Part shown: one piece after another, positions 1 through 64,000 of the stretch
Layout of the letters: every line of letters starts with the position of its first letter
Position numbering within the stretch: position 1 is the first letter of the stretch
Source: Acholeplasmataceae bacterium
GTDB lineage: Bacteria; Bacillota_I; Bacilli_A; Acholeplasmatales; Acholeplasmataceae
Length of the DNA: 64,000 nt
NCBI GenBank assembly: GCA_963675245.1
Contig: OY775910.1
Span: 1,536,001 to 1,600,000 of the forward strand
Reading direction: 5' to 3'
Translations under genes and position numbers: made by a program
The notes under the pieces: model-generated
The model's input: the letters and a program-made list of their open reading frames with translations, nothing else
Told to the model about the DNA's origin: nothing
The model's database searches: none

Positions 1-1
1 C

Positions 2-1318
2 TACATTAAATTTCAATCTGATATTGATCAAAACAAATCATTTATCGCTCAACTTATTAAGATTAATGATCAAATCAAATCAGGTCTTTTACCTTTACAA
101 ACCTCATATGATTATAGAGAAAATATAAAGCTAATTAAAAATCATCAAAAAGTGATAGCTCACTTAAAAGACAATATGAAACGTTCTGATCGTTTAATCA
201 ATATTAAACACAAAGAAATTAATGCGCTAGCAAAAGAACAAACATCGGTTCAAAGAAGCATTGAGAATGAAACTAAAAAATTAACAAGAGAAAAAGAAAA
301 CGAGTCACAATTCTACTTAAGACATTTAGTGAAGCTTGATAAACACTATAAAGTATTAAGTAAGAAACTCTCCCTCTTCACACATCATTCACTCTCATTT
401 TATAGTGATTTAAAAGATTTAGTATATGTCACAAACGATGCATTGCAAAGTGCATTTAAAAAGCTTAGAACGCATCGTATGCAGTTTGAAAGACAACTCA
501 TTGTCGCTGAACAACATCTATTAAGAGATACGTTAGCCTATTTTCAAGAATGTCAACATATTGAAGATAATCACGCAGTAGTTATCGCTAATAAGACGGC
601 TAAATATATAAATGAAATCAATGATAATATCATAACATTCAACCATGATCAAGATAATGCATTAAAACTGCAAACAACGATGCTTTTAAAGCAAAACCGA
701 GCAATGTCAAGAGATGAAATACACCAAAGAGATATACTTCATTTAAACAAAGAAAAAACAACTCATGTGGATTTACATGACATTAAGCAACTAGAAGAAA
801 AATTGGATGCACATCTTGTTCATAGTGAATCAGAATTAAATGCACTCAATGAAAACCAACGTGCCATCGCACTACAATATGTTAAAGAAGCTGAACAAAA
901 ATTAGATATTCATTATAAAGAGCATCAAAAGCATATTAATTTCTTTAAATCACGTTTCGCAAATACGTCAAATGATTTGGAAAGCACAAATGCAACCTTG
1001 CTAAATAAAAATCAAGTACTGCTATCACGCTATGTCGCTCAATACGCGAAAACAGTTGAAAACATGAAAAGTAAACTTGCTCATTATAATTCACAAATTG
1101 ATCATCATCTTTTAGATATTAAAAAAGCAACGGAACTTCATCACAAGGATGCTGCACTCAAAGATAAGCGCAGATTGGATGAACTGAATAACATCAAAAA
1201 TCATTTACATCGTTTTGAACAGCAGGCAGAATCAGCACAAAAGGGTACCCTTAGCAAAGAAACACTTGCATTAAAGCGTAATCTTAACTTCAAAATTAAA
1301 GCATTAAAATTAAATTAA
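2..1318 (+). CDS. Large coiled-coil hypothetical protein, C-terminal part (5' end lies outside the window)
   Basis: Frame is open from base 2 to the TAA ending at 1318. Protein is K/E/Q/L/H-rich and helical with no recognisable catalytic motif. Confidence 0.75.
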   Translation, partial: YIKFQSDIDQNKSFIAQLIKINDQIKSGLLPLQTSYDYRENIKLIKNHQKVIAHLKDNMKRSDRLINIKHKEINALAKEQTSVQRSIENETKKLTREKENESQFYLRHLVKLDKHYKVLSKKLSLFTHHSLSFYSDLKDLVYVTNDALQSAFKKLRTHRMQFERQLIVAEQHLLRDTLAYFQECQHIEDNHAVVIANKTAKYINEINDNIITFNHDQDNALKLQTTMLLKQNRAMSRDEIHQRDILHLNKEKTTHVDLHDIKQLEEKLDAHLVHSESELNALNENQRAIALQYVKEAEQKLDIHYKEHQKHINFFKSRFANTSNDLESTNATLLNKNQVLLSRYVAQYAKTVENMKSKLAHYNSQIDHHLLDIKKATELHHKDAALKDKRRLDELNNIKNHLHRFEQQAESAQKGTLSKETLALKRNLNFKIKALKLN

Positions 1319-1345
1319 AGAAGGTTGACATACCTTCTTTTTTTA
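1317..1345 (+). terminator. Rho-independent terminator
   Basis: AAAGAAGG-ttgacata-CCTTCTTT followed by a T run directly after the stop codon. Confidence 0.85.
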
Positions 1346-1433
1346 TATAAAAATCCAACAACTTTAGTTTTTTAATTTTCTAAATAGTTAAGTTTTGGTC
1401 CATTTTTATGCGTATTTTATCAATTCTAAACAT

Positions 1434-1447
1434 TGTAAACGTTATCA
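1434..1447. promoter_or_regulatory. cre-like (CcpA/LacI-family) operator upstream of the hydrogenase operon
   Basis: TGTAAACGTTATCA fits the cre consensus TGWAANCGNTNWCA at every defined position. Confidence 0.55.
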
Positions 1448-1488
1448 AATAAATTTTTAATTTTGCCTCTTTATTTATAAAAAGTTCA

Positions 1489-1497
1489 TGTTATAAT
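1489..1497 (+). promoter_or_regulatory. Extended -10 sigma-A promoter of the hydrogenase operon
   Basis: TGtTATAAT about 40 nt upstream of ATG 1538; GAGGAG RBS at about 1524-1529. Confidence 0.6.
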
Positions 1498-1537
1498 TCA
1501 AGCAGAATATACGAATTATAATAGAGGAGAATTACAT

Positions 1538-2038
1538 ATGAATAAGTATGTCCCATTTGATGACAATCAGATGAAACTTTTTTATGCGCGCATTGATGAA
1601 AACCTAAAGTATCCAGGACCTTTGATGCCAACCTTACACGATGCACAAGAAGTTTTTGGTTACATTCCTATTTCTATCCAAAAAATTATCGCTGAAAAAT
1701 TAAATGTTAGTATTGCTACTATAAATGGTGTGGTCACCTTTTATAGTAATTTTTCGACTGAACCCAAAGGTGAACACCAAATTAATGTTTGTCTTGGAAC
1801 TGCTTGCTATGTTAAGGGTTCAAAAAATATTATGGAAACATTAGAAAATCATTTTCATGTAAAAGCTGGTGAAACCACAAAGGATGGCAAAGTAACATTA
1901 TGTGCCTCAAGATGTATCGGTGCATGTGGTCTAGCACCTGTTTTTTCAATTGATGAAAAAATAATTGGAACTGGATCAGTTGCAAAAGTTAATCAAGCCA
2001 TTAAAACATTGGAGGAAGAAACTGCTAATGAATCTTAA
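1538..2038 (+). CDS. NuoE-like [2Fe-2S] subunit of a multimeric [FeFe]-hydrogenase (HydC/HndA type)
   Basis: Motifs VVTFYS, VCLGTAC and RCIGACGLAP; first gene of the hydrogenase operon. Confidence 0.9.
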   Translation: MNKYVPFDDNQMKLFYARIDENLKYPGPLMPTLHDAQEVFGYIPISIQKIIAEKLNVSIATINGVVTFYSNFSTEPKGEHQINVCLGTACYVKGSKNIMETLENHFHVKAGETTKDGKVTLCASRCIGACGLAPVFSIDEKIIGTGSVAKVNQAIKTLEEETANES

Positions 2039-2411
2039 GGACATCATTGACAATTATAATTGTACGGTATACACACCAGATTTAATTCACGAAAAAGACA
2101 TAAAATATGGTTTCTGTGCAGATTTAATGAGTGATGCACTGATTATTATCAATAGTGTCAAGGATGACGCTATATTAGCTCATGGCATGCTCATCACTGG
2201 ACTTGTTACACAACAATCAATACGTACTGCAGAGATGTTAGATATAGATGTCGTTTTACTCGTTAGAGGAAAAATACCTTCAATAAAAGTGATTGATTTA
2301 GCTTATGAGTCTAATATTATGTTGATAGCAACATCTTATACAATGTTCAATATTAGTGGGGCTTTATATGAACAAGGTATACGCGGAATTACATATAACG
2401 AACAATGGTAA
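2028..2411 (+). CDS. DRTGG-domain protein
   Basis: Motifs ADLMSDAL, ITGL, QSIRTAEMLD and VRGK. ATG 2028 follows a GGAGG RBS; the ORF-track start at 1965 is unlikely. Confidence 0.8.
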   Translation: MNLKDIIDNYNCTVYTPDLIHEKDIKYGFCADLMSDALIIINSVKDDAILAHGMLITGLVTQQSIRTAEMLDIDVVLLVRGKIPSIKVIDLAYESNIMLIATSYTMFNISGALYEQGIRGITYNEQW

Positions 2412-2836
2412 ACGAATATCAGATCATTGCAAAAAACTATGAATTAGCTGGACGTGCTTCTTCTAGTATTAAAAAAGATCTGAAAAAACGGAATTTATCA
2501 CGTCAATTGATTAAAAGAATTTGCTCGGCATCCTATGAAGCTGAAATTAATGTCGTTATCCATTCTATTGGGGGATATGCAACATATCATTTTAACGATA
2601 CATATATAGAACTTAATTACTATGATGATGGACCAGGTATTCTAGATATCGAATTAGCTATGACAGAAGGTTGGTCTACAGCTAGCGAACAAGACCACAT
2701 GAACGGTTTTGGAGCGGGGATGGGTTTAGCAAATATTAAACGCTGTTCAGACATGATGGAATTGACCTCAACACCCGAAGGCACACATCTTAGATTACTC
2801 TTTTTCTTGGAGGATGCAGATGCCAATAATCAATGA
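2405..2836 (+). CDS. RsbT/RsbW-like Ser/Thr protein kinase (HATPase_c fold)
   Basis: N box YEAEINVVIHS, G1 box DDGPGI, GWST, G2 box GFGAGMGL. Confidence 0.85.
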   Translation: MVNEYQIIAKNYELAGRASSSIKKDLKKRNLSRQLIKRICSASYEAEINVVIHSIGGYATYHFNDTYIELNYYDDGPGILDIELAMTEGWSTASEQDHMNGFGAGMGLANIKRCSDMMELTSTPEGTHLRLLFFLEDADANNQ

Positions 2837-3158
2837 TTTACTGAAAAACGATTTGTTTAAATGTTTTACAAATACATCTACAAAGTCCAATCATTTTACA
2901 CATGTTTATACAACAGATTTGATCAGCATGGTCATTAAGCATGCCAAAAATGAACCTATTCTTATCACACAAATTTGTGCAGAGGCAACTCTTGCAGTTG
3001 CTATTATGCTTAACTTACCAGCTATTATCTTAACCGAAGATCATTTCTTCTCAGAACAGTTGATTACACGTGCAAATGATGAGCAAATTGCAGTTATTAC
3101 TACTTCTTTAACTGCATCTGATGCCATTATTGTCCTTCACGAGATGGATTTAATATGA
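2820..3158 (+). CDS. DRTGG-domain protein (second copy)
   Basis: TDLISMV...ILIT...LAVA...PAIIL pattern; GGAGG lies upstream of ATG 2820. Confidence 0.7.
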   Translation: MPIINDLLKNDLFKCFTNTSTKSNHFTHVYTTDLISMVIKHAKNEPILITQICAEATLAVAIMLNLPAIILTEDHFFSEQLITRANDEQIAVITTSLTASDAIIVLHEMDLI

Positions 3159-3826
3159 TATACCATTATGATTTACATATTCACAGTGTGTTATCACCAT
3201 GTGCAGATTGTTTAATGACACCAAATAATATTCTAAATATGGCAATGATTAAAGGATTAAATGTGATTGCCATCACTGATCACAATTCGACAAAACAGTT
3301 GAAAGTCTGTGCTGAAATTGCAAAAAGTTATGATTTATTATTTATTCCAGGTGTTGAAATTACGGTTAATGAAGGATTTGATATATTAGTTTATTTTAAA
3401 TCATTAGACGATGCATTGAAATTTGATGTCATTCTAGAAAAACATTTGCCTTGCAAAACATTTGATGATAGTTATTATGGTTCCCAAGAAATCATGGATG
3501 TTAATGATGAAGTGATCTCATATTATCCTCATCTACTGATACAACCACTTAGATTAACTATAAATGCGTTATATGAGTCATTAAAACATATTGAATATTT
3601 GATTGTTATTCCACACCTGGAAAGACAGCCTAAAAATATATTAACTTACTTTAATGAATTACCTTATCATGCGATTGAGTCTAAACGTGAAATATTGACT
3701 CGCAAGCAATTACATAACTCGGATGCTCATCAAATAATTGATATTTTAGAAAGTACACAAAAGAATGAAATTGAGCTTCCTTCATTAACGATTGATGCAT
3801 TCTTTGAATATTTCAAACATGACTAA
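3155..3826 (+). CDS. PHP-domain metal-dependent phosphoesterase
   Basis: Motifs DLHIHS, AITDHN, PGVE and NSDAH. Confidence 0.88.
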   Translation: MIYHYDLHIHSVLSPCADCLMTPNNILNMAMIKGLNVIAITDHNSTKQLKVCAEIAKSYDLLFIPGVEITVNEGFDILVYFKSLDDALKFDVILEKHLPCKTFDDSYYGSQEIMDVNDEVISYYPHLLIQPLRLTINALYESLKHIEYLIVIPHLERQPKNILTYFNELPYHAIESKREILTRKQLHNSDAHQIIDILESTQKNEIELPSLTIDAFFEYFKHD

Positions 3827-4313
3827 GTTTACTGATTATATTTTTGATATCGTGCAGAATAGTTTAGCTTCAAATGCATCCAACATAACGATTAAAATCA
3901 TCAAAAAAAAGAATTTAAAATTCATTGTAAAAGATAATGGATATGGTATGAGTAAAGATGAGCTTAAGCGGATAACATCACCATTTTATACGACGAGAAC
4001 GACACGTAAAATCGGACTAGGTTTATCACTCATTATTTTATTGACAGAGCAAACAAGTGGCTCATATGACATAAAATCTGTTAAAAATCATGGTACAAAG
4101 GTTACTTTTGAGTTTGATAATAAACACTTAGATTTTCCGCCAGAAGGCAATTATGGAACTTTGATTGCTGATATTTCTTCACATCAGCATATTAACCATT
4201 TATCATTTATCTATATACATCATCATAAACGATTTAAATGGCGTTATAAAGATCAATCACGACAATTAATTATTAAAGAAATTAATCAATATATTGATAG
4301 AGGTGGCTTATGA
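3819..4313 (+). CDS. Stand-alone HATPase_c (histidine-kinase-like ATP-binding) protein
   Basis: DIVQNS, DNGYGM, PFYTTR, GLGL and GTKV boxes; no sensor or HisKA domain. Confidence 0.85.
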   Translation: MTKFTDYIFDIVQNSLASNASNITIKIIKKKNLKFIVKDNGYGMSKDELKRITSPFYTTRTTRKIGLGLSLIILLTEQTSGSYDIKSVKNHGTKVTFEFDNKHLDFPPEGNYGTLIADISSHQHINHLSFIYIHHHKRFKWRYKDQSRQLIIKEINQYIDRGGL

Positions 4314-4681
4314 AGACTTTAGCAGAATTAAAAACAATGAGAGAAAATGCATTAAAAAAAATGACGATGCGATCCGTTAAAGAAGGATTTCGCATTCAAG
4401 TGGGTATGGGGACGTGTGGTATTGCCTCTGGTGCAAGACCAATCTTGAATTCATTTTTTGAACAAGTAGAGTTTCATGATCTTAAAAATGTCATGATTAC
4501 ACAAGTCGGTTGTATGGGTAATTGTGCACATGAACCTATGGCAGAGATTATTGATTCTTCTGGTCAATCATACATCTACTGCTCTTTAACGATTCCTATG
4601 GTTAGAGAAATTGTTGAAAAACATTTAATCAACGGTAACCCTGTTCAAAAGTATTTATTAGTTGATAGAAAGGAACTATAA
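4310..4681 (+). CDS. Thioredoxin-like [2Fe-2S] ferredoxin subunit (HydD/HndB type)
   Basis: Motifs GMGTCGIASGA and VGCMGNCAHEP. Confidence 0.88.
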   Translation: MKTLAELKTMRENALKKMTMRSVKEGFRIQVGMGTCGIASGARPILNSFFEQVEFHDLKNVMITQVGCMGNCAHEPMAEIIDSSGQSYIYCSLTIPMVREIVEKHLINGNPVQKYLLVDRKEL

Positions 4682-4685
4682 AGCG

Positions 4686-6509
4686 ATGCAAGAACGTATA
4701 CAATTACTCATTTGTGGTGGCACTGGTTGCATGAGTTCCCAATCTGAAGACATTAAGAAAACTTTTGAAACCATATTATCTGAGATGAAACTTGATAAAG
4801 AAGTAGGACTGGTTTTAACTGGATGTTTTGGCCTTTGTGAAAGAGGTCCTGTCATTGTCGTATATCCTGATGAAACCTTTTATGCAAATGTCAAAATCAG
4901 TGATGTCAAAGAAATTTGTGAAGAACATCTTTTAAAAGGAAGACCTGTTAAAAGATTATTGATTAAAAATAAAGCAGATCGTAAAATTATCGAAAAATTT
5001 ACACAACTTGATTTTTATGCAAAGCAAGAAAGAATTGCCTTACGCAATTGCGGAAAGATAAATCCATTAGATATTACTGAATATATCGCTAAAGATGGTT
5101 ATGAAGCACTCGGTCAAATATTAACGCGTAAAACACCTGAAGAAGTGATAGATACGATGATCGCTTCTGGTTTACGAGGTCGTGGAGGTGGTGGTTTTCC
5201 CACTGGTTTGAAATGGCAATTTGCTAGTCGTGCACGTGGTGATCAAAAGTATGTCATTTGTAATGCAGACGAAGGAGACCCAGGTGCTTTTATGGATCGT
5301 GCTATTTTAGAAGGTGATCCTCACTCTGTATTAGAAGCGATGGCAATATGTGGCTACGCAATCGGCTCTAATCAGGGCTATATCTATGTAAGAGCTGAGT
5401 ACCCTGTAGCTGTTAAACGATTGGAACATGCGATTAATCAAGCACGTGAATTAGGATTACTCGGAAAGAATATATTCGATTCAGGTTTTTCTTTTGATAT
5501 CTCAATTAGATTGGGTGCTGGTGCATTTGTATGTGGTGAAGAAACGGCATTAATCCGCTCGATTGAAGGTGGACGTGGTATGCCAAAATTAAAGCCTCCT
5601 TTTCCAGCTATTAAGGGATTATGGGATAAATCAACAAATGTAAACAATGTAGAAACATTAGCGAATATCCCCGTTATTTTCTTAAAAGGTCCTGAGTGGT
5701 TTAAAACGATTGGTACTGACAAATCACCTGGAACAAAAGTTTTCGCTTTAGGTGGAAAAATTACGAATACGGGTCTTGTTGAAATTCCTATGGGAACGAC
5801 ACTACATGAAGTTATTTATGATATTGGTGGTGGTATTCCAAATAAAAGAGCATTTAAAGCCGTTCAAACTGGTGGTCCTTCTGGTGGATGTATTACAGCA
5901 AAGGACTTAAATACACCCATTGAATATGAAACACTTACTAAACTTGGATCAATGATGGGTTCAGGTGGCATGATTGTCATGGATGAAGATAACTGTATGG
6001 TTGACGTCGCACGTTTTTATTTGGACTTTACAGTTGATGAATCTTGTGGTAAATGCACACCTTGTCGTGAAGGTACAAAACAAATGCTCGAAATTTTAAA
6101 TCGCATTTGTGAAGGAAACGGCACGCTTCAAGACATTGATGAATTAGAGTCATTAGGCAATATGATTAAAAAAACATCATTATGTGGTCTAGGACAAACC
6201 GCACCTAACCCTGTATTGTCGACGTTAAAACACTTCAGAGAAGAGTATATTGCTCACGTTACTGATCATTTATGTCCAGCAGGTGTTTGTGCAAATTTAA
6301 CAAATTTCGTTATCGATGATAGTTGTATAGGTTGTACAAAATGTGCCAAAAATTGTCCAGTTGATGCCATTGAAGGTTCACCAAAACAGCTTCACGTCAT
6401 TGATACTGATTTATGTATCCATTGCGGTGCATGTAAAAAAGCCTGTCCAGTAGGCGCAATCTCAAGTCAACCAATCAGCAAGGAGTACGACTATGAACAA
6501 GCAAATTAA
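4686..6509 (+). CDS. hydB: NuoF-like NADH/FMN-binding hydrogenase subunit (HydB/HndC type)
   Basis: Motifs GLRGRGGGGFP, CNADEGDPGAFMDR, GAGAFVCGEETAL and ESCGKCTPCREG; N-terminal 2Fe-2S domain and two C-terminal CxxCxxCxxxCP motifs. Confidence 0.95.
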   Translation: MQERIQLLICGGTGCMSSQSEDIKKTFETILSEMKLDKEVGLVLTGCFGLCERGPVIVVYPDETFYANVKISDVKEICEEHLLKGRPVKRLLIKNKADRKIIEKFTQLDFYAKQERIALRNCGKINPLDITEYIAKDGYEALGQILTRKTPEEVIDTMIASGLRGRGGGGFPTGLKWQFASRARGDQKYVICNADEGDPGAFMDRAILEGDPHSVLEAMAICGYAIGSNQGYIYVRAEYPVAVKRLEHAINQARELGLLGKNIFDSGFSFDISIRLGAGAFVCGEETALIRSIEGGRGMPKLKPPFPAIKGLWDKSTNVNNVETLANIPVIFLKGPEWFKTIGTDKSPGTKVFALGGKITNTGLVEIPMGTTLHEVIYDIGGGIPNKRAFKAVQTGGPSGGCITAKDLNTPIEYETLTKLGSMMGSGGMIVMDEDNCMVDVARFYLDFTVDESCGKCTPCREGTKQMLEILNRICEGNGTLQDIDELESLGNMIKKTSLCGLGQTAPNPVLSTLKHFREEYIAHVTDHLCPAGVCANLTNFVIDDSCIGCTKCAKNCPVDAIEGSPKQLHVIDTDLCIHCGACKKACPVGAISSQPISKEYDYEQAN

Positions 6510-8250
6510 TATTGAAATTAATGGTAAACCTTATATTGCTCATGAAAATGAAACAATTTTAGACGTTTCACAACGTCATAATGTCTACATCCCCAGATTA
6601 TGTTTCTTAAAAAATATTCATGAAGAAGGTAATTGTAGAATATGTTCTATTAAAGTTGAAGGACAAAATAATTTAAAACCTGCATGTCGTACTGTCGTAC
6701 AAGAAGGTATGAAAATAATCACGAGTGATCAAGATATATATGATTATGTATCCATGAATTTAGAATTACTTGCAAAAAAACACCATTTTGAGTGTTTCAA
6801 GTGTTCCAGAGAAGATAATTGTGAATTTCTTGATCTACTTAGAAGATATTCAGTCGAGAATGAATTCTCTCATTTATATGGTTTTAATCCAGAAGATTAT
6901 TACTACACTGATTCTTCTGGTGTCATGGTAATTGATAGTAGTAAGTGTATTTTGTGTGGCCGTTGTGTATCTGCATGTGAAAAGCAATCAGGTTTAGGCG
7001 TTATCAGTTTTAACGAACGGGGATCAAATACATATGTAGGTCCAGCACAATTCCATGAATTAGAAGATGCTGGTTGTATCTATTGTGGTAAATGTATTCA
7101 AGCATGTCCAACTGGCGCTTTACGTGAAAAAGATGATATTAAACATGTAGAACGCGCTTTAAGAGATCCACAAAAGAAAGTCGTCGTACAGGTAGCTCCT
7201 TCTGTTCGCGCCGCATTAGGTGAATCTTTTGGTATGCCCATTGGTACAAACGTTGAAGGTCAAATGTTTGAAGCTTTAAAACGTATGGGATTTGATGAAA
7301 TTATGGATACCAACTTTACTGCCGATTTAACGATTATGGAAGAAGGTACAGAATTCCTTAATCGTTTAAATCATAATGGTGTCCTTCCTTTATTTACATC
7401 ATGTTCTCCAGGATGGGTTAACTATCTAGAGCTTTACTATCCAGAATTTATTCCAAATGTCTCTTCATGTAAGTCACCCCAGCAAATGGCAGGTGCATTA
7501 ATCAAAACATATTATGCTAAAAAGATGAACTTAGATCCTAAAGATATCGTATCTGTCTCAATTATGCCATGTATCGCTAAAAAAGCTGAAGCGAGAAGAG
7601 AAGATATGGGTAGAGATGGTTATCAAGATGTTGACTATGTTTTAACGACACGTGAGTTCTCAAGAATGATAAAACGACATGATCTTGATTTAAAAACATT
7701 AAATTCATCAAAACCATTTGGCATGCTTGCAGAGTACACTGGTGCTGGTGCAATCTTTGGCGCGACCGGTGGTGTAATGGAAGCTGCGCTTAGAACACTC
7801 AGTGAAATAATTGAAGAAAAACCAACACCTATTGATTTTAAAGAAGTTCGTGGACATGCAGATATTAAAGAAGCTTCATACATTCTAAATGGTAAACATA
7901 TCAACGTAGCTGTTGTTCATGGTGGTGTAGCGATTAAAATGTTTTTAGAATCATTGAAAGACTCATCTAAACAATATCATTTTGTCGAATTTATGGGATG
8001 TACTGGTGGTTGTATTAATGGTGGGGGTCAACCAATTGTTCCAGCAAAAATTCAGGAAAAATATGATGTTCGTACACTAAGAGCAAAAGTCTTATATGAT
8101 ATTGATCAACAACAAACGCTAAGAAAATCACATGAAAACCCGTTTGTTAAAGCACTTTATGAAGAATTTTTAGAAAAACCTAACAGTCATAAAGCGCATG
8201 AATTACTGCATACATCTTATGCTAAACGCGAACCGTATGAAAATATTTAG
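6493..8250 (+). CDS. hydA: [FeFe]-hydrogenase catalytic subunit (group A, probably A3)
   Basis: H-cluster motifs TSCSPGW, MPCIAKKAE and EFMGCTGGCINGGGQP; N-terminal 2Fe-2S, His-ligated cluster motif (HxxxCxxC) and two 4Fe-4S motifs. Confidence 0.96.
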   Translation: MNKQINIEINGKPYIAHENETILDVSQRHNVYIPRLCFLKNIHEEGNCRICSIKVEGQNNLKPACRTVVQEGMKIITSDQDIYDYVSMNLELLAKKHHFECFKCSREDNCEFLDLLRRYSVENEFSHLYGFNPEDYYYTDSSGVMVIDSSKCILCGRCVSACEKQSGLGVISFNERGSNTYVGPAQFHELEDAGCIYCGKCIQACPTGALREKDDIKHVERALRDPQKKVVVQVAPSVRAALGESFGMPIGTNVEGQMFEALKRMGFDEIMDTNFTADLTIMEEGTEFLNRLNHNGVLPLFTSCSPGWVNYLELYYPEFIPNVSSCKSPQQMAGALIKTYYAKKMNLDPKDIVSVSIMPCIAKKAEARREDMGRDGYQDVDYVLTTREFSRMIKRHDLDLKTLNSSKPFGMLAEYTGAGAIFGATGGVMEAALRTLSEIIEEKPTPIDFKEVRGHADIKEASYILNGKHINVAVVHGGVAIKMFLESLKDSSKQYHFVEFMGCTGGCINGGGQPIVPAKIQEKYDVRTLRAKVLYDIDQQQTLRKSHENPFVKALYEEFLEKPNSHKAHELLHTSYAKREPYENI

Positions 8251-9142
8251 GAAATTTTTTCTGCTATCGCTATCCATATTGAGTATCATCGGTTTAACAG
8301 CTTGTAAGGAACAAATCACTCTTAAAGTGATTGTTCCTTATGGTAGTCCGTCATATGCAACACTTTATCTAAATGAGATGCGCGCTTATGATGTTGATAC
8401 TATTATTGGTGCTGATCCGTTAGTCGCAGCATTTGGTTCTGATCAATATGATGCGATTATTGCACCTACAAATCTAGGTGCTAAGTTTTATCAATCCTCA
8501 AAAGATTATCAACTAGCGGCATCCATTGTTTGGGGTAATTATTATTTAATTAGTGCTCAGGCGATCGATATCGAGAATTTAGATGATGAAACTATTTATA
8601 CATTTGGTCAAAATCAAACTCCTGACATTGTTTTAAAATATATAATGTCAGAATTACATATCTCACCTAATTATGTATACCTTTCTTCCAGTTTAGAAAT
8701 TAGTACTCAAGTGGTATTAGAACCAAATTATATTTATATGATTGCAGAACCTGATTTTAGTCAATTATCTGAGGAATTAGGATTTTTGTATTATATTAGT
8801 ATTCAAAATTATTATAAGGAAGTTACTGGTCAAGATATGTATCCACAAGCAAGTTTATTTGTAAAAAGTTCACTTAATGATGATGTCATCAATCAACTCA
8901 AAGCAGACTTAGAGGCATCAATCATTTCAATACATAATCATGATCAGATTGATAATACTGCACGATTATTATCATCAAATATGTCGACATTTTATTTGGA
9001 ACAATCAATTGAAAGATCCAATCTATCTTATCAATCGGCTAATGACGCTAAACCAGCCATAGAAGCATATTTTAATATCATTTTAGAAACTAATCCAGTT
9101 CTAATTGGTAATTGTTTACCGGAAAGTGATTTTTACAGGTAA
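8237..9142 (+). CDS. ABC transporter substrate-binding lipoprotein (NitT/TauT/SsuA-like)
   Basis: Signal peptide with lipobox LTAC; motifs IAPTNLGAK, GQNQTPD and YPQA; start overlaps the hydA stop. Confidence 0.75.
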   Translation: MKIFRKFFLLSLSILSIIGLTACKEQITLKVIVPYGSPSYATLYLNEMRAYDVDTIIGADPLVAAFGSDQYDAIIAPTNLGAKFYQSSKDYQLAASIVWGNYYLISAQAIDIENLDDETIYTFGQNQTPDIVLKYIMSELHISPNYVYLSSSLEISTQVVLEPNYIYMIAEPDFSQLSEELGFLYYISIQNYYKEVTGQDMYPQASLFVKSSLNDDVINQLKADLEASIISIHNHDQIDNTARLLSSNMSTFYLEQSIERSNLSYQSANDAKPAIEAYFNIILETNPVLIGNCLPESDFYR

Positions 9143-9148
9143 CAATTC

Positions 9149-9874
9149 ATGAAAAAATTGGCTTATTTTATATCTCCTATATTGACGATTATCGCTGTCT
9201 GGTACCTACTCTATTTCATTATTGATGAACCTTTGTTGGTACCTACTTTTACTGATGTCTTAAAATCATTTGTTCATATATTCAGTCCTTCTTATATGAC
9301 AATTGTTTTAATGAGTGTATTACGACTAATTATAAGCTTTGTGATATCAGCTATACTCGGAATAAGCCTTGGTTTCATAAGCGCTAAATATCACTTATTT
9401 GAGGGATTTAATCGTCCTTTTATAACTATTTTACGTGTCATTCCAGTGCTCTCAATTATTGTTATTCTTTTTATTATTATTGGATCAACATTATCTCCTT
9501 ATGTGATTACATTCTTAATTTTATTCCCGTTATTTTATCAAGCAACCTTAGATGGAACCAAACAGATTGATCCTGCATTATTGGATGTTTTAAAACTCAA
9601 TGAAATGCATGTCAAAGAAAGTCTTAAATACGTTTATATACCATCGTTATCAGACGCTTTATTTGTTACTGTTTTTCAATCCCTAGGATTAGGCATTAAA
9701 GTGCTCGTGATGGCTGAATATTTGATGCAAGTTAATCATTCCATTGGAAAAGCAATTTATATGGCTCGAATTGAGTTAAACTATAGTATGGTTTACGCTT
9801 GGACGTTATTACTTATTTTATTGGCGGTCACTCTAGAAAGTATCGCCTTATTGATCAAAAAGAGACAAGCATAA
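9149..9874 (+). CDS. ABC transporter permease (NitT/TauT family)
   Basis: Multiple TM segments; motifs LRVIPVLS and GLGIKVLVMAEYL. Confidence 0.85.
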   Translation: MKKLAYFISPILTIIAVWYLLYFIIDEPLLVPTFTDVLKSFVHIFSPSYMTIVLMSVLRLIISFVISAILGISLGFISAKYHLFEGFNRPFITILRVIPVLSIIVILFIIIGSTLSPYVITFLILFPLFYQATLDGTKQIDPALLDVLKLNEMHVKESLKYVYIPSLSDALFVTVFQSLGLGIKVLVMAEYLMQVNHSIGKAIYMARIELNYSMVYAWTLLLILLAVTLESIALLIKKRQA

Positions 9875-9898
9875 AAAAAATAGGGTTTGCACCCTATT
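9872..9898. terminator. Terminator between the convergent permease and obg genes
   Basis: A-run followed by AATAGGGT-ttgc-ACCCTATT. Confidence 0.65.
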
Positions 9899-11135
9899 CT
9901 ATAAATTCAAATTCAAAATCAAATATTTTAACGCGATCACCATTAACAGCTCCTGCTTCTCTTAATGCTTGATCTACACCAAGTGAGCGAAGTTGTCTTG
10001 CAAATCGTTTTACAGCATCTTCGTTTGTAAAGTTTACACGATCAAAGATAGTACGTAGTTTTTCACCTTCAAGAATAAACGTATCTTCATCTTTTGACAA
10101 TACAAAAGCTGGTGTTTCTTCAAACTTATAAACTTTTTCAATCTGTTCTTCTTCAATAATAGGTGCTTCCTTTAATTGTTCTTTAATGGCGTAAAGAAGC
10201 GTTTGAACATTGCTTTTATTCAATGCAGAAATACCAATAATTGTTGGTATTTTTTTCTTTAATGAGGCTAGTTTTTCTTCACTGTCTGGCATATCTATTT
10301 TATTGGCAACTATAATTTCTGGTCGAGATAATAATTTTTCATCATACATCTCTAATTCATGTCTGATTTTTTGATAATCGAGAAATGGATCGTCATGTGT
10401 AAGATCAACGATATGGACAAAAACACGACATCTTTCGATGTGTTTTAAAAAACGAATACCTAATCCATGACCTTGGTGTGCATCTTCAACGAGTCCAGGT
10501 AAATCAGCTAAAACAAATGATTGATCATCAATATCAACCATTCCTAGATGTGGTGTCAACGTTGTAAATGGATAAGCTGCTACCTTAGGTCTCGCATTTG
10601 ATACAACCGAAATAAGTGTCGATTTACCAACAGATGGATAGCCAATTAGGCCGACATCTGCTAGTACTTTTAGTTCTACACGAATTCTGAATTGTTCACC
10701 TTTATCACCATTTTCAGCAAACTTTGGTGCGGGATTTTTATGCGTCGCAAAAGCCATATTACCCCTGCCTCCCTTGCCACCTTTAGCAATAATGATTTCT
10801 TCATCATGATGCGTGACTTCACCAATTAATCTTGACTTATCTTCTGTATAAACAATCGTCCCCAAAGGTACTCTAACATACGTGTTTTCAGCATTTGCAC
10901 CATGCATACCTTTAGATTTACCACTAACACCGTTAGCAGCTTTAATATGACGGTTATAATGAAGTTTCGATAATGTGTGCATCCCTTCATCACCAACAAA
11001 AACAACGGATCCACCGTTTCCGCCATTACCGCCCCATGGGCCGCCATATTCCACATATTTTTCACGACGGAAAGAAGCCATACCGTTTCCGCCTTTTCCA
11101 CCTGTTACTTCTACTACAACATCATCTATAAACAT
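9894..11135 (-). CDS. obgE: GTPase ObgE/CgtA
   Basis: Gly-rich Obg fold; G motifs GYPSVGKS, YPFTTL, DLPG and NKID. Confidence 0.97.
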   Translation of the reverse strand: MFIDDVVVEVTGGKGGNGMASFRREKYVEYGGPWGGNGGNGGSVVFVGDEGMHTLSKLHYNRHIKAANGVSGKSKGMHGANAENTYVRVPLGTIVYTEDKSRLIGEVTHHDEEIIIAKGGKGGRGNMAFATHKNPAPKFAENGDKGEQFRIRVELKVLADVGLIGYPSVGKSTLISVVSNARPKVAAYPFTTLTPHLGMVDIDDQSFVLADLPGLVEDAHQGHGLGIRFLKHIERCRVFVHIVDLTHDDPFLDYQKIRHELEMYDEKLLSRPEIIVANKIDMPDSEEKLASLKKKIPTIIGISALNKSNVQTLLYAIKEQLKEAPIIEEEQIEKVYKFEETPAFVLSKDEDTFILEGEKLRTIFDRVNFTNEDAVKRFARQLRSLGVDQALREAGAVNGDRVKIFDFEFEFIE

Positions 11136-11148
11136 TTAATCACCCCTG

Positions 11149-11178
11149 AAAAAAAAGGATAACGTTGGTTATCCTTCG
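11149..11178 (-). terminator. Terminator after rpmA
   Basis: Minus strand AAGGATAAC-caac-GTTATCCTT followed by a T run. Confidence 0.7.
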
Positions 11179-11447
11179 TAAACGGAAACTTGTTTTCTCT
11201 TTTTGCCGACTCTTTCATACTTGACATAGCCGGTGATTTTAGCGAAGAGTGTATCATCGCCACCACGACCGACATTATTACCAGGATGAACTTTAGTACC
11301 GCGTTGACGGTAAATGATTGATCCGGCGCTGCAATATTGGCCATCTGATAGCTTTGAGCCTAGACGTTTAGATTCTGAGTCACGACCGTTACGGGTAGAA
11401 CCAACACCTTTTTTCGATGCGAATAGCTGGATATTAAGCTTAAGCAT
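11169..11447 (-). CDS. rpmA: 50S ribosomal protein L27 with N-terminal extension
   Basis: [27 protein letters not shown]. Confidence 0.98.
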
Positions 11448-11448
11448 A

Positions 11449-11766
11449 TTATCCCTCCTCCTTTTGGTTTTTCATATATTTTGGATATTCTTTTACTAAT
11501 TCATTGAAAGTGTATTCCAAATTTGCGAACAAACCATCCACGACTGAATCATGAGATACAATGTTTGCTTCAAAATACCCTTCCTTTACAACCAAGTTGA
11601 CCTTTTTGTCAACCTTTAAACATTCTAATGCATTCGCTGTCATGATGACTGCTGTTGATACAGCAGCGCAAACAATGTCCGCACCTTTTTTGGCAAATCC
11701 TGCATGCCCTGTTACTTTAACCGAATCAATTTGCCCATTGTTTTTTTTAAAAACTGAAGAAATCAT
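11449..11766 (-). CDS. prp: Ribosomal-processing cysteine protease Prp (YsxB)
   Basis: GHA...DIVCAAVS motif; lies between rplU and rpmA. Confidence 0.93.
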
Positions 11767-11768
11767 GG

Positions 11769-12077
11769 TTATGCTACGATTTGCTCAATGACAAGTTTTG
11801 TATAAGCTTGTCTGTGACCTTGCTTTTTACGGTATTTCTTACGGACTTTGTACTTGAAAACAATAATTTTCTTTGCACGTCCTTGTTTGATGACTTTCGC
11901 TACAACTTTCGCGCCTGGTACGACTGGTGTACCGATGAGCGTTTTTTCGCCACCGACCATAAGTACTTCATCAAAAGTGTATGTGTCGCCTGCTTCAACG
12001 TCTAATTTTTCTACGAAGATTTCTGAACCTTCTTCAACGCGAAACTGCTTACCGCCTGTCTTAATGACTGCATACAT
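11769..12077 (-). CDS. rplU: 50S ribosomal protein L21
   Basis: [11 protein letters not shown]...KKQGHRQ. Confidence 0.98.
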
Positions 12078-12099
12078 AAATGCTGTTACCTCCTTTTTT

Positions 12100-12170
12100 T
12101 ATTTGAAGACTCACTATTAAGGTAGCCAACATGGCATTTTTCACCTATTCTACGTGGTACAACATGAATA
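12100..12170 (-). ncRNA. Ribosomal protein L21 leader (putative)
   Basis: 5' UTR of rplU reads GUACCACGUAGAAUAGGU...CUACCUUAAUAGUGAGUCU just before a GGAGG RBS, resembling the Firmicute L21 leader layout. Confidence 0.6.
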
Positions 12171-12260
12171 TTTTAACGTAGTTAATATAAAAAGTCAATG
12201 AAAAAGTAGATGAAATACATTTATCTCTTCATTGACTTAATGTTTTATGCGATTAATTAA

Positions 12261-13028
12261 TTATTGTAATGCTGGTTTATTTTGATTTTGCTTAACTAAG
12301 TATAGTACAAAGACAACTCCAACAATGATAAACATAAAGAGAACTTGCCATTGTGATGGACTAAAGAATGGAAGGAATTCGCCTCTTTCATCACCACGGA
12401 AAAATTCAATAATGAAGCGGAATATAGCGTATGATCCACCATAAATAAATAAGTTATATTGCCACTTACCTTTGTTTAATAATACCAATAATACAACTGA
12501 TAAAATCAATAAGAAGAATGCTTCAATCGTTTGTGTTGGAATAACTTTTGTTGATGTCGTTACAAATTGGATGCCAATCCATGAATCTGTTGCCACGCCA
12601 TAACAACAACCAGCTGCAGTACATCCAATTCTACCAAAGAAATGAGCAACTGCTACAGAAGCCATAGCGATACTAACGGTTGGAAAAAAATGTTTTTTAA
12701 CATCAGCATTTCCAAATGCTCTTGCACCTATAATAAACGTCGCTGCACCACCAATTAATCCGCCCATGAATGTAATCCCTTGAACTTGATACGGTTCTCC
12801 TGTTTGAACGGCTTCAATATAATTATATAATTGTTGGAAACCAAATGCACATGCAAAGCCAATACCAATAGATACAAGGCTTAAAATAAGATAAAATCTA
12901 AAAACTTCGTAAGGAATCTTCAATCTTTTTGAGTAGCTATAAAGTACGAGTAATGCTGCAATAAGACCAATGAAAATCATTACATCATATGTGTGAAGCC
13001 ACTCTATACCAAATAAATATGGATACAT
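12261..13028 (-). CDS. lgt: Prolipoprotein diacylglyceryl transferase
   Basis: Motifs GITFMGG, GRIGC..GCCYG, PTQ.IE and RFIIEFFR; multiple TM segments. Confidence 0.9.
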   Translation of the reverse strand: MYPYLFGIEWLHTYDVMIFIGLIAALLVLYSYSKRLKIPYEVFRFYLILSLVSIGIGFACAFGFQQLYNYIEAVQTGEPYQVQGITFMGGLIGGAATFIIGARAFGNADVKKHFFPTVSIAMASVAVAHFFGRIGCTAAGCCYGVATDSWIGIQFVTTSTKVIPTQTIEAFFLLILSVVLLVLLNKGKWQYNLFIYGGSYAIFRFIIEFFRGDERGEFLPFFSPSQWQVLFMFIIVGVVFVLYLVKQNQNKPALQ

Positions 13029-13104
13029 AAAAACACTCCTTTAAATGACATCTATATTATTATTATACACGATGAGATGTTATTTTGACCGGTGATGCAA
13101 ATCA

Positions 13105-14070
13105 TTACCTTGTTCCTTTTTCAAAAGGTATACCTTCAGCTTTAGGTGCATTCGACTTAGCTGAGGTAAATATAAGCACTACCAAAGTCGTTAAATATGG
13201 AAGAATTTGATAAAATGTTGTGTCAATATTCAAATTGTTTAGCCATGGAATAAGAATGACAGATGATCCTAACACATTCAAGAATGCAAATAAGAGTGCA
13301 CCAAATAATATTCTCATAGGCTTCCATTGCCCGAATATCATGACAGCTAATGCTAAGAATCCATATCCATTAACACCATCACGACCATTAATGTTAGCAT
13401 CCAAAACACCAATAGCATAGAAATAACCACCTATACCTGCAAGTAAACCTGAGATTGCAACACCCCAATAGCGCATTCTTGAGACTGATATGCCCACTGA
13501 ATCAGCTGCATGTGGATGTTCACCACATGATCTTAGTCGCAAACCAAACTTTGTTTTATATAAGACAATGCTTGCAATGATTAATATGGCGATACCTACA
13601 TACACTGTAAGATATGTATTTTGGAAGAATAAATCACCTAAAACAGGAATGTCTGCCAATAGAGGGACACGACGAATATAAAGTGAAATATTTGTCGTTA
13701 CACCATTTTCACCAAAATACATTCTTGAAAATAAGATAACCATTGCTGGTATAAACATATTGAGTGCAGTACCAGAAATAACCTGGTTTGATTTCATATT
13801 AACTGCTGAAAATGCAAGTAACATAGAATATAGGACTCCCGATGTACCTGCGATGATTAAACCAATAAGTAAAATGACTTGAACATTCATACCAGAACCT
13901 TGTACAAAGAAGACAAATAGTGCTGCAAAGAAACCACCAAATAACATAATACCTTCTAAAGCAATATTAACAACACCACTTCTTTCAGAGAACATACCAC
14001 CGAGTGCAACAACGAGTAATGCGACAGCAACAGGTAACATGTTTTGGACTAAATAATAAACAGTATCCAT
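13105..14070 (-). CDS. Nucleoside/simple-sugar ABC transporter permease (NupC-like)
   Basis: Motifs SERSGVVNIALEG, GLRLRSCGEHP and GFLALA. Confidence 0.9.
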   Translation of the reverse strand: MDTVYYLVQNMLPVAVALLVVALGGMFSERSGVVNIALEGIMLFGGFFAALFVFFVQGSGMNVQVILLIGLIIAGTSGVLYSMLLAFSAVNMKSNQVISGTALNMFIPAMVILFSRMYFGENGVTTNISLYIRRVPLLADIPVLGDLFFQNTYLTVYVGIAILIIASIVLYKTKFGLRLRSCGEHPHAADSVGISVSRMRYWGVAISGLLAGIGGYFYAIGVLDANINGRDGVNGYGFLALAVMIFGQWKPMRILFGALLFAFLNVLGSSVILIPWLNNLNIDTTFYQILPYLTTLVVLIFTSAKSNAPKAEGIPFEKGTR

Positions 14071-15227
14071 TATGCCACCTCCCCTTCACTCGTAACTTCT
14101 GGTGTTTTAATGGCATCCTCAACCGGTTTTTTACGTCTGTTTTTAATAAAATTACCAATCACTTGATTAATGATTAATGCAAATGCCGAAAAGTAAATAA
14201 TAATCGCGATAACGACATCAATAATTTCCGGTTCATATCCGATAATTCTTGCTGCTGTACCACCACGTTGAATATAAGAAACAAAGAATGAAGAAAATAT
14301 AACACCAAATGGATTTGAGTTACCCAATAAAGCTACGGCAATCCCATTAAATCCAGCATCTGATATGACATTAATTGGTGTATACGTCATAGAACTACCC
14401 ACTAATAGAGAAGGTGCCAAAATCATTAAAGCCCCACCTAATCCAGCCAGTCCACCAGCGATACCCATCGTTAAAACAGTATTACGTTTATAATTGATAC
14501 CAGCATATTTACTTGCATCTTTTGAATAACCTGTTGCAATCAATTCATATCCAAACGTTGTTTTATACATGATTAATCCAATAATAATAGCAACAACAAT
14601 TGATATGATTAAGCCAATATTGACATTTGTACTTGATCCAAATGAAGCTAATTGTAATGCTTCAGGAATATATCTTGTACTTGAACGATCAGCCGAATAA
14701 AGTGCTGTATTATTTGTGATTAATGAATCAACTACAAACATACCAATGTAGTTTAACATGATGGATGTAATGACTTCATTCACATTTGAAAAAGCTTTTA
14801 AAACACCTGGAATAAGTCCCCACAACATACCACCTAGAATACCAGCAAGGATTGCTACAATCCAATGAATCGAACTTGGCAATGGCATCATGAAGACAAC
14901 AAATAGTGTGAAGAACATGCCCATTGTAAACTGTCCAGATGCACCAATGTTAAATAATCCCATTTTAAATGCAAATCCCACAGAAAGACCAGTCATTAAT
15001 ACTGGAACCATGAAGAATAAGACATCATCAAATCGACCAATACCACCAAATAGCAATGCACCAAAACCTCTAAATGATGCCTCTGGTTTAGAGATTATCA
15101 TGACAATAAAGCCAATTAGTAACCCTATACCAATCGCTAATAAGGTAGCTCTGAATTTTTTCATGCCATCTGATTGAAGGAAAAAGTGAAGGCGATCTTT
15201 AAATGAAAGTTCTTTTTGATTATTCAT
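14070..15227 (-). CDS. Nucleoside/simple-sugar ABC transporter permease (NupB-like)
   Basis: Motifs GLFNIGASGQ, NEVITSIMLNY and GFNGIAVALL; start 15227 follows GGAGG. Confidence 0.9.
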   Translation of the reverse strand: MNNQKELSFKDRLHFFLQSDGMKKFRATLLAIGIGLLIGFIVMIISKPEASFRGFGALLFGGIGRFDDVLFFMVPVLMTGLSVGFAFKMGLFNIGASGQFTMGMFFTLFVVFMMPLPSSIHWIVAILAGILGGMLWGLIPGVLKAFSNVNEVITSIMLNYIGMFVVDSLITNNTALYSADRSSTRYIPEALQLASFGSSTNVNIGLIISIVVAIIIGLIMYKTTFGYELIATGYSKDASKYAGINYKRNTVLTMGIAGGLAGLGGALMILAPSLLVGSSMTYTPINVISDAGFNGIAVALLGNSNPFGVIFSSFFVSYIQRGGTAARIIGYEPEIIDVVIAIIIYFSAFALIINQVIGNFIKNRRKKPVEDAIKTPEVTSEGEVA

Positions 15228-16779
15228 GTTTGACCTCCATTGATTTATCCCTTTTTGCACCACTCATATATAAACCAAGTTCTTCAGGAGTTGTCTTTTT
15301 AGGATTTAATTCACCAGTAATTTCTCCTTCATACATAACAAGAATTCTATCTGATAAATCCATGACTTCGTCTAGTTCTAAGCTCATTAGAAGAACAGCT
15401 TTACCATCATCTCTAGCCTTAACAATTTGTTTATGTATAAATTCGATAGCCCCAACATCTAAGCCTCTTGTTGGTTGTACGCATATTAATAAATTACAAT
15501 TTTTCTCAATTTCTCTTGCGATAATTGCTTTTTGTTGATTACCACCACTCATACTTCTTGCGATAGTCACTGGACCTTGCCCACTTCTAACATCGTATTT
15601 CTCAATAAGTTCTTCACTATATTGACGCATAGCATTAGGTTGTAAAATACCATGTCTTTGGAATGGTTCTTGCCAATAAAGTTGCAAAATCAAATTTTTT
15701 TCAAGCGAATAATCAAGAACTAATCCATATTTTTGACGATCTTCAGGTACATGACTCATACCTAATTTAGATCTTTTTCTTATAGATTCTTTTACAATAT
15801 CATGTTCATTAAACATAATGGAACCATGCTTAATTTTATCTAATCCCGTAATTCCTTGAATGAGCTCAGATTGACCATTACCTTCGATCCCAGCTAAACA
15901 AACAATTTCCCCTTCTCTGACAGTAAAAGAAACATGCTTAACCGTATGCAAATCAGAAGTTGTTGATTTCATTGAAATATTCTTGACATCAAGGACAACC
16001 TTTCCAGGTTTAATATCTTTTTTGTCAATATTAAAATTAACGTTTCTACCAACCATCATTTTCGATAGTTCAGCTTTTGTCGTCTTTTTAACATCTACCG
16101 TACCGATGAGTTTCCCTTTGCGTAAAACTGTACATCGGTCAGCAACTGCTTTAATTTCGTTTAATTTATGTGTAATGAATAAAATTGATTTACCTTCCTT
16201 AGCAAAACCTTTCATAATATCCATTAAATCATCAATTTCTTGAGGGGTTAAAACAGCCGTAGGCTCATCAAAAATCAATATTTCGTTGTCCCGATATAAC
16301 ATTTTTAAGATTTCAACACGCTGTTGTTGACCAACAGTAATATTTTTAATCAATGCGTCTGGATCAACTTGCAATCCATATCTTTTAGATAAATCAACGA
16401 TTTTATCTCTTGCTTCTTTTTTCGTTAAGAAGCCATATTTATGCGGCTCATTGCCTAATATAATATTCTCTAAAACCGTAAATACCTCTACTAACATAAA
16501 ATGCTGATGAACCATCCCAATACCCAATTCATTAGCATCATTGGGATTGTTAATTTCAACTTTGACGCCATTTTTTCGAATTTCACCAGCTTCAGCCTGA
16601 TATATTCCAAAAAGGACACTCATTAGTGTCGATTTACCCGCACCATTTTCACCTAATAGTGCATGAATCTCACCCTTTTTTAATTGCAGAGAAATATCAT
16701 CATTAGCAACAATGCCTGGAAACTCTTTTCGGATATTTAACATCTCGATAACAAAATCTTCCAAATCTATCACCGCCAT
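15220..16779 (-). CDS. Nucleoside ABC transporter ATP-binding protein with two ABC domains (NupA-like)
   Basis: Motifs GENGAGKST, FDEPT, SGGNQQK and QPTRGLD. Confidence 0.93.
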   Translation of the reverse strand: MAVIDLEDFVIEMLNIRKEFPGIVANDDISLQLKKGEIHALLGENGAGKSTLMSVLFGIYQAEAGEIRKNGVKVEINNPNDANELGIGMVHQHFMLVEVFTVLENIILGNEPHKYGFLTKKEARDKIVDLSKRYGLQVDPDALIKNITVGQQQRVEILKMLYRDNEILIFDEPTAVLTPQEIDDLMDIMKGFAKEGKSILFITHKLNEIKAVADRCTVLRKGKLIGTVDVKKTTKAELSKMMVGRNVNFNIDKKDIKPGKVVLDVKNISMKSTTSDLHTVKHVSFTVREGEIVCLAGIEGNGQSELIQGITGLDKIKHGSIMFNEHDIVKESIRKRSKLGMSHVPEDRQKYGLVLDYSLEKNLILQLYWQEPFQRHGILQPNAMRQYSEELIEKYDVRSGQGPVTIARSMSGGNQQKAIIAREIEKNCNLLICVQPTRGLDVGAIEFIHKQIVKARDDGKAVLLMSLELDEVMDLSDRILVMYEGEITGELNPKKTTPEELGLYMSGAKRDKSMEVKHE

Positions 16780-16836
16780 TTACATCTTTTGTTATAGTAT
16801 AGCATAAATTTAACAAGTTCTCGACCATCATATGAT

Positions 16837-16870
16837 AAAAAAAAAGAGGAGAAAATTTTTCTCCTCTTTC
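16837..16870 (-). terminator. Terminator after the BMP lipoprotein gene
   Basis: AAAGAGGAGAAAA/TTTTCTCCTCTTT inverted repeat with a T run on the minus strand. Confidence 0.8.
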
Positions 16871-16886
16871 AAATATTATTGTTTAA

Positions 16887-18062
16887 TTATGCAACGATAA
16901 TAACTGTAACTAAATCTAAACCTAAACCTTCTTCAAGTTGAGCAGCTGTTAAGAATTCAGCAGCGATAAGTTCACCGTCTTCACCTTCTGGATCAACAAC
17001 ATCGACTTTACGTAATAATGTACCAACAGTACCATCAACTAAGTCAGCAAAGATTGCGTTGTAATCAGCTAAAGTGAATGAATCAAAACGATCGAATGCA
17101 TCAGCTGTATCATCGCCAATGACACTAGTTGGAAGACCAACACCATCATTTGAGGCATTAAAATATGTTGTTTTACCACCAAAGTCTGACCATTCAGCTT
17201 CAGTATCAACATCATAGATTGCAGCTAAAATTTGTTGGATTGAAGCAGCTAAACCTTTAGTAGCTGATGTTATAACAGTTTCACTATCATAACGTTGGTC
17301 AACGTCAACACCAATTACTTTACCTACTGGATCAGCTTCTGAAGCAGCAGCCATAACGCTCTTACCAACAGAACCACCAGCTGCGAAGATTACTTCTGCA
17401 CCAGCTTCGAACATAGCACTTGCAGTCGCTTTGTTTTCAGGACTTTCAGCAAAGTCACCTGTATAGTGATATCTAACTTCTACATCACCTGCAGTTAATC
17501 CTAATTCTTGTGCTGCATATTCAGCACCTTGTAAAAAGCCATTACCAAATGCAACAACAGCAGGAACTGCTTGTCCACCTTCGTAACCTAAGCTACGTAA
17601 GCCATCCATAACTGCTGCATAACCAGCTAAGAAACCTGATTCTTCTTCAGCATACATAACTGATGCAACGTTAGCATCTGTTCTGAATGTTGAATAGTCT
17701 GGTGTATGTGGAGCACCATCCAATAAAATGAATTTAACATCTGGATATAAAGTTTGTGCTGAGTAGATAGCTGGTTCGAATAAGAAACCAGGTGTTACAA
17801 CAACTTTAGCACCAGCGTCAACAGCATCACCAATAGCTGCTAAGTAATAATCATCTGAAATATCTTCTGGACGATAATATTGGTGTGAAATGTTATTTTC
17901 TTCAGCAAAAGCGACAACACCTTCCCAAGCACCTTGGTTGAATGATTTGTCATTGATGTCACCTTTATCAGTGATCAATGCAATTTCATATGTTGTTTCG
18001 CCACATGCAAATAATGCAACTGAAACAGCTAAAGCAAATAATACTAACAAAATTTTCTTCAT
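16887..18062 (-). CDS. BMP family (PnrA/TmpC-like) nucleoside-binding lipoprotein
   Basis: Lipobox LFAC; motifs DKSFNQGAWEG, GFLAG and IGVDVDQ. Confidence 0.92.
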   Translation of the reverse strand: MKKILLVLFALAVSVALFACGETTYEIALITDKGDINDKSFNQGAWEGVVAFAEENNISHQYYRPEDISDDYYLAAIGDAVDAGAKVVVTPGFLFEPAIYSAQTLYPDVKFILLDGAPHTPDYSTFRTDANVASVMYAEEESGFLAGYAAVMDGLRSLGYEGGQAVPAVVAFGNGFLQGAEYAAQELGLTAGDVEVRYHYTGDFAESPENKATASAMFEAGAEVIFAAGGSVGKSVMAAASEADPVGKVIGVDVDQRYDSETVITSATKGLAASIQQILAAIYDVDTEAEWSDFGGKTTYFNASNDGVGLPTSVIGDDTADAFDRFDSFTLADYNAIFADLVDGTVGTLLRKVDVVDPEGEDGELIAAEFLTAAQLEEGLGLDLVTVIIVA

Positions 18063-18193
18063 TTTCCCATATTTCTCCTTATAAAATTTTTGAGACTCCT
18101 ACATCCCAATTACTAATAGTATACATACTATTTGCAAAAGATTCAATCATTATAGAACCTTTTTTACGATTTTGATAAAAAAGCACCGTCTAA

Positions 18194-19153
18194 TTACAGT
18201 GCTTCTTCTTGTTTTGACTCATTTTTATTTTTATTGCTCTTTTTGAATAAATTTGCTACTTTCTTTGGTAAAGAAATCATCGCATCACCAATGACAACAG
18301 GTAACATGCCAGTTGCTTCTAATAATGCATCTCTTCTAATCTTTTCTTTTGTAATATCAGCAGCATCCGTAAATAAATATTTTCTCGTAACAATTCCTAT
18401 TCTAAGTGTCAATAATGCATTTGATATCCCTTGTGTAACTGAGGACATTAATGGCTTAATCAGCGGTATTTCACCAATTGTATTAAGTGTTGATTGTGGT
18501 AGAACATCTGCTATATCCATATTTTCCAAACCTTCAGCAATCAATGCAGTTGTCATGACATTAATTGTTAACTTCGCTAAATTACGATAAGAGGGTCTAA
18601 ATCCACATGATTCAACAAGTTCTTTAATCATTCTAAGATTCACAATGATGACAGTAAAAAAATCAAGTCTACCATTTTGTGATATGGCTGTCGAAATCAT
18701 GACAGTTTTAGCATGTTTTCTAATCGTTTGATTTAATTGCTTTTTAATCACTTTATTATAGGTGTGATTAAGTGCTTCTTTAAGCGATTCACGATGATTA
18801 AGTGCTTGTCGTAATTTTTCTTTTTCTATGTCAGGTAGTTTATTACCATCTAACAATCTTTTTGCTACTCTTCGATAAGTAGCATGATTTCTTCTATTTC
18901 CTTCCTCATCCAATGTCGTCTCAATTGAAAACGATGGGGAGAAAACAATGATGTGTAACGGTCTGTATATCAATATATAGACAAGTAGTGCCGTCAAAGC
19001 ATAAAACGCATACTCAAGATACATAGAAACATTTCTTAATCTTTCACCAACGTCAAGCACTGATGAGAGTAGTATAAGTATAAATAAAATAATAAAACCA
19101 ATGGCTGTTAAATACCAAAATAGTTTTGTGGAGTTTCGTTTCATCAATATCAC
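18194..19153 (-). CDS. YcjF/DUF697 family membrane protein
   Basis: Two N-terminal TM helices; motifs TAISQNGRLD, GFRP and GISNALLTLRIG. Confidence 0.7.
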   Translation of the reverse strand: MILMKRNSTKLFWYLTAIGFIILFILILLSSVLDVGERLRNVSMYLEYAFYALTALLVYILIYRPLHIIVFSPSFSIETTLDEEGNRRNHATYRRVAKRLLDGNKLPDIEKEKLRQALNHRESLKEALNHTYNKVIKKQLNQTIRKHAKTVMISTAISQNGRLDFFTVIIVNLRMIKELVESCGFRPSYRNLAKLTINVMTTALIAEGLENMDIADVLPQSTLNTIGEIPLIKPLMSSVTQGISNALLTLRIGIVTRKYLFTDAADITKEKIRRDALLEATGMLPVVIGDAMISLPKKVANLFKKSNKNKNESKQEEAL

Positions 19154-19185
19154 ATCCTTATCATGATTATATCATGACTAAGGCA

Positions 19186-19869
19186 TTAAAGCGTTGTCTT
19201 CTTACTTTGTTTTATACTGTAAAATTCTTCTTTACCCAATATCAAGTGGTCAACTAAATCAATACCGATAATTTCTGATGCATTTATTAATTGTTTAGTG
19301 GTTTGAATATCTGCTCTTGATGGTTCTGAATTACCAGAGGGATGATTATGTACGATAATCATTCCAGCTGCACTATATTGAATCGCTTTTTTGAATATAT
19401 CACGAGGATGAATAACCATTTGATTCAACGTGCCTATATAGATTGTTTCCTCTTTTATGAGCTCACTTTTTACATTTAAATAAAGCACAATAAAGTGTTC
19501 TTGATCCAAATGAAGCAAATCAGGACTAAGCATGTAATATACATCATAAGGAGATGTAATTTTTGGCTTTATTTCAGTGATAGGTTTTGCCAACCTTCTC
19601 CCTAATTCTATCGCAGCAATCAAAGTGGTTGCTTTAGCAATTTTAATACCTTTAATGTGCATAAATTCTTGCACACTTAATCTTTTCATATCAGAAAGAT
19701 GTTCTATACTTGTTAAAACTTCATGTGCTAAAGCAAGCACAGAATGATCTTTTGTACCTGTTGATAACAATATTGCTAATAATTCTTCATTAGATAATGC
19801 GTGTGCACCACTCGCTAATAAGCGCTCTCTTGGACGCTCTGTTTGGTTCATTTCTCTGATTAAATACAA
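19186..19869 (-). CDS. radC: RadC (JAB-domain) protein
   Basis: Motifs ERPRERL, ELLAILL and HNHPSG...S..D; TTG start. Confidence 0.95.
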   Translation of the reverse strand: MYLIREMNQTERPRERLLASGAHALSNEELLAILLSTGTKDHSVLALAHEVLTSIEHLSDMKRLSVQEFMHIKGIKIAKATTLIAAIELGRRLAKPITEIKPKITSPYDVYYMLSPDLLHLDQEHFIVLYLNVKSELIKEETIYIGTLNQMVIHPRDIFKKAIQYSAAGMIIVHNHPSGNSEPSRADIQTTKQLINASEIIGIDLVDHLILGKEEFYSIKQSKKTTL

Positions 19870-19912
19870 AATAGCACCTCCTCTAGTCTATACTAGGGTA
19901 GTGCTATACCTT

Positions 19913-21146
19913 TTACTTGTAGTGATTTAATATATAACCGACAAAATGCAATGATCCAGTGATGATAATGACCTCATCACGTGTTTTTTGGTGAATGATG
20001 TTTTTTAAATAAGACAACACATCATCTTCAACATATTGTCGTCGATCAGTTTGAAAAGATTCTAGTGATACAAATCTCGGATCAGGAAATGAGACTAAGT
20101 CGAGTTGGTCACTAAAACTTTCTAGTTGAACTAACATCTTTTCAATATCCTTGTCTCCTAAAGCTGAGAAAACAATATGTACTTTATGATTGTGATAAGC
20201 TTTCTTAATTGTTTTCTTTAAAGCATCTATTGCGTGAGAATTGTGAGCTCCATCAACGATAACTAAAGGCTCAATCTCTGTAAATCTCGCAGGAATGTAA
20301 GCCTGCATCAGACCCTTTTTTATGGTATTCGTGTCAACACTAAATGGTGTTTGTTTAATTGCCTCTATCGCAAGTATGGCATTGTCAACTTGATAATCAC
20401 CATTCAGTCCTGGTTGATATCTATTACCCTTATACTCAAAGATAAGCGGTACTTCAGAAAGAATATTTACATCTCGATCTAAAAACGTCACTTCTGCGTG
20501 ATGTTTCTTCGCATAATCACTAAAAAATGGTCTTAATGTTTTATCAACAGTGGTAAGTAACTTTCCGTGCGATTTCAAAATGCCAAGCTTATTAAAAGCG
20601 ATTGATTCAAGTGTATTGCCAAGTTGTGTCATGTGATCAAATCCAATATTCGTAATTAACGATAAATCATAATGACCATATGCGTTAGTCGCATCAAGCA
20701 ATCCCCCGATACCTACTTCCATAATGACAACATCAAGATTCTGTGATTGAAAAATCATTAATGCAGCAAGTGTTAATAACTCAAAAAACGATAAACGTTC
20801 CTTATAGGTTTGTTCGAAGTCATTATTAAATGACTTGATATCTCTTAATAACATCATCAATACACGATCAGATAAAGGTTGGTCATTAATGGTAATTCGT
20901 TCATTAAAATTCAGGATATACGGAGATGTAAATGTGCCTACGTTTAATCCTTTAGCCATCAATATTTGTGTTAAATACTGACAAACAGACCCTTTACCAT
21001 TTGTCCCAGCTACATGAATCATATACGTTTCATTTAAATGTATCCCCTTCATCTCTAATGCTTGTTTCATACGCTTTAGATCTGTTTTAGGTCTAAACCT
21101 GGGTTGAGACTCAACCCACTGAATCAAAGCCTTTAAATCGGCATTC

Positions 21147-21160
<14 letters not shown>
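19913..21160 (-). CDS. folC: Folylpolyglutamate synthase/dihydrofolate synthase
   Basis: Motifs HVAGTNGKGS, FTSPY, EVGIGGLLDATN, DGAHN and GSLH. Confidence 0.95.
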
Positions 21161-23723
<2,563 letters not shown>

Positions 23724-23724
23724 T

Positions 23725-24261
23725 TTATTCATTCTCCTTAAAAAACATTTTTTTTGTGATCACATACATTTTTACATTAATCTTAGTACCATCAAAGTGA
23801 TCTCTTTTTTCATCATGCGAATAAACAAATCCACATTTATCAATCACGCGTTTAGACTGTAAATTATCTTCCGCATGACCACAAACAATTTCTTTCATCT
23901 CTGCTTCATTAAAGGCATAATCAAGTACTGCTTTAACAGCTTCAGGCGTATATGCCTTACCCCAATATGTATCATCAAGCACATAACCAATTTCACGTCT
24001 GTCTTCAATTGCATTAATGAAATTTCTAACATGTAAACCAATCGTACCAACGATGACATCTTTAGGTTTAATGGTAATAGCCCAGACTTCACCTTCAGTC
24101 ACAAGCAATTTCAATATTTTAATCGTATCCTCAATGGTTTGATGAGGAGCCCAACCAGCCATTGGGCCAATCGTTGGTTTTTTAGCATATTTAAAAAGAT
24201 CTTCTGCGTCTTCTAATCTTAAACTTCTCAGAATTAATCTTCTTGTTTCTAGTGTTTGCAT
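23725..24261 (-). CDS. GNAT N-acetyltransferase (RimJ/RimL family)
   Basis: LETRRLILR, EIGYVL...WGKAY..EA and N..S.RV..KCGF motifs. Confidence 0.9.
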   Translation of the reverse strand: MQTLETRRLILRSLRLEDAEDLFKYAKKPTIGPMAGWAPHQTIEDTIKILKLLVTEGEVWAITIKPKDVIVGTIGLHVRNFINAIEDRREIGYVLDDTYWGKAYTPEAVKAVLDYAFNEAEMKEIVCGHAEDNLQSKRVIDKCGFVYSHDEKRDHFDGTKINVKMYVITKKMFFKENE

Positions 24262-24275
24262 ATAAACCTCTTTTC

Positions 24276-24500
24276 AAAAAAAACGCCCTTAGAAAAATCT
24301 AAGGACGAATAATCGCGGTACCACCTTAGTTCTAGAATTGCTTCTAGCCCTCAAAATCTGTAACGTAGATAGACGCTGATAACTACTTATTTCACTATCA
24401 GAACTCCTTGGTGACGTTCATGACTGCAAGGACGATATTTCCACCAACAATCGCTCTCTTTAACGCTTAACGAGTCATTACTCTTCCAAATCATTGCTTT
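24276..24500 (-). ncRNA. T-box riboswitch with Val (GUC) specifier
   Basis: T-box AAGGUGGUACCGCG at 24327-24314; AGUA, AGAGA and GGUGG features in stem I; specifier loop GAAC-GUC-A at 24415-24413; terminator with a U run at about 24307-24276; promoter TTTACT-17-TATAAT upstream. Confidence 0.93.
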
Positions 24501-24543
24501 GACATTATTATACTATAGGTCATCCATTTAGTAAAGCGAATAA

Positions 24544-25689
24544 TTAACCTAATTCTAATATCGGTATTTGTTCAAGAATGATATCAATTTGAATCGCAAA
24601 ATGCAATCCTTCAATACCTTCTGTCGTATTATCTACAACTTCATTGACATAACTTAAGAAATTAATACCGACAAGTTCGCCATAAATGTTAACGAGTGCT
24701 CCACCACTATTACCAGGGCTAATCGCAGCATCATGTTGAATTGATACCGTATTCGTATTACTCGTATCATCAGTATAAACCATCGGCCTGTTAATCGCTG
24801 AAATAATACCCATTGTTGCTGTATTTGGTAAATCCAGTGGTGAGCCAATTGCGAATACAAACTGTCCAACTGCTAAATCATTAATGTTTCCTAATGTAAT
24901 GACATCAAAACTTCTATCAGATGTGAATTTTAAAATGGCTAAATCATGAGTAATACTTGTCCCCAGCATTTGTGTTCTATTTCTAGCAATTTCAATCGTC
25001 CCTGAACCATCAAAAACAGTTATTGTAAAATCTCCTGTATCATAACCATCAACGACATGATGGTTTGTTAACACATAATAATCATCACCTTCATGCTTAT
25101 AAATGACGCCTGATCCACCTGATCCACTGCTGAATATACCTGATTGTGCTTCAATCATGACAACAGATTGTCTGACTTGATCTAACATATCAACGATTTG
25201 ATCTTGTAGAAGAGCGACAATGTCTAGTGATTCGATGACTATTTCTAGTAGTGATTGTTCATCAATATAATTACCACTCATAATAATATCTGTAACAATA
25301 TTGGTAACTGTTTCTTGATCAGCAATCGTTAGATTATCAGCATCAAGTATATCATTAATCATGTTTCTTATATTTTCAACCGAGTAGATTTCATTTTCAT
25401 CTAGCCATTTAGCATATAGTGTAATATCGTCATTAAAGCCAACCGAGAAGTTTGCTTCATAAAAATAATCCGAATCTAAATACCATCCATCAAAAATAAA
25501 ACCTTCTTTAGTAGGAATTTCATTTGGTACGAACATTGTTTTTCTTTGTACAATCATATCATCTATGTCACTACCACCAACTTCTTCGAACGACACGGTG
25601 ATTTCAATGATTAAAAAATCATCTGCAACACAGCCAGAAAAAACAAATAATGACATAACCAACAAAAATATGAAGTATATTCTTTTCAA
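24544..25689 (-). CDS. HtrA/S1C-like serine protease lipoprotein with an InlB B-repeat-like domain and no PDZ domain
   Basis: Lipobox FSGC; PTKEGFIFDGWY...TLYAKW repeat domain; catalytic TNHHV, DLA and GNSGG. Confidence 0.85.
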   Translation of the reverse strand: MKRIYFIFLLVMSLFVFSGCVADDFLIIEITVSFEEVGGSDIDDMIVQRKTMFVPNEIPTKEGFIFDGWYLDSDYFYEANFSVGFNDDITLYAKWLDENEIYSVENIRNMINDILDADNLTIADQETVTNIVTDIIMSGNYIDEQSLLEIVIESLDIVALLQDQIVDMLDQVRQSVVMIEAQSGIFSSGSGGSGVIYKHEGDDYYVLTNHHVVDGYDTGDFTITVFDGSGTIEIARNRTQMLGTSITHDLAILKFTSDRSFDVITLGNINDLAVGQFVFAIGSPLDLPNTATMGIISAINRPMVYTDDTSNTNTVSIQHDAAISPGNSGGALVNIYGELVGINFLSYVNEVVDNTTEGIEGLHFAIQIDIILEQIPILELG

Positions 25690-25693
25690 TATT

Positions 25694-26551
25694 TTAACTC
25701 CTTACTATATATAAAATACCAATTGTACCTGGTCCACAATGACTAGAAATCACACAACCAGCATAATTTTCCATTAAATGTTTAGGTGACACCTTGGATT
25801 TTATTTGATCTATCATATAGAGTGCTTGTTTATCTGCTAGACTGTGTGTAATCATAACATAGTCTAAGTCAAGATTTTTTAATTGTGCTTCATTGAAAAA
25901 ATCTTTTAACATAATATCAAGTGCCCTTGTCATTTTACCAACAGGTTTTTTATAAACTTCAAGCTTTCCCCTTCTTACCTGGATGATAGGTTTAATACCA
26001 AGAATACCACCAATTAATTTGGCCGTGCCAGAAGCACGTCCCCCTTTGTGTAGATAGTCTAACGTCTTAATAGCAAACTGTGATCTTACTCTTGGTACGA
26101 GTCGTTCTAACTGAATTTTTATGTCTTTGGCTGATAAACCTTGATCTCTTAAATCACAAGCCTTTAAAACTAGTAAACCAATACCAGATGAAAGATTTCT
26201 TGAGTCAATAAGATATATATCATCTGACTCAAGAGAACTTTTGGCAATCATTGCAGATTGAAAAGTACCAGAAATATCTCCACCAATACCTGTATATAAA
26301 ATCTCATATCCTTCAGCTAAATACTGCTCAAAAAAAGCTAGAAATTGACCAGGTGAAATGGCTGCAGTTTTCGGTATTTCCTTTTTTTCATTAACGATAT
26401 CATACAATTCTTTTGTGGTTAAATCGATACCGTCACGATAACTATCTTCACCAAATTGAACAAGCAATGGTAAAGAATGAATCATTCTCTCTTCCCTTAT
26501 CTCACTACTAAGGTCAGCTGTTGAATCCGTTAAAATTAATACACGTTTCAT
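25694..26551 (-). CDS. DegV family fatty-acid-binding protein (FakB-like)
   Basis: Motifs TDSTADL, PKTAA, SGT, YLHKGGR, IKPII and H.GPG. Confidence 0.93.
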   Translation of the reverse strand: MKRVLILTDSTADLSSEIREERMIHSLPLLVQFGEDSYRDGIDLTTKELYDIVNEKKEIPKTAAISPGQFLAFFEQYLAEGYEILYTGIGGDISGTFQSAMIAKSSLESDDIYLIDSRNLSSGIGLLVLKACDLRDQGLSAKDIKIQLERLVPRVRSQFAIKTLDYLHKGGRASGTAKLIGGILGIKPIIQVRRGKLEVYKKPVGKMTRALDIMLKDFFNEAQLKNLDLDYVMITHSLADKQALYMIDQIKSKVSPKHLMENYAGCVISSHCGPGTIGILYIVRS

Positions 26552-27132
26552 TCATGCATCTTCCCCTCTTCAAGAATTTCATCAAATAGTGCCATCGCAC
26601 CAATTTGATTAATGCGTTTGGTATTACTTATAGCAATCACAGGTATACCTAACTTTTTATGAATGATGTCGTGTTGTTTTTTACGTTTTGTTTTAGGGAT
26701 TTGATCGACTTTTGTCGCGATCACGCCAACAGGCAAACCTGATTGTTTTACATTATTAATCCATTCAATATCTAGACTAGTTGGTCCAACTTTAAAATCA
26801 ATTAACACGATAATACCCTTAAGGGGTTCAGATTCATTGATAAAATTCACAATCATTCTCATAAAGTTTTCGCTCATTGTTCTGGATCGTTTAGCATATC
26901 CATAACCCGGTGCATCTACTAAATTAAATCGTTCATCAATCTGATAAAAATTAAGAAGCAAAGTTTTTCCTGGTGTACCAGAAGTCCTTGCCAAATTTTT
27001 TCTATTTGTCAATCCATTGATAAAAGAGCTTTTACCAACATTTGATCGCCCCATAACGAGAACTTGTGGGAGGGAATCAGGTGCATCTACTACATTTTCG
27101 ATACTTTTAATATACTCAGCTTTGTCAAACAT
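26548..27132 (-). CDS. engB: Ribosome biogenesis GTPase YihA/YsxC
   Basis: Motifs GRSNVGKSS, TPGKT, DAPGYGY and TKVD; lies downstream of lon. Confidence 0.93.
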   Translation of the reverse strand: MFDKAEYIKSIENVVDAPDSLPQVLVMGRSNVGKSSFINGLTNRKNLARTSGTPGKTLLLNFYQIDERFNLVDAPGYGYAKRSRTMSENFMRMIVNFINESEPLKGIIVLIDFKVGPTSLDIEWINNVKQSGLPVGVIATKVDQIPKTKRKKQHDIIHKKLGIPVIAISNTKRINQIGAMALFDEILEEGKMHE

Positions 27133-27165
27133 AAAACCCTCCTTTATCTATAATTAGATTATAAC

Positions 27166-27192
27166 AAAAAGTAGCCCAAAGGACTACTTTTT
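27166..27192 (-). terminator. Terminator after lon
   Basis: AAAAAGTAG...CTACTTTTT inverted repeat. Confidence 0.7.
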
Positions 27193-27200
27193 AATTCAAC

Positions 27201-29510
27201 TTACTTCAATGCATATTGAAATACTTGTTGGACATTTTCAACTGTAATGATTTTTAATGCATCTCTTACTTCTTCTGGAATATCTTCAATATCCTTTTCA
27301 TTTTCTTTAGGAATCAGGATTGTTTTTAGTCCAGAACGATGTGCAGCAATTGATTTTTCTTTTAATCCACCAATAGGAAGTACATATCCTCTTAATGTGA
27401 TTTCACCAGTCATCCCAATTTCTTTATTGACAAAACGGTGAGTAGCTGCTGAGATAATCGCTGTAGCCATTGTAATACCGGCAGATGGACCATCTTTAGG
27501 TACAGCACCTTCAGGTACATGCACATGGAAATCATTATTGTTAAAGATATCCGGATCAATACCGAATGCATCGGCATTCGCTTTAACGAATGATAACGCT
27601 GTTTGCGCTGATTCTTTCATCACATCGCCTAATTTACCTGTTAAAACGAGATTACCTTTACCTTTATAATAGGTCACTTCAACTGGCAATGTATCTCCGC
27701 CAAACGCTGTATAGGCTAAACCTGTAGCAACTCCAATTTGTTCTTTTTCATCAGCTAAGTTATGTGTAAATCTTGGTTTACCTATATAGGCAATAAGATT
27801 ATCCATCGTGATTTCAATTGTATCAATTTTCTTCATCAGAATATCTTTTATACCTTTTCTGATTAAAGCACCAATAAAGCGGTTTAATTCACGTACACCT
27901 GCTTCTCTTGTATAGTGCTGGATGATGTAGTAAATCGCGTCATCTGTGATTGAAAATTGATCGTCTTTAAGACCGTGCGCCTTCAATTGTTTTTTAATTA
28001 AGTGAAGTCTAGCAATCTTAAATTTTTCTTGTTCTGTATAACTAGATAGCTCGACAATTTCCATACGATCTCTTAATGGTGCTGGTACATTTTCTAAATA
28101 GTTCGCTGTTGTGATAAAGAGAACTTGTGATAAATCATATGGTTCTTCTAGATAGTGGTCAGAAAATTTAGCGTTTTGTTCTGGATCTAACACCTCAAGC
28201 ATTGCAGATGCTGGATCACCTTTATAATCAGATGACATTTTATCAATTTCATCTAATAGGAAGACTGGATTAACAGTTTTAGCATCTTTCATACCTTTAA
28301 TAATTCGACCAGGCATTGCTCCAATGTATGTTCTTCTATGACCTCTAATTTCAGATTCATCTCTAACGCCACCAAGTGACTGTTTGACGAACTTACGGTT
28401 TAATGCTTCTGCTATTGAAATTGCTAATGACGTTTTACCAACCCCTGGAGGCCCTGCCAAACATAAAATCGTTTGTGGATTTCTTCTTGTCATTATTTTA
28501 ACTGCGAGATATTCAATAATACGTTCTTTTACCTTATCTAGACCATAATGGTTTTGATCAAGTTTCGTTTGAACTTTATTTAAGTCATAATTATCTCTAG
28601 AAGCCTTTTTCCAAGGTAGGTCAATCAATAAATCCAAGTAACTTCTGATGATAGAAGATTCTGCCATCATCGAAGGTGTGGATTGATATCTTGCTAATTC
28701 ATTAAGTGCTTTTTCTTCAATCGCTTTAGGCATTTTAGCTTTTAATATTTTATCTCTTAGCTCATCGATTTCGTTTTCTTTTTTCGCTTTATCGCCTAAT
28801 TCGTTTTGAATCGCACGCATTTTTTCGCGCAAATAGTATTCCTTTTGATTTTCATCAATTGACTGCTTAATTTCATCATTAATTTTTTGTTCAAGATCTA
28901 AAATCATTTTAAGTTTATTAATATCTTCTAATAGCATTTTTAAACGTTTGTTTAAGTTTACCTCAACAAGATATTTAAACTTATCATTTTCATCAATTTT
29001 AAGACTATTCGCAATCAAATCTGCTACCTTTTCAGAAGGTAAGCCTTGTTTGATTTTATCTAGTGGATTACTGTTTGGAAGAAGGATTGATGACGAGTTA
29101 TTAACCACTTCTTCAACGACCATTTTAACAAGTGTCGCTTCTTCTTCAACATTACCCATTTCTGTTTCTAATTCTTCATATTCAACAACAAAGTATGGTT
29201 CAGTAACAAAGTAATCTTTAACCTTTACACGATTAATGATTTGTAACTTTGATTTATATGAGCCATTTGGCATTTTTATTTTCATATGAACCTTGACTAG
29301 TACACCAAATTCTTCAATATCTTCAGCTGTTGGTTTCTCAATCATAGGATTTCTTTGAATAATAACGATGGCATATGAACCGAAATTTCTTTCAGCTTCT
29401 TCTAATGCTTTTAAACTGATCTTACGACCAATTTCAATACGTATATCGTTATTTGGGATTGGCGTGACGCCGCGGACGACGATTGCCGGTAAACTTTTTG
29501 CTAGTTCCAT
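27201..29510 (-). CDS. lon: ATP-dependent protease La
   Basis: Motifs [24 protein letters not shown] (catalytic Ser) and IGGLKEK (catalytic Lys). Confidence 0.98.
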
Positions 29511-29570
29511 CGTTTATCACCTCTTGATGAGCATAATTATACGAGAACAGTATAGCACGGTTTAATGAAA

Positions 29571-29597
29571 TTTGCAATCATAAAGCATGAGTGCCAA
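29571..29597 (-). promoter_or_regulatory. CIRCE element (HrcA operator) overlapping the lon promoter
   Basis: Minus strand TTGGCACTC-N9-GATTGCAAA versus consensus TTAGCACTC-N9-GAGTGCTAA (3 mismatches); overlaps -35 TTGCAA, with TGcTATACT -10 downstream. Confidence 0.85.
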
Positions 29598-29605
29598 TTT
29601 GATTA

Positions 29606-30886
29606 TTATACGCGCTTAGCAGCGTCCTTAACAAGGGTATAAGCTTTGTCAACTACGATATCTTTTTCAATTAAAAACGCAGGTAAATACTGTGTAACTT
29701 GTTCTGGTTTTAGATTGTACTGCTTCGCAAATTCATCTATCTTATTATTTAATTCTTCAGGTGTAGCTTTAAGATCTTCAGCTTTAGCTACTGCTTCTAA
29801 TACAAGTGTTAATTTAACACGTTTTTCAGATTCAATCTTTGCTTGAGTTTCAAAAATTTCTTGTGTAAAACCATACATTTGTAACATCATTTCATAATCC
29901 ATATTGTATTGTTGTGCTTGACGTTTAAAGTGTTCTACTTGTTGGTTGAATTCTTCTTTAATCATTGATTCAGGTACTTCAAATGACGCATTATCAACAA
30001 CTTTTGAGAATAGTTGATCAGTAAATGCTTGATCAGCTTTTTGTTCTTTTTGAGTAAGTGTCTCATTCTTGATAGACTCTTTTAGAGCATCTACTGTTTC
30101 AACACCTTCACGGTTAAGACCCTTAACCCATTCATCATTTAATTCAGCCTTTTTAGCGACTTTCACTTCATGAACAGTGACTTTAAAAACGGCGTCTTTG
30201 CCAGCTAAATCTGCTGATTGATATTGTTCTGGGAAAGTTACATTAACATCTTTTGAATCGCCAGCTTTCATACCAATCATTTGATCTTCAAAACCTGGAA
30301 TAAATTGACCTGAACCAATTTGAAGTTGATAGTTTTCTGCTTTACCACCTTCGAAAGCAACTTCATTAACAAAACCTTCAAAATCAAAAATGGCAGTATC
30401 CATTGCTGCAATAGGTCCTTCTTTAACTTCTAACTCAGCATTTTTCGATAATAATTCATTAACTGCTTGATTGACTTCTTCATCTGTCACTTCAGCAGCT
30501 TCTACTTTAACTTCGATACCTTTGTAATCTCCTAGTTTAACTTCCGGTTTAACATCTGATTCAATAATGACATCAAAACTCTCAGTAGTTGAGATTTTTT
30601 CTGCATCATAGTCAACACTAGGTTGACCAACTAATTCAAAATCAGGGTGGTTTTGTGCGTCATGATACTTATGATGAACGACATGTTCTAGTGCATCTGG
30701 ATAAAGCGATTCAATACCAAATTTTGATTCATAAACATTTCTAGGTACATGTCCTTTTCTAAAACCTTTAATTTCTACTTCGCCTTTTTTATGTTCAAAC
30801 GCATGGCCTAAACCATGTTCAAACTCTTCTGGTGTCACTGTAAATGTGAATTTCACACGATTTGTTGCAATTTTTTCTGTTTTCAT
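29606..30886 (-). CDS. tig: Trigger factor
   Basis: GFRKGHVP ribosome-binding motif; FKBP domain (FIPGFEDQ, FPEQY); start MKTEK follows GGAGG. Confidence 0.96.
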   Translation of the reverse strand: MKTEKIATNRVKFTFTVTPEEFEHGLGHAFEHKKGEVEIKGFRKGHVPRNVYESKFGIESLYPDALEHVVHHKYHDAQNHPDFELVGQPSVDYDAEKISTTESFDVIIESDVKPEVKLGDYKGIEVKVEAAEVTDEEVNQAVNELLSKNAELEVKEGPIAAMDTAIFDFEGFVNEVAFEGGKAENYQLQIGSGQFIPGFEDQMIGMKAGDSKDVNVTFPEQYQSADLAGKDAVFKVTVHEVKVAKKAELNDEWVKGLNREGVETVDALKESIKNETLTQKEQKADQAFTDQLFSKVVDNASFEVPESMIKEEFNQQVEHFKRQAQQYNMDYEMMLQMYGFTQEIFETQAKIESEKRVKLTLVLEAVAKAEDLKATPEELNNKIDEFAKQYNLKPEQVTQYLPAFLIEKDIVVDKAYTLVKDAAKRV

Positions 30887-31015
30887 TTTTTTATTCCTCC
30901 TTGAGTCTTTTCGCTTTTCTATTATAGCATATAAATAAATATTATAAAGTGATTTAATTAAAGATTGCCATTTTTGGGGAATTAAGTTAAAATTAGGATA
31001 TTCGGAGGAATACAT

Positions 31016-32137
31016 ATGATAACAATTAAGGTAGTTAAATCCAACTTGGATGCTTGGCGATTCACTGAATTCCCTAATAAATTATACCGCGATGTAGAAC
31101 CCTTTGTACCTGCATTATCCATGGATGAAAGAAATGTCTTTAACCCTAAAAAAAATCCAGCTCATAACTATTGTGATAGTGTGCGTTACTTAGCCTATCA
31201 AGATGGCAAAATCATCGGTCGTGTCGCAGGTATTATTAATCATGATTGGAATAAAGCAAAAAATAGAAAAACTGTACGCTTTACAAGACTTGATATGATT
31301 GATGATATCAATGTTACAAAAGCTTTACTTGAAGCTGTTGAATCGTGGGGTAAATCAAACGGTATGGATGAAATTATCGGTCCTATTGGATTTACCGATT
31401 TAGACAGACAAGGTATGCTTGTTGATGGCTTTAATGAGCTGAATATGTTCATCACGATATACAATCACCCTTATTATATGAAACATATGACAACACTTGG
31501 TTACGCGAAAGATGTTGATTGGGTCGAAAAAAAAATAACTTGGCCAAATGAAGTACCTGAAAAAGTAAAAAGAGGTGCTAAAATTGCAAGAGATCGTTAT
31601 GGTTACAAATTAATTAAATGTGATCGTATTAAAGATGTTTTTCAATATATTTATAAAGCATTTGATACATACAATGAAGCATTTATGGATTTATATGGCT
31701 TTTATCCGATAACGAATAAGGTGATGGATTACTACATTGATCAAATGATTTCACTTGTCCAATTAGAGTATCTATGGTTTGTTGTTGATAAAGATGAAAA
31801 AGTAGTTGGTTTTGGATTGATTATGCCGAGTTTAGCAAGAGCTAACAAAAAAAATAATGGTAAACTTCTTCCCTTTGGCATATTTAGATTACTTCATGAT
31901 TTAAAGCATCATGATGTCATTGACTTTTATTTCATTGCTGTTGATCCAAGAAGTCAAAATCACGGTATGATGGCACTCTTTATGGAAGACGGTATTAAAG
32001 TTGGTGTCAAACATGGTGTCAAATACGCTGAAACTGGTCCTGAACTAGAAAACAACAAAGCTATTCAAAATCCGTGGAAAGATTTTGAGTATATACAACA
32101 TAAACGAAGACGTTGTTGGATAAAACCAATCGCATAA
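31016..32137 (+). CDS. YghO-like double-GNAT-fold protein
   Basis: Motifs GRVAGIIN, GMLVDGF, YNHPYY and ETGPELENN. Confidence 0.7.
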   Translation: MITIKVVKSNLDAWRFTEFPNKLYRDVEPFVPALSMDERNVFNPKKNPAHNYCDSVRYLAYQDGKIIGRVAGIINHDWNKAKNRKTVRFTRLDMIDDINVTKALLEAVESWGKSNGMDEIIGPIGFTDLDRQGMLVDGFNELNMFITIYNHPYYMKHMTTLGYAKDVDWVEKKITWPNEVPEKVKRGAKIARDRYGYKLIKCDRIKDVFQYIYKAFDTYNEAFMDLYGFYPITNKVMDYYIDQMISLVQLEYLWFVVDKDEKVVGFGLIMPSLARANKKNNGKLLPFGIFRLLHDLKHHDVIDFYFIAVDPRSQNHGMMALFMEDGIKVGVKHGVKYAETGPELENNKAIQNPWKDFEYIQHKRRRCWIKPIA

Positions 32138-32264
32138 ATAGGTTACTAATTTTAATAAAATGCTTTGAAATTCAAGACATAATTGTCCATATTTTTTAAA
32201 GCATTTTTTTTATTGTTGTATGTTATAATACTGCTATATATGCTTTTTGGGAGGAAATAACTAT

Positions 32265-33527
32265 ATGGATCATTATGAAGACCAAGGCATTAGTCTAGCT
32301 GATATCTGGGACAAATTATGGGCTAACAAATACTTAATCCTCATCATTACCTCAATCATAACACTAGTATTTGGTATTAGCTCTTATTATTTATTAAAGG
32401 GCTCACAAGTCACTGAAACAGGATTTGAATATAATTTTATGGGGGTCACTCAAAACCAATATCCAGATGGATCACTATTTGAATTTAGAAATTTGCTTAG
32501 CTATGATAAATTGCTAAGTGTTCAGTCATCTTCTGACTTGTTTGCTGATATTGATGTTGAAGCAATGTATCTAGATAATAATACAAGAATTGTTAGACAA
32601 AAAAACGTTAATTCCACTGCTTCAGATGTAGAGTACAGTAACAATCGCTATACTCTTTATATTCCAAATCAATATTTCAATTATGACTTCAATGTCGCAG
32701 AATCATTTATTATGACTCTCATTGAATCAATTATTGAAGAAGCAAGAGAAAAAAATCAAGATCTTGAAATTTTTAATTATATTGATTTAATTAATGACTC
32801 TGTTGAATATTTCGATATGGTTGATTATTTTAGTAGCCAATATCATTTAGTTATTGATAGTATAAGTAATTTTATTTCAATTTATGGTGACGTAACTTTT
32901 CAAGGTACAAATATCACCAATATGAAAGAACTCTTGCAGTTTGAATATGCTAACGGATACTCATTCTCTGATTTGCAGACAATTATTAGAACGAATCTAT
33001 ATTATAGAAATAGTACATTATATCTTAATCGTTTGAATGTTAAAATCGATGCCTTACAAGAAACAGTTGAACTCAATTCATTACGCATTGCAGAGTTAGA
33101 GGCGACTTACAATAACTTAGTTACAACGTCTAATCTACAACAAGCCAATCAAATCTTAATCGATATAGTCACATATAGAATTGCAAATGTTGATGCTAAC
33201 TATCAAATTAGTCTATATCAAGAAGTAATCGATCAAGCACTTGCTTCTGGTATGACATCTAACACGAGCCCAGAGTTTGAGTTATCAATCAATAATATGC
33301 AACAATTAATTGATGATTATACTGATCAATATAATAATTTCTATTTATCATATATTAATCAAGATACACGTGTGGTTTATGATCTCGGATCAGTATTGAC
33401 GATCAACGGTGGTTACTCTATCATCGTTACAGGAGTTGTTTCTGGCATCTTAGGATTATTTATATCACTTGTCGTTGTCTTTATTAAAGAATCTGAAACT
33501 AATAAAAAAGCACTTAAAGAAAACTAA
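32265..33527 (+). CDS. Wzz-like polysaccharide co-polymerase / chain-length determinant
   Basis: ISLADIWDKLW followed by an N-terminal TM helix, a coiled-coil extracellular region and a C-terminal TM helix. Confidence 0.6.
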   Translation: MDHYEDQGISLADIWDKLWANKYLILIITSIITLVFGISSYYLLKGSQVTETGFEYNFMGVTQNQYPDGSLFEFRNLLSYDKLLSVQSSSDLFADIDVEAMYLDNNTRIVRQKNVNSTASDVEYSNNRYTLYIPNQYFNYDFNVAESFIMTLIESIIEEAREKNQDLEIFNYIDLINDSVEYFDMVDYFSSQYHLVIDSISNFISIYGDVTFQGTNITNMKELLQFEYANGYSFSDLQTIIRTNLYYRNSTLYLNRLNVKIDALQETVELNSLRIAELEATYNNLVTTSNLQQANQILIDIVTYRIANVDANYQISLYQEVIDQALASGMTSNTSPEFELSINNMQQLIDDYTDQYNNFYLSYINQDTRVVYDLGSVLTINGGYSIIVTGVVSGILGLFISLVVVFIKESETNKKALKEN

Positions 33528-33538
33528 GTGCTTTTTCT
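33506..33538 (+). terminator. Terminator
   Basis: AAAAAGCACTTA...TAAGTGCTTTTT. Confidence 0.7.
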
Positions 33539-33579
33539 TTATGGTAAAATAAAGTCTATACAACATATAGGAGCAACTT

Positions 33580-35286
33580 ATGAAACGATTTTATTTAAAG
33601 AATAGATATGCGGTTATAAACTTCTCAAGCTTATTATGCGATAGCGAAATTAAAATTATTTCCTCTCGTGCTTTTGAATACGTCTTAGCACAATTCATTC
33701 GCGAAAAACGCAGTAGTGATGACATCATTATTGAACAGATGAAGGGTATTTCACCTAAGATGGTTGTAAAAGCTTATAAATTACTTCTTTTGTGGTCTTA
33801 TGAGGAAGTTCATCAACTTCACCCCGATCTATCTCAATTACTTAACAAAAGAAATGAATTTTATCGTTTTACTGAATCTTTTTATGATTATTGGCGCAGT
33901 TTAGAACGCTATGGGTTTTTGCTTGGTGATAAACACTTTACAAAAGGTTATAAATCACGTGAATTGATTGCGAATAGCGATCAATTTAATGAACGAATTT
34001 TATATTTATATCGTACAATTGCAGAAAAAATTAAAAAACAATCTTATCTCTTATATCGTCAACTTCCTGCGGGAATTAATGCGACTCTCATGATCTACCC
34101 TCATCGCTTCACAAGAATTGAGTCCTATGAAGGTTTACAAGGTTTTCATTTTATTCAACAAGCTCTGATTAGACCACCATTTATGATTTATTCTAAAGCG
34201 AATACAAGACAAGGTATCTTTAAAGAAACATTAGTAAATCCTCTAAAAGATATGCACTTAAATAAAAATGATTACGTCGTCTATCCAATCTGGGTTGGAT
34301 CACTTCTGGCATTTGTTTATGTTCATATCGACTATATTCATCATGGTGTTGCATTATGCAATCTATTTGAACTAGCTGCTTATGATGATTATGTTGATCG
34401 AAAACCCGATTTAATCATGATTTTTGGCTTAGATCAGCATGACACTGATTTACATTATTATAAAGATATAGAGAACCAGATTTATGTTGGCATAGTGTCT
34501 TATAATGAATCCTATGATTATTTTGGTTACTTGAAGAAAATGCTACTAACACTTCATAATGTCTATATGATTGATCAAAAACGATTGCCTATTCATGGCT
34601 CTATGGTTAATATCTTATTAAAAAACGGTGAAGAAAAAAATGTCATAGTCATGGGAGATAGTGGCGCAGGTAAATCTGAAACACTGGAAGCATTAAGATT
34701 GAATGGTGCTGATTATATTAGATCCATGCGTATCGTATTTGATGATATGGGTATTCTAACACTAGAAAACGATAAACTGACAGCAAGTGGTACTGAAACT
34801 GGTGCATTTGTACGTTTAGATGACTTAGAAAGTGGGTATGCATATCGTGAAATAGATCGTGCGATTTTCTTAAATCCAGATCAAACCAACGCCCGTGTTG
34901 TTCTTCCTGTAAGTGACTATTCATTCATTAGTAAACAACATCACATTGATTTATTTTTATATGCGAATAACTATACGCCTTCTGATGATGGTTTAAGGTT
35001 ATTTGACAAGATGGATGATGCGTTATCAATCTTCATGCAAGGGAAGCGGAAAGCTAAAGGAACAACATCTGAAGTTGGCTTAGTTGAATCATTCTTTGCT
35101 AATCCATTTGGACCAGTTCAACAAGAACAACAAACAACAAAACTCATCTTGCAATTTTTCAGAAAAATGTATCAATCTAATATTAAAGTAGGTGAGTTAT
35201 TTACAGAGTTGGCTATTATAGGAAAAGAAAAAGACGGTCCTAAAAACGCATCAAAAAAACTATTAGAATATTTAATAATAAAATAA
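33580..35286 (+). CDS. Non-canonical PEP carboxykinase-like P-loop protein
   Basis: Motifs YFGYLKK, LPIHG, Walker A GDSGAGKSE, FDDMG and ANPFG, resembling PEPCK-superfamily motifs. Confidence 0.6.
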   Translation: MKRFYLKNRYAVINFSSLLCDSEIKIISSRAFEYVLAQFIREKRSSDDIIIEQMKGISPKMVVKAYKLLLLWSYEEVHQLHPDLSQLLNKRNEFYRFTESFYDYWRSLERYGFLLGDKHFTKGYKSRELIANSDQFNERILYLYRTIAEKIKKQSYLLYRQLPAGINATLMIYPHRFTRIESYEGLQGFHFIQQALIRPPFMIYSKANTRQGIFKETLVNPLKDMHLNKNDYVVYPIWVGSLLAFVYVHIDYIHHGVALCNLFELAAYDDYVDRKPDLIMIFGLDQHDTDLHYYKDIENQIYVGIVSYNESYDYFGYLKKMLLTLHNVYMIDQKRLPIHGSMVNILLKNGEEKNVIVMGDSGAGKSETLEALRLNGADYIRSMRIVFDDMGILTLENDKLTASGTETGAFVRLDDLESGYAYREIDRAIFLNPDQTNARVVLPVSDYSFISKQHHIDLFLYANNYTPSDDGLRLFDKMDDALSIFMQGKRKAKGTTSEVGLVESFFANPFGPVQQEQQTTKLILQFFRKMYQSNIKVGELFTELAIIGKEKDGPKNASKKLLEYLIIK

Positions 35287-35293
35287 AAGGCGA

Positions 35294-36436
35294 TTATAAT
35301 TCGCCTTTTTCTATATTTGGAAATACTAATTTTTTAGAATCTTCTAATGTCATTAAAGGATAAACTACTTTATGACGTTCTTCTTCGGAAACAATCACAG
35401 GTCTTTTTTGATGAATAAGGAAATCAATTAATAATGTGATGATACCAATGATAATGATTGCAAAATAACTAGCAAATCGCCACATCATCATTGACCAAAA
35501 TAATCCAGTCCCCACTAAAACTGCTTCAAACAATAAATAGAATGAAAATTCGGATGCACCAGAGTTTCCTGGTGTAGGAATATAAGCAATCGCAGCGTAT
35601 ACAAACACACATAGTACAAAGATTTCAATATAAGATACAGCCATTCCAGTTGAAATAATGACAAAATACGGTATTGAAAATATTGCGAATTGATAAACTA
35701 ATGATAGTAGGAATGTAATGACTAATGTACGTTTTGATTTACCCATTTCTCTTAGGCTTGTTTTAAATCTCACAATAAAATAATCAATTTTTTGAATTCG
35801 TTCCTCAACGCTTTTAACTATTTTAAATTGATATAATAACTTTAGTACACCAATGCTTAATTTTCTACTAATGACTGGAAATACTGTAAACACTAATACC
35901 ACGAGTGGCATAGCAACCATGAAAAACGAACCAACATAAGCAGATACTCTTAAAAAATTAATCGTGACAAATTGACTACCAGTTATAAAAACTGTTATAG
36001 CAATTACAATAAATGCTAACTGATTCATGACAAACGAGGCGACTGGCATCAAACTTGAATCAGGACCAGATATACCATATTGATATAAATACATGATTTG
36101 GAATGGTTGTCCACCAGTACCAAGTGGTGTTACATTATCATAATATTTTCCAAATAATGCCGTTTTCATAGATACTCTAAAATGTCTTCTACCCTTTAAC
36201 TTATGACCTATCATGAAAAAGAACTTCATACCTTCAGCAAAGATCGCGATCACTGGACATAAAAACGCTAAAACAACAAAATACCAGTATTTTCCCCAAA
36301 GAGTCATCATACTGCCTAACCCTTCATCTGGTGTGTCATTAAAAATACTTCTTGCTATTATTACAACGATAACAATATTGAGTACTAGAAATAATGATGT
36401 AAATATAATTTTTCTAGTGCGACGCTTATTCTTCAT
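35294..36436 (-). CDS. Lysylphosphatidylglycerol-synthase TM (UPF0104, flippase-like) membrane protein
   Basis: Motifs VTPLGTGGQP, IPTPGNSGASE and WR; multiple TM segments. Confidence 0.85.
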   Translation of the reverse strand: MKNKRRTRKIIFTSLFLVLNIVIVVIIARSIFNDTPDEGLGSMMTLWGKYWYFVVLAFLCPVIAIFAEGMKFFFMIGHKLKGRRHFRVSMKTALFGKYYDNVTPLGTGGQPFQIMYLYQYGISGPDSSLMPVASFVMNQLAFIVIAITVFITGSQFVTINFLRVSAYVGSFFMVAMPLVVLVFTVFPVISRKLSIGVLKLLYQFKIVKSVEERIQKIDYFIVRFKTSLREMGKSKRTLVITFLLSLVYQFAIFSIPYFVIISTGMAVSYIEIFVLCVFVYAAIAYIPTPGNSGASEFSFYLLFEAVLVGTGLFWSMMMWRFASYFAIIIIGIITLLIDFLIHQKRPVIVSEEERHKVVYPLMTLEDSKKLVFPNIEKGEL

Positions 36437-36565
36437 GTTAACCTCATTGAATGATGCGTATGTGACGATAGATATTATTATTATACTATATGACTACATC
36501 TAAATCTATCAAGTTTCTGGGAATTTCAAAGAAAAAGATAGCAAATCAATGCTATCTTAATTGAT

Positions 36566-37564
36566 TTATGAAACAACTGTAATCCAATGATCAGGATCCT
36601 CAATATCACCATATTGAATACCTGTTAATAAATCATATAATTTTGAGATGATAGGACCTATTTTATCATGATATGTCATGTGATAAACGATCTCATCATG
36701 TGTCACTGAACCAATTGGTGTAATCACTGTTGCAGTCCCACAAGCAGCGGCTTCTACGTAATTGGATAAATCTTTTAATGCAATTACCCGTTCTTCTGCA
36801 TGCATATTAAGTAAATGTGTAGCAATATACAAGACGCTGCGCTTCGTAATCCCATTGAGAATTGACTCAGAATATGGTGTATGTATCTCATTTGAAGCTG
36901 TGATGCCAATGAAATTAGCTGCACCTACCTCTTCAATATTTTGATGATAAACAGGATCTAAGAATAAGACATCTTGATAACCTTGTTCACGTGCTAATTT
37001 TTGAGGTAGCATACTCGATGCATAATTTCCGCCTGTTTTAGCTTGTCCTGTGCCTTTTGATGCCACACGATCATACTTACTCGTTACTAATGTCATTGGC
37101 TTTTGTTGTGAATCAAAATAAGACCCTACTGGTGAAACAATAATCGCGAATACATATGATTTTGATGGCTTAAGACCAAGATTATCCCCCACGCCAAATA
37201 AAACAGGTCTTATATAGAGTGTTCCTTCTCTATAAGCAGGTACATATGATAAATTCGCTTGTACAGTCTCAATAACTGCATTAATAAAGCGTTCTTCTGG
37301 AAACACTGGCATGACAATACGTTCGCAAGATCCTTTCATACGAGCAGCATTATCTTTTACTCTAAAAATTTGAACATGACCATCTTTTCTACGATACGCT
37401 TTTAAACCTTCAAAAACAGACTGACCATAATGAAATACTGTTGACATAAGCGATAAATTGATTTGATCACTGTCTACCAATGCGCCATCGTCCCATTTTC
37501 CGTCATCAAAGTAAGACACATATACTTTATCTGTCTTGTGATATAAAAAACCTTTACCTGCCAT
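36566..37564 (-). CDS. ilvE: Branched-chain amino acid aminotransferase
   Basis: Motifs HYGQSVFEGLKA, YIRP, KTGGNYA, EEVGAAN, ILNGIT and GTA. Confidence 0.95.
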   Translation of the reverse strand: MAGKGFLYHKTDKVYVSYFDDGKWDDGALVDSDQINLSLMSTVFHYGQSVFEGLKAYRRKDGHVQIFRVKDNAARMKGSCERIVMPVFPEERFINAVIETVQANLSYVPAYREGTLYIRPVLFGVGDNLGLKPSKSYVFAIIVSPVGSYFDSQQKPMTLVTSKYDRVASKGTGQAKTGGNYASSMLPQKLAREQGYQDVLFLDPVYHQNIEEVGAANFIGITASNEIHTPYSESILNGITKRSVLYIATHLLNMHAEERVIALKDLSNYVEAAACGTATVITPIGSVTHDEIVYHMTYHDKIGPIISKLYDLLTGIQYGDIEDPDHWITVVS

Positions 37565-37579
37565 ATTTTCCTCCGTTTA

Positions 37580-37608
37580 AAAAAGCGACTAGATGATATA
37601 GTCGCTTT
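37580..37608 (-). terminator. Terminator
   Basis: AAAGCGACTA-gatga-TAGTCGCTTT inverted repeat. Confidence 0.7.
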
Positions 37609-37613
37609 GTTTA

Positions 37614-38525
37614 TTATTCGTTATCTGATGTAATATCAGCTGTATTTTCATAATCTGATTTAAACAAATCAGCAACATAAGCGAATGTATTTTGTTTATC
37701 ATATACGAGTGCAAATAAGAAAGCAATAAGTGTGCCATAAACAAATACAGGACCGATCATCCAAGCAACTGGCCAATAAAAAGTTTCCCCAGTAACAGGA
37801 TGAATCGTCAAGAAATTAGGAACTAATACTCTTAATAAAATACCAACACCAGTCAATGATTGTAAATCCTTTATACCAAAAATTAATGATGGATTTCTAC
37901 CAATAGGATTCATCATATCATATCCACCTGGAACCCAACCGATGAGAGATAAAATAAGTTCATTAAAATATATGATAAAGAGTAAACCTATTAGCAATAT
38001 GGGCGCATAAATGATTCGTTTAATTGATAATTCATGCATTTTAAATCGCATCATGAGAAATGGGGCAAGAAACAACAAGAAATGTGTTGTATAAAATCTA
38101 ATTGTTTCTAAATCAAATGCGCCTTTGGTATATAAAATCGGAACAGCATTAAATGTTTCACCAATGGCATCTGCCGGGAAAGTAATGGCTAAAATACCTG
38201 ATGCAATTCCTAACATAATCATGAAATCCTTAAGCACTTTATTTTTTGCGAAGAATAAGAATGGAAATAATACAACACTTACGGCACAAATGTTTTCTAA
38301 AGAAGCTTTAACCCAGATATGTTCAACATAGTATGGGTCTGTGTAAGGAAAGATTAACAATTTAAGAAAATGAATAGCGAAATTTGTCATTATAATAGAG
38401 AAAACAAACCAATATCTAAATCGATCGGAACGATTGCGTAGCAAAACAACAGCTAACGAGGTTAGCGTGATTGTAATTGCTATATACATAAGATAGTAAA
38501 CATTTCCAATCTCAATAACTGGCAT
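37614..38525 (-). CDS. Integral membrane protein, YwaF/TMEM164-like
   Basis: Multiple TM segments; LENICA and RFYTTH motifs. Confidence 0.55.
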   Translation of the reverse strand: MPVIEIGNVYYLMYIAITITLTSLAVVLLRNRSDRFRYWFVFSIIMTNFAIHFLKLLIFPYTDPYYVEHIWVKASLENICAVSVVLFPFLFFAKNKVLKDFMIMLGIASGILAITFPADAIGETFNAVPILYTKGAFDLETIRFYTTHFLLFLAPFLMMRFKMHELSIKRIIYAPILLIGLLFIIYFNELILSLIGWVPGGYDMMNPIGRNPSLIFGIKDLQSLTGVGILLRVLVPNFLTIHPVTGETFYWPVAWMIGPVFVYGTLIAFLFALVYDKQNTFAYVADLFKSDYENTADITSDNE

Positions 38526-38536
38526 TTAATCACCTA

Positions 38537-39286
38537 TTATAAACGATGCTTTTTACGTTTTTCCTTTTTACTTAAATAATAATAATTATAGGTATGAAGT
38601 TTGCGCTTCATTTCTACTTGACTTAAGATAACACCTAAAATATTGGCACCGTAATTCTTTAATGAGTCAATTGAATCCTTGACGTAACTTTTTTTAGCTC
38701 TACCATATCCAATGACGAAGATAACGCCATCTGCTAGTTTTGTCACATATAATGCATCCGATAATGATTCAACAGGTGGTGAATCCAATAAAATGTAATC
38801 ATATTTATCTCTTAATGCTTGAAGTAATTGTGCTAGTTTTTGTGATTTCAGTAAATTAATAACTGCCGTTGAAGATTCCTTATTGATAATATAATCAATA
38901 CCTAACTCATCAGATTGCTTAATAATATCTTCAACATTAGCTCTTCCAGCAAGATAATCCGTTAAATTAGCACTCGTTGTATCATCAAATACGCGATTAA
39001 GTTTAGGTTTACGTAAATCGAGATCCATTAATAATACTTTTTTACCTTCTTTTGCCATTAAATATGCAATATTAGATATGGTTGTTGATTTACCTTCTGA
39101 CGGTTCAGTAGATGTAAATTGTAAGATTTTATAATTCTGATCAACATTTAGAAACTCAATGTTTAAAACGATCTTCTGGAATGATTCAGCAACAAAAGAA
39201 AGTGGTCGATTTTTAACAACTAAATACGCATAGTTTTCTAAACGTGGTTTTCCAAGTAAGTCTTTTAATTTTTTATTATCTAGCAT
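38537..39286 (-). CDS. cpsD: BY-kinase of the CpsD/CapB family (tyrosine-protein kinase)
   Basis: Motifs AESF, TS..SEGKST, DLDLRKP and DSPP; C-terminal Tyr cluster TYNYYY. Confidence 0.92.
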   Translation of the reverse strand: MLDNKKLKDLLGKPRLENYAYLVVKNRPLSFVAESFQKIVLNIEFLNVDQNYKILQFTSTEPSEGKSTTISNIAYLMAKEGKKVLLMDLDLRKPKLNRVFDDTTSANLTDYLAGRANVEDIIKQSDELGIDYIINKESSTAVINLLKSQKLAQLLQALRDKYDYILLDSPPVESLSDALYVTKLADGVIFVIGYGRAKKSYVKDSIDSLKNYGANILGVILSQVEMKRKLHTYNYYYLSKKEKRKKHRL

Positions 39287-39287
39287 A

Positions 39288-40004
39288 TTAGAAATCCTCC
39301 TCTACTCTAAATTCCGGAATTGATCCTAATACTTGAAGATCTAAATCACGTTGAATTTCTTCTTTTGTTTTATATGTATTATCCAAAAAGCCACTAACTA
39401 ACGCTATAGATACACCAACAATGCCACCAAGTAAGGCACCAATGATGACATAAAGTGGTTTATTTGGTGAATCATACCTACCTATTGGTGCAGGTGTCAT
39501 TGTCCCTATCACACCTTGTAAAAACTGAATACTTGAGTTTTCATCATTTGTGATTGCTTTTGCACTTTCAATGACTTGATTAACAACGTCACGTGCAACT
39601 TCAGGATCAGTATCAGTATAACTAATCGTAATGAATAAATCCGTCGTACTAGAAATAACGTTTAGATTGCTTCTAATGATACCCATTTGACTGGTAGTGT
39701 AACCCAAATTCAGTGTCTCATTAACATCAAGCAACACCAAATCACTTGATAGCAGTGTAGATACTGTATTAATCAATCTTAGTGAAGTTGTTGTGTCAAT
39801 TTCGTTTGTCGTTCCAGTCGTTTCAACTTGAACAATAATTTGAGCTTCTGCTTTATATTGTTCATCCATGACAAACCAGGCTAGTGCTCCTGCCACAACA
39901 GCACCAATTAAAACAAGTGAAAATATGAGAATCAGATGCTTTCTAACGATCATATAAAGATCATATAAACTGAATTCTCTTTCATTTATACTTCCATTTT
40001 CCAT
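39288..40004 (-). CDS. cpsC: BY-kinase modulator / chain-length regulator CpsC/CapA (YveK)
   Basis: Two TM helices, SPNKP, and C-terminal LDNT...VLGSIP; adjacent to cpsD. Confidence 0.9.
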   Translation of the reverse strand: MENGSINEREFSLYDLYMIVRKHLILIFSLVLIGAVVAGALAWFVMDEQYKAEAQIIVQVETTGTTNEIDTTTSLRLINTVSTLLSSDLVLLDVNETLNLGYTTSQMGIIRSNLNVISSTTDLFITISYTDTDPEVARDVVNQVIESAKAITNDENSSIQFLQGVIGTMTPAPIGRYDSPNKPLYVIIGALLGGIVGVSIALVSGFLDNTYKTKEEIQRDLDLQVLGSIPEFRVEEDF

Positions 40005-40078
40005 TCACTACACCTACTTTCAAGTATTGGTTATATTATATCATAATATATTTTTTATAAGGTTTAGATAAACTTATA

Positions 40079-41464
40079 CTATTTATCGTTTTTAACCTTT
40101 GGTTTAACAAGGTTTTTGTAATAATCCGCTTTATTAATTTGCTTATTTCTAGCAATAGATAAAGAACCCTTAGGAATATTTTCGGTAACTGTAGAACCAG
40201 CAGCAATAAACACTTCGTCTTCAATGGATATAGGTGCAATCAAATTAACATTACAACCGATGAAAACGTCATCTCCAATCGTTGTTTGATGTTTGTTAAC
40301 ACCATCGTAATTAACGGTAATGGATCCACAACCAAAGTTAACGTTGTTTCCAACAAGTGCATCACCAATATAAGATAAGTGGGCTGCTTTGGTATTATTT
40401 CCTGTGATAGATTTTTTAACTTCAACAAAATTACCAATGCGATTATGAGAACCAATATTTGCATGATTTCTCAAGTGTGCAAATGGTCCAATTGTCGAAT
40501 ATTCGCCAACATGTGAGTCATATACGATAGAATGTTTGACTTCAACAAAGCGTTCAATGATACCATTATGTATTTCTGAGTTCGGTCCTACTACTGAACC
40601 TTCTTTAATGACACTATCCCCTGTAATGGTTGTATTCGGCATAATCATAACACCCGAATCAATCTGTACATTGTGTCCAATTGTAATGGTATTTGGTGAT
40701 ACCATTTGAACGCCATTTAGCATATGATTTCTATTGATTTCATCTCTCAAATATCGTTCAGCAACACTTACATTATATAAGTCGTTAACCCCCATCATCA
40801 TAAATGACTCTTCGACAATAAATGAACCAATTTTATAATCATGTCTCATCAACGCGACGATATCCGTAAGATAGTATTCATTTTTACGTTCATTCTTTTT
40901 AATCTTTTTTAACACATCAAATAAAACTTCATTGTTCACTGCGTAAACACCTGAGTTCACTTCTTTAATTCTTTTTTGCTCACTTGAACAATCTTTTTCT
41001 TCGATGATTGCAGCGATAGAACCATAATCATCTCGAATAATTCTGCCATATGATGTAGGATTATCATAAATCATTGATACGACAGTTAAATCATTCCCCA
41101 TTTCTTCATGTGCCCTTAGAATTTGATTCGTCAAATCAATGCTCATCAAAGGCATATCACCTGGTAAGATGAATGTCGTACCTTTCTTTCCTTCAAGAAC
41201 AGATGCTGCAGATAATACAGCATGGCCTGTACCAAGCTGCTCTTTTTGTTCAGCATATTTAACACGATCACCTAATATATCCTTTAGTACTTCTTTTTGA
41301 TGACCAACAACAACGACATTTTCATCAATAAGCGTTCTTTCCAATTTTTCAATAATATATTCAATCATTGGTTTTTTTAAAATTGGATATGCACATTTCG
41401 GTAATTCGGTTTTCATTCTCGTGCCTTTTCCAGCTGCCAAAATCACACCGTATGTTTTCGCCAT
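40079..41464 (-). CDS. glmU: Bifunctional UDP-GlcNAc pyrophosphorylase/GlcN-1-P acetyltransferase
   Basis: Motifs LAAGKGTRMK, QLGTGHA, EYYLTD, GPFAHLR and NYDG; hexapeptide repeats. Confidence 0.96.
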   Translation of the reverse strand: MAKTYGVILAAGKGTRMKTELPKCAYPILKKPMIEYIIEKLERTLIDENVVVVGHQKEVLKDILGDRVKYAEQKEQLGTGHAVLSAASVLEGKKGTTFILPGDMPLMSIDLTNQILRAHEEMGNDLTVVSMIYDNPTSYGRIIRDDYGSIAAIIEEKDCSSEQKRIKEVNSGVYAVNNEVLFDVLKKIKKNERKNEYYLTDIVALMRHDYKIGSFIVEESFMMMGVNDLYNVSVAERYLRDEINRNHMLNGVQMVSPNTITIGHNVQIDSGVMIMPNTTITGDSVIKEGSVVGPNSEIHNGIIERFVEVKHSIVYDSHVGEYSTIGPFAHLRNHANIGSHNRIGNFVEVKKSITGNNTKAAHLSYIGDALVGNNVNFGCGSITVNYDGVNKHQTTIGDDVFIGCNVNLIAPISIEDEVFIAAGSTVTENIPKGSLSIARNKQINKADYYKNLVKPKVKNDK

Positions 41465-41465
41465 A

Positions 41466-42764
41466 TTATTCACTCCTTTTATTGATGTATTCTATAATTT
41501 GATCAATCGTTTGATTGACTAATGCTTCATTTTCATGGGATACAGTTACACGAATGAGTGGTTCTGTACCACTAGCTCTAACAACGAGTAAACCATCTTC
41601 CCCAAGTTTTTTATTGATATTTTTAAGAAACAGTTTTGTCTCTTCCTCATTCAATACTTCTTTGTTAATATCTTTAATATTAACTAAGCGATATGGATAA
41701 GGTTTGTAATTAGAAATTGCAGATTCTAAGTTATTGTTTTCTAAAGTTAATACATATAATAAGTAGATTGCTGCGAGTAAACCATCACCAGTATGTAATA
41801 GCGTATTAATGATGATATGACCACTGCTTTCACCACCGATGGCATAATCATTTTTATGGAGTACTTCTGATACATATTTATCACCAACATCAGTGAGTGA
41901 ATATTTGATATCATCATCTCTTAAGGCTTTTAATAAACCTGGATTACTCATTCTAGTTAGAACGATATGATCATCTTTTAATTGACCATTTTTTCTCATA
42001 TAGCGAGCAATCATGTAAATAATTTCATCGCCATCATAGATTCGTTCTTGATCACACACCAATAGCCGATCACCATCACCATCAAAACTAAATCCGATAT
42101 CGCATCGTTTGGATCTAACAACTTCTTGAATGTGATTCATATGGGTTGATCCACAATTGACATTGATATTAAACCCATCCGGTTCATTGTTAATTTGAAT
42201 AGCATTTGGTGCAAATAGATCAAATACTTCCTTGGCAATTTGATAATTACCACCATTTGCACTATCATAAACAATTTTAAGTTTAGATTGAAAATGATTA
42301 AATGATTTATATAATTTTAAATAAGACGATTTAAAATTATTGACATATTCGAATTGACCAAAAGCTTGAATTTTCTTAATTGGATAATCAATGACTTCCT
42401 CAATTAACTGCTCTTCTGCTTTTGTAGTTTTGTAACCACGATTGAAGACTTTTATTCCATTATCTGTATAGGGATTATGAGATGCTGTAATCATCACGCC
42501 AATCAATTCGTGATCTTTTGAATATTGAGCCAGCATAGGTGTTGAACAGACTCCCGAAAATATCACATTCAAACCTTGAGAAAGTGCACCTGAAGCGATC
42601 ATATAAGCAAGCATAGGTGATGATTGTCTTGTATCGTAACCAATGACTACCGTATCTAAATCAAAGGCTTTACTAAGGCCTTGACCAACACTGAATGCTA
42701 ACGTTTCATTTAATTGTTCAAAAGCTTTACCGCGTATCCCGTCGGTACCAAAATATTTACCCAT
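41466..42764 (-). CDS. glmM: Phosphoglucosamine mutase
   Basis: Motifs FGTDGIRG, TASHNP, DGDGDR, GGESSGH and RASGTEP. Confidence 0.93.
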   Translation of the reverse strand: MGKYFGTDGIRGKAFEQLNETLAFSVGQGLSKAFDLDTVVIGYDTRQSSPMLAYMIASGALSQGLNVIFSGVCSTPMLAQYSKDHELIGVMITASHNPYTDNGIKVFNRGYKTTKAEEQLIEEVIDYPIKKIQAFGQFEYVNNFKSSYLKLYKSFNHFQSKLKIVYDSANGGNYQIAKEVFDLFAPNAIQINNEPDGFNINVNCGSTHMNHIQEVVRSKRCDIGFSFDGDGDRLLVCDQERIYDGDEIIYMIARYMRKNGQLKDDHIVLTRMSNPGLLKALRDDDIKYSLTDVGDKYVSEVLHKNDYAIGGESSGHIIINTLLHTGDGLLAAIYLLYVLTLENNNLESAISNYKPYPYRLVNIKDINKEVLNEEETKLFLKNINKKLGEDGLLVVRASGTEPLIRVTVSHENEALVNQTIDQIIEYINKRSE

Positions 42765-42769
42765 AATGT

Positions 42770-44551
42770 TTACTCAACCGTAACACTTTTTGCGAGGTTA
42801 CGTGGTTTATCAATATCTAATTGACGATCAAGTGCAGCGTAGTATGCAATCAGTTGTGTTGGTACAACCATAATCATTGATGATAGTGCAGGATGAACAT
42901 CTTCAACAATCACATCATCTGTTGAGTTTGATGCAGAACGTGTTGAAATCACAATTGGATTTGCTCCTCGTGCAATAACTTCCTTTAAATTTGATCTTGT
43001 ATGATTACCTAATGCACGATCAGAAATTAACGCAATTACAGGTGTATCTTGCTCAATTAAAGCGATTGTCCCATGTTTTAATTCACCAGCTGCAAACCCT
43101 TCTGTTTGAATATATGATATCTCTTTCAATTTTAATGCTGCTTCCAGTGAGGTATAGTAATCAATACCTCTACCAATATAGAAACAATTTCTCATTTTAA
43201 GTTTGTCATGAACTAATAATCGTAATGACTGTTCAGATAATAGCTTATCAATTGCAAGTGCAACACGATTTAAAGAATCATGAATGTCTAATTTTGCACC
43301 TAATTTATCTGCTAAAATTGATAATAAAGCCACTTGAGCGACATATGCTTTGGTTGAGGCAACCGCAATTTCTGGACCAGCAAATAAGTCTAATGCAAAG
43401 TCCGCTTCTCTTGCTAATGTCGATGTTTTAACGTTCGTAATGGTTAACACTTTAGCGTTTGTCTTTCTGATTTTAATTAAACATGCTCTTAAATCAGCAG
43501 TTTCACCACTTTGTGAAATAAACACATAAAATGGTTTATCAGATATATAAGGCTCTCCATATGCGAATTCAGATGCAATATGTACATCAGTTGGTTTATT
43601 AGCATATTTTTCAAATAAGCGTTTACCTATAAAACCAGCGTGCATCGATGTCCCTGCAGCGATGATATATATACGATCTGCTGATAACATTTGTTTAACA
43701 ATAGTGTCATCAATCGGGTCATTTTCATTAAGAAGATATTCTGTCATCAATCGTCTAATAACAGATGGTTGTTCGTAAATTTCTTTGAGCATGAAATGAT
43801 CAAATTCACCTTTTTCAGCTTGATAAAAACCATCATCTATCGTTAAATAGTCAGGTTCGATAAGCTGATGATTTAAATCAAAAAAGTGGACACGATCATC
43901 ATGAATAACAGTAAACGTTTCATCCTGTAATGCAACAAAAGAGTCACAATAGTCAGATAACGCCATGATATCTGATGCCACAATATATCCTTCTTCGTTT
44001 TGTCCCAATACGAGTGGTGACTTATTTTTACCAGCATAAATAGTTTCTGGATTTTCAGTATCTATAACCAGCAAAGCATATGATCCTTCAAGTAGTTTTA
44101 ATGTGGTCGAAATAGCATTTTCAATATTCATTTGTACAGACATTTTCTCAATTAATTGAACAATAACTTCTGTGTCTGTTTCACTAGAAAAATAGACATC
44201 AGACAAATACTGTCTTTTAAGTTCATCACTATTTTCAATGACACCATTATGAACAGCAATAAATCGTCCTGATTGAGATGCATGAGGGTGAGCATTACCT
44301 TTAGTTACTGCACCATGAGTTGCCCATCTTGTATGTCCCATACCTATTGGTGAAGGTGCCGCTTTTTTAGAAATATCAGTTAAATGTGCTACTCTCCCAA
44401 TATCCTTGTACGTATCAAAAACGCGGAAACGTGGGTCATAAAGTGTTATACCCGCTGAATCGTAACCGCGATATTCCAAACGTCTTAAACCACTTAAGAC
44501 GACTTCTTTAGCTTTTCTATCTGAACCTACATATCCAACTATTCCACACAT
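42770..44551 (-). CDS. glmS: Glutamine--fructose-6-phosphate aminotransferase
   Basis: Motifs MCGIVG, LEYRGYDSAG, HTRWATHG, SQSGET and PRNLAKSVTVE. Confidence 0.98.
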   Translation of the reverse strand: MCGIVGYVGSDRKAKEVVLSGLRRLEYRGYDSAGITLYDPRFRVFDTYKDIGRVAHLTDISKKAAPSPIGMGHTRWATHGAVTKGNAHPHASQSGRFIAVHNGVIENSDELKRQYLSDVYFSSETDTEVIVQLIEKMSVQMNIENAISTTLKLLEGSYALLVIDTENPETIYAGKNKSPLVLGQNEEGYIVASDIMALSDYCDSFVALQDETFTVIHDDRVHFFDLNHQLIEPDYLTIDDGFYQAEKGEFDHFMLKEIYEQPSVIRRLMTEYLLNENDPIDDTIVKQMLSADRIYIIAAGTSMHAGFIGKRLFEKYANKPTDVHIASEFAYGEPYISDKPFYVFISQSGETADLRACLIKIRKTNAKVLTITNVKTSTLAREADFALDLFAGPEIAVASTKAYVAQVALLSILADKLGAKLDIHDSLNRVALAIDKLLSEQSLRLLVHDKLKMRNCFYIGRGIDYYTSLEAALKLKEISYIQTEGFAAGELKHGTIALIEQDTPVIALISDRALGNHTRSNLKEVIARGANPIVISTRSASNSTDDVIVEDVHPALSSMIMVVPTQLIAYYAALDRQLDIDKPRNLAKSVTVE

Positions 44552-44563
44552 ATGACTTACCCC

Positions 44564-46459
44564 TTACTCGCTTAATGTCTCAGCATCACCTTTTGAACCA
44601 TTACCATTTCTGTTATAGGTCGTAATGATACTAGCAAGACATGCTTTAACTTCTTCATTTGTTAGATTTTCGACTTCTAAAAAGATTTTTTCCAAGCTTA
44701 ATTCGTCTAAATCAACATCTCTTTGTTTCTCAATGAATATTTTTTGATGTGGTGTCTGATCTTGACTGCCATGTTCATGATCAACTAATAATTCTTCATA
44801 AAGTTTTTCACCAGGTCTTAATCCTACATATTCGATTTTTATATCTTCATGAGGTTTTAATCCAGTTAAGCGAATCATTTTTTCTGCTAAATCAGCAATG
44901 CGAATAGGTTCCCCCATGTCCAAAATAAATACTTCTCCACCCTTTGCAAACACTCCACACTGTAAAATGAGTCCTACTGCTTCAGGTATTGTCATAAAGA
45001 ATCTTGTAATATCAGGATGTGTCACCGTGATTGGTCCACCATCAGCAATTTGTTTTTTGAATAATGGAATGACTGAACCATTACTTCCTAACACATTTCC
45101 AAATCTTACAGCACTATATTTCGTGACTTTACTATGATTTTGTTGTTCTTGAACGATTAATTCTGCATAACGTTTTGTAGCACCCATAACATTTGTTGAA
45201 CGAACTGCTTTATCACTGCTGACCATTACAAACTTTTTGACTTCAAATTCATTTGCCAATGATGCAACATTATATGTACCGATAACGTTTGTTCTTACAG
45301 CTTCAACCGCACTGTCTTCCATGAGTGGTACATGTTTATATGCTGCTGCATGAAATACGACTGTTGGCTTAAAGGTTTCAAAAAGAACTTTGACGCGTGC
45401 CTTATTGTAAACACTACCTATCCATACTTGCAAATCTAGTGGTTTATTATCTTTTTTAAATTTTCTTAATAATTCTTGTTGAATTTCATATGCATTGTTT
45501 TCATAAATATCAAAAATGATAAGTTTTTTGGGTCCTCTTTCGGCAATTTGTCTGCATAATTCACTACCGATTGAACCACCACCACCAGTAACTAATACAA
45601 CTTCATTTTTAATATAATTTGCAATACATGAATCATCTAATTTAATTTCTTCTCGATTGAGTAAATCTTCAATACGAATATCAGAGATAATAGGTCTTGA
45701 TTCACCGACATCTTCAACCATGCCAGACAATCTTTTCATTCTGATATTTCTTGAAGTGACAATTTCTCCAATTTCTCTTAATTTTTTATTAGGGAAATCT
45801 TTTACCGCAATAATCACTTCTTCAATTCTATATAAGTCAAGGAAATATTCTATTTCGGATAATTTTCCCGCAATTTTAATTCCCATTAATCGTTTGTCAT
45901 GTTTATTCGAATCATCATCTAAAAAACACATTGGCATATTATTTAAGTCTTTATTGCGATAAAGTTCTTTCACTACTTGTTCTCCAGCTGAGCCAGCTCC
46001 TATTATCAAAGTTCTTCTACCTAACGCCTTATTCCAATCCCAATTGGTCTTAAAATAATTAATAACTCGTTTTGTCATTCTAGGTAGAACGACTAATCCC
46101 ATTTCCAAGAAAACGATAAAGAAATATGCTGATTTGTACATAAATGCGTATTCCTCACCTGCAATAGCTAAAAAAACCACGATTAGGACATTCACAACAA
46201 TCGTAGTCGCAGCAACTCTAATAAAATCTTCAAAGCCGAAATATTCAATTAATATGCCATACACACCTACAATGAGGTACGCAATAAAATGTAATAAAAT
46301 AATAAAAGGGATTGCCATCGCAATCAAATCTAGGCTAATTGGGATTTCAAGAAAATAAAAGACGACCACTGAAATTAGATACGTTACACAAATTGCTATA
46401 ATGTCTGTTAAAATGAAAGGCAATGCACCTTTAATTTTGTTAAATAAAGATTTTTCCAT
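44564..46459 (-). CDS. capD: CapD/PglF-like membrane-bound NDP-sugar 4,6-dehydratase
   Basis: Four N-terminal TM helices; motifs GAGSAG, TGGGGSIGSEL, HAAAYKHVP, VRFGNVLGS and GLRPGEKL. Confidence 0.93.
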   Translation of the reverse strand: MEKSLFNKIKGALPFILTDIIAICVTYLISVVVFYFLEIPISLDLIAMAIPFIILLHFIAYLIVGVYGILIEYFGFEDFIRVAATTIVVNVLIVVFLAIAGEEYAFMYKSAYFFIVFLEMGLVVLPRMTKRVINYFKTNWDWNKALGRRTLIIGAGSAGEQVVKELYRNKDLNNMPMCFLDDDSNKHDKRLMGIKIAGKLSEIEYFLDLYRIEEVIIAVKDFPNKKLREIGEIVTSRNIRMKRLSGMVEDVGESRPIISDIRIEDLLNREEIKLDDSCIANYIKNEVVLVTGGGGSIGSELCRQIAERGPKKLIIFDIYENNAYEIQQELLRKFKKDNKPLDLQVWIGSVYNKARVKVLFETFKPTVVFHAAAYKHVPLMEDSAVEAVRTNVIGTYNVASLANEFEVKKFVMVSSDKAVRSTNVMGATKRYAELIVQEQQNHSKVTKYSAVRFGNVLGSNGSVIPLFKKQIADGGPITVTHPDITRFFMTIPEAVGLILQCGVFAKGGEVFILDMGEPIRIADLAEKMIRLTGLKPHEDIKIEYVGLRPGEKLYEELLVDHEHGSQDQTPHQKIFIEKQRDVDLDELSLEKIFLEVENLTNEEVKACLASIITTYNRNGNGSKGDAETLSE

Positions 46460-46620
46460 GTTCGTCTCCCCACTACCTATAAATTTAAATGCTTTTCTAG
46501 TTGTTTTTATTAATATTTAATAAATGCACTTGCTTAATTATTATACCGCTAAATGACGATTTTTTAAAGTTTATGCCTTAAAATCAAATGATAATGAAGA
46601 TGCGTCTACTTTTTATAAAT

Positions 46621-47055
46621 TTAAATGAAGACATGTGTATTAGCATAAAACACTGTTTCATTGATTGAATTAATAGAATCAAATATTGCTAATAGTAATA
46701 TTTTTTCACTATATTTATAATCTTCTGATATTTCAACATTTAACGTTTGAAAATCAATAATATCTACGATGATTAACTCTGCTTCCTTGTCAAAAAACAA
46801 ACTTTCGCTTATCACAGAAATGTCATTGTACTGATGATCAATGATGGTTACTTCAACCTTTATTGATAATGGGAATATATCATATGAACCCTCATAAGTA
46901 CCATCAGGAATAGTTGATAAATCTGGTGATTCAATAACTAATTCATCTAGCGTATCATAACGCACACTTATTTCCACAAAAACAATAAATGTCATGAGTA
47001 TAATTAACATGGATAATGTCGCTATAATCGCGAAAATTGAGCTTTTTTTCATCAC
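46621..47055 (-). CDS. Membrane-anchored FMN_bind-like domain protein with a degenerate flavinylation motif
   Basis: N-terminal TM helix; DLSTIPDGTYEG...VEVTI pattern; no D-x-x-S/T-G-A-T motif. Confidence 0.65.
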   Translation of the reverse strand: MMKKSSIFAIIATLSMLIILMTFIVFVEISVRYDTLDELVIESPDLSTIPDGTYEGSYDIFPLSIKVEVTIIDHQYNDISVISESLFFDKEAELIIVDIIDFQTLNVEISEDYKYSEKILLLAIFDSINSINETVFYANTHVFI

Positions 47056-47122
47056 TTTTTACCTACTATCATTTGCCTATCATTTTAACATAAATATGCG
47101 TTAAATGTAAATTTAATTTTTT

Positions 47123-47152
47123 TTGACAAACGATAGCCTTTCATCGTATAAT
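47123..47152 (+). promoter_or_regulatory. Consensus sigma-A promoter
   Basis: TTGACA-N18-TATAAT upstream of ATG 47187. Confidence 0.75.
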
Positions 47153-47186
47153 ATGAGTTAGTTTTCATAAGACTAAGAGGTTACTC

Positions 47187-48611
47187 ATGAAAAAGATAGA
47201 ATCTTTTCTAAATAGCACGGTTTATATCGTGATTGTCTATGCATTTGCTCTACTTACATGGAGTATAAAAGGCTCAAATGATTCAATCACTACTTTCGGT
47301 CTTTTCAATATGATTGGGATCTTTACAATTGTGTTCGTTTTAGCATTTGTTCTAATTTTTTATAAAAATACAAGATATGCTATTCCTCTTTTAACATCAT
47401 TATTATTTGTTGTTAATAATTCAGTTATTACCTTTGATACTTTAAATACATTTGGTTTTCCATATATTGTTTTATTCTTAATTCTAATTGGACCTATCGT
47501 CCACATCATAAGATTTAGACCTCAATTTAAATTCAGAGGACTTACCTTAGGTTTATTGCTTATTGCTATCGCTTATTTAATTCCCCTCATTTATACTGAT
47601 CGAAGTTTAAAAGCGATTGCGATTTCAGGTGTAGGTCTATTATATTTCTTGTTTTATTTCTTCTTATCTAACACAACCAAAGGTGATGTTGATTATTTCT
47701 TCAAAATGATGTTAATCATGAATTTATTAATGGTTGGTGAGTTTGGTATTAAGATGATTCGTACGCTTTCATCTTATAGCGACTTGAACTTAATTGAAGC
47801 CTTTCGAGCAAGTATGAATGCTGGTTGGGGTGGCAACCTCGGTTGGGCAAACGTCAATGATCTTTGTTATTACTTGACTTTAACACTACCTGGATATGTA
47901 TATTTCATATTCAAGAAACCAAAGAATGTTATCTTTTGGATATTATTATTACTTCCAGCAATAGTCGTTCTTCTTACACAATCACGTGGTGGTTTCATAG
48001 GGTTCGCGTTAGCTGCATCAGGTCTTGGTATCATCATTCTCATTCATGGTAAACATCACCACTACTTCTATGCTATTTTCACAATCATACTAGCAGCATT
48101 AGTCGCATATCTTTCTAAGGATGTCTTAGTAGGTATTTATAACGCCTTCTTACAAACGCTTGAAGGTGATTCGATTAATAGTTTTTCAAGTAGTCGTATT
48201 TGGATATACATGCGTGGTTTAGAAATATTTGAGTTGCATCCCGTCTTTGGTAGTGGTTGGATATCGATTGATATTTTAGCCGAAGAATTTGGCGGTAGAT
48301 TATTTATGTATCATTCAACGATTATTCATGTGCTAGCAACGATGGGAATATTCGGTCTAGTCGCTTTATTAGTCCATTATTTTCAAGTCTTTAAATTACT
48401 ATTTGACAATTGGTCACTCGAATCTAAATTGATACTCGTCGCCTTTATAGCTGTTCAAATACATGGCTTAATTGATAATATTCAATTTTCAGTACCTTAT
48501 TCTTTCTTAGTCGCTATGTTATTTCCATTACTGGAAAATTCACCGATCAAAACATATTTTATTAAAACAGGTAGAACCTATCAATTTGATAGCTCACTCG
48601 TTTTAAACTAG
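47187..48611 (+). CDS. O-antigen ligase/Wzy polymerase family membrane protein
   Basis: About 12 TM segments; N.N, TQSRGG, SSRIWIY, HPVFGSG and YHS...LATMGIFG motifs. Confidence 0.85.
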   Translation: MKKIESFLNSTVYIVIVYAFALLTWSIKGSNDSITTFGLFNMIGIFTIVFVLAFVLIFYKNTRYAIPLLTSLLFVVNNSVITFDTLNTFGFPYIVLFLILIGPIVHIIRFRPQFKFRGLTLGLLLIAIAYLIPLIYTDRSLKAIAISGVGLLYFLFYFFLSNTTKGDVDYFFKMMLIMNLLMVGEFGIKMIRTLSSYSDLNLIEAFRASMNAGWGGNLGWANVNDLCYYLTLTLPGYVYFIFKKPKNVIFWILLLLPAIVVLLTQSRGGFIGFALAASGLGIIILIHGKHHHYFYAIFTIILAALVAYLSKDVLVGIYNAFLQTLEGDSINSFSSSRIWIYMRGLEIFELHPVFGSGWISIDILAEEFGGRLFMYHSTIIHVLATMGIFGLVALLVHYFQVFKLLFDNWSLESKLILVAFIAVQIHGLIDNIQFSVPYSFLVAMLFPLLENSPIKTYFIKTGRTYQFDSSLVLN

Positions 48612-48612
48612 A

Positions 48613-48640
48613 GAAAAAGCACTTATGTAGTGCTTTTTTT
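48613..48640. terminator. Bidirectional terminator
   Basis: AAAAAGCACT-tatgt-AGTGCTTTTT between convergent genes. Confidence 0.8.
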
Positions 48641-49072
48641 AATACCCAATTGATTGAGCATGTCCAGAATGTATTTTTCACGGTATTTCGATTTCCAATC
48701 AATCGATACCATATGTCCTACATGACCTTCTTTACTTTCAATTAATTTTTTGAATTGTTTTAATGTTTGGGAACCGCCAAGCCATTTATATGGGAAGAAA
48801 TGCGTGATAAAAACGTTAACTATTTTACCCTTTAAAGAGGCTAATTGTCGCACATAGTTCACCATCGGTTTTGCCATTCTGGCACCGTGTGTTGGACAAG
48901 CAAATATAATTTCATCATAATCCGATATATCAGGGATATCTACAAGTTTATTATCCGTACTTTGTGGATAATTATTATTCGTCTTTACTTCCAGTTGATC
49001 ATAACCTTCAAATAGATTCGCAATTATCTTTGTATTGCCTGTTAGCGAGTAGAATACAACGGCTTTTTTCAT
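48623..49072 (-). CDS. Flavodoxin family protein
   Basis: FMN phosphate loop FYSLTGNT; FACPT. Confidence 0.85.
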   Translation of the reverse strand: MKKAVVFYSLTGNTKIIANLFEGYDQLEVKTNNNYPQSTDNKLVDIPDISDYDEIIFACPTHGARMAKPMVNYVRQLASLKGKIVNVFITHFFPYKWLGGSQTLKQFKKLIESKEGHVGHMVSIDWKSKYREKYILDMLNQLGIKKSTT

Positions 49073-49296
49073 CTAATTCCCCTTATTTATGTCGTTCCCC
49101 CGTCGATAATTATTGAATTATCAAATAATAATCATGTTACTATTTTATTACTTTTTCTTCAAAAGTAAAGTGTTTTTTTTATTAAATGCGCCTTATCTAG
49201 ATGATTCTTTGACAAAATATGTAGGAAGTTTGACAAATCGAGTTAATTTGGTTATCGTTAAGGTAGATCCACGATTTGCAGAAAGGACGAACATAT

Positions 49297-50211
49297 ATGG
49301 AATTCTTTCTCGGTATAGATGGTGGCACATTAAAAACAGAAATCACTATAATCAATGCCCATAAGGACATTATTTTTGAATGTGTCACTGGACCTACAGC
49401 CTTAAAATCGGTTGATTTACAGGCGATTAAATCAACCATTAGAATTGCCTTAAAGCCATTTTTAGATGCCAATCAAAATTGTCATTTTAGTGGTGCTTTC
49501 ATTGGTTTAGATGGTCTTAACTTTTTGGCTGAAGCGATTGAAGTTGAAAGTATGCTTCACACATTACCATGCTTTAGCGAAGAAACGAAATTATATGTCA
49601 GACATAATATGGAAAACGCCCTTTACGCAGGACGTTGTTTCGAAGAAGGCATTGCGCTAATTGTAAATACTCATGCAATGGCTTTCGGAAAAGATTTGTT
49701 CCGAACACATCGCACTGGTGGATGGGGATATTATGAAGGTGAATTGGGTTCTTCATATGCTCTTGGGATGGAAGCCATGCAATACGTTATTAGGTGTTAT
49801 GATGGTCGTTACGATATTGATGAATTCGCAATCGATATTGCTAAAGCAATTGGACTTAATGAAGCATCTGATATAATACAGGTGATGTCAGACTTTTACG
49901 AAAGGCATTCTAAAGTGGCCAGCCTGGCACCTATTGTGACCATGCATGCCAATAATTTTAATCCTTATGCTATGCGCATCATCGACCGCGCAACTGAGGA
50001 ACTTGCTTTAATCGTAAAAGGTGTTTATCGTCATTTGAAATTGAAGAATAAAACACTTGTTATAAGTGGTGGTTTAGGGAGTTCAGGTGGTTATTTTAAA
50101 GATCAATTAGAAGCCAAAATTCTTGCTATTGATCCTGACTTTAGAATGATCAAACCACTTTTGAAACAAAGTCAAGCAGCCGCCTTAATGGCAAAGCGTT
50201 TAGCAAAATAA
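49297..50211 (+). CDS. BadF/BadG/BcrA/BcrD (N-acetylglucosamine kinase-like) protein with degenerate motifs
   Basis: Motifs LGIDGG..KT, GGWGY..GE.GS.Y.LG and SGGL; start 49297 follows GAAAGGA. Confidence 0.8.
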   Translation: MEFFLGIDGGTLKTEITIINAHKDIIFECVTGPTALKSVDLQAIKSTIRIALKPFLDANQNCHFSGAFIGLDGLNFLAEAIEVESMLHTLPCFSEETKLYVRHNMENALYAGRCFEEGIALIVNTHAMAFGKDLFRTHRTGGWGYYEGELGSSYALGMEAMQYVIRCYDGRYDIDEFAIDIAKAIGLNEASDIIQVMSDFYERHSKVASLAPIVTMHANNFNPYAMRIIDRATEELALIVKGVYRHLKLKNKTLVISGGLGSSGGYFKDQLEAKILAIDPDFRMIKPLLKQSQAAALMAKRLAK

Positions 50212-50215
50212 ATAA

Positions 50216-50316
50216 AGAAAAAAAGGACGAACAAGAGACCTGGGGGGGGATAGTCTGTTGTGTCCTTTTTTTGTTCATCATAGCGAACTATGATGCTGCG
50301 ATGCAAAAGGCATCCT
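50216..50316 (-). ncRNA. Candidate small regulatory RNA (~100 nt, three hairpins, C8 loop)
   Basis: Own promoter upstream, hairpins GAUGC/GCAUC and CAUCAUAG-UUCG-CUAUGAUG, and a terminator stem with a C8 loop and U7 tail; no ORF. Confidence 0.65.
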
Positions 50317-50321
50317 GACGT

Positions 50322-50350
50322 ATTGTAGCATAACTAGATTTTACTTTCAA
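50322..50350 (-). promoter_or_regulatory. Sigma-A promoter driving the candidate sRNA
   Basis: Minus strand TTGAAA-N17-TACAAT with an extended-10 TG. Confidence 0.7.
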
Positions 50351-50385
50351 GTATAAAATGATAATCTGATCTATTTTAAGCATCA

Positions 50386-50709
50386 TCAGTAAGTAACATC
50401 AGTAATTCGATCAATTTCAATACAGAACCCTTCATGGAATAAAAGCGTCTTGTTAAGCTGTGCATAAGTTTTAATAGTGCCATAAACGGTTTTAAAATAA
50501 CCATCTTCATAATAGGTGACAGAAATTTCTTTATGAGTCAACATGGCTTCTGTAACCATACGATTCAGCATCTCATATTGGTCATCTGATAACATGGGTT
50601 TGTCTTGTTTATCACGCTCATATCGCATAGTTTTAAGAACATCTTGGTAACTAATTAAGGCGTCAAATGGTGCCCATTTAATGATGCCACGATCTTTATA
50701 TTCACGCAT
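50386..50709 (-). CDS. YolD-like protein
   Basis: Motifs DRGIIKWAPF and KPMLSDDQ; start overlaps the polymerase stop. Confidence 0.88.
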   Translation of the reverse strand: MREYKDRGIIKWAPFDALISYQDVLKTMRYERDKQDKPMLSDDQYEMLNRMVTEAMLTHKEISVTYYEDGYFKTVYGTIKTYAQLNKTLLFHEGFCIEIDRITDVTY

Positions 50710-51967
50710 GATGACCACCAATACTTTCATTTCTTCTTTTCTCTGTTGAGTGATCTAATTCACTAGAAGCTCTATTAATACTGTTTGCCCCATGATGTGC
50801 TTTAATCCGATCAATTACATCTAAAATAGTTTCTTCTCTTTTCAAAGCATCTACGTCTTCAAAAATTGAATATTGATAGTGAGATTGTGTGGATAGTTTC
50901 GACAAAGAAATTCCCACACGTCTAATGGGTAACCCCTCATCATACATCTCAAATAATCGAAGACAACTGTCATAGATAGCACGCACGCTTGCTGTCGGCT
51001 CATCTAAGCTTATTTGTCTTGCAAAACCACCACCAAATTCTTTGGCATAACCAATTTGTAGTGAAATGCACTTTGTCTGCTTTTTAGCGAGTCTTAGCCT
51101 TCTGGTTACCTCATCAACCATCTCTTCAATAATTAAAATCACTTCTTCGCTTGAATAATCTCTAAAAAGCACTTGTCCTAAACCAAAGCTTTTTCTAATC
51201 TTTCTAACCTTATCTTTATCTTGGACCATACTCTTATCAATACCGTGTGTATGATAATATAGTTCTTCGCCTAAAACACCAAAGCGATCTTTTAAAAAGG
51301 TAGGATTACTCTGTGCAATATCACCAATACATTGCATACCTAAAACATTCAAATGATGTGCCATACGATATCCAATTCCCCACATTTTTGAAAGTGGTTC
51401 AACAGGCCATAACTTTTCTTTTAAATCATCATATGTCCATTTAGCTATAAAATCTACTGAGTGTTTCGCTTCAATATCCATGGCAAGCTTTGTCATCAAC
51501 ATATTAGGTCCTACACCACAGGTTGCATATAGTTCCATTTTAGTTCTCAATGCTTCCAAAATACGCCTACCTAACTCTACATCTGAACACTGATAATAAT
51601 TTAAATATGATGTCACATCCAAAAATGCTTCGTCTACGGAATAAACATATAAATCATCTTCTGAAATAAAGTCTAGATAAATACCAATAACCTTAGCAGA
51701 ATATTCAAGATAAGTTTTCATTTTTGGTTTTGCATAAATAATGTCCACATCCATAGGTAATTCATAAACACGACACCTAGAAGAAACACCACGTGCCTTC
51801 AAATATGGGGTCACCGATAGCACAATAGAGCCATTACCTCTACCTTTATCAGCTACAACTAATGGCGTAGTAAAGGGATCATAGCCCGCCAAAACACATT
51901 CAACAGATGCATAAAAACTTTTTAAATCAATACATAAAATGTGTCTGTTGATTTGGTATTCTTTCAT
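50702..51967 (-). CDS. Y-family translesion DNA polymerase (UmuC/UvrX/YqjW type)
   Basis: Motifs CIDLKSFYASVEC, YSVDEAFLD, K.AMD and WGIG; C-terminal GGH. Confidence 0.93.
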   Translation of the reverse strand: MKEYQINRHILCIDLKSFYASVECVLAGYDPFTTPLVVADKGRGNGSIVLSVTPYLKARGVSSRCRVYELPMDVDIIYAKPKMKTYLEYSAKVIGIYLDFISEDDLYVYSVDEAFLDVTSYLNYYQCSDVELGRRILEALRTKMELYATCGVGPNMLMTKLAMDIEAKHSVDFIAKWTYDDLKEKLWPVEPLSKMWGIGYRMAHHLNVLGMQCIGDIAQSNPTFLKDRFGVLGEELYYHTHGIDKSMVQDKDKVRKIRKSFGLGQVLFRDYSSEEVILIIEEMVDEVTRRLRLAKKQTKCISLQIGYAKEFGGGFARQISLDEPTASVRAIYDSCLRLFEMYDEGLPIRRVGISLSKLSTQSHYQYSIFEDVDALKREETILDVIDRIKAHHGANSINRASSELDHSTEKRRNESIGGHHA

Positions 51968-52098
51968 GGTTAATCCCTCCTTTGTGTATCCATTATAATC
52001 GGCAGATTTAATGAAAGCAATATGAAAATGTTAACATCAAAAAAAATATAAAAAGCCGATACAAATTATTGCACCGACTTTCTCAAATAAAGTGTCTA

Positions 52099-52524
52099 TC
52101 ATCGTTTCAAATAATCAATAAATTGCATCATTGATTGTCTTGTTGTTGTTTCAAATATAGCCTTGTCAGGTATATTGTCGTGTTCAAATTTAAAATTGAC
52201 AATCATCTTCCACACAAGCTTTCCTTCTTTTTTCATAAAGTGGTTAATACATCGATTAACGACACCTGGTACGCTATACGTCACATCAAACAGATTTCCT
52301 TCGCATAAATCCACGTGGACATTCATTTGCATTTCTCCATCACCTGATTGATAGATGAGTACACCTTTAGATCCTTGTTGAAAAAGTAATCCCTTTTCCT
52401 CATCAATGCGAATGAGATGAGGTTGCCATGCTTTCATGAACTTAGGATCAATGTATTTCAAGAAAGCTTCTTTTGGTTCAACATCTGCAATCACTTCAAC
52501 CACATAATCATAAATTTTCATCAT
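52099..52524 (-). CDS. Hypothetical protein, possibly SRPBCC/START-like fold
   Basis: Start follows GAGGAGG and overlaps the SRAP stop; KAWQP motif and C-terminal helix. Confidence 0.55.
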   Translation of the reverse strand: MMKIYDYVVEVIADVEPKEAFLKYIDPKFMKAWQPHLIRIDEEKGLLFQQGSKGVLIYQSGDGEMQMNVHVDLCEGNLFDVTYSVPGVVNRCINHFMKKEGKLVWKMIVNFKFEHDNIPDKAIFETTTRQSMMQFIDYLKR

Positions 52525-53230
52525 TTCCCTCCTCATCCATTGAAAATAAATCATGCATTTTTTCTTTTTCAATACATAATTCATCATCGTGAACCGGTGA
52601 GTTAACGTGACTAGATACAGGATACATCGATAAATCATCATCACGATACGGTTTTAAAACTGTTTTCAACTTGTCTTCTGCTTTAATCGCCATGTTTAAC
52701 CAGATTTTTTGACTGTTTTCATCTAGTATAACAGGCATTCTTTCATGGATATGACGCATGGGCTTATTGGCCGTAGTCGTAATGATTGCCACCGTATGAA
52801 CCAAATCACCATTCGCTCTTTTGTAGGTACTCCATAATCCAGCAAGTGGAAATATTTGAGATCCCTTTGTAAAAATACGATAAGGCTGCTTCGCTTTATC
52901 CCATTCGTAAAACGAATCAGCTAAAATGACACAACGTCTTAATCTAACTGCTTCCATAAAGCTTGGTTTACTAAACAGGGTTTCTGCTTTTGCATTGATC
53001 ATTTTAAAACCGATTTTTTCATCCTTGGCAAATGGTGGTACAAATCCCCATTTTAATAAACCTACTTGGTTTTTTTTGCCATCATTAATCACTGAGATTA
53101 TCTCTTGACCGGGAGCGACGTTATATCTAGGAAGATCAATGTCTGTATTAAATGATTCAATATGGTATTGCTCTTTTAAATAACCAGCAAGTTCACCTTT
53201 AGAAAATGTAAATGTAATTCGTCCGCACAT
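52508..53230 (-). CDS. SOS response-associated peptidase (SRAP, YedK/HMCES family)
   Basis: N-terminal MCGR; motifs RYNVAP, WG..P, INA.AET, FYEW and HERMPVIL. Confidence 0.95.
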   Translation of the reverse strand: MCGRITFTFSKGELAGYLKEQYHIESFNTDIDLPRYNVAPGQEIISVINDGKKNQVGLLKWGFVPPFAKDEKIGFKMINAKAETLFSKPSFMEAVRLRRCVILADSFYEWDKAKQPYRIFTKGSQIFPLAGLWSTYKRANGDLVHTVAIITTTANKPMRHIHERMPVILDENSQKIWLNMAIKAEDKLKTVLKPYRDDDLSMYPVSSHVNSPVHDDELCIEKEKMHDLFSMDEEGNDENL

Positions 53231-53276
53231 ATTAAACCACCTTCATATAAAAAAGAAACGCGTAAGCGTCCCTTAA

Positions 53277-53765
53277 TTAAACCTTTTTTGTATAGTCCTG
53301 CTTGCGAATAGAGCCATCAACTTTATGAATAACGATACTAGAATCTGCGTTATCAGCAAGTCCTTCAGCATATTCAATCGCTTCTTTTTGGGTTTGAAAA
53401 TACTTAATTGTTTTATTAGAACCTTCTTTTCTAACACGCCACTGTTTAAAACGAGGACTTTTTTCATCCTTATTTTGTGAGATGTGGTACTTAGCGACTT
53501 TATCATCTACAGCTTTCGACTCAGGTTGTTCTGTTGGTTTATCTTTTACCGTCGGTTTTGGTGTAACAGGTTTAGGATCAACCGGTTTTGGAGTAATAGG
53601 TCTTGGTATAACTGTAGGTTCAATTTTGGATATAATAGTAGGTTCTCTTGGTGCTTCTTTTGTAATGACTTTCTTTTCTTCTTTTTTACCACTAACAAGT
53701 GAAATAATTAACAGAATAAGAATAACTGCACCCGCGGCGATAATCACATAATGATACCATTGCAT
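53277..53765 (-). CDS. Membrane-anchored protein with a Pro-rich linker and a C-terminal DUF2188-like domain
   Basis: N-terminal TM helix, PKP repeats, and WRVRKEG...F.TQKEAI...IHK.DG.I. Confidence 0.75.
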   Translation of the reverse strand: MQWYHYVIIAAGAVILILLIISLVSGKKEEKKVITKEAPREPTIISKIEPTVIPRPITPKPVDPKPVTPKPTVKDKPTEQPESKAVDDKVAKYHISQNKDEKSPRFKQWRVRKEGSNKTIKYFQTQKEAIEYAEGLADNADSSIVIHKVDGSIRKQDYTKKV

Positions 53766-53848
53766 AATTCATACCTCCTATAATCTATGTCTTGATTTTA
53801 TACTTTTTTTAATTATAGGTCAAATAAATCGCGTTATTAGGCAATATA

Positions 53849-55147
53849 TCACATGCTTCTATGATTAATATGAACGATATTTGATGATTCAATATCAAAT
53901 TCCTTGGTAATAAAAGACTGTGATCTTTCATCAACGATATAACTGAAATGCTCAAATTTGATATGTTCTGTATGTCTTAATTTAACCACATGCGACGTAT
54001 CTTCTATTACATCAGGTTGAATGGTCGGTCTTAAATCTAAATTTAATCTCGTGTTTCTGGTCATGGTATCAATATTAAGTTTACAGTTATTGAAAACGAT
54101 ATGACTGATTGGTGAATTTTCTTCACCATATATCACAACACCATTTTCGCCAATCATGTTAATATTTTTAAATTTGATATGTGAAATACGGCCTACGATA
54201 CTTTCTTCATGACGCTTAAGAGATGACATGAAAACTGGTTCACCAGCTCCCCACCTATCTTCCGATGGATGTCTTTCAGATTGAATGTGTAGATTAGAAA
54301 AAGAAATATTCTCAATATTTCCTTCATCACGCAATTGAAAAGAAATGCCTCTACTAGCCTTTTTAATGGTCACTCTACTAATTGAAATATGCTTAAAATC
54401 ATTCACTGATTCACTTCCAAAATTGATACCAGTATTAGAAGCAACTAATTCACAATTATGTATTTTAATATATTCTGTATTACCATATTGATTTGTACTT
54501 TCTGCATTTTTAAACACAATAGCATCATGAGCAGTTTCAATGTAGCAATTCCTTATTTCCATATGTTTACAGTGATCAGGAATAATACCATCGCAATCTC
54601 TCAATTCAAGATTGTTAAATATTTTCACACTATCAAATAATACATATGAGCAACCCACTAAATAAGTGGTCCATAAAAGGCTATGTTGAAAAGTAACGTC
54701 TCTGATAATTAAATGTTTAATATTTTCAAAATAAATAAGTGGGATTTTCAAATCATGCTTTGTTTTTTTATGACCATCAATAATCCCAGTACCAGAAATC
54801 ATCACATGAACAGCATCTTTGGCATAAATGAACACCTGTGATGGACGATGCATATCGTCTTCGCTTGCTGATATAGATGTTTCATCTGTATCGTCTGAAG
54901 TCATGCTAAGTTCATTATATGTCATATAGAGGGAGATATCATCGACACCTTCTAATAGTGCTCCTTGTTCAAGATGAAGATCAACATGAGATTTTAGAAT
55001 GAAAGAACCTGTTCTAAAATGACCTTCCGGTATGATCACACGACCACCACCACCTTTATTACACGTATCAATCGCTTTTTGAATCGCGTATTGACAATTA
55101 AAACTGCCATCATCAATTGCCCCAAAATCAATAATTGAGTACGTCAT
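53849..55147 (-). CDS. Glycoside hydrolase family 28 (polygalacturonase-like beta-helix)
   Basis: DFGA..DG, IQKAID, GGG.V.IP.G, LKSHV.LHL, G.G.IDG, DG, FGSE; catalytic DD appears as HD. Confidence 0.8.
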   Translation of the reverse strand: MTYSIIDFGAIDDGSFNCQYAIQKAIDTCNKGGGGRVIIPEGHFRTGSFILKSHVDLHLEQGALLEGVDDISLYMTYNELSMTSDDTDETSISASEDDMHRPSQVFIYAKDAVHVMISGTGIIDGHKKTKHDLKIPLIYFENIKHLIIRDVTFQHSLLWTTYLVGCSYVLFDSVKIFNNLELRDCDGIIPDHCKHMEIRNCYIETAHDAIVFKNAESTNQYGNTEYIKIHNCELVASNTGINFGSESVNDFKHISISRVTIKKASRGISFQLRDEGNIENISFSNLHIQSERHPSEDRWGAGEPVFMSSLKRHEESIVGRISHIKFKNINMIGENGVVIYGEENSPISHIVFNNCKLNIDTMTRNTRLNLDLRPTIQPDVIEDTSHVVKLRHTEHIKFEHFSYIVDERSQSFITKEFDIESSNIVHINHRSM

Positions 55148-55166
55148 CTCCTTCTCCTTTCGATAA

Positions 55167-55565
55167 TTAAAATATTAAATTATATAAAACGAATGTGACT
55201 CCTGAAATCATACTTGATAAAAAAGTTCCCCAAACCAAATCAACGGCAGTTACTGTCATTGGCCACGCTTTTAATGTTGCAAGATTTGTCAAATCGTATG
55301 TGGCATAGGCAACAAAACCAAATATACCACCTAACAAAAATGCTTGACCTACAAGACCATCATTGATTGCAGGATAAATGATCAAATAGGTTAATCCTAA
55401 AATGTAAATTAAATAGAAAACAATAGCTGCTATAAAATTAGGTTTTTCTGCTAATAAATGAGATAAATACTTACGATAAAACTTTGGTGCGATTAATCCT
55501 AACCAAATCGCATCAATAACAACAAATATGAATAAAGCAATTAAAGACATCCAAATAAAATTCAT
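55167..55565 (-). CDS. DUF2177 family membrane protein
   Basis: Motifs IDAIWL, YATYDLTNLATLK.W and DLVWG. Confidence 0.9.
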   Translation of the reverse strand: MNFIWMSLIALFIFVVIDAIWLGLIAPKFYRKYLSHLLAEKPNFIAAIVFYLIYILGLTYLIIYPAINDGLVGQAFLLGGIFGFVAYATYDLTNLATLKAWPMTVTAVDLVWGTFLSSMISGVTFVLYNLIF

Positions 55566-55567
55566 TA

Positions 55568-56800
55568 TTATTTCTCCTTTTCTAATGCATTCATGTTAAT
55601 CACGTATTGTTCAATATCAAATTTACGTGTTAACCCCTTATCATTCATGTATCTTAATTTCCCGAAAATAGCACGTTCTTTCCAAGCATGATCATGTTTA
55701 CCATAGCACCACGCAACACCTGCATACCCATTGGGTGTTAAACCATCAATGAAATAGCGGTTATTAAGCTTGATAGTGATATCATACGCCTCTTTATATG
55801 ATCCACTCCATTCAATGATCTTTTTGGCCCAATACATACGCATATAACCATGCATATAACCTAGATAAACCATTTCTTTCATCGCCGCATTAAAATAGGG
55901 GTCATGTGTCTTAAATTGGATATAATCTTCTAAATCATAAATATATGATCTTTCATCGTTTAAATGATCTTTCATCGTTTGATAAGCCCATTGATCCGTC
56001 ATATAATCAAATTGATCATATCTACGATTGTAATAAACAAAATTGTAGGCTAATTCTCTTCTTATGATTAACTCATCAAGAAATTTTGATTTCTTATCAT
56101 TGTCAATGCCATTTAACATATGATAAACAGTAACTGGTGAAATGAAACCATACTTTAAAAATGCACTCAATTTCGATGTATAGTCTTTTGAAGGATCATT
56201 TCTTTCAATATAATGATTTAATTTTTTATCAACAAATTGATGAACTTTTTCTCTTGCTCTCAGTTCGCCAATGCACATCTCTGCTTCGGTTAAAACTTCT
56301 TCATCATAAACTTTTAATAAAAGATTAATTTTATGTCTGATGGTATATGCGCCATATTCCAAATGATCACTTGCATCTCTCACTGGAACAAAAACATTTG
56401 ATTCCACCTGAAATAAATTGATGGAAGCAACTTCAGCGACTTCTTTGATCCTATTGAATACGTCAATATCAAATTTAAGATAAGCAAAATCAATAAATAT
56501 TGCCTGAATATCTTGTGATATGATGTGCAAAATCTCATCTCTCGAGATATAGGAGACATTATGGCAAATGACTTTTAATTTATCCACTAAATCAACTGTA
56601 TTTTCATCATAGAATCGTTTACTTTTAGGATTTTCTTCATAAGGTTTAACGACATAAATATGTAAAGATAAAGCGTATTTTTTACTGTACTTAATCGCAT
56701 GATCAAGTGTATAGTTATTACGAATTCGAAACGTTTTTGTCATGACATAAACAACACGTTTTCTTTCAACATGAAATAAAAGATCGTTTTTAATACGCAT
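55568..56800 (-). CDS. phrB: Deoxyribodipyrimidine photolyase, class II CPD type
   Basis: Motifs EYGAYTIR, S.LS.FL..G, ELIIRREL..NF, THDPY.NAA and GYMHGYMRMYWAKK. Confidence 0.92.
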   Translation of the reverse strand: MRIKNDLLFHVERKRVVYVMTKTFRIRNNYTLDHAIKYSKKYALSLHIYVVKPYEENPKSKRFYDENTVDLVDKLKVICHNVSYISRDEILHIISQDIQAIFIDFAYLKFDIDVFNRIKEVAEVASINLFQVESNVFVPVRDASDHLEYGAYTIRHKINLLLKVYDEEVLTEAEMCIGELRAREKVHQFVDKKLNHYIERNDPSKDYTSKLSAFLKYGFISPVTVYHMLNGIDNDKKSKFLDELIIRRELAYNFVYYNRRYDQFDYMTDQWAYQTMKDHLNDERSYIYDLEDYIQFKTHDPYFNAAMKEMVYLGYMHGYMRMYWAKKIIEWSGSYKEAYDITIKLNNRYFIDGLTPNGYAGVAWCYGKHDHAWKERAIFGKLRYMNDKGLTRKFDIEQYVINMNALEKEK

Positions 56801-57585
56801 TATTTCTTTTTAAACCAAGGGATAAATGCGTTTGTTTTAGACGCATAAGCTTCCCATCCTTCAGATTTACTCATCCGTTTTTCTAACATAGGTACACCGC
56901 TGACAAAACGTAATAAATAGGTGATTACAATGGGACTTATGATGACATATAAGCTTGATAACCCACCACCTACGATGACAAATAATGCAATCCCCCACCA
57001 TAATAATGCTTCGCCAAAGTAGTTCGGATGCCTTGTATAAGCCCATAATCCCTTAGTCATTAATTTTTGATCTTTTTTGGGGTTAGCGATATGATGTCTT
57101 AACTGCCTATCACCGATGACTTCAAATGCATATCCTATTATCCAAATGAAGATACCTAGTCCCAATCCAATATAAGCCCATATGGACAAATTGTTGAGAC
57201 TAAATCCATAGATATTGACATAAAAGGCACCTATACCAACGATAAACATGAATATACCTTGCAGCATAAAAATTTGTAAAAAAGCACGAGGAACAACCCA
57301 CTTTCCCCATGCCTTACGCCAAGCTTGATATCTAAAGTCTTCTTCTTTAAATAAATTTCTCTTTAAAATATGATAAAACAATCTAATACCCCATAAAGAG
57401 ACTAGTAAGTTAATCACTAATTTCTCTATTGAATACCCATAAGTAACCATGAGTATCCAAGAAGTAATGACGAAACCTATTCCCCATCCAACATCAACAA
57501 TACTATTGTTCTTAATGAAGGTAGCTATAACAAAAAAGATGAAAAAATATACAAAAATAATAACGCCTGCCCATAAGAATCCCAT
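56800..57585 (-). CDS. DUF1295 (steroid 5-alpha-reductase/ICMT-like fold) membrane protein
   Basis: Motifs [34 protein letters not shown] and SGVPMLE. Confidence 0.9.
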
Positions 57586-57586
57586 A

Positions 57587-59359
57587 TTAAAGTTTCCTTT
57601 CTTTAATATATGCAATCGCTACTGAGCCTTTACCACTATGTATGGCGGTTGCACTTGAAACTTCTGCAATATACTCAGGTTTTTTTCCTATAATGTCAGT
57701 GAATAGTGTTTCATACGTTTTGACCAAAGGTATATTCTCACAATGAACAAGTGCATATTTCTCAATGCCTTGTTCTTGAAGATCTCTTTTAATATGTTTG
57801 ACAATTTTTTTAGTAATTCCTTTTTGAGATAATGCGAATCCAAATGCGGTGCCTTTGCCTTGTTTATCAATAGCCATAATAGGTCTAATACCAAGTGCCA
57901 TACCAATATTACCAACCGCTTTAGGTAATCGTCCACTCATTGTGGCATATTTAAATGTTTCAAGACAAACTAAAATTTCAGATCTCGCTTTTTCATCATT
58001 TATAATCTCTTTGATTTCTGTTAATGATTTTTGTTGTTGGACTAACTCTACAGCATGTTTGACGAGTAAACCTTCTGCAGCAGAATTGGTCAAACTATCA
58101 ATATGAACAATTTCTTTACCTAATGATTGTAAGTTTTTAACTTCTGCTTGAATAACTTCATAGGTAGCACTAAGCTTGGAAGATACACTAATGACCACTA
58201 TTTTTTGATACACACCAAATAGTTTATCAAACAAATCTTTCACATTTTTAGAACTTGGCGTGGCTGTTGTTGGATATTCGATACCCTTATCAATTAAACC
58301 AAACAAAATAGTGTTGTTAATCGTCAGTTTATCTAAATAATTCACATTTTCAATCATGACATTAATAGGTAAGACCGAAACATCATTGATTAATAAATAA
58401 TTTTGATCAATATCGCATATAGAATCTGTAACAATTACAGTATCGTATTTCGTTTGTTTCATTTTAATATCGAGTGTCATATCATCTACTTTTTGTGCAA
58501 TGATATGGCCAAATCCACTTAATACTTGGAATACATTTGAAGGTTCATTCGTGTGAATATGAACACGAAACATCGTCGCACCAACAGCAACAATCAAACT
58601 ATCACCATAACCTTGAAGCGCTTTTAATATCTCATCTTCTTTTTGATTATTGTGTGAAACAAGTCCTTCTGTACAATAACGATAAAGGCCGATATCGTCT
58701 TCAGAATGATCATGTTCAATAATAATTTCTTCAAATGATTCTTGTTCTAATTGTTCTGCATTGAAATAACTATTTATACCTTCTAAAAATGTCACAAAAC
58801 CCAAAGCACCGCTATCAATCACATCACGTTTTTTTAAGACTTCAAGTTGTTCTTTTGTTTCATCTAGAGCTATTTTAGCTTTTGCGTATGCATGAAGGAA
58901 GAAATCTCTATTAGACGTTGCTTGTTTGTAATATTCAAGTAGGTTATTTGCCCATGATTTCATCACGGTTAAAATCGTACCTTCAACTGGTTGGCTTAAT
59001 GAATGATACGTGTGTTCAACACTATCGTTTGCCATCATTGCAAACCGTTCCAACGACACTTCATCATCACCAGCTGATGATAAGCGAAGCCCATTGATGA
59101 ACTGTGCGAAAATAATACCACTATTTCCTCTAGCACCAATCAATGCTGCATTACTAATTGAATCCAATGTCACGTGAAAAGACGGTTTTGAAACTGATTC
59201 AGTCATAATCGTCTGAAGTGTCATTGCTAAATTATTTCCTGTATCACCATCCGGTACAGGAAATACGTTAATATCATTTAAAATTTTTCTTTTTCTGGAA
59301 ATAAATGTCGCACCATACTTAAACATTTGATACAAATCATTGCCATTTAGATACATCAT
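57587..59359 (-). CDS. DAK2 (FakA-like kinase)-DegV (FakB-like) fusion protein
   Basis: Motifs [32 protein letters not shown] and VHIHTN, then DegV motifs TDSICD, SS.LS.T, SGR and H.G. Confidence 0.9.
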
Positions 59360-59469
59360 AAACTCCTTTTAACGATTTATTCACCTATATTATATCAAAT
59401 ATAATCAATCAATAAACTAACATGCATTAAATAAAAAGACTGAATATCTCAGCCTTATTAAAAAACTAC

Positions 59470-59979
59470 TTATTTATGATAGACCAATTCAGCAAATTGA
59501 CCATAGTGATTAATCTTTTGTAAATGCCATTTTTTTAAACCATCTTGTTGCGTAAACAAGGGAATACCAGACCCAAGTAGCACTGGTGCTATTTGAATCA
59601 TCATGACATCGACTAAGTCGTGGTCTAGTAATGGTGCTAAGATACTATTACCACCAATGATCCAAATATTTTTATCTATAGGTAAGTCACTAACAAATGT
59701 AGCTACATCACCATTTACTGGTTTAAATTGGTTTAGCGGGAGATCTTTACTATGCGTGAAAACGTAGTTAGTCGTTGTAGAATAAATAGTATCTTTCTCT
59801 TCAATAGTTGCAATAAAATCAAATGTTTTTTTGCCCATAATCGTTATATCCATTTTTTGGTAAAAACTGTCATATTCAGTTTCTTCTGTAGTACCCACTT
59901 CAAATAACCAGTCTAACTTGTGATTCTTATCAGCTAAATAACCATCCAAAGTGATGCATCCATAAAAGTAAACACTCAT
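59470..59979 (-). CDS. Dihydrofolate reductase/RibD C-terminal family protein
   Basis: Motifs TLDGYLA, MGKKT, WIIGG and APVLLGSG. Confidence 0.88.
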   Translation of the reverse strand: MSVYFYGCITLDGYLADKNHKLDWLFEVGTTEETEYDSFYQKMDITIMGKKTFDFIATIEEKDTIYSTTTNYVFTHSKDLPLNQFKPVNGDVATFVSDLPIDKNIWIIGGNSILAPLLDHDLVDVMMIQIAPVLLGSGIPLFTQQDGLKKWHLQKINHYGQFAELVYHK

Positions 59980-59991
59980 ATAAACACCTCT

Positions 59992-60036
59992 TTATTTTAA
60001 TTCCAGTAATGTGACACTTTCAACTTGCGTCGAGTG
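59992..60036 (-). pseudogene. Orphan 3' end of rlmD/rumA; putative att site of an integrated element
   Basis: Translates to HSTQVESVTLLELK*, resembling the RlmD C-terminal H-V-E-S/C-V motif; abuts the RBS of the next host gene. Confidence 0.7.
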
Positions 60037-60301
60037 CTCCATATTGCTTGAAAATGGGGTGTTGTGTGTACTCAAGAAACATAAATATGGCACTTTTTAT
60101 GTTTACTCACACAGGCACAGAAAAACCAAGGTAACATATTTTATACTTATAATATATTGACCCTTACATCAACCATTCTCTTATTTTATGTAGGGAAATA
60201 ACAATAGCAATCTCATTAAATGGTTACATTTTTTGATATATTACCTCTGTTTATACAAGCATAACTCATACTTGCAAAAATTCTTACACATAAAGTTGTT
60301 G

Positions 60302-60373
60302 TCATAAAAAAGTGCACGCAGTTAGTGTAGTCACAACTGCTACTAATGTTACTAAACTTAATAATTTTCTCAT
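60302..60373 (-). CDS. 23-aa lipoprotein signal-peptide-only ORF (mini-lipopeptide or frameshifted remnant)
   Basis: AAAGGAGA RBS; MRKLLSLVTLVAVVTTLTAC-TFL* with lipobox LTAC. Confidence 0.5.
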   Translation of the reverse strand: MRKLLSLVTLVAVVTTLTACTFL

Positions 60374-61124
60374 TTTACATTCTCCTTTTTTCATATCGTT
60401 GCAGTTAGATTTTACTAATAAGTTAATAAATTGTAAAGTGTATCTGTAATCTTTCTAAATATCGTTACAAGTAAGATTTACGAATAAGTCTATGAATAAG
60501 AAGTTACAAACTTGAGGGTAAAAGGGGGTTGCTAGTATTAATTGCGATACAATGCGTACTGCACCACCAATGATCATCGATAAATATAATGTTTCGATTA
60601 CCTCCAATGTTGAAATAATCAGAAAACAGTTTCAAGACTGAGTAAATAGAAAGCTGAAATTTAGCTAAACTAATACGCAAGTCACAATTAGATCGCCGTA
60701 TTTGCATAATATGATGATTCTTACTTCTCAATCAATTTATACTAGCTAGTTGATAACGCGGATAATTAAAAAAGGAATTGTATAAAGATAATCATTCTCG
60801 GACAAGGATCAAATATACCTTTTTGGAAACGAATACAAGGATACATAAAAATTAGTTTGAAGCATACATATAAAAATATTGAATAAACCTCTGAGATATA
60901 TTTTCAGAGGTTAAATTTATATGTGGTAACACTTCGTAGTGTATTTAACAATACCTTCGAGTCACTCAATATAATAATTCAAAACTATCACTACTCAAAA
61001 TGGATTGTTGAGAAATTCTTAGAAATTCTTAAAGTGTATTAAAGAATCTCTCTATTTGTCTTATAATCCAAATAATTCCATTTAATCGTGGATTAAATAC
61101 AGATTTCAAATTTTATTGTGTTCT

Positions 61125-61562
61125 TCAAAGTTCAAAGCTTAAAGGATTACATGCTTCGTTTATAGCAGATATTAACTCTTTTTCAACCTGTAATGCTATA
61201 TCAGATAAACTATCATCAGAAAGTATGTTCATTAGTTTTGTTGGTTTTATTAACCCTACAAACACTTGAGATTTTTCCTCATATATCACTATCTTACATG
61301 GTAGCAGGAAACCCATTACTAGGTTTTTATCCAAAACATTTTTTGCCTGTTTCGGATTACATACTTCAAGAATCTTAAAGTTACTCTCAAAATCATAACC
61401 CTTTTCGTGTAATTTGTCCTTAAAATTCAACTCCCAAAGTACTCCGAATTGGTGATGTTGTAAAGAGTTTTTCAAGTTGTCGGTTACATTATCAAAATCC
61501 ATATTGTTGCGAACTTTGTTAATGTATGTGGTATCGTTTAGATCTAAAAATTTGTTTTCCAT
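61125..61562 (-). CDS. DUF302 family protein
   Basis: Motifs FGVLW, ILEVCNP and G.LLPCKIVIYE. Confidence 0.9.
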   Translation of the reverse strand: MENKFLDLNDTTYINKVRNNMDFDNVTDNLKNSLQHHQFGVLWELNFKDKLHEKGYDFESNFKILEVCNPKQAKNVLDKNLVMGFLLPCKIVIYEEKSQVFVGLIKPTKLMNILSDDSLSDIALQVEKELISAINEACNPLSFEL

Positions 61563-61592
61563 TTAATACTCCTTTCATTCTGTAAAATCATT

Positions 61593-61784
61593 CTAGTGAA
61601 AATATACACCGTATATACTATTCTCCTGTGTTGACACTTCTGAATAATCATTTATTTTATTAAAATCAGAATAAGAACTCTTAATAGTATTATTATCCTT
61701 CATTAAGATTATACTAAAAATAAGAGCCACAAATAATAATGAAGTGCCAATGAGTACGTTTCTTAAAAATCTGTCTTTCTTCAT
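61593..61784 (-). pseudogene. Short membrane-anchored ORF, probably truncated (possibly a thioredoxin-like protein)
   Basis: Single TM helix, then ends abruptly at YGVYFH*, where a thioredoxin-type CxxC might be expected to follow. Confidence 0.35.
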
Positions 61785-62158
61785 ATAGTGTCTTGTCCCT
61801 TCTTAGGCGCAAAATTTTTATAAAGTACTGTAATTTTTAAGTCATTGGTTACCATATAATTTCCTATAATAACTCGATCCTTGTTTATATATTTAGACCT
61901 CCATATTTTTATTCTTTTTCTTAGCATATAATTCTCCTTTCTTTTTTTTGTACAATAGAGCTTAACTTATAAATAACTTCAGCTTGTAGTGTTTGGGTTA
62001 GTCTTAATCACTTGACATTGATTTATACAACCTGAAGATTAACTGCTTATGTTTTTTTTGATGTGTTTTAAACATACATTTTATCATTGTATCATTTGGC
62101 AACGATTATCTCTTCCTTATATATAAGGATCAATAGTTCACCGATGACTGTCCTTTAC

Positions 62159-62626
62159 TCAGCTCTCTTTCTTAAATATCAAACTTATGGCATAACCTGA
62201 AACTCCTAAGGTAAGAAAAACATCAGCTAAATTGAAAACTGGGAAGTCATAACCAAAGACAAGGAAATCTAAATAATCAATAACATAACTCAATAGAATC
62301 CTATTTATGAAATTACCTAAACTTCCGGATATCAAAAGTATCATTGAAATTGTAAGTAATTTTTCATTCTTAAAATCACCATGTTTTATCAAAACAAACG
62401 TAAAAATAACTAAAGAAATCACTGTAATTATTATTAAGAAAGTCATTCGACCTTGAAATAGTCCCCATGCTGCTCCTTCGTTTTTAGTGTATGTAATAGT
62501 AAATAGATCCTGAATAATAACAACTTTTTGATATATGTTAATACTCACAGTTATAAAATGTTTTACCTGTTGTTCAATAGTTACCAAAACTGTAATAATT
62601 AATAAATATATAACGTATTTTTTCAT
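62159..62626 (-). CDS. lspA: Lipoprotein signal peptidase II
   Basis: Motifs N.GAAWG, GSLGNF, VIDYL and PVFNLAD. Confidence 0.92.
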   Translation of the reverse strand: MKKYVIYLLIITVLVTIEQQVKHFITVSINIYQKVVIIQDLFTITYTKNEGAAWGLFQGRMTFLIIITVISLVIFTFVLIKHGDFKNEKLLTISMILLISGSLGNFINRILLSYVIDYLDFLVFGYDFPVFNLADVFLTLGVSGYAISLIFKKES

Positions 62627-62777
62627 GTTTATCCTCAAATTGAATAGCTCTCTCACAAGTGTCCTTCATTTTTGAACCAATTATTTTAGTTGCAAGTTAA
62701 ACTATTTTAATCTTTCTTTGTATAAATTGTTGTTTCTCTTCATCGTTGATTGAATATAACAAGCTTTATTTTTACTA

Positions 62778-62921
62778 CTATCCTAAAACTCGATCATTAT
62801 GAATTGAAAATTTCTTTTCATTATACCTCAATACTCTCATGGCATTAAATATGGCAATTATTGAAACTCCTACATCTGCAATGACAGCTTCCCACATTGT
62901 TGCGATACCAACAGCACCTAG
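62778..62921 (-). pseudogene. 3' fragment of a second heavy-metal P1B ATPase
   Basis: LGAVGIATMWEAVIADVGVSIIAIFNAMRVLRYN..., nearly identical to the C-terminus encoded at 63677-63800; cut exactly at the TGT end at 62922. Confidence 0.85.
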
Positions 62922-63003
62922 TGTCTTGTCATTATGGACTTTATCACTGTTTTTGATAACCTCTAGACTAACTTTACTACAACCTCTTGACTAACTTTAC
63001 TAT
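62922..63003 (+). mobile_element. Transposon-like terminal sequence 1 (TGT end plus 23-bp tandem repeats)
   Basis: TGTCTTGTCATTATGGA at 62922; AACCTCTWGACTAACTTTACTAY repeated at 62958-62980 and 62981-63003. Confidence 0.65.
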
Positions 63004-63051
63004 AAATAATGCTAAAAGTTCATATTTTATTTATATATTAATTTTTCACAA

Positions 63052-63345
63052 CTAATTCATACTATTCTCATTGAGGTGGTTCTCAATTATTGAAATTTTA
63101 TCTTTTCTATTCATAGCTTTATAAGCTTTTAGCCATTCTTCTAAAGAAGATAAATAAATGGTAACTCCTTGTATCTTTATTTCATCAGTTGATGATGAAT
63201 CATCGAATGTATATAAGCTACCATCTGTACTGATTTTAAAACTGCTTTCTCAATTGCAAATTGCGTTATAGCCTGTGTGATTTGAGCATTCACATAAGCC
63301 TTTGATGCAGCATTTACATTATTAGCCACTTTACCTATTGTGGAT
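63052..63345 (-). pseudogene. Frameshifted, 5'-truncated gene remnant
   Basis: Two overlapping open stretches on the minus strand (...KVANNVNAASKAYV... and ...SFKISTDGSLYTFDDS...EEWLKAYK...) with the upstream part cut at the TGT end at 63346. Confidence 0.4.
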
Positions 63346-63446
63346 TGTCTTGTCATTACGGAGTTTTACTCTAAAATCACTCGTGTTCGACGGAGTTTTA
63401 CTCTGTTTCCAACGGAGTTTTACTCATTTTCGGATGGAGTTGCTTT
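63346..63446 (+). mobile_element. Transposon-like terminal sequence 2 (TGT end plus repeated 14-bp sites)
   Basis: TGTCTTGTCATTACGGA at 63346; ACGGAGTTTTACTC at 63358, 63390 and 63412, and a degenerate copy at 63434. Confidence 0.7.
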
Positions 63447-63475
63447 TTGTCTAAGGTATTGAGGGCTAATACAAT

Positions 63476-63580
63476 TTTAGCACCCCGACCTTTAAATCGT
63501 GTAAATATTTTAGCACCCTAGTGTTATATCGTGCAATTTTTTAGCACCCTTGCGTCAAATCGTGTAAAAGTTTAGCACCC
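63476..63580. repeat. 31-33-bp period direct-repeat array (iteron-like)
   Basis: TTTAGCACCC at 63476, 63509, 63540 and 63571; ATCGTGYAA at 63496, 63528 and 63559. Confidence 0.85.
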
Positions 63581-63676
63581 CTAAATTATGGCTTAATGAA
63601 GCTGTTTTTATTAGAGACTTGTTAAAAAAACATAGCCTTAAATTGAATAAACTCTAATAAGTTAGTATAATTTAAG

Positions 63677-64000
63677 TTAATTATTTATTTTATAGTTATA
63701 TTTGAGTACCCTCATTGCATTTAGTACTGCTAATAATGATACTCCGACATCAGCAATCACGGCTTCCCACATAGTTGCAATTCCGATAGCTCCTAAGGCT
63801 AAAAACAGGAATTTAACTCCTAATGCGAAGTATATATTTTGCCAAACAATCTTTCTGGTTCTCTTTGCCACAAAGACCGCAGTACCTATCTTAGAAGGTT
63901 CATCATTCATAATCACGACATCAGCTACATCGATGGCTGCATCGGCACCGAGTCCACCCATAGCAATTCCAATATCAGCTCTCGCTAATACTGGTGTATC
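63677..64000 (-). CDS. cadA: Heavy-metal-translocating P1B-type ATPase (Cd/Zn/Pb type), C-terminal part
   Basis: Frame is open to the window end: DTPVLARADIGIAMGGLGADAAIDVADVV...WQNI...ADVGV...LNAMR. Confidence 0.9.
   Translation of the reverse strand, partial: DTPVLARADIGIAMGGLGADAAIDVADVVIMNDEPSKIGTAVFVAKRTRKIVWQNIYFALGVKFLFLALGAIGIATMWEAVIADVGVSLLAVLNAMRVLKYNYKINN

Follow-up and report, generated by a model that had tools for sequence, protein, structure and literature searches.

Between a yolD-like gene and a convergent gene for a BadF/BcrA-type ATPase, the minus strand of an Acholeplasma-like bacterium (Acholeplasmataceae) carries a segment that a first-pass annotation had marked as a candidate small RNA of about 100 nt with its own promoter, a UUCG hairpin and a C8 loop. 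We asked whether this segment is an independent gene for a regulatory RNA or the structured 3' end of a neighbouring transcript, and how such an RNA might act. To our knowledge, few regulatory RNAs have been described for Acholeplasma-like bacteria and their relatives, and our full-text literature search found no description of such an RNA in Acholeplasma. Positions given below are those of the window, the whole 64,000-nt stretch of DNA that was analysed, and the features are collected in Table 1. The sequence of the locus is identical across contigs of 3 sequencing runs from one study.

Promoter, fold and terminator of the unit

The promoter proposed for this RNA, TTGAAA-17-TGcTACAAT, is present in the sequence and was listed by our promoter scan, where it scored 10/12 with the TG. 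A generic promoter scan returned 57 sites versus 59.6 +/- 7.3 in shuffled sequences, i.e., not above chance. Sites of comparable quality (defined as TTG, at least 10/12, TG, and a spacer of 16-18) number 85 on both strands of the whole 1.63-Mb genome, and 49 of these 85 fall in the ~9% of the genome that a crude ORF map calls intergenic. By inspection of the sequence, there is no terminator between the yolD stop codon (50386) and the promoter. A cis-acting leader or attenuator was ruled out at this locus, as there is no co-oriented downstream gene. By eye, we also spotted GATTATCA, which resembles half a Fur box, ahead of the -35 box; it is not conserved in the sister species and was dropped.

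The 101-nt RNA extending from 50316 to 50216 folds into three hairpins with a minimum free energy (MFE) of -32.9 kcal/mol, compared to -16.5 +/- 2.9 for shuffled sequences (n = 200; z -5.66; 0/200 as good). This reproduces the three-hairpin fold of the first-pass annotation, including the UUCG hairpin and the terminator with the C8 loop. The first hairpin, GAUGC-CUUUU-GCAUC, would begin at +3, and its sequence is invariant in the three species described below. The last consists of A7, an interrupted stem (GGAC..ACA.GACU / GGUC.UUGU..GUCC) and U7 and, lying between the yolD and BadF-like genes, has the makeup of a Rho-independent bidirectional terminator. In both the MFE and the consensus folds, the CUUUU loop, closed by a C-G pair, and the loop AUCCCCCCCCA remain unpaired.

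As had been remarked, the C8 run stands out in this DNA. The genome has a G+C content of 33.9% and contains 10 runs of C or G of at least 7, among which this is the sole run of 8. Genome-wide, a C7+ loop run is found in 2/486 predicted terminator hairpins, the one under study included. The standard terminator scan missed the latter because it limits loops to 3-8 nt. We note that this terminator doubles as that of yolD and of the BadF-like gene, the stop codon of the latter being only 6 nt away from the U-run; the BadF-like transcript would therefore end in a complementary hairpin with a G8 loop. Rfam 15 yielded no match at the gathering score and none at E up to 10 for positions 50000-50600, in agreement with the earlier view that the RNA matches no recognised family, and no housekeeping RNA was matched in these searches.

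Table 1. Coordinates of the unit, its parts, its neighbours and a second unit of the same genome
Feature	Position	Strand	Basis or context
Candidate sRNA unit (promoter to terminator)	50350-50216	-	between yolD and convergent BadF-like gene
-35 box TTGAAA	50345..50350	-	promoter scan
Extended -10 box TGcTACAAT	50322..50330	-	promoter scan, TG flagged
Putative transcription start, A50316 or G50315	50315..50316	-	6-7 nt from -10 box
Hairpin 1, GAUGC / GCAUC, loop CUUUU (motif C-CUUUU-G)	50300..50314	-	fold and conservation
Hairpin 2, CAUCAUAG-UUCG-CUAUGAUG	50276..50295	-	MFE fold
Bidirectional intrinsic terminator	50218..50272	-	fold; terminator prediction on both strands
C8 run within the 11-nt terminator loop AUCCCCCCCCA, proposed seed	50242..50249	-	unpaired in predicted folds
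yolD-like gene, last in the umuC-like/yolD operon	50386..50730	-	Pfam YolD, 7.8e-17
BadF/BcrA-type ATPase gene, convergent	49276..50211	+	Pfam BcrAD_BadFG, 3.3e-19
Second orphan promoter-to-terminator unit, C7 terminator loop	G000:C1:157224-157379		same genome

Conservation in sister species and coding potential

Syntenic orthologues of the unit were found in 2/9 other species of the genus, both sister species within the Acholeplasmataceae (genomes G005 and G006). YolD identity is 66-67% in these two species versus 35-39% in the other seven. An exact-pattern scan of genome and metagenome contigs returned the two known sisters and one Planctomycetia contig, which we take as a chance match, and no further orthologue. 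Model R1, which was built for this RNA, gave 3 strong matches in 101 genomes, and its weak matches were unrelated hairpins, some with C-loops. Thus, the RNA itself is confined to three species.

Both sister species retain the TTG of the -35 box (TTGTAA and TTGCAT), with 4/6 of its positions invariant in the three species. Invariant positions account for 8/9 of the extended -10 box versus 4/14 of the promoter spacer; they make up 17/19 of 50316-50298, which contains hairpin 1, and 10/13 of the terminator loop, and fall to 11/35 between the yolD stop codon and the -35 box and to 1/6 between the U-run and the BadF stop codon. This is what an RNA gene preceded by a promoter would be expected to show. 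Of the 34 predicted pairs, 3 change on both sides across the three species, two of them in hairpin 2 in G005 (C-G to U-A and A-U to G-C) and one in the terminator stem. The loop of hairpin 2 varies among the species (UUCG / UUGAA / GGCAA region). The C-run is C7 in both sister species versus C8 here; in the sisters it is followed by AGG or AAG, and here the loop AUCCCCCCCCA is followed by GG. The first-pass annotation had reasoned that a lack of conserved promoter or stems in relatives would leave only a bidirectional terminator. Instead, both are kept in the two sisters, with compensatory changes. Bulk conservation was dropped as an argument for function, since the identity of the locus does not exceed that of adjacent coding DNA: a 100-nt segment of the locus is 0.84 identical to G006 and 0.76 to G005, compared to means of 0.75 and 0.74 for segments of the syntenic region, of which 14% (G006) and 44% (G005) are at least as similar.

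The first-pass annotation had also stated that the RNA has no ORF, and here it needs correction. The region is overlapped by minus-strand ORFs of 32, 43 and 44 aa, and both the -10 box and hairpin 1 lie within a further ORF of 17 aa; conservation at the protein level is seen for none of them. The locus might encode a small protein, either from a 17-19-aa ORF (MLQY[VE]RMPFA...), whose first 10 residues are nearly alike in the three species, or from the 43-aa hydrophobic ORF that runs through the terminator. However, neither ATG is preceded by a Shine-Dalgarno sequence (SD), and the conserved block shows no change at any of its three codon positions against a background divergence of ~25%, which points to constraint on the nucleotides. 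Past residue 11 the short ORF diverges in sequence and length, and the 43-aa ORF is frame-shifted in G006 by the change from C8 to C7 and has no ATG in G005. We consider a protein product scarcely credible, and the small ORFs were rejected as the product of the locus on the frame shifts, the missing ATG and the lack of an SD.

A family of RNAs with CCUUU and poly-C loops

The two-loop design of this RNA recurs well beyond the three species. A covariance model, R3, finds a family of such RNAs in 47/151 Acholeplasmataceae genomes (5 genera) and in 0/85 genomes of four sister families. Its members have a 5' hairpin with an apical C-CUUU(U)-G and a terminator loop of 11-14 nt in which C7-9 is followed by A(A)G. 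We extracted 25 units from 3 genera, with 20 distinct 5'-hairpin arms. They are 81-124 nt long and carry a TATAAT-type box directly upstream, at the distance seen in the RNA studied here. A CUUU-type 5'-loop motif, in the family (A/G)CCUUUUG(U/C), occurs in 25/25 units, and the closing pair is C-G in 22/25. The C7-9 run is at the same place in the terminator loop in 25/25 units as well, a count to be read with the fact that the units were found through a C7 pattern.

We fitted 20 units to the model, and in the resulting alignment, which is biased towards the structure and leaves out 2/7 units of genus g20 (below an E cut-off that excludes reverse-strand matches) and all 3 units of the clade of our genome (G000), 18/23 pairs change on both sides, a number reached by 0/500 shuffles. 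Of the alignment cells, 93.8% pair versus 72.5% in shuffles; slid controls give 35-47%. When all 25 units were aligned with MAFFT alone, the stems were out of register and RNAalifold accordingly returned 0 consensus pairs. Rfam contains no match at E up to 5 for 18 family loci. With more than 40 species and strong covariation, the family alignment can now be made into a curated RNA family. The pattern C7-N(8-24)-T6 is found in 48/101 family genomes versus 18/101 for G7-N-T6, although this difference might arise solely because runs of G are selected against in terminator loops. In other genera, terminator loops with a C-run are also found after a tRNA gene and after an ordinary ORF.

The surroundings of the family RNA vary. 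In genera g5 and g20, it is located between co-oriented genes, with no convergent partner, and the genes downstream of it have their own -10 boxes. A blastp survey of other clades found no synteny of the family RNA with yolD, umuC or BadF. In another clade of the genus, the RNA adjoins the 3' end of a convergent arginine deiminase gene. We made no link to that gene, for which there was one clear start region, without a G-run SD.

The other C7+ loop among the 486 predicted terminators lies in a second unit of our genome (Table 1), which is kept in the same two sister species (86% and 80%) and has a different upstream gene in each species. This unit scores 30-36 bits with R3, a better match than the RNA at yolD, and on sequence evidence it belongs to the uncatalogued Acholeplasmataceae sRNA family. 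It adjoins the 3' end of a convergent GDSL esterase gene, and in one sister species it is found behind a GH16-type gene, like the family RNA in genus g20.

How does the RNA at yolD relate to this family? In the genome-wide R3 search it was not significant, with 20.5 bits and an E of 1.4 in G006 and no match at E up to 10 in G000 or G005. A local search with filters off gave 20.4, 15.4 and 12.8 bits in the three species, and the hairpin that the model aligned to the family's 5' hairpin was hairpin 2 rather than hairpin 1. The RNA has in common with the family its bacterial host family, both loop motifs, i.e., the 5'-proximal hairpin with an apical C-CUUU(U)-G and the 11-14-nt terminator loop with C7-9 then A(A)G, and a sigma-70-type promoter directly upstream, recognised by sequence alone. 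It differs in having a third hairpin (hairpin 2 is missing in the family), an interrupted terminator stem, and A7/U7 that are paired. Because both loop motifs are present but the R3 score is below significance, we file it as a clade-specific relative of the family, a paralogue or a look-alike, rather than a proven member.

Readings of the locus and comparison with known RNAs

Our analysis indicates that the locus looks like a real, uncatalogued regulatory sRNA gene of an Acholeplasma-like bacterium, whose transcription and start site we infer. We favour, with moderate confidence, the reading of 50350-50216 on the minus strand as an independent sRNA gene whose product is a candidate trans-acting, SD-pairing RNA and a relative of the R3 family. 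It is conceivable that there is no independent gene, and that the hairpins are a structured 3' UTR of the umuC-like/yolD operon that merely stabilises the 3' end, with a bidirectional terminator that the BadF-like gene uses as well and a promoter-like site that is inactive or incidental. Consistent with this, the hairpins follow the yolD stop codon with no terminator in between, the A7/U7-flanked terminator is called on both strands, all three species have the unit in synteny with yolD and the BadF-like gene, and the bulk conservation of the unit is ordinary. Nevertheless, the extended -10 box and the TTG of the -35 box are kept, whereas the spacer and the stretch from the stop codon to the -35 box are not, and promoter sites of such quality are rare. 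Furthermore, the same pair of loops is found in units whose upstream neighbour varies, and is thus not the 3' UTR of one gene; the downstream genes in g5 and g20 use -10 boxes of their own; and termination does not explain an 11-nt loop with a conserved C-run. An explanation by a 3' UTR and bidirectional terminator only is weakened by these observations, and we judge it unlikely.

Two other readings accept a real RNA. The BadF-like mRNA, whose stop codon is so close to the U-run, would end in a hairpin that is the exact complement of the RNA's terminator hairpin, and the RNA could act as a cis-antisense regulator, with loop-loop kissing (C8 versus G8) controlling the 3'-end stability of that mRNA. 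The second unit at the GDSL esterase gene and the units of the other clade at arginine deiminase likewise adjoin convergent 3' ends. Such complementarity, however, is common to any bidirectional terminator, the convergent partner differs at every locus, and the family RNA in g5 and g20 has none, making an antisense role improbable. Alternatively, the RNA might bind or titrate a pyrimidine- or poly-C-binding protein, e.g., KhpA/KhpB, through its CCUUU and C-run loops. KhpA- and KhpB-type KH proteins are encoded in the genome, in which neither Hfq nor CsrA was found; the two single-stranded pyrimidine motifs are invariant on variable stems; and target prediction did no better than controls (see below). 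Against this, both motifs are complementary to SD-like sequences and resemble the 16S rRNA tail, which base pairing explains directly, and the C-rich Firmicute sRNAs documented in PMC4409812 and PMC4132741 act by pairing. We regard protein binding as quite unlikely.

In the favoured reading of a trans-acting RNA, the sigma-70-type promoter with its extended -10 box would drive a non-coding, three-hairpin RNA of ~100 nt that has a protective hairpin at its 5' end and the Rho-independent terminator at its 3' end. Hairpin 1 would present C-CUUUU-G, and the terminator hairpin AU-C8-AG, as single-stranded motifs in their apical loops; both motifs resemble the anti-Shine-Dalgarno tail of 16S rRNA (...CACCUCCUUUCUA). 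Acting in trans and without Hfq, the loops may serve as seeds that pair with G-rich ribosome-binding sites, in particular with the GGGGG-type SDs of this organism, for which the match to the C-run would be perfect, whereas pairing with the ribosome takes a G.U wobble. Such pairing would block initiation, possibly exposing the duplex to RNase III, which the genome encodes. Among the SD-bearing genes (n = 1171), 35 have GGGGG and 126 have GGGG; examples of G-run genes are G000:C1:1352464-1352853, 790207-791628 and 383058-384332.

Target prediction, based on duplex energy and accessibility over 1415 start regions, 354 of which gave a duplex within the length filter, ranked a gene for a 217-aa membrane protein best (G000:C1:1109518-1110171; AACCUGGGGGGUGAGAUAA; -26.6 kcal/mol). 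In G005, a base change in this target (CCU to CUU) matches the change of AGG to AAG in the sRNA. The G-run is also part of the upstream gene, where it provides the codons W-G-V. As 7/150 flank-shuffled seeds equalled the duplex, the prediction is not above controls, and the gene is a lead only. The earlier interpretation of a trans-acting translational regulator is therefore upheld in part: conservation, the lack of an Rfam match and the family-wide recurrence of the two-loop design favour it, whereas the best predicted target does not. The CCUUU and the C-run offer testable seeds, with GGGGG-type ribosome-binding sites as candidate targets.

A broader proposal, which we consider rather doubtful, is that the C7-9 run would define a dedicated regulon of genes with G-run SDs, including a mobile tRNA-Phe cassette array, such that the sRNAs outcompete ribosomes on about 3-10% of genes and act as a brake on newly acquired cassettes. 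In the array, GGGG-type sites are found in 10/21 genes versus 126/1171 genome-wide. If true, this would mean that Hfq-less relatives of the Mollicutes possess RNAs that mimic the anti-SD (two per genome here), and that the host gains a single post-transcriptional brake on new cassettes.

C-runs in apical loops are also a feature of sX13 of Xanthomonas, for which binding to G-rich sites near ribosome-binding sites has been proposed. That RNA has several C4-5 loops, in contrast to the single C7-9 in the terminator loop here, and is unrelated in sequence, size, promoter type and phylum. Closer parallels are offered by RsaE/RoxS and LhrC, although neither RsaE (RF01820) nor LhrC appeared in the Rfam searches of our locus or of the 18 family loci. 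By analogy, the most likely mode of action is that of RsaE/RoxS or LhrC, on G-rich ribosome-binding sites. In the account of RsaE/RoxS in PMC4409812, G-rich SDs are bound by several unpaired C-rich stretches of an RNA of ~100 nt, a layout like that seen here, and RoxS carries a repeated CCCCUUUGUU, which resembles the 5'-loop motif of the R3 family. In the sequence studied here, GCCUUUUGC occurs only once, the duplication of the RoxS motif being absent, and the main C-run belongs to the terminator loop rather than to a linker. RNase III is present in the organism, a further likeness.

The five LhrC RNAs of Listeria monocytogenes (LhrC1-5), as portrayed in PMC4132741, are short, of the Hfq-independent type, and combine a 5' stem-loop with a terminator stem-loop. 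CU-rich motifs are located in loop A, the linker and the terminator loop, and LhrC binds the G-rich SD region of its target through loop A and the terminator loop. In the R3 family, too, both the 5' loop and the terminator loop display a pyrimidine motif, and one clade of the genus has UUUCCUUC as its linker. The motif differs, however, being CCUUU plus a C7-9 homopolymer rather than CUCCC...UUUU, and in the RNA at yolD the two pyrimidine motifs are themselves different (CCUUUU versus C8). In addition, this RNA has an extra middle hairpin, i.e., its linker is a hairpin, and the genome contains two dissimilar units in place of the near-identical tandem copies of LhrC. If our reading is right, these Hfq- and CsrA-less organisms would follow the anti-SD logic that Staphylococcus, Bacillus and Listeria use, and their seed, an extreme homopolymer, would be located in the terminator loop.

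Predicted promoter, fold and surroundings of the flagged RNA

The flagged RNA lies in a 174-base intergenic gap (50212-50385) between two convergent genes. The minus-strand promoter and three-hairpin RNA that the first-pass annotation had described were both recovered by promoter scan and folding (see table), and its sequence observation of promoter, fold and C8 run was confirmed. The promoter scored 10/12 with an extended -10 TG, and the minimum free energy (MFE) of the RNA was -32.9 kcal/mol versus -16.5 +/- 2.9 in 200 dinucleotide shuffles, none of which was as stable (z -5.66). The element is single-copy in its complete, single-contig genome, where the unit lies at the 3' end of a DNA-damage-tolerance cluster.

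A generic promoter scan shows no excess over shuffles (57 vs 59.6 +/- 7.3). Sites of the flagged quality (TTG, at least 10/12, TG, spacer 16-18) number 85 across both strands of the 1,626,300-bp genome, and 49 of these fall in the ~9% of intergenic DNA on a crude ORF map; therefore, sites of that quality mostly mark real promoters. At a genome G+C of 33.9%, there are ten C or G runs of at least 7, and the flagged C8 is the single run of 8, in line with the earlier remark that it stands out in AT-rich DNA. Among 486 terminator hairpins predicted genome-wide by script, loops of at least 10 nt are uncommon (28), and only two carry a C7+ run, one of them in the flagged RNA.

The statement that the RNA has no ORF stood only in part: small minus-strand ORFs overlap the region, although none is conserved as protein. 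The frame of a 43-aa ORF is shifted by C8 versus C7, and one species lacks its ATG. No Shine-Dalgarno (SD) site precedes a 17-19-aa ORF that spans the -10 box and hairpin 1; in this ORF all three codon positions are unvarying, and the sequence diverges past residue 11. A peptide-coding reading was rejected on this small-ORF conservation.

Features of the flagged locus and of other sites discussed (plain five-digit coordinates are window positions; G000:C1, contig of the flagged genome)
Feature	Position	Strand	Basis or remark
BadF/BcrA-type ATPase gene	49276-50211	+	Pfam 3.3e-19
-35 box TTGAAA	50350-50345	-	promoter scan
Extended -10 box TGc-TACAAT	50330-50322	-	promoter scan; 17-nt spacer to -35
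Predicted 101-nt RNA, three hairpins	start ~50316	-	RNA folding
Hairpin 1, GAUGC-CUUUU-GCAUC		-	MFE fold
Hairpin 2, CAUCAUAG-UUCG-CUAUGAUG		-	MFE fold
Hairpin 3, interrupted terminator stem between A7 and U7, loop AUCCCCCCCCA		-	MFE fold
yolD-like gene	50386-50730	-	Pfam 7.8e-17; last of operon with umuC-like gene
umuC-like Y-family polymerase gene	50702-51967	-	operon with yolD
SRAP peptidase gene	52508-53230	-	further upstream of umuC-like/yolD operon
DNA-damage-tolerance cluster	50386-53230	-	SRAP peptidase, unassigned 181-aa ORF, umuC-like polymerase, yolD
T-box leader	24298-24503	-	Rfam, 131 bits
Second unit	G000:C1:157224-157379	-	outside window; only other C7+ terminator loop of genome
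Palindrome TGTAAA-N5-TTTACA	L051:1657-1690 region and homologues		just upstream of second unit's promoter
44-aa ORF	G000:C1:283201-283335	-	intergenic region otherwise empty
tRNA-Phe cassette array	G000:C1:772000-792000
Two tandem mini-units	L032 (G077), ~1400-1600

Conservation of the locus and alternative readings

Rfam 15 at gathering scores gave no match at the flagged locus, and a search of 50000-50600 at E up to 10 returned sub-threshold noise only (10 rows, best E ~1, RsaE and LhrC absent), bearing out the claim that the RNA matches no known family. The sole match of the window at gathering score was the T-box leader. BLASTN against 61 relatives found real matches only in two sister species of the same genus, G006 (81% over 142 nt, E 2e-31) and G005 (78%, E 5.5e-18), the remaining matches being short (E at least 0.0016); exact-pattern scans of two public collections added one unrelated contig only. 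In both sister species the element again lies between the BadF-like gene and yolD. YolD identity is 66-67% among the three and 35-39% to the seven other species of the genus, which places the three in a sub-clade by this measure. The DNA after yolD differs in those seven. In five of them (L036, L037, L038, L041, L042) a different conserved element, ...TTATCAAGAAGACGGGAGAGATATAGCTC...GGTGGTAA..., lies there with a promoter-like site and terminator of its own, ahead of an ORF that begins MIELQQLSKTFE; the element resembles a riboswitch or a leader.

Bulk identity of the 100-nt sRNA window is unexceptional: 0.84 to G006 and 0.76 to G005 against syntenic means of 0.75 and 0.74 (about 24-34 kb of mostly coding DNA), with 14% and 44% of windows, respectively, equally or more similar. 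The invariance pattern is the informative part. Across the three species, invariant positions make up 11/35 from the yolD stop codon to the -35, 4/6 of the -35 box (TTG retained), 4/14 of the spacer, 8/9 of the extended -10 box, 17/19 of hairpin 1 with its flanks, 9/20 of hairpin 2, 10/13 of the terminator loop (C8, C7, C7), 6/7 of the U-run and 1/6 from there to the BadF stop. Pairing in hairpin 2 survives substitution, with two pairs altered on both sides in G005, and the RNAalifold consensus has 34 pairs, three with double-sided changes and nine with one sequence unpaired. On the thin basis of three species, a pattern of this kind would be expected from a promoter followed by a structured RNA, and the promoter, stems and C-loop that the annotation had proposed to look for in relatives are thus kept in both.

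The stretch may instead be only the yolD 3' UTR with a shared bidirectional terminator. No terminator lies between yolD and the flagged stretch, which favours that reading; the retained promoter and stems speak for a separate unit. The RNA may also be a cis regulator of the convergent mRNA, which has a complementary G8 loop in its terminal hairpin, or it may bind a protein. C7-9 terminator loops are also found in other genera after a 195-aa ORF, a tRNA gene and another ORF, closing ordinary transcription units (L024 in G013, L031 in G077, L097 in G115, L098 in G108); such loops are either versions embedded in 3' UTRs or a trait general to these genomes. In one such genome, two tandem mini-units each consist of a TACAAT-type box and, immediately after it, a terminator hairpin with a C-rich loop, AAUCCCCCAAAC or CUCCCCUCCCC, the latter holding the anti-SD core CCUCC. 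The annotation's interpretation is partly supported: the flagged unit is conserved and structured, has a predicted promoter, and fits an uncatalogued family-level design.

A wider family of CCUUU/poly-C-loop RNAs

Weak matches of a first covariance model built for the flagged RNA (R1) drew attention to other genera with C-runs in terminator loops. The pattern C7-N(8-24)-T6 occurs in 48 of 101 family genomes and the control G7-N(8-24)-T6 in 18, an asymmetry for which selection against terminator loops with G-runs may be partly responsible; the bulk of the C matches are a few conserved sequence groups. We extracted 25 units of 81-124 nt: six species of the other g1 clade, nine of genus g5, seven of g20 and the flagged RNA from each of its three species. 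A TATAAT-type box is present in every unit, in most cases 17 nt from a TTGAC/TTGAT -35. Every unit also carries a CUUU-type motif in the apical loop of the 5' hairpin (mostly C-CUUU(U)(U)-G; closing pair C-G in 22) and a terminator loop of 11-14 nt with C7-9 then A(A)G. The 5'-hairpin arms come in 20 distinct sequences and the terminator arms in 9.

Since plain MAFFT alignment left the stems unaligned (0 consensus pairs), 20 units of three clades were instead aligned to a model that combined the nine g5 units with a structure written by hand. Paired cells reached 93.8% versus 72.5 +/- 1.4% in shuffles, in a model-fitted alignment that leans towards the structure, though the margin is large. 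In the same alignment 18 of 23 pairs were altered on both sides (0/500 shuffles reached that), the covariation score was 0.602 versus 0.222, and slid controls were 35-47% paired. Per-sequence MFE folds, independent of the fitted alignment, gave the same stems.

Model R3, built on the 20 aligned units, matched 47/151 genomes of Acholeplasmataceae at E up to 0.01: 8/9 in g1, 27/28 in g5, 7/8 in g20, 3/5 in g11, 2/10 in g12, and none in g2 (0/29), g14 (0/14) or g15 (0/19). Across an order sample it matched 16/55 Acholeplasmataceae genomes and none of those searched in four sister families (0/56, 0/5, 0/22, 0/2). At E up to 5, Rfam gave no match for 18 family loci. In the other g1 clade, the RNA and an arginine deiminase gene are convergent; the RNA lies between ABC permease and esterase genes in g5 and between GH16 (Pfam-confirmed) and response-regulator genes in g20; downstream genes in g5 and g20 have their own -10 boxes. 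By this context it behaves as an independent gene, of an uncatalogued sRNA family (L067-L069, L071, L073-L076, L079-L081, L090-L095, L101-L105). Some loci of g5 (L072, L099, L100) and g11 (L086-L089) carry a longer variant.

The flagged RNA is not demonstrably a member by model score. In whole-genome searches the best R3 match in G000, G005 and G006 was the second unit (30.1, 23.4 and 32.7 bits), and the flagged RNA was seen in G006 only (20.5 bits, E 1.4). With filters off on the flagged loci alone, it scored 12.8-20.4 bits across the three species (15.4, 20.4, 12.8), and R3 placed its hairpin 2, not hairpin 1, on the family 5' hairpin. In design it nevertheless shows every hallmark: a predicted promoter of its own, C-CUUUU-G in a hairpin close to the 5' end, and AU-C8-AGG in the terminator loop. 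It differs in having one additional, inserted hairpin and a terminator stem that is longer and interrupted.

The second unit (TTGAAC-17-TATAAT, ~125 nt, one-directional terminator with loop GAUUCCCCCCCA) is kept in G006 (86%) and G005 (80%), with conserved -35 and -10 boxes and an unconserved spacer. Its fold has 32 consensus pairs, six altered on both sides, and its long 5' hairpin ends in the apical loop CCUUUGA. The convergent downstream neighbour, a GDSL esterase gene, is conserved. The upstream neighbour differs in every species (a transposase-like ORF and a glycoside-hydrolase-like ORF, both by eye, and a 240-aa ORF), and the unit is thus not tied to any single gene as its 3' UTR. The palindrome upstream of its promoter, conserved in the three species, is a possible regulator-binding site. 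Because R3 favours the second unit, and because in G005 it follows a GH16-like ORF (by eye) as the g20 RNA follows GH16, we treat it as the clade's probable orthologue of the family RNA, and the flagged RNA as a putative clade-specific paralogue or convergent look-alike.

Proposed mode of action and comparison with known sRNAs

Both of the conserved, unpaired motifs are pyrimidine tracts. Their complements are AAAGG and G-runs, and they resemble the 16S tail of the organism (GAUCACCUCCUUUCUA). The exposed loops of the flagged RNA would bind SDs rich in G and so block initiation. On a crude map, 1171 genes show an SD-like start, with GGAGG in 319, GGGG in 126 and GGGGG in 35. The C-run would pair perfectly with GGGGG, where the ribosome would need G.U wobble, and would mismatch GGAGG; thus, it could select a subset of genes. 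A target scan gave one attractive duplex, but flank-shuffled seeds equalled it in 7/150 trials. In the tRNA-Phe cassette array, 10/21 genes have GGGG-type ribosome-binding sites, compared with 126/1171 genome-wide, and these are possible targets of poly-C loops. Elsewhere, a G7 SD (CCGGGGGGGCAATATG) precedes a 44-aa ORF whose N-terminus resembles a signal peptide. Hfq and CsrA were not found in the genome, which encodes RNase III and KhpA/KhpB-type proteins.

A full-text literature search, judged on listings and abstracts, turned up no description of such an RNA in the host group. The flagged RNA would join the C-rich sRNAs of anti-Shine-Dalgarno type known from Gram-positive bacteria of low G+C. 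C-rich regions of RsaE/RoxS pair with G-rich SDs, with initiation blocked and RNase III cleavage (PMC4409812), and loop A and the terminator loop of LhrC bind the G-rich SD region (PMC4132741), the latter loop being a notable parallel to the C-run terminator loop here. Distinctive of the flagged RNA are its host group and the placement of a homopolymeric putative seed in the terminator loop.
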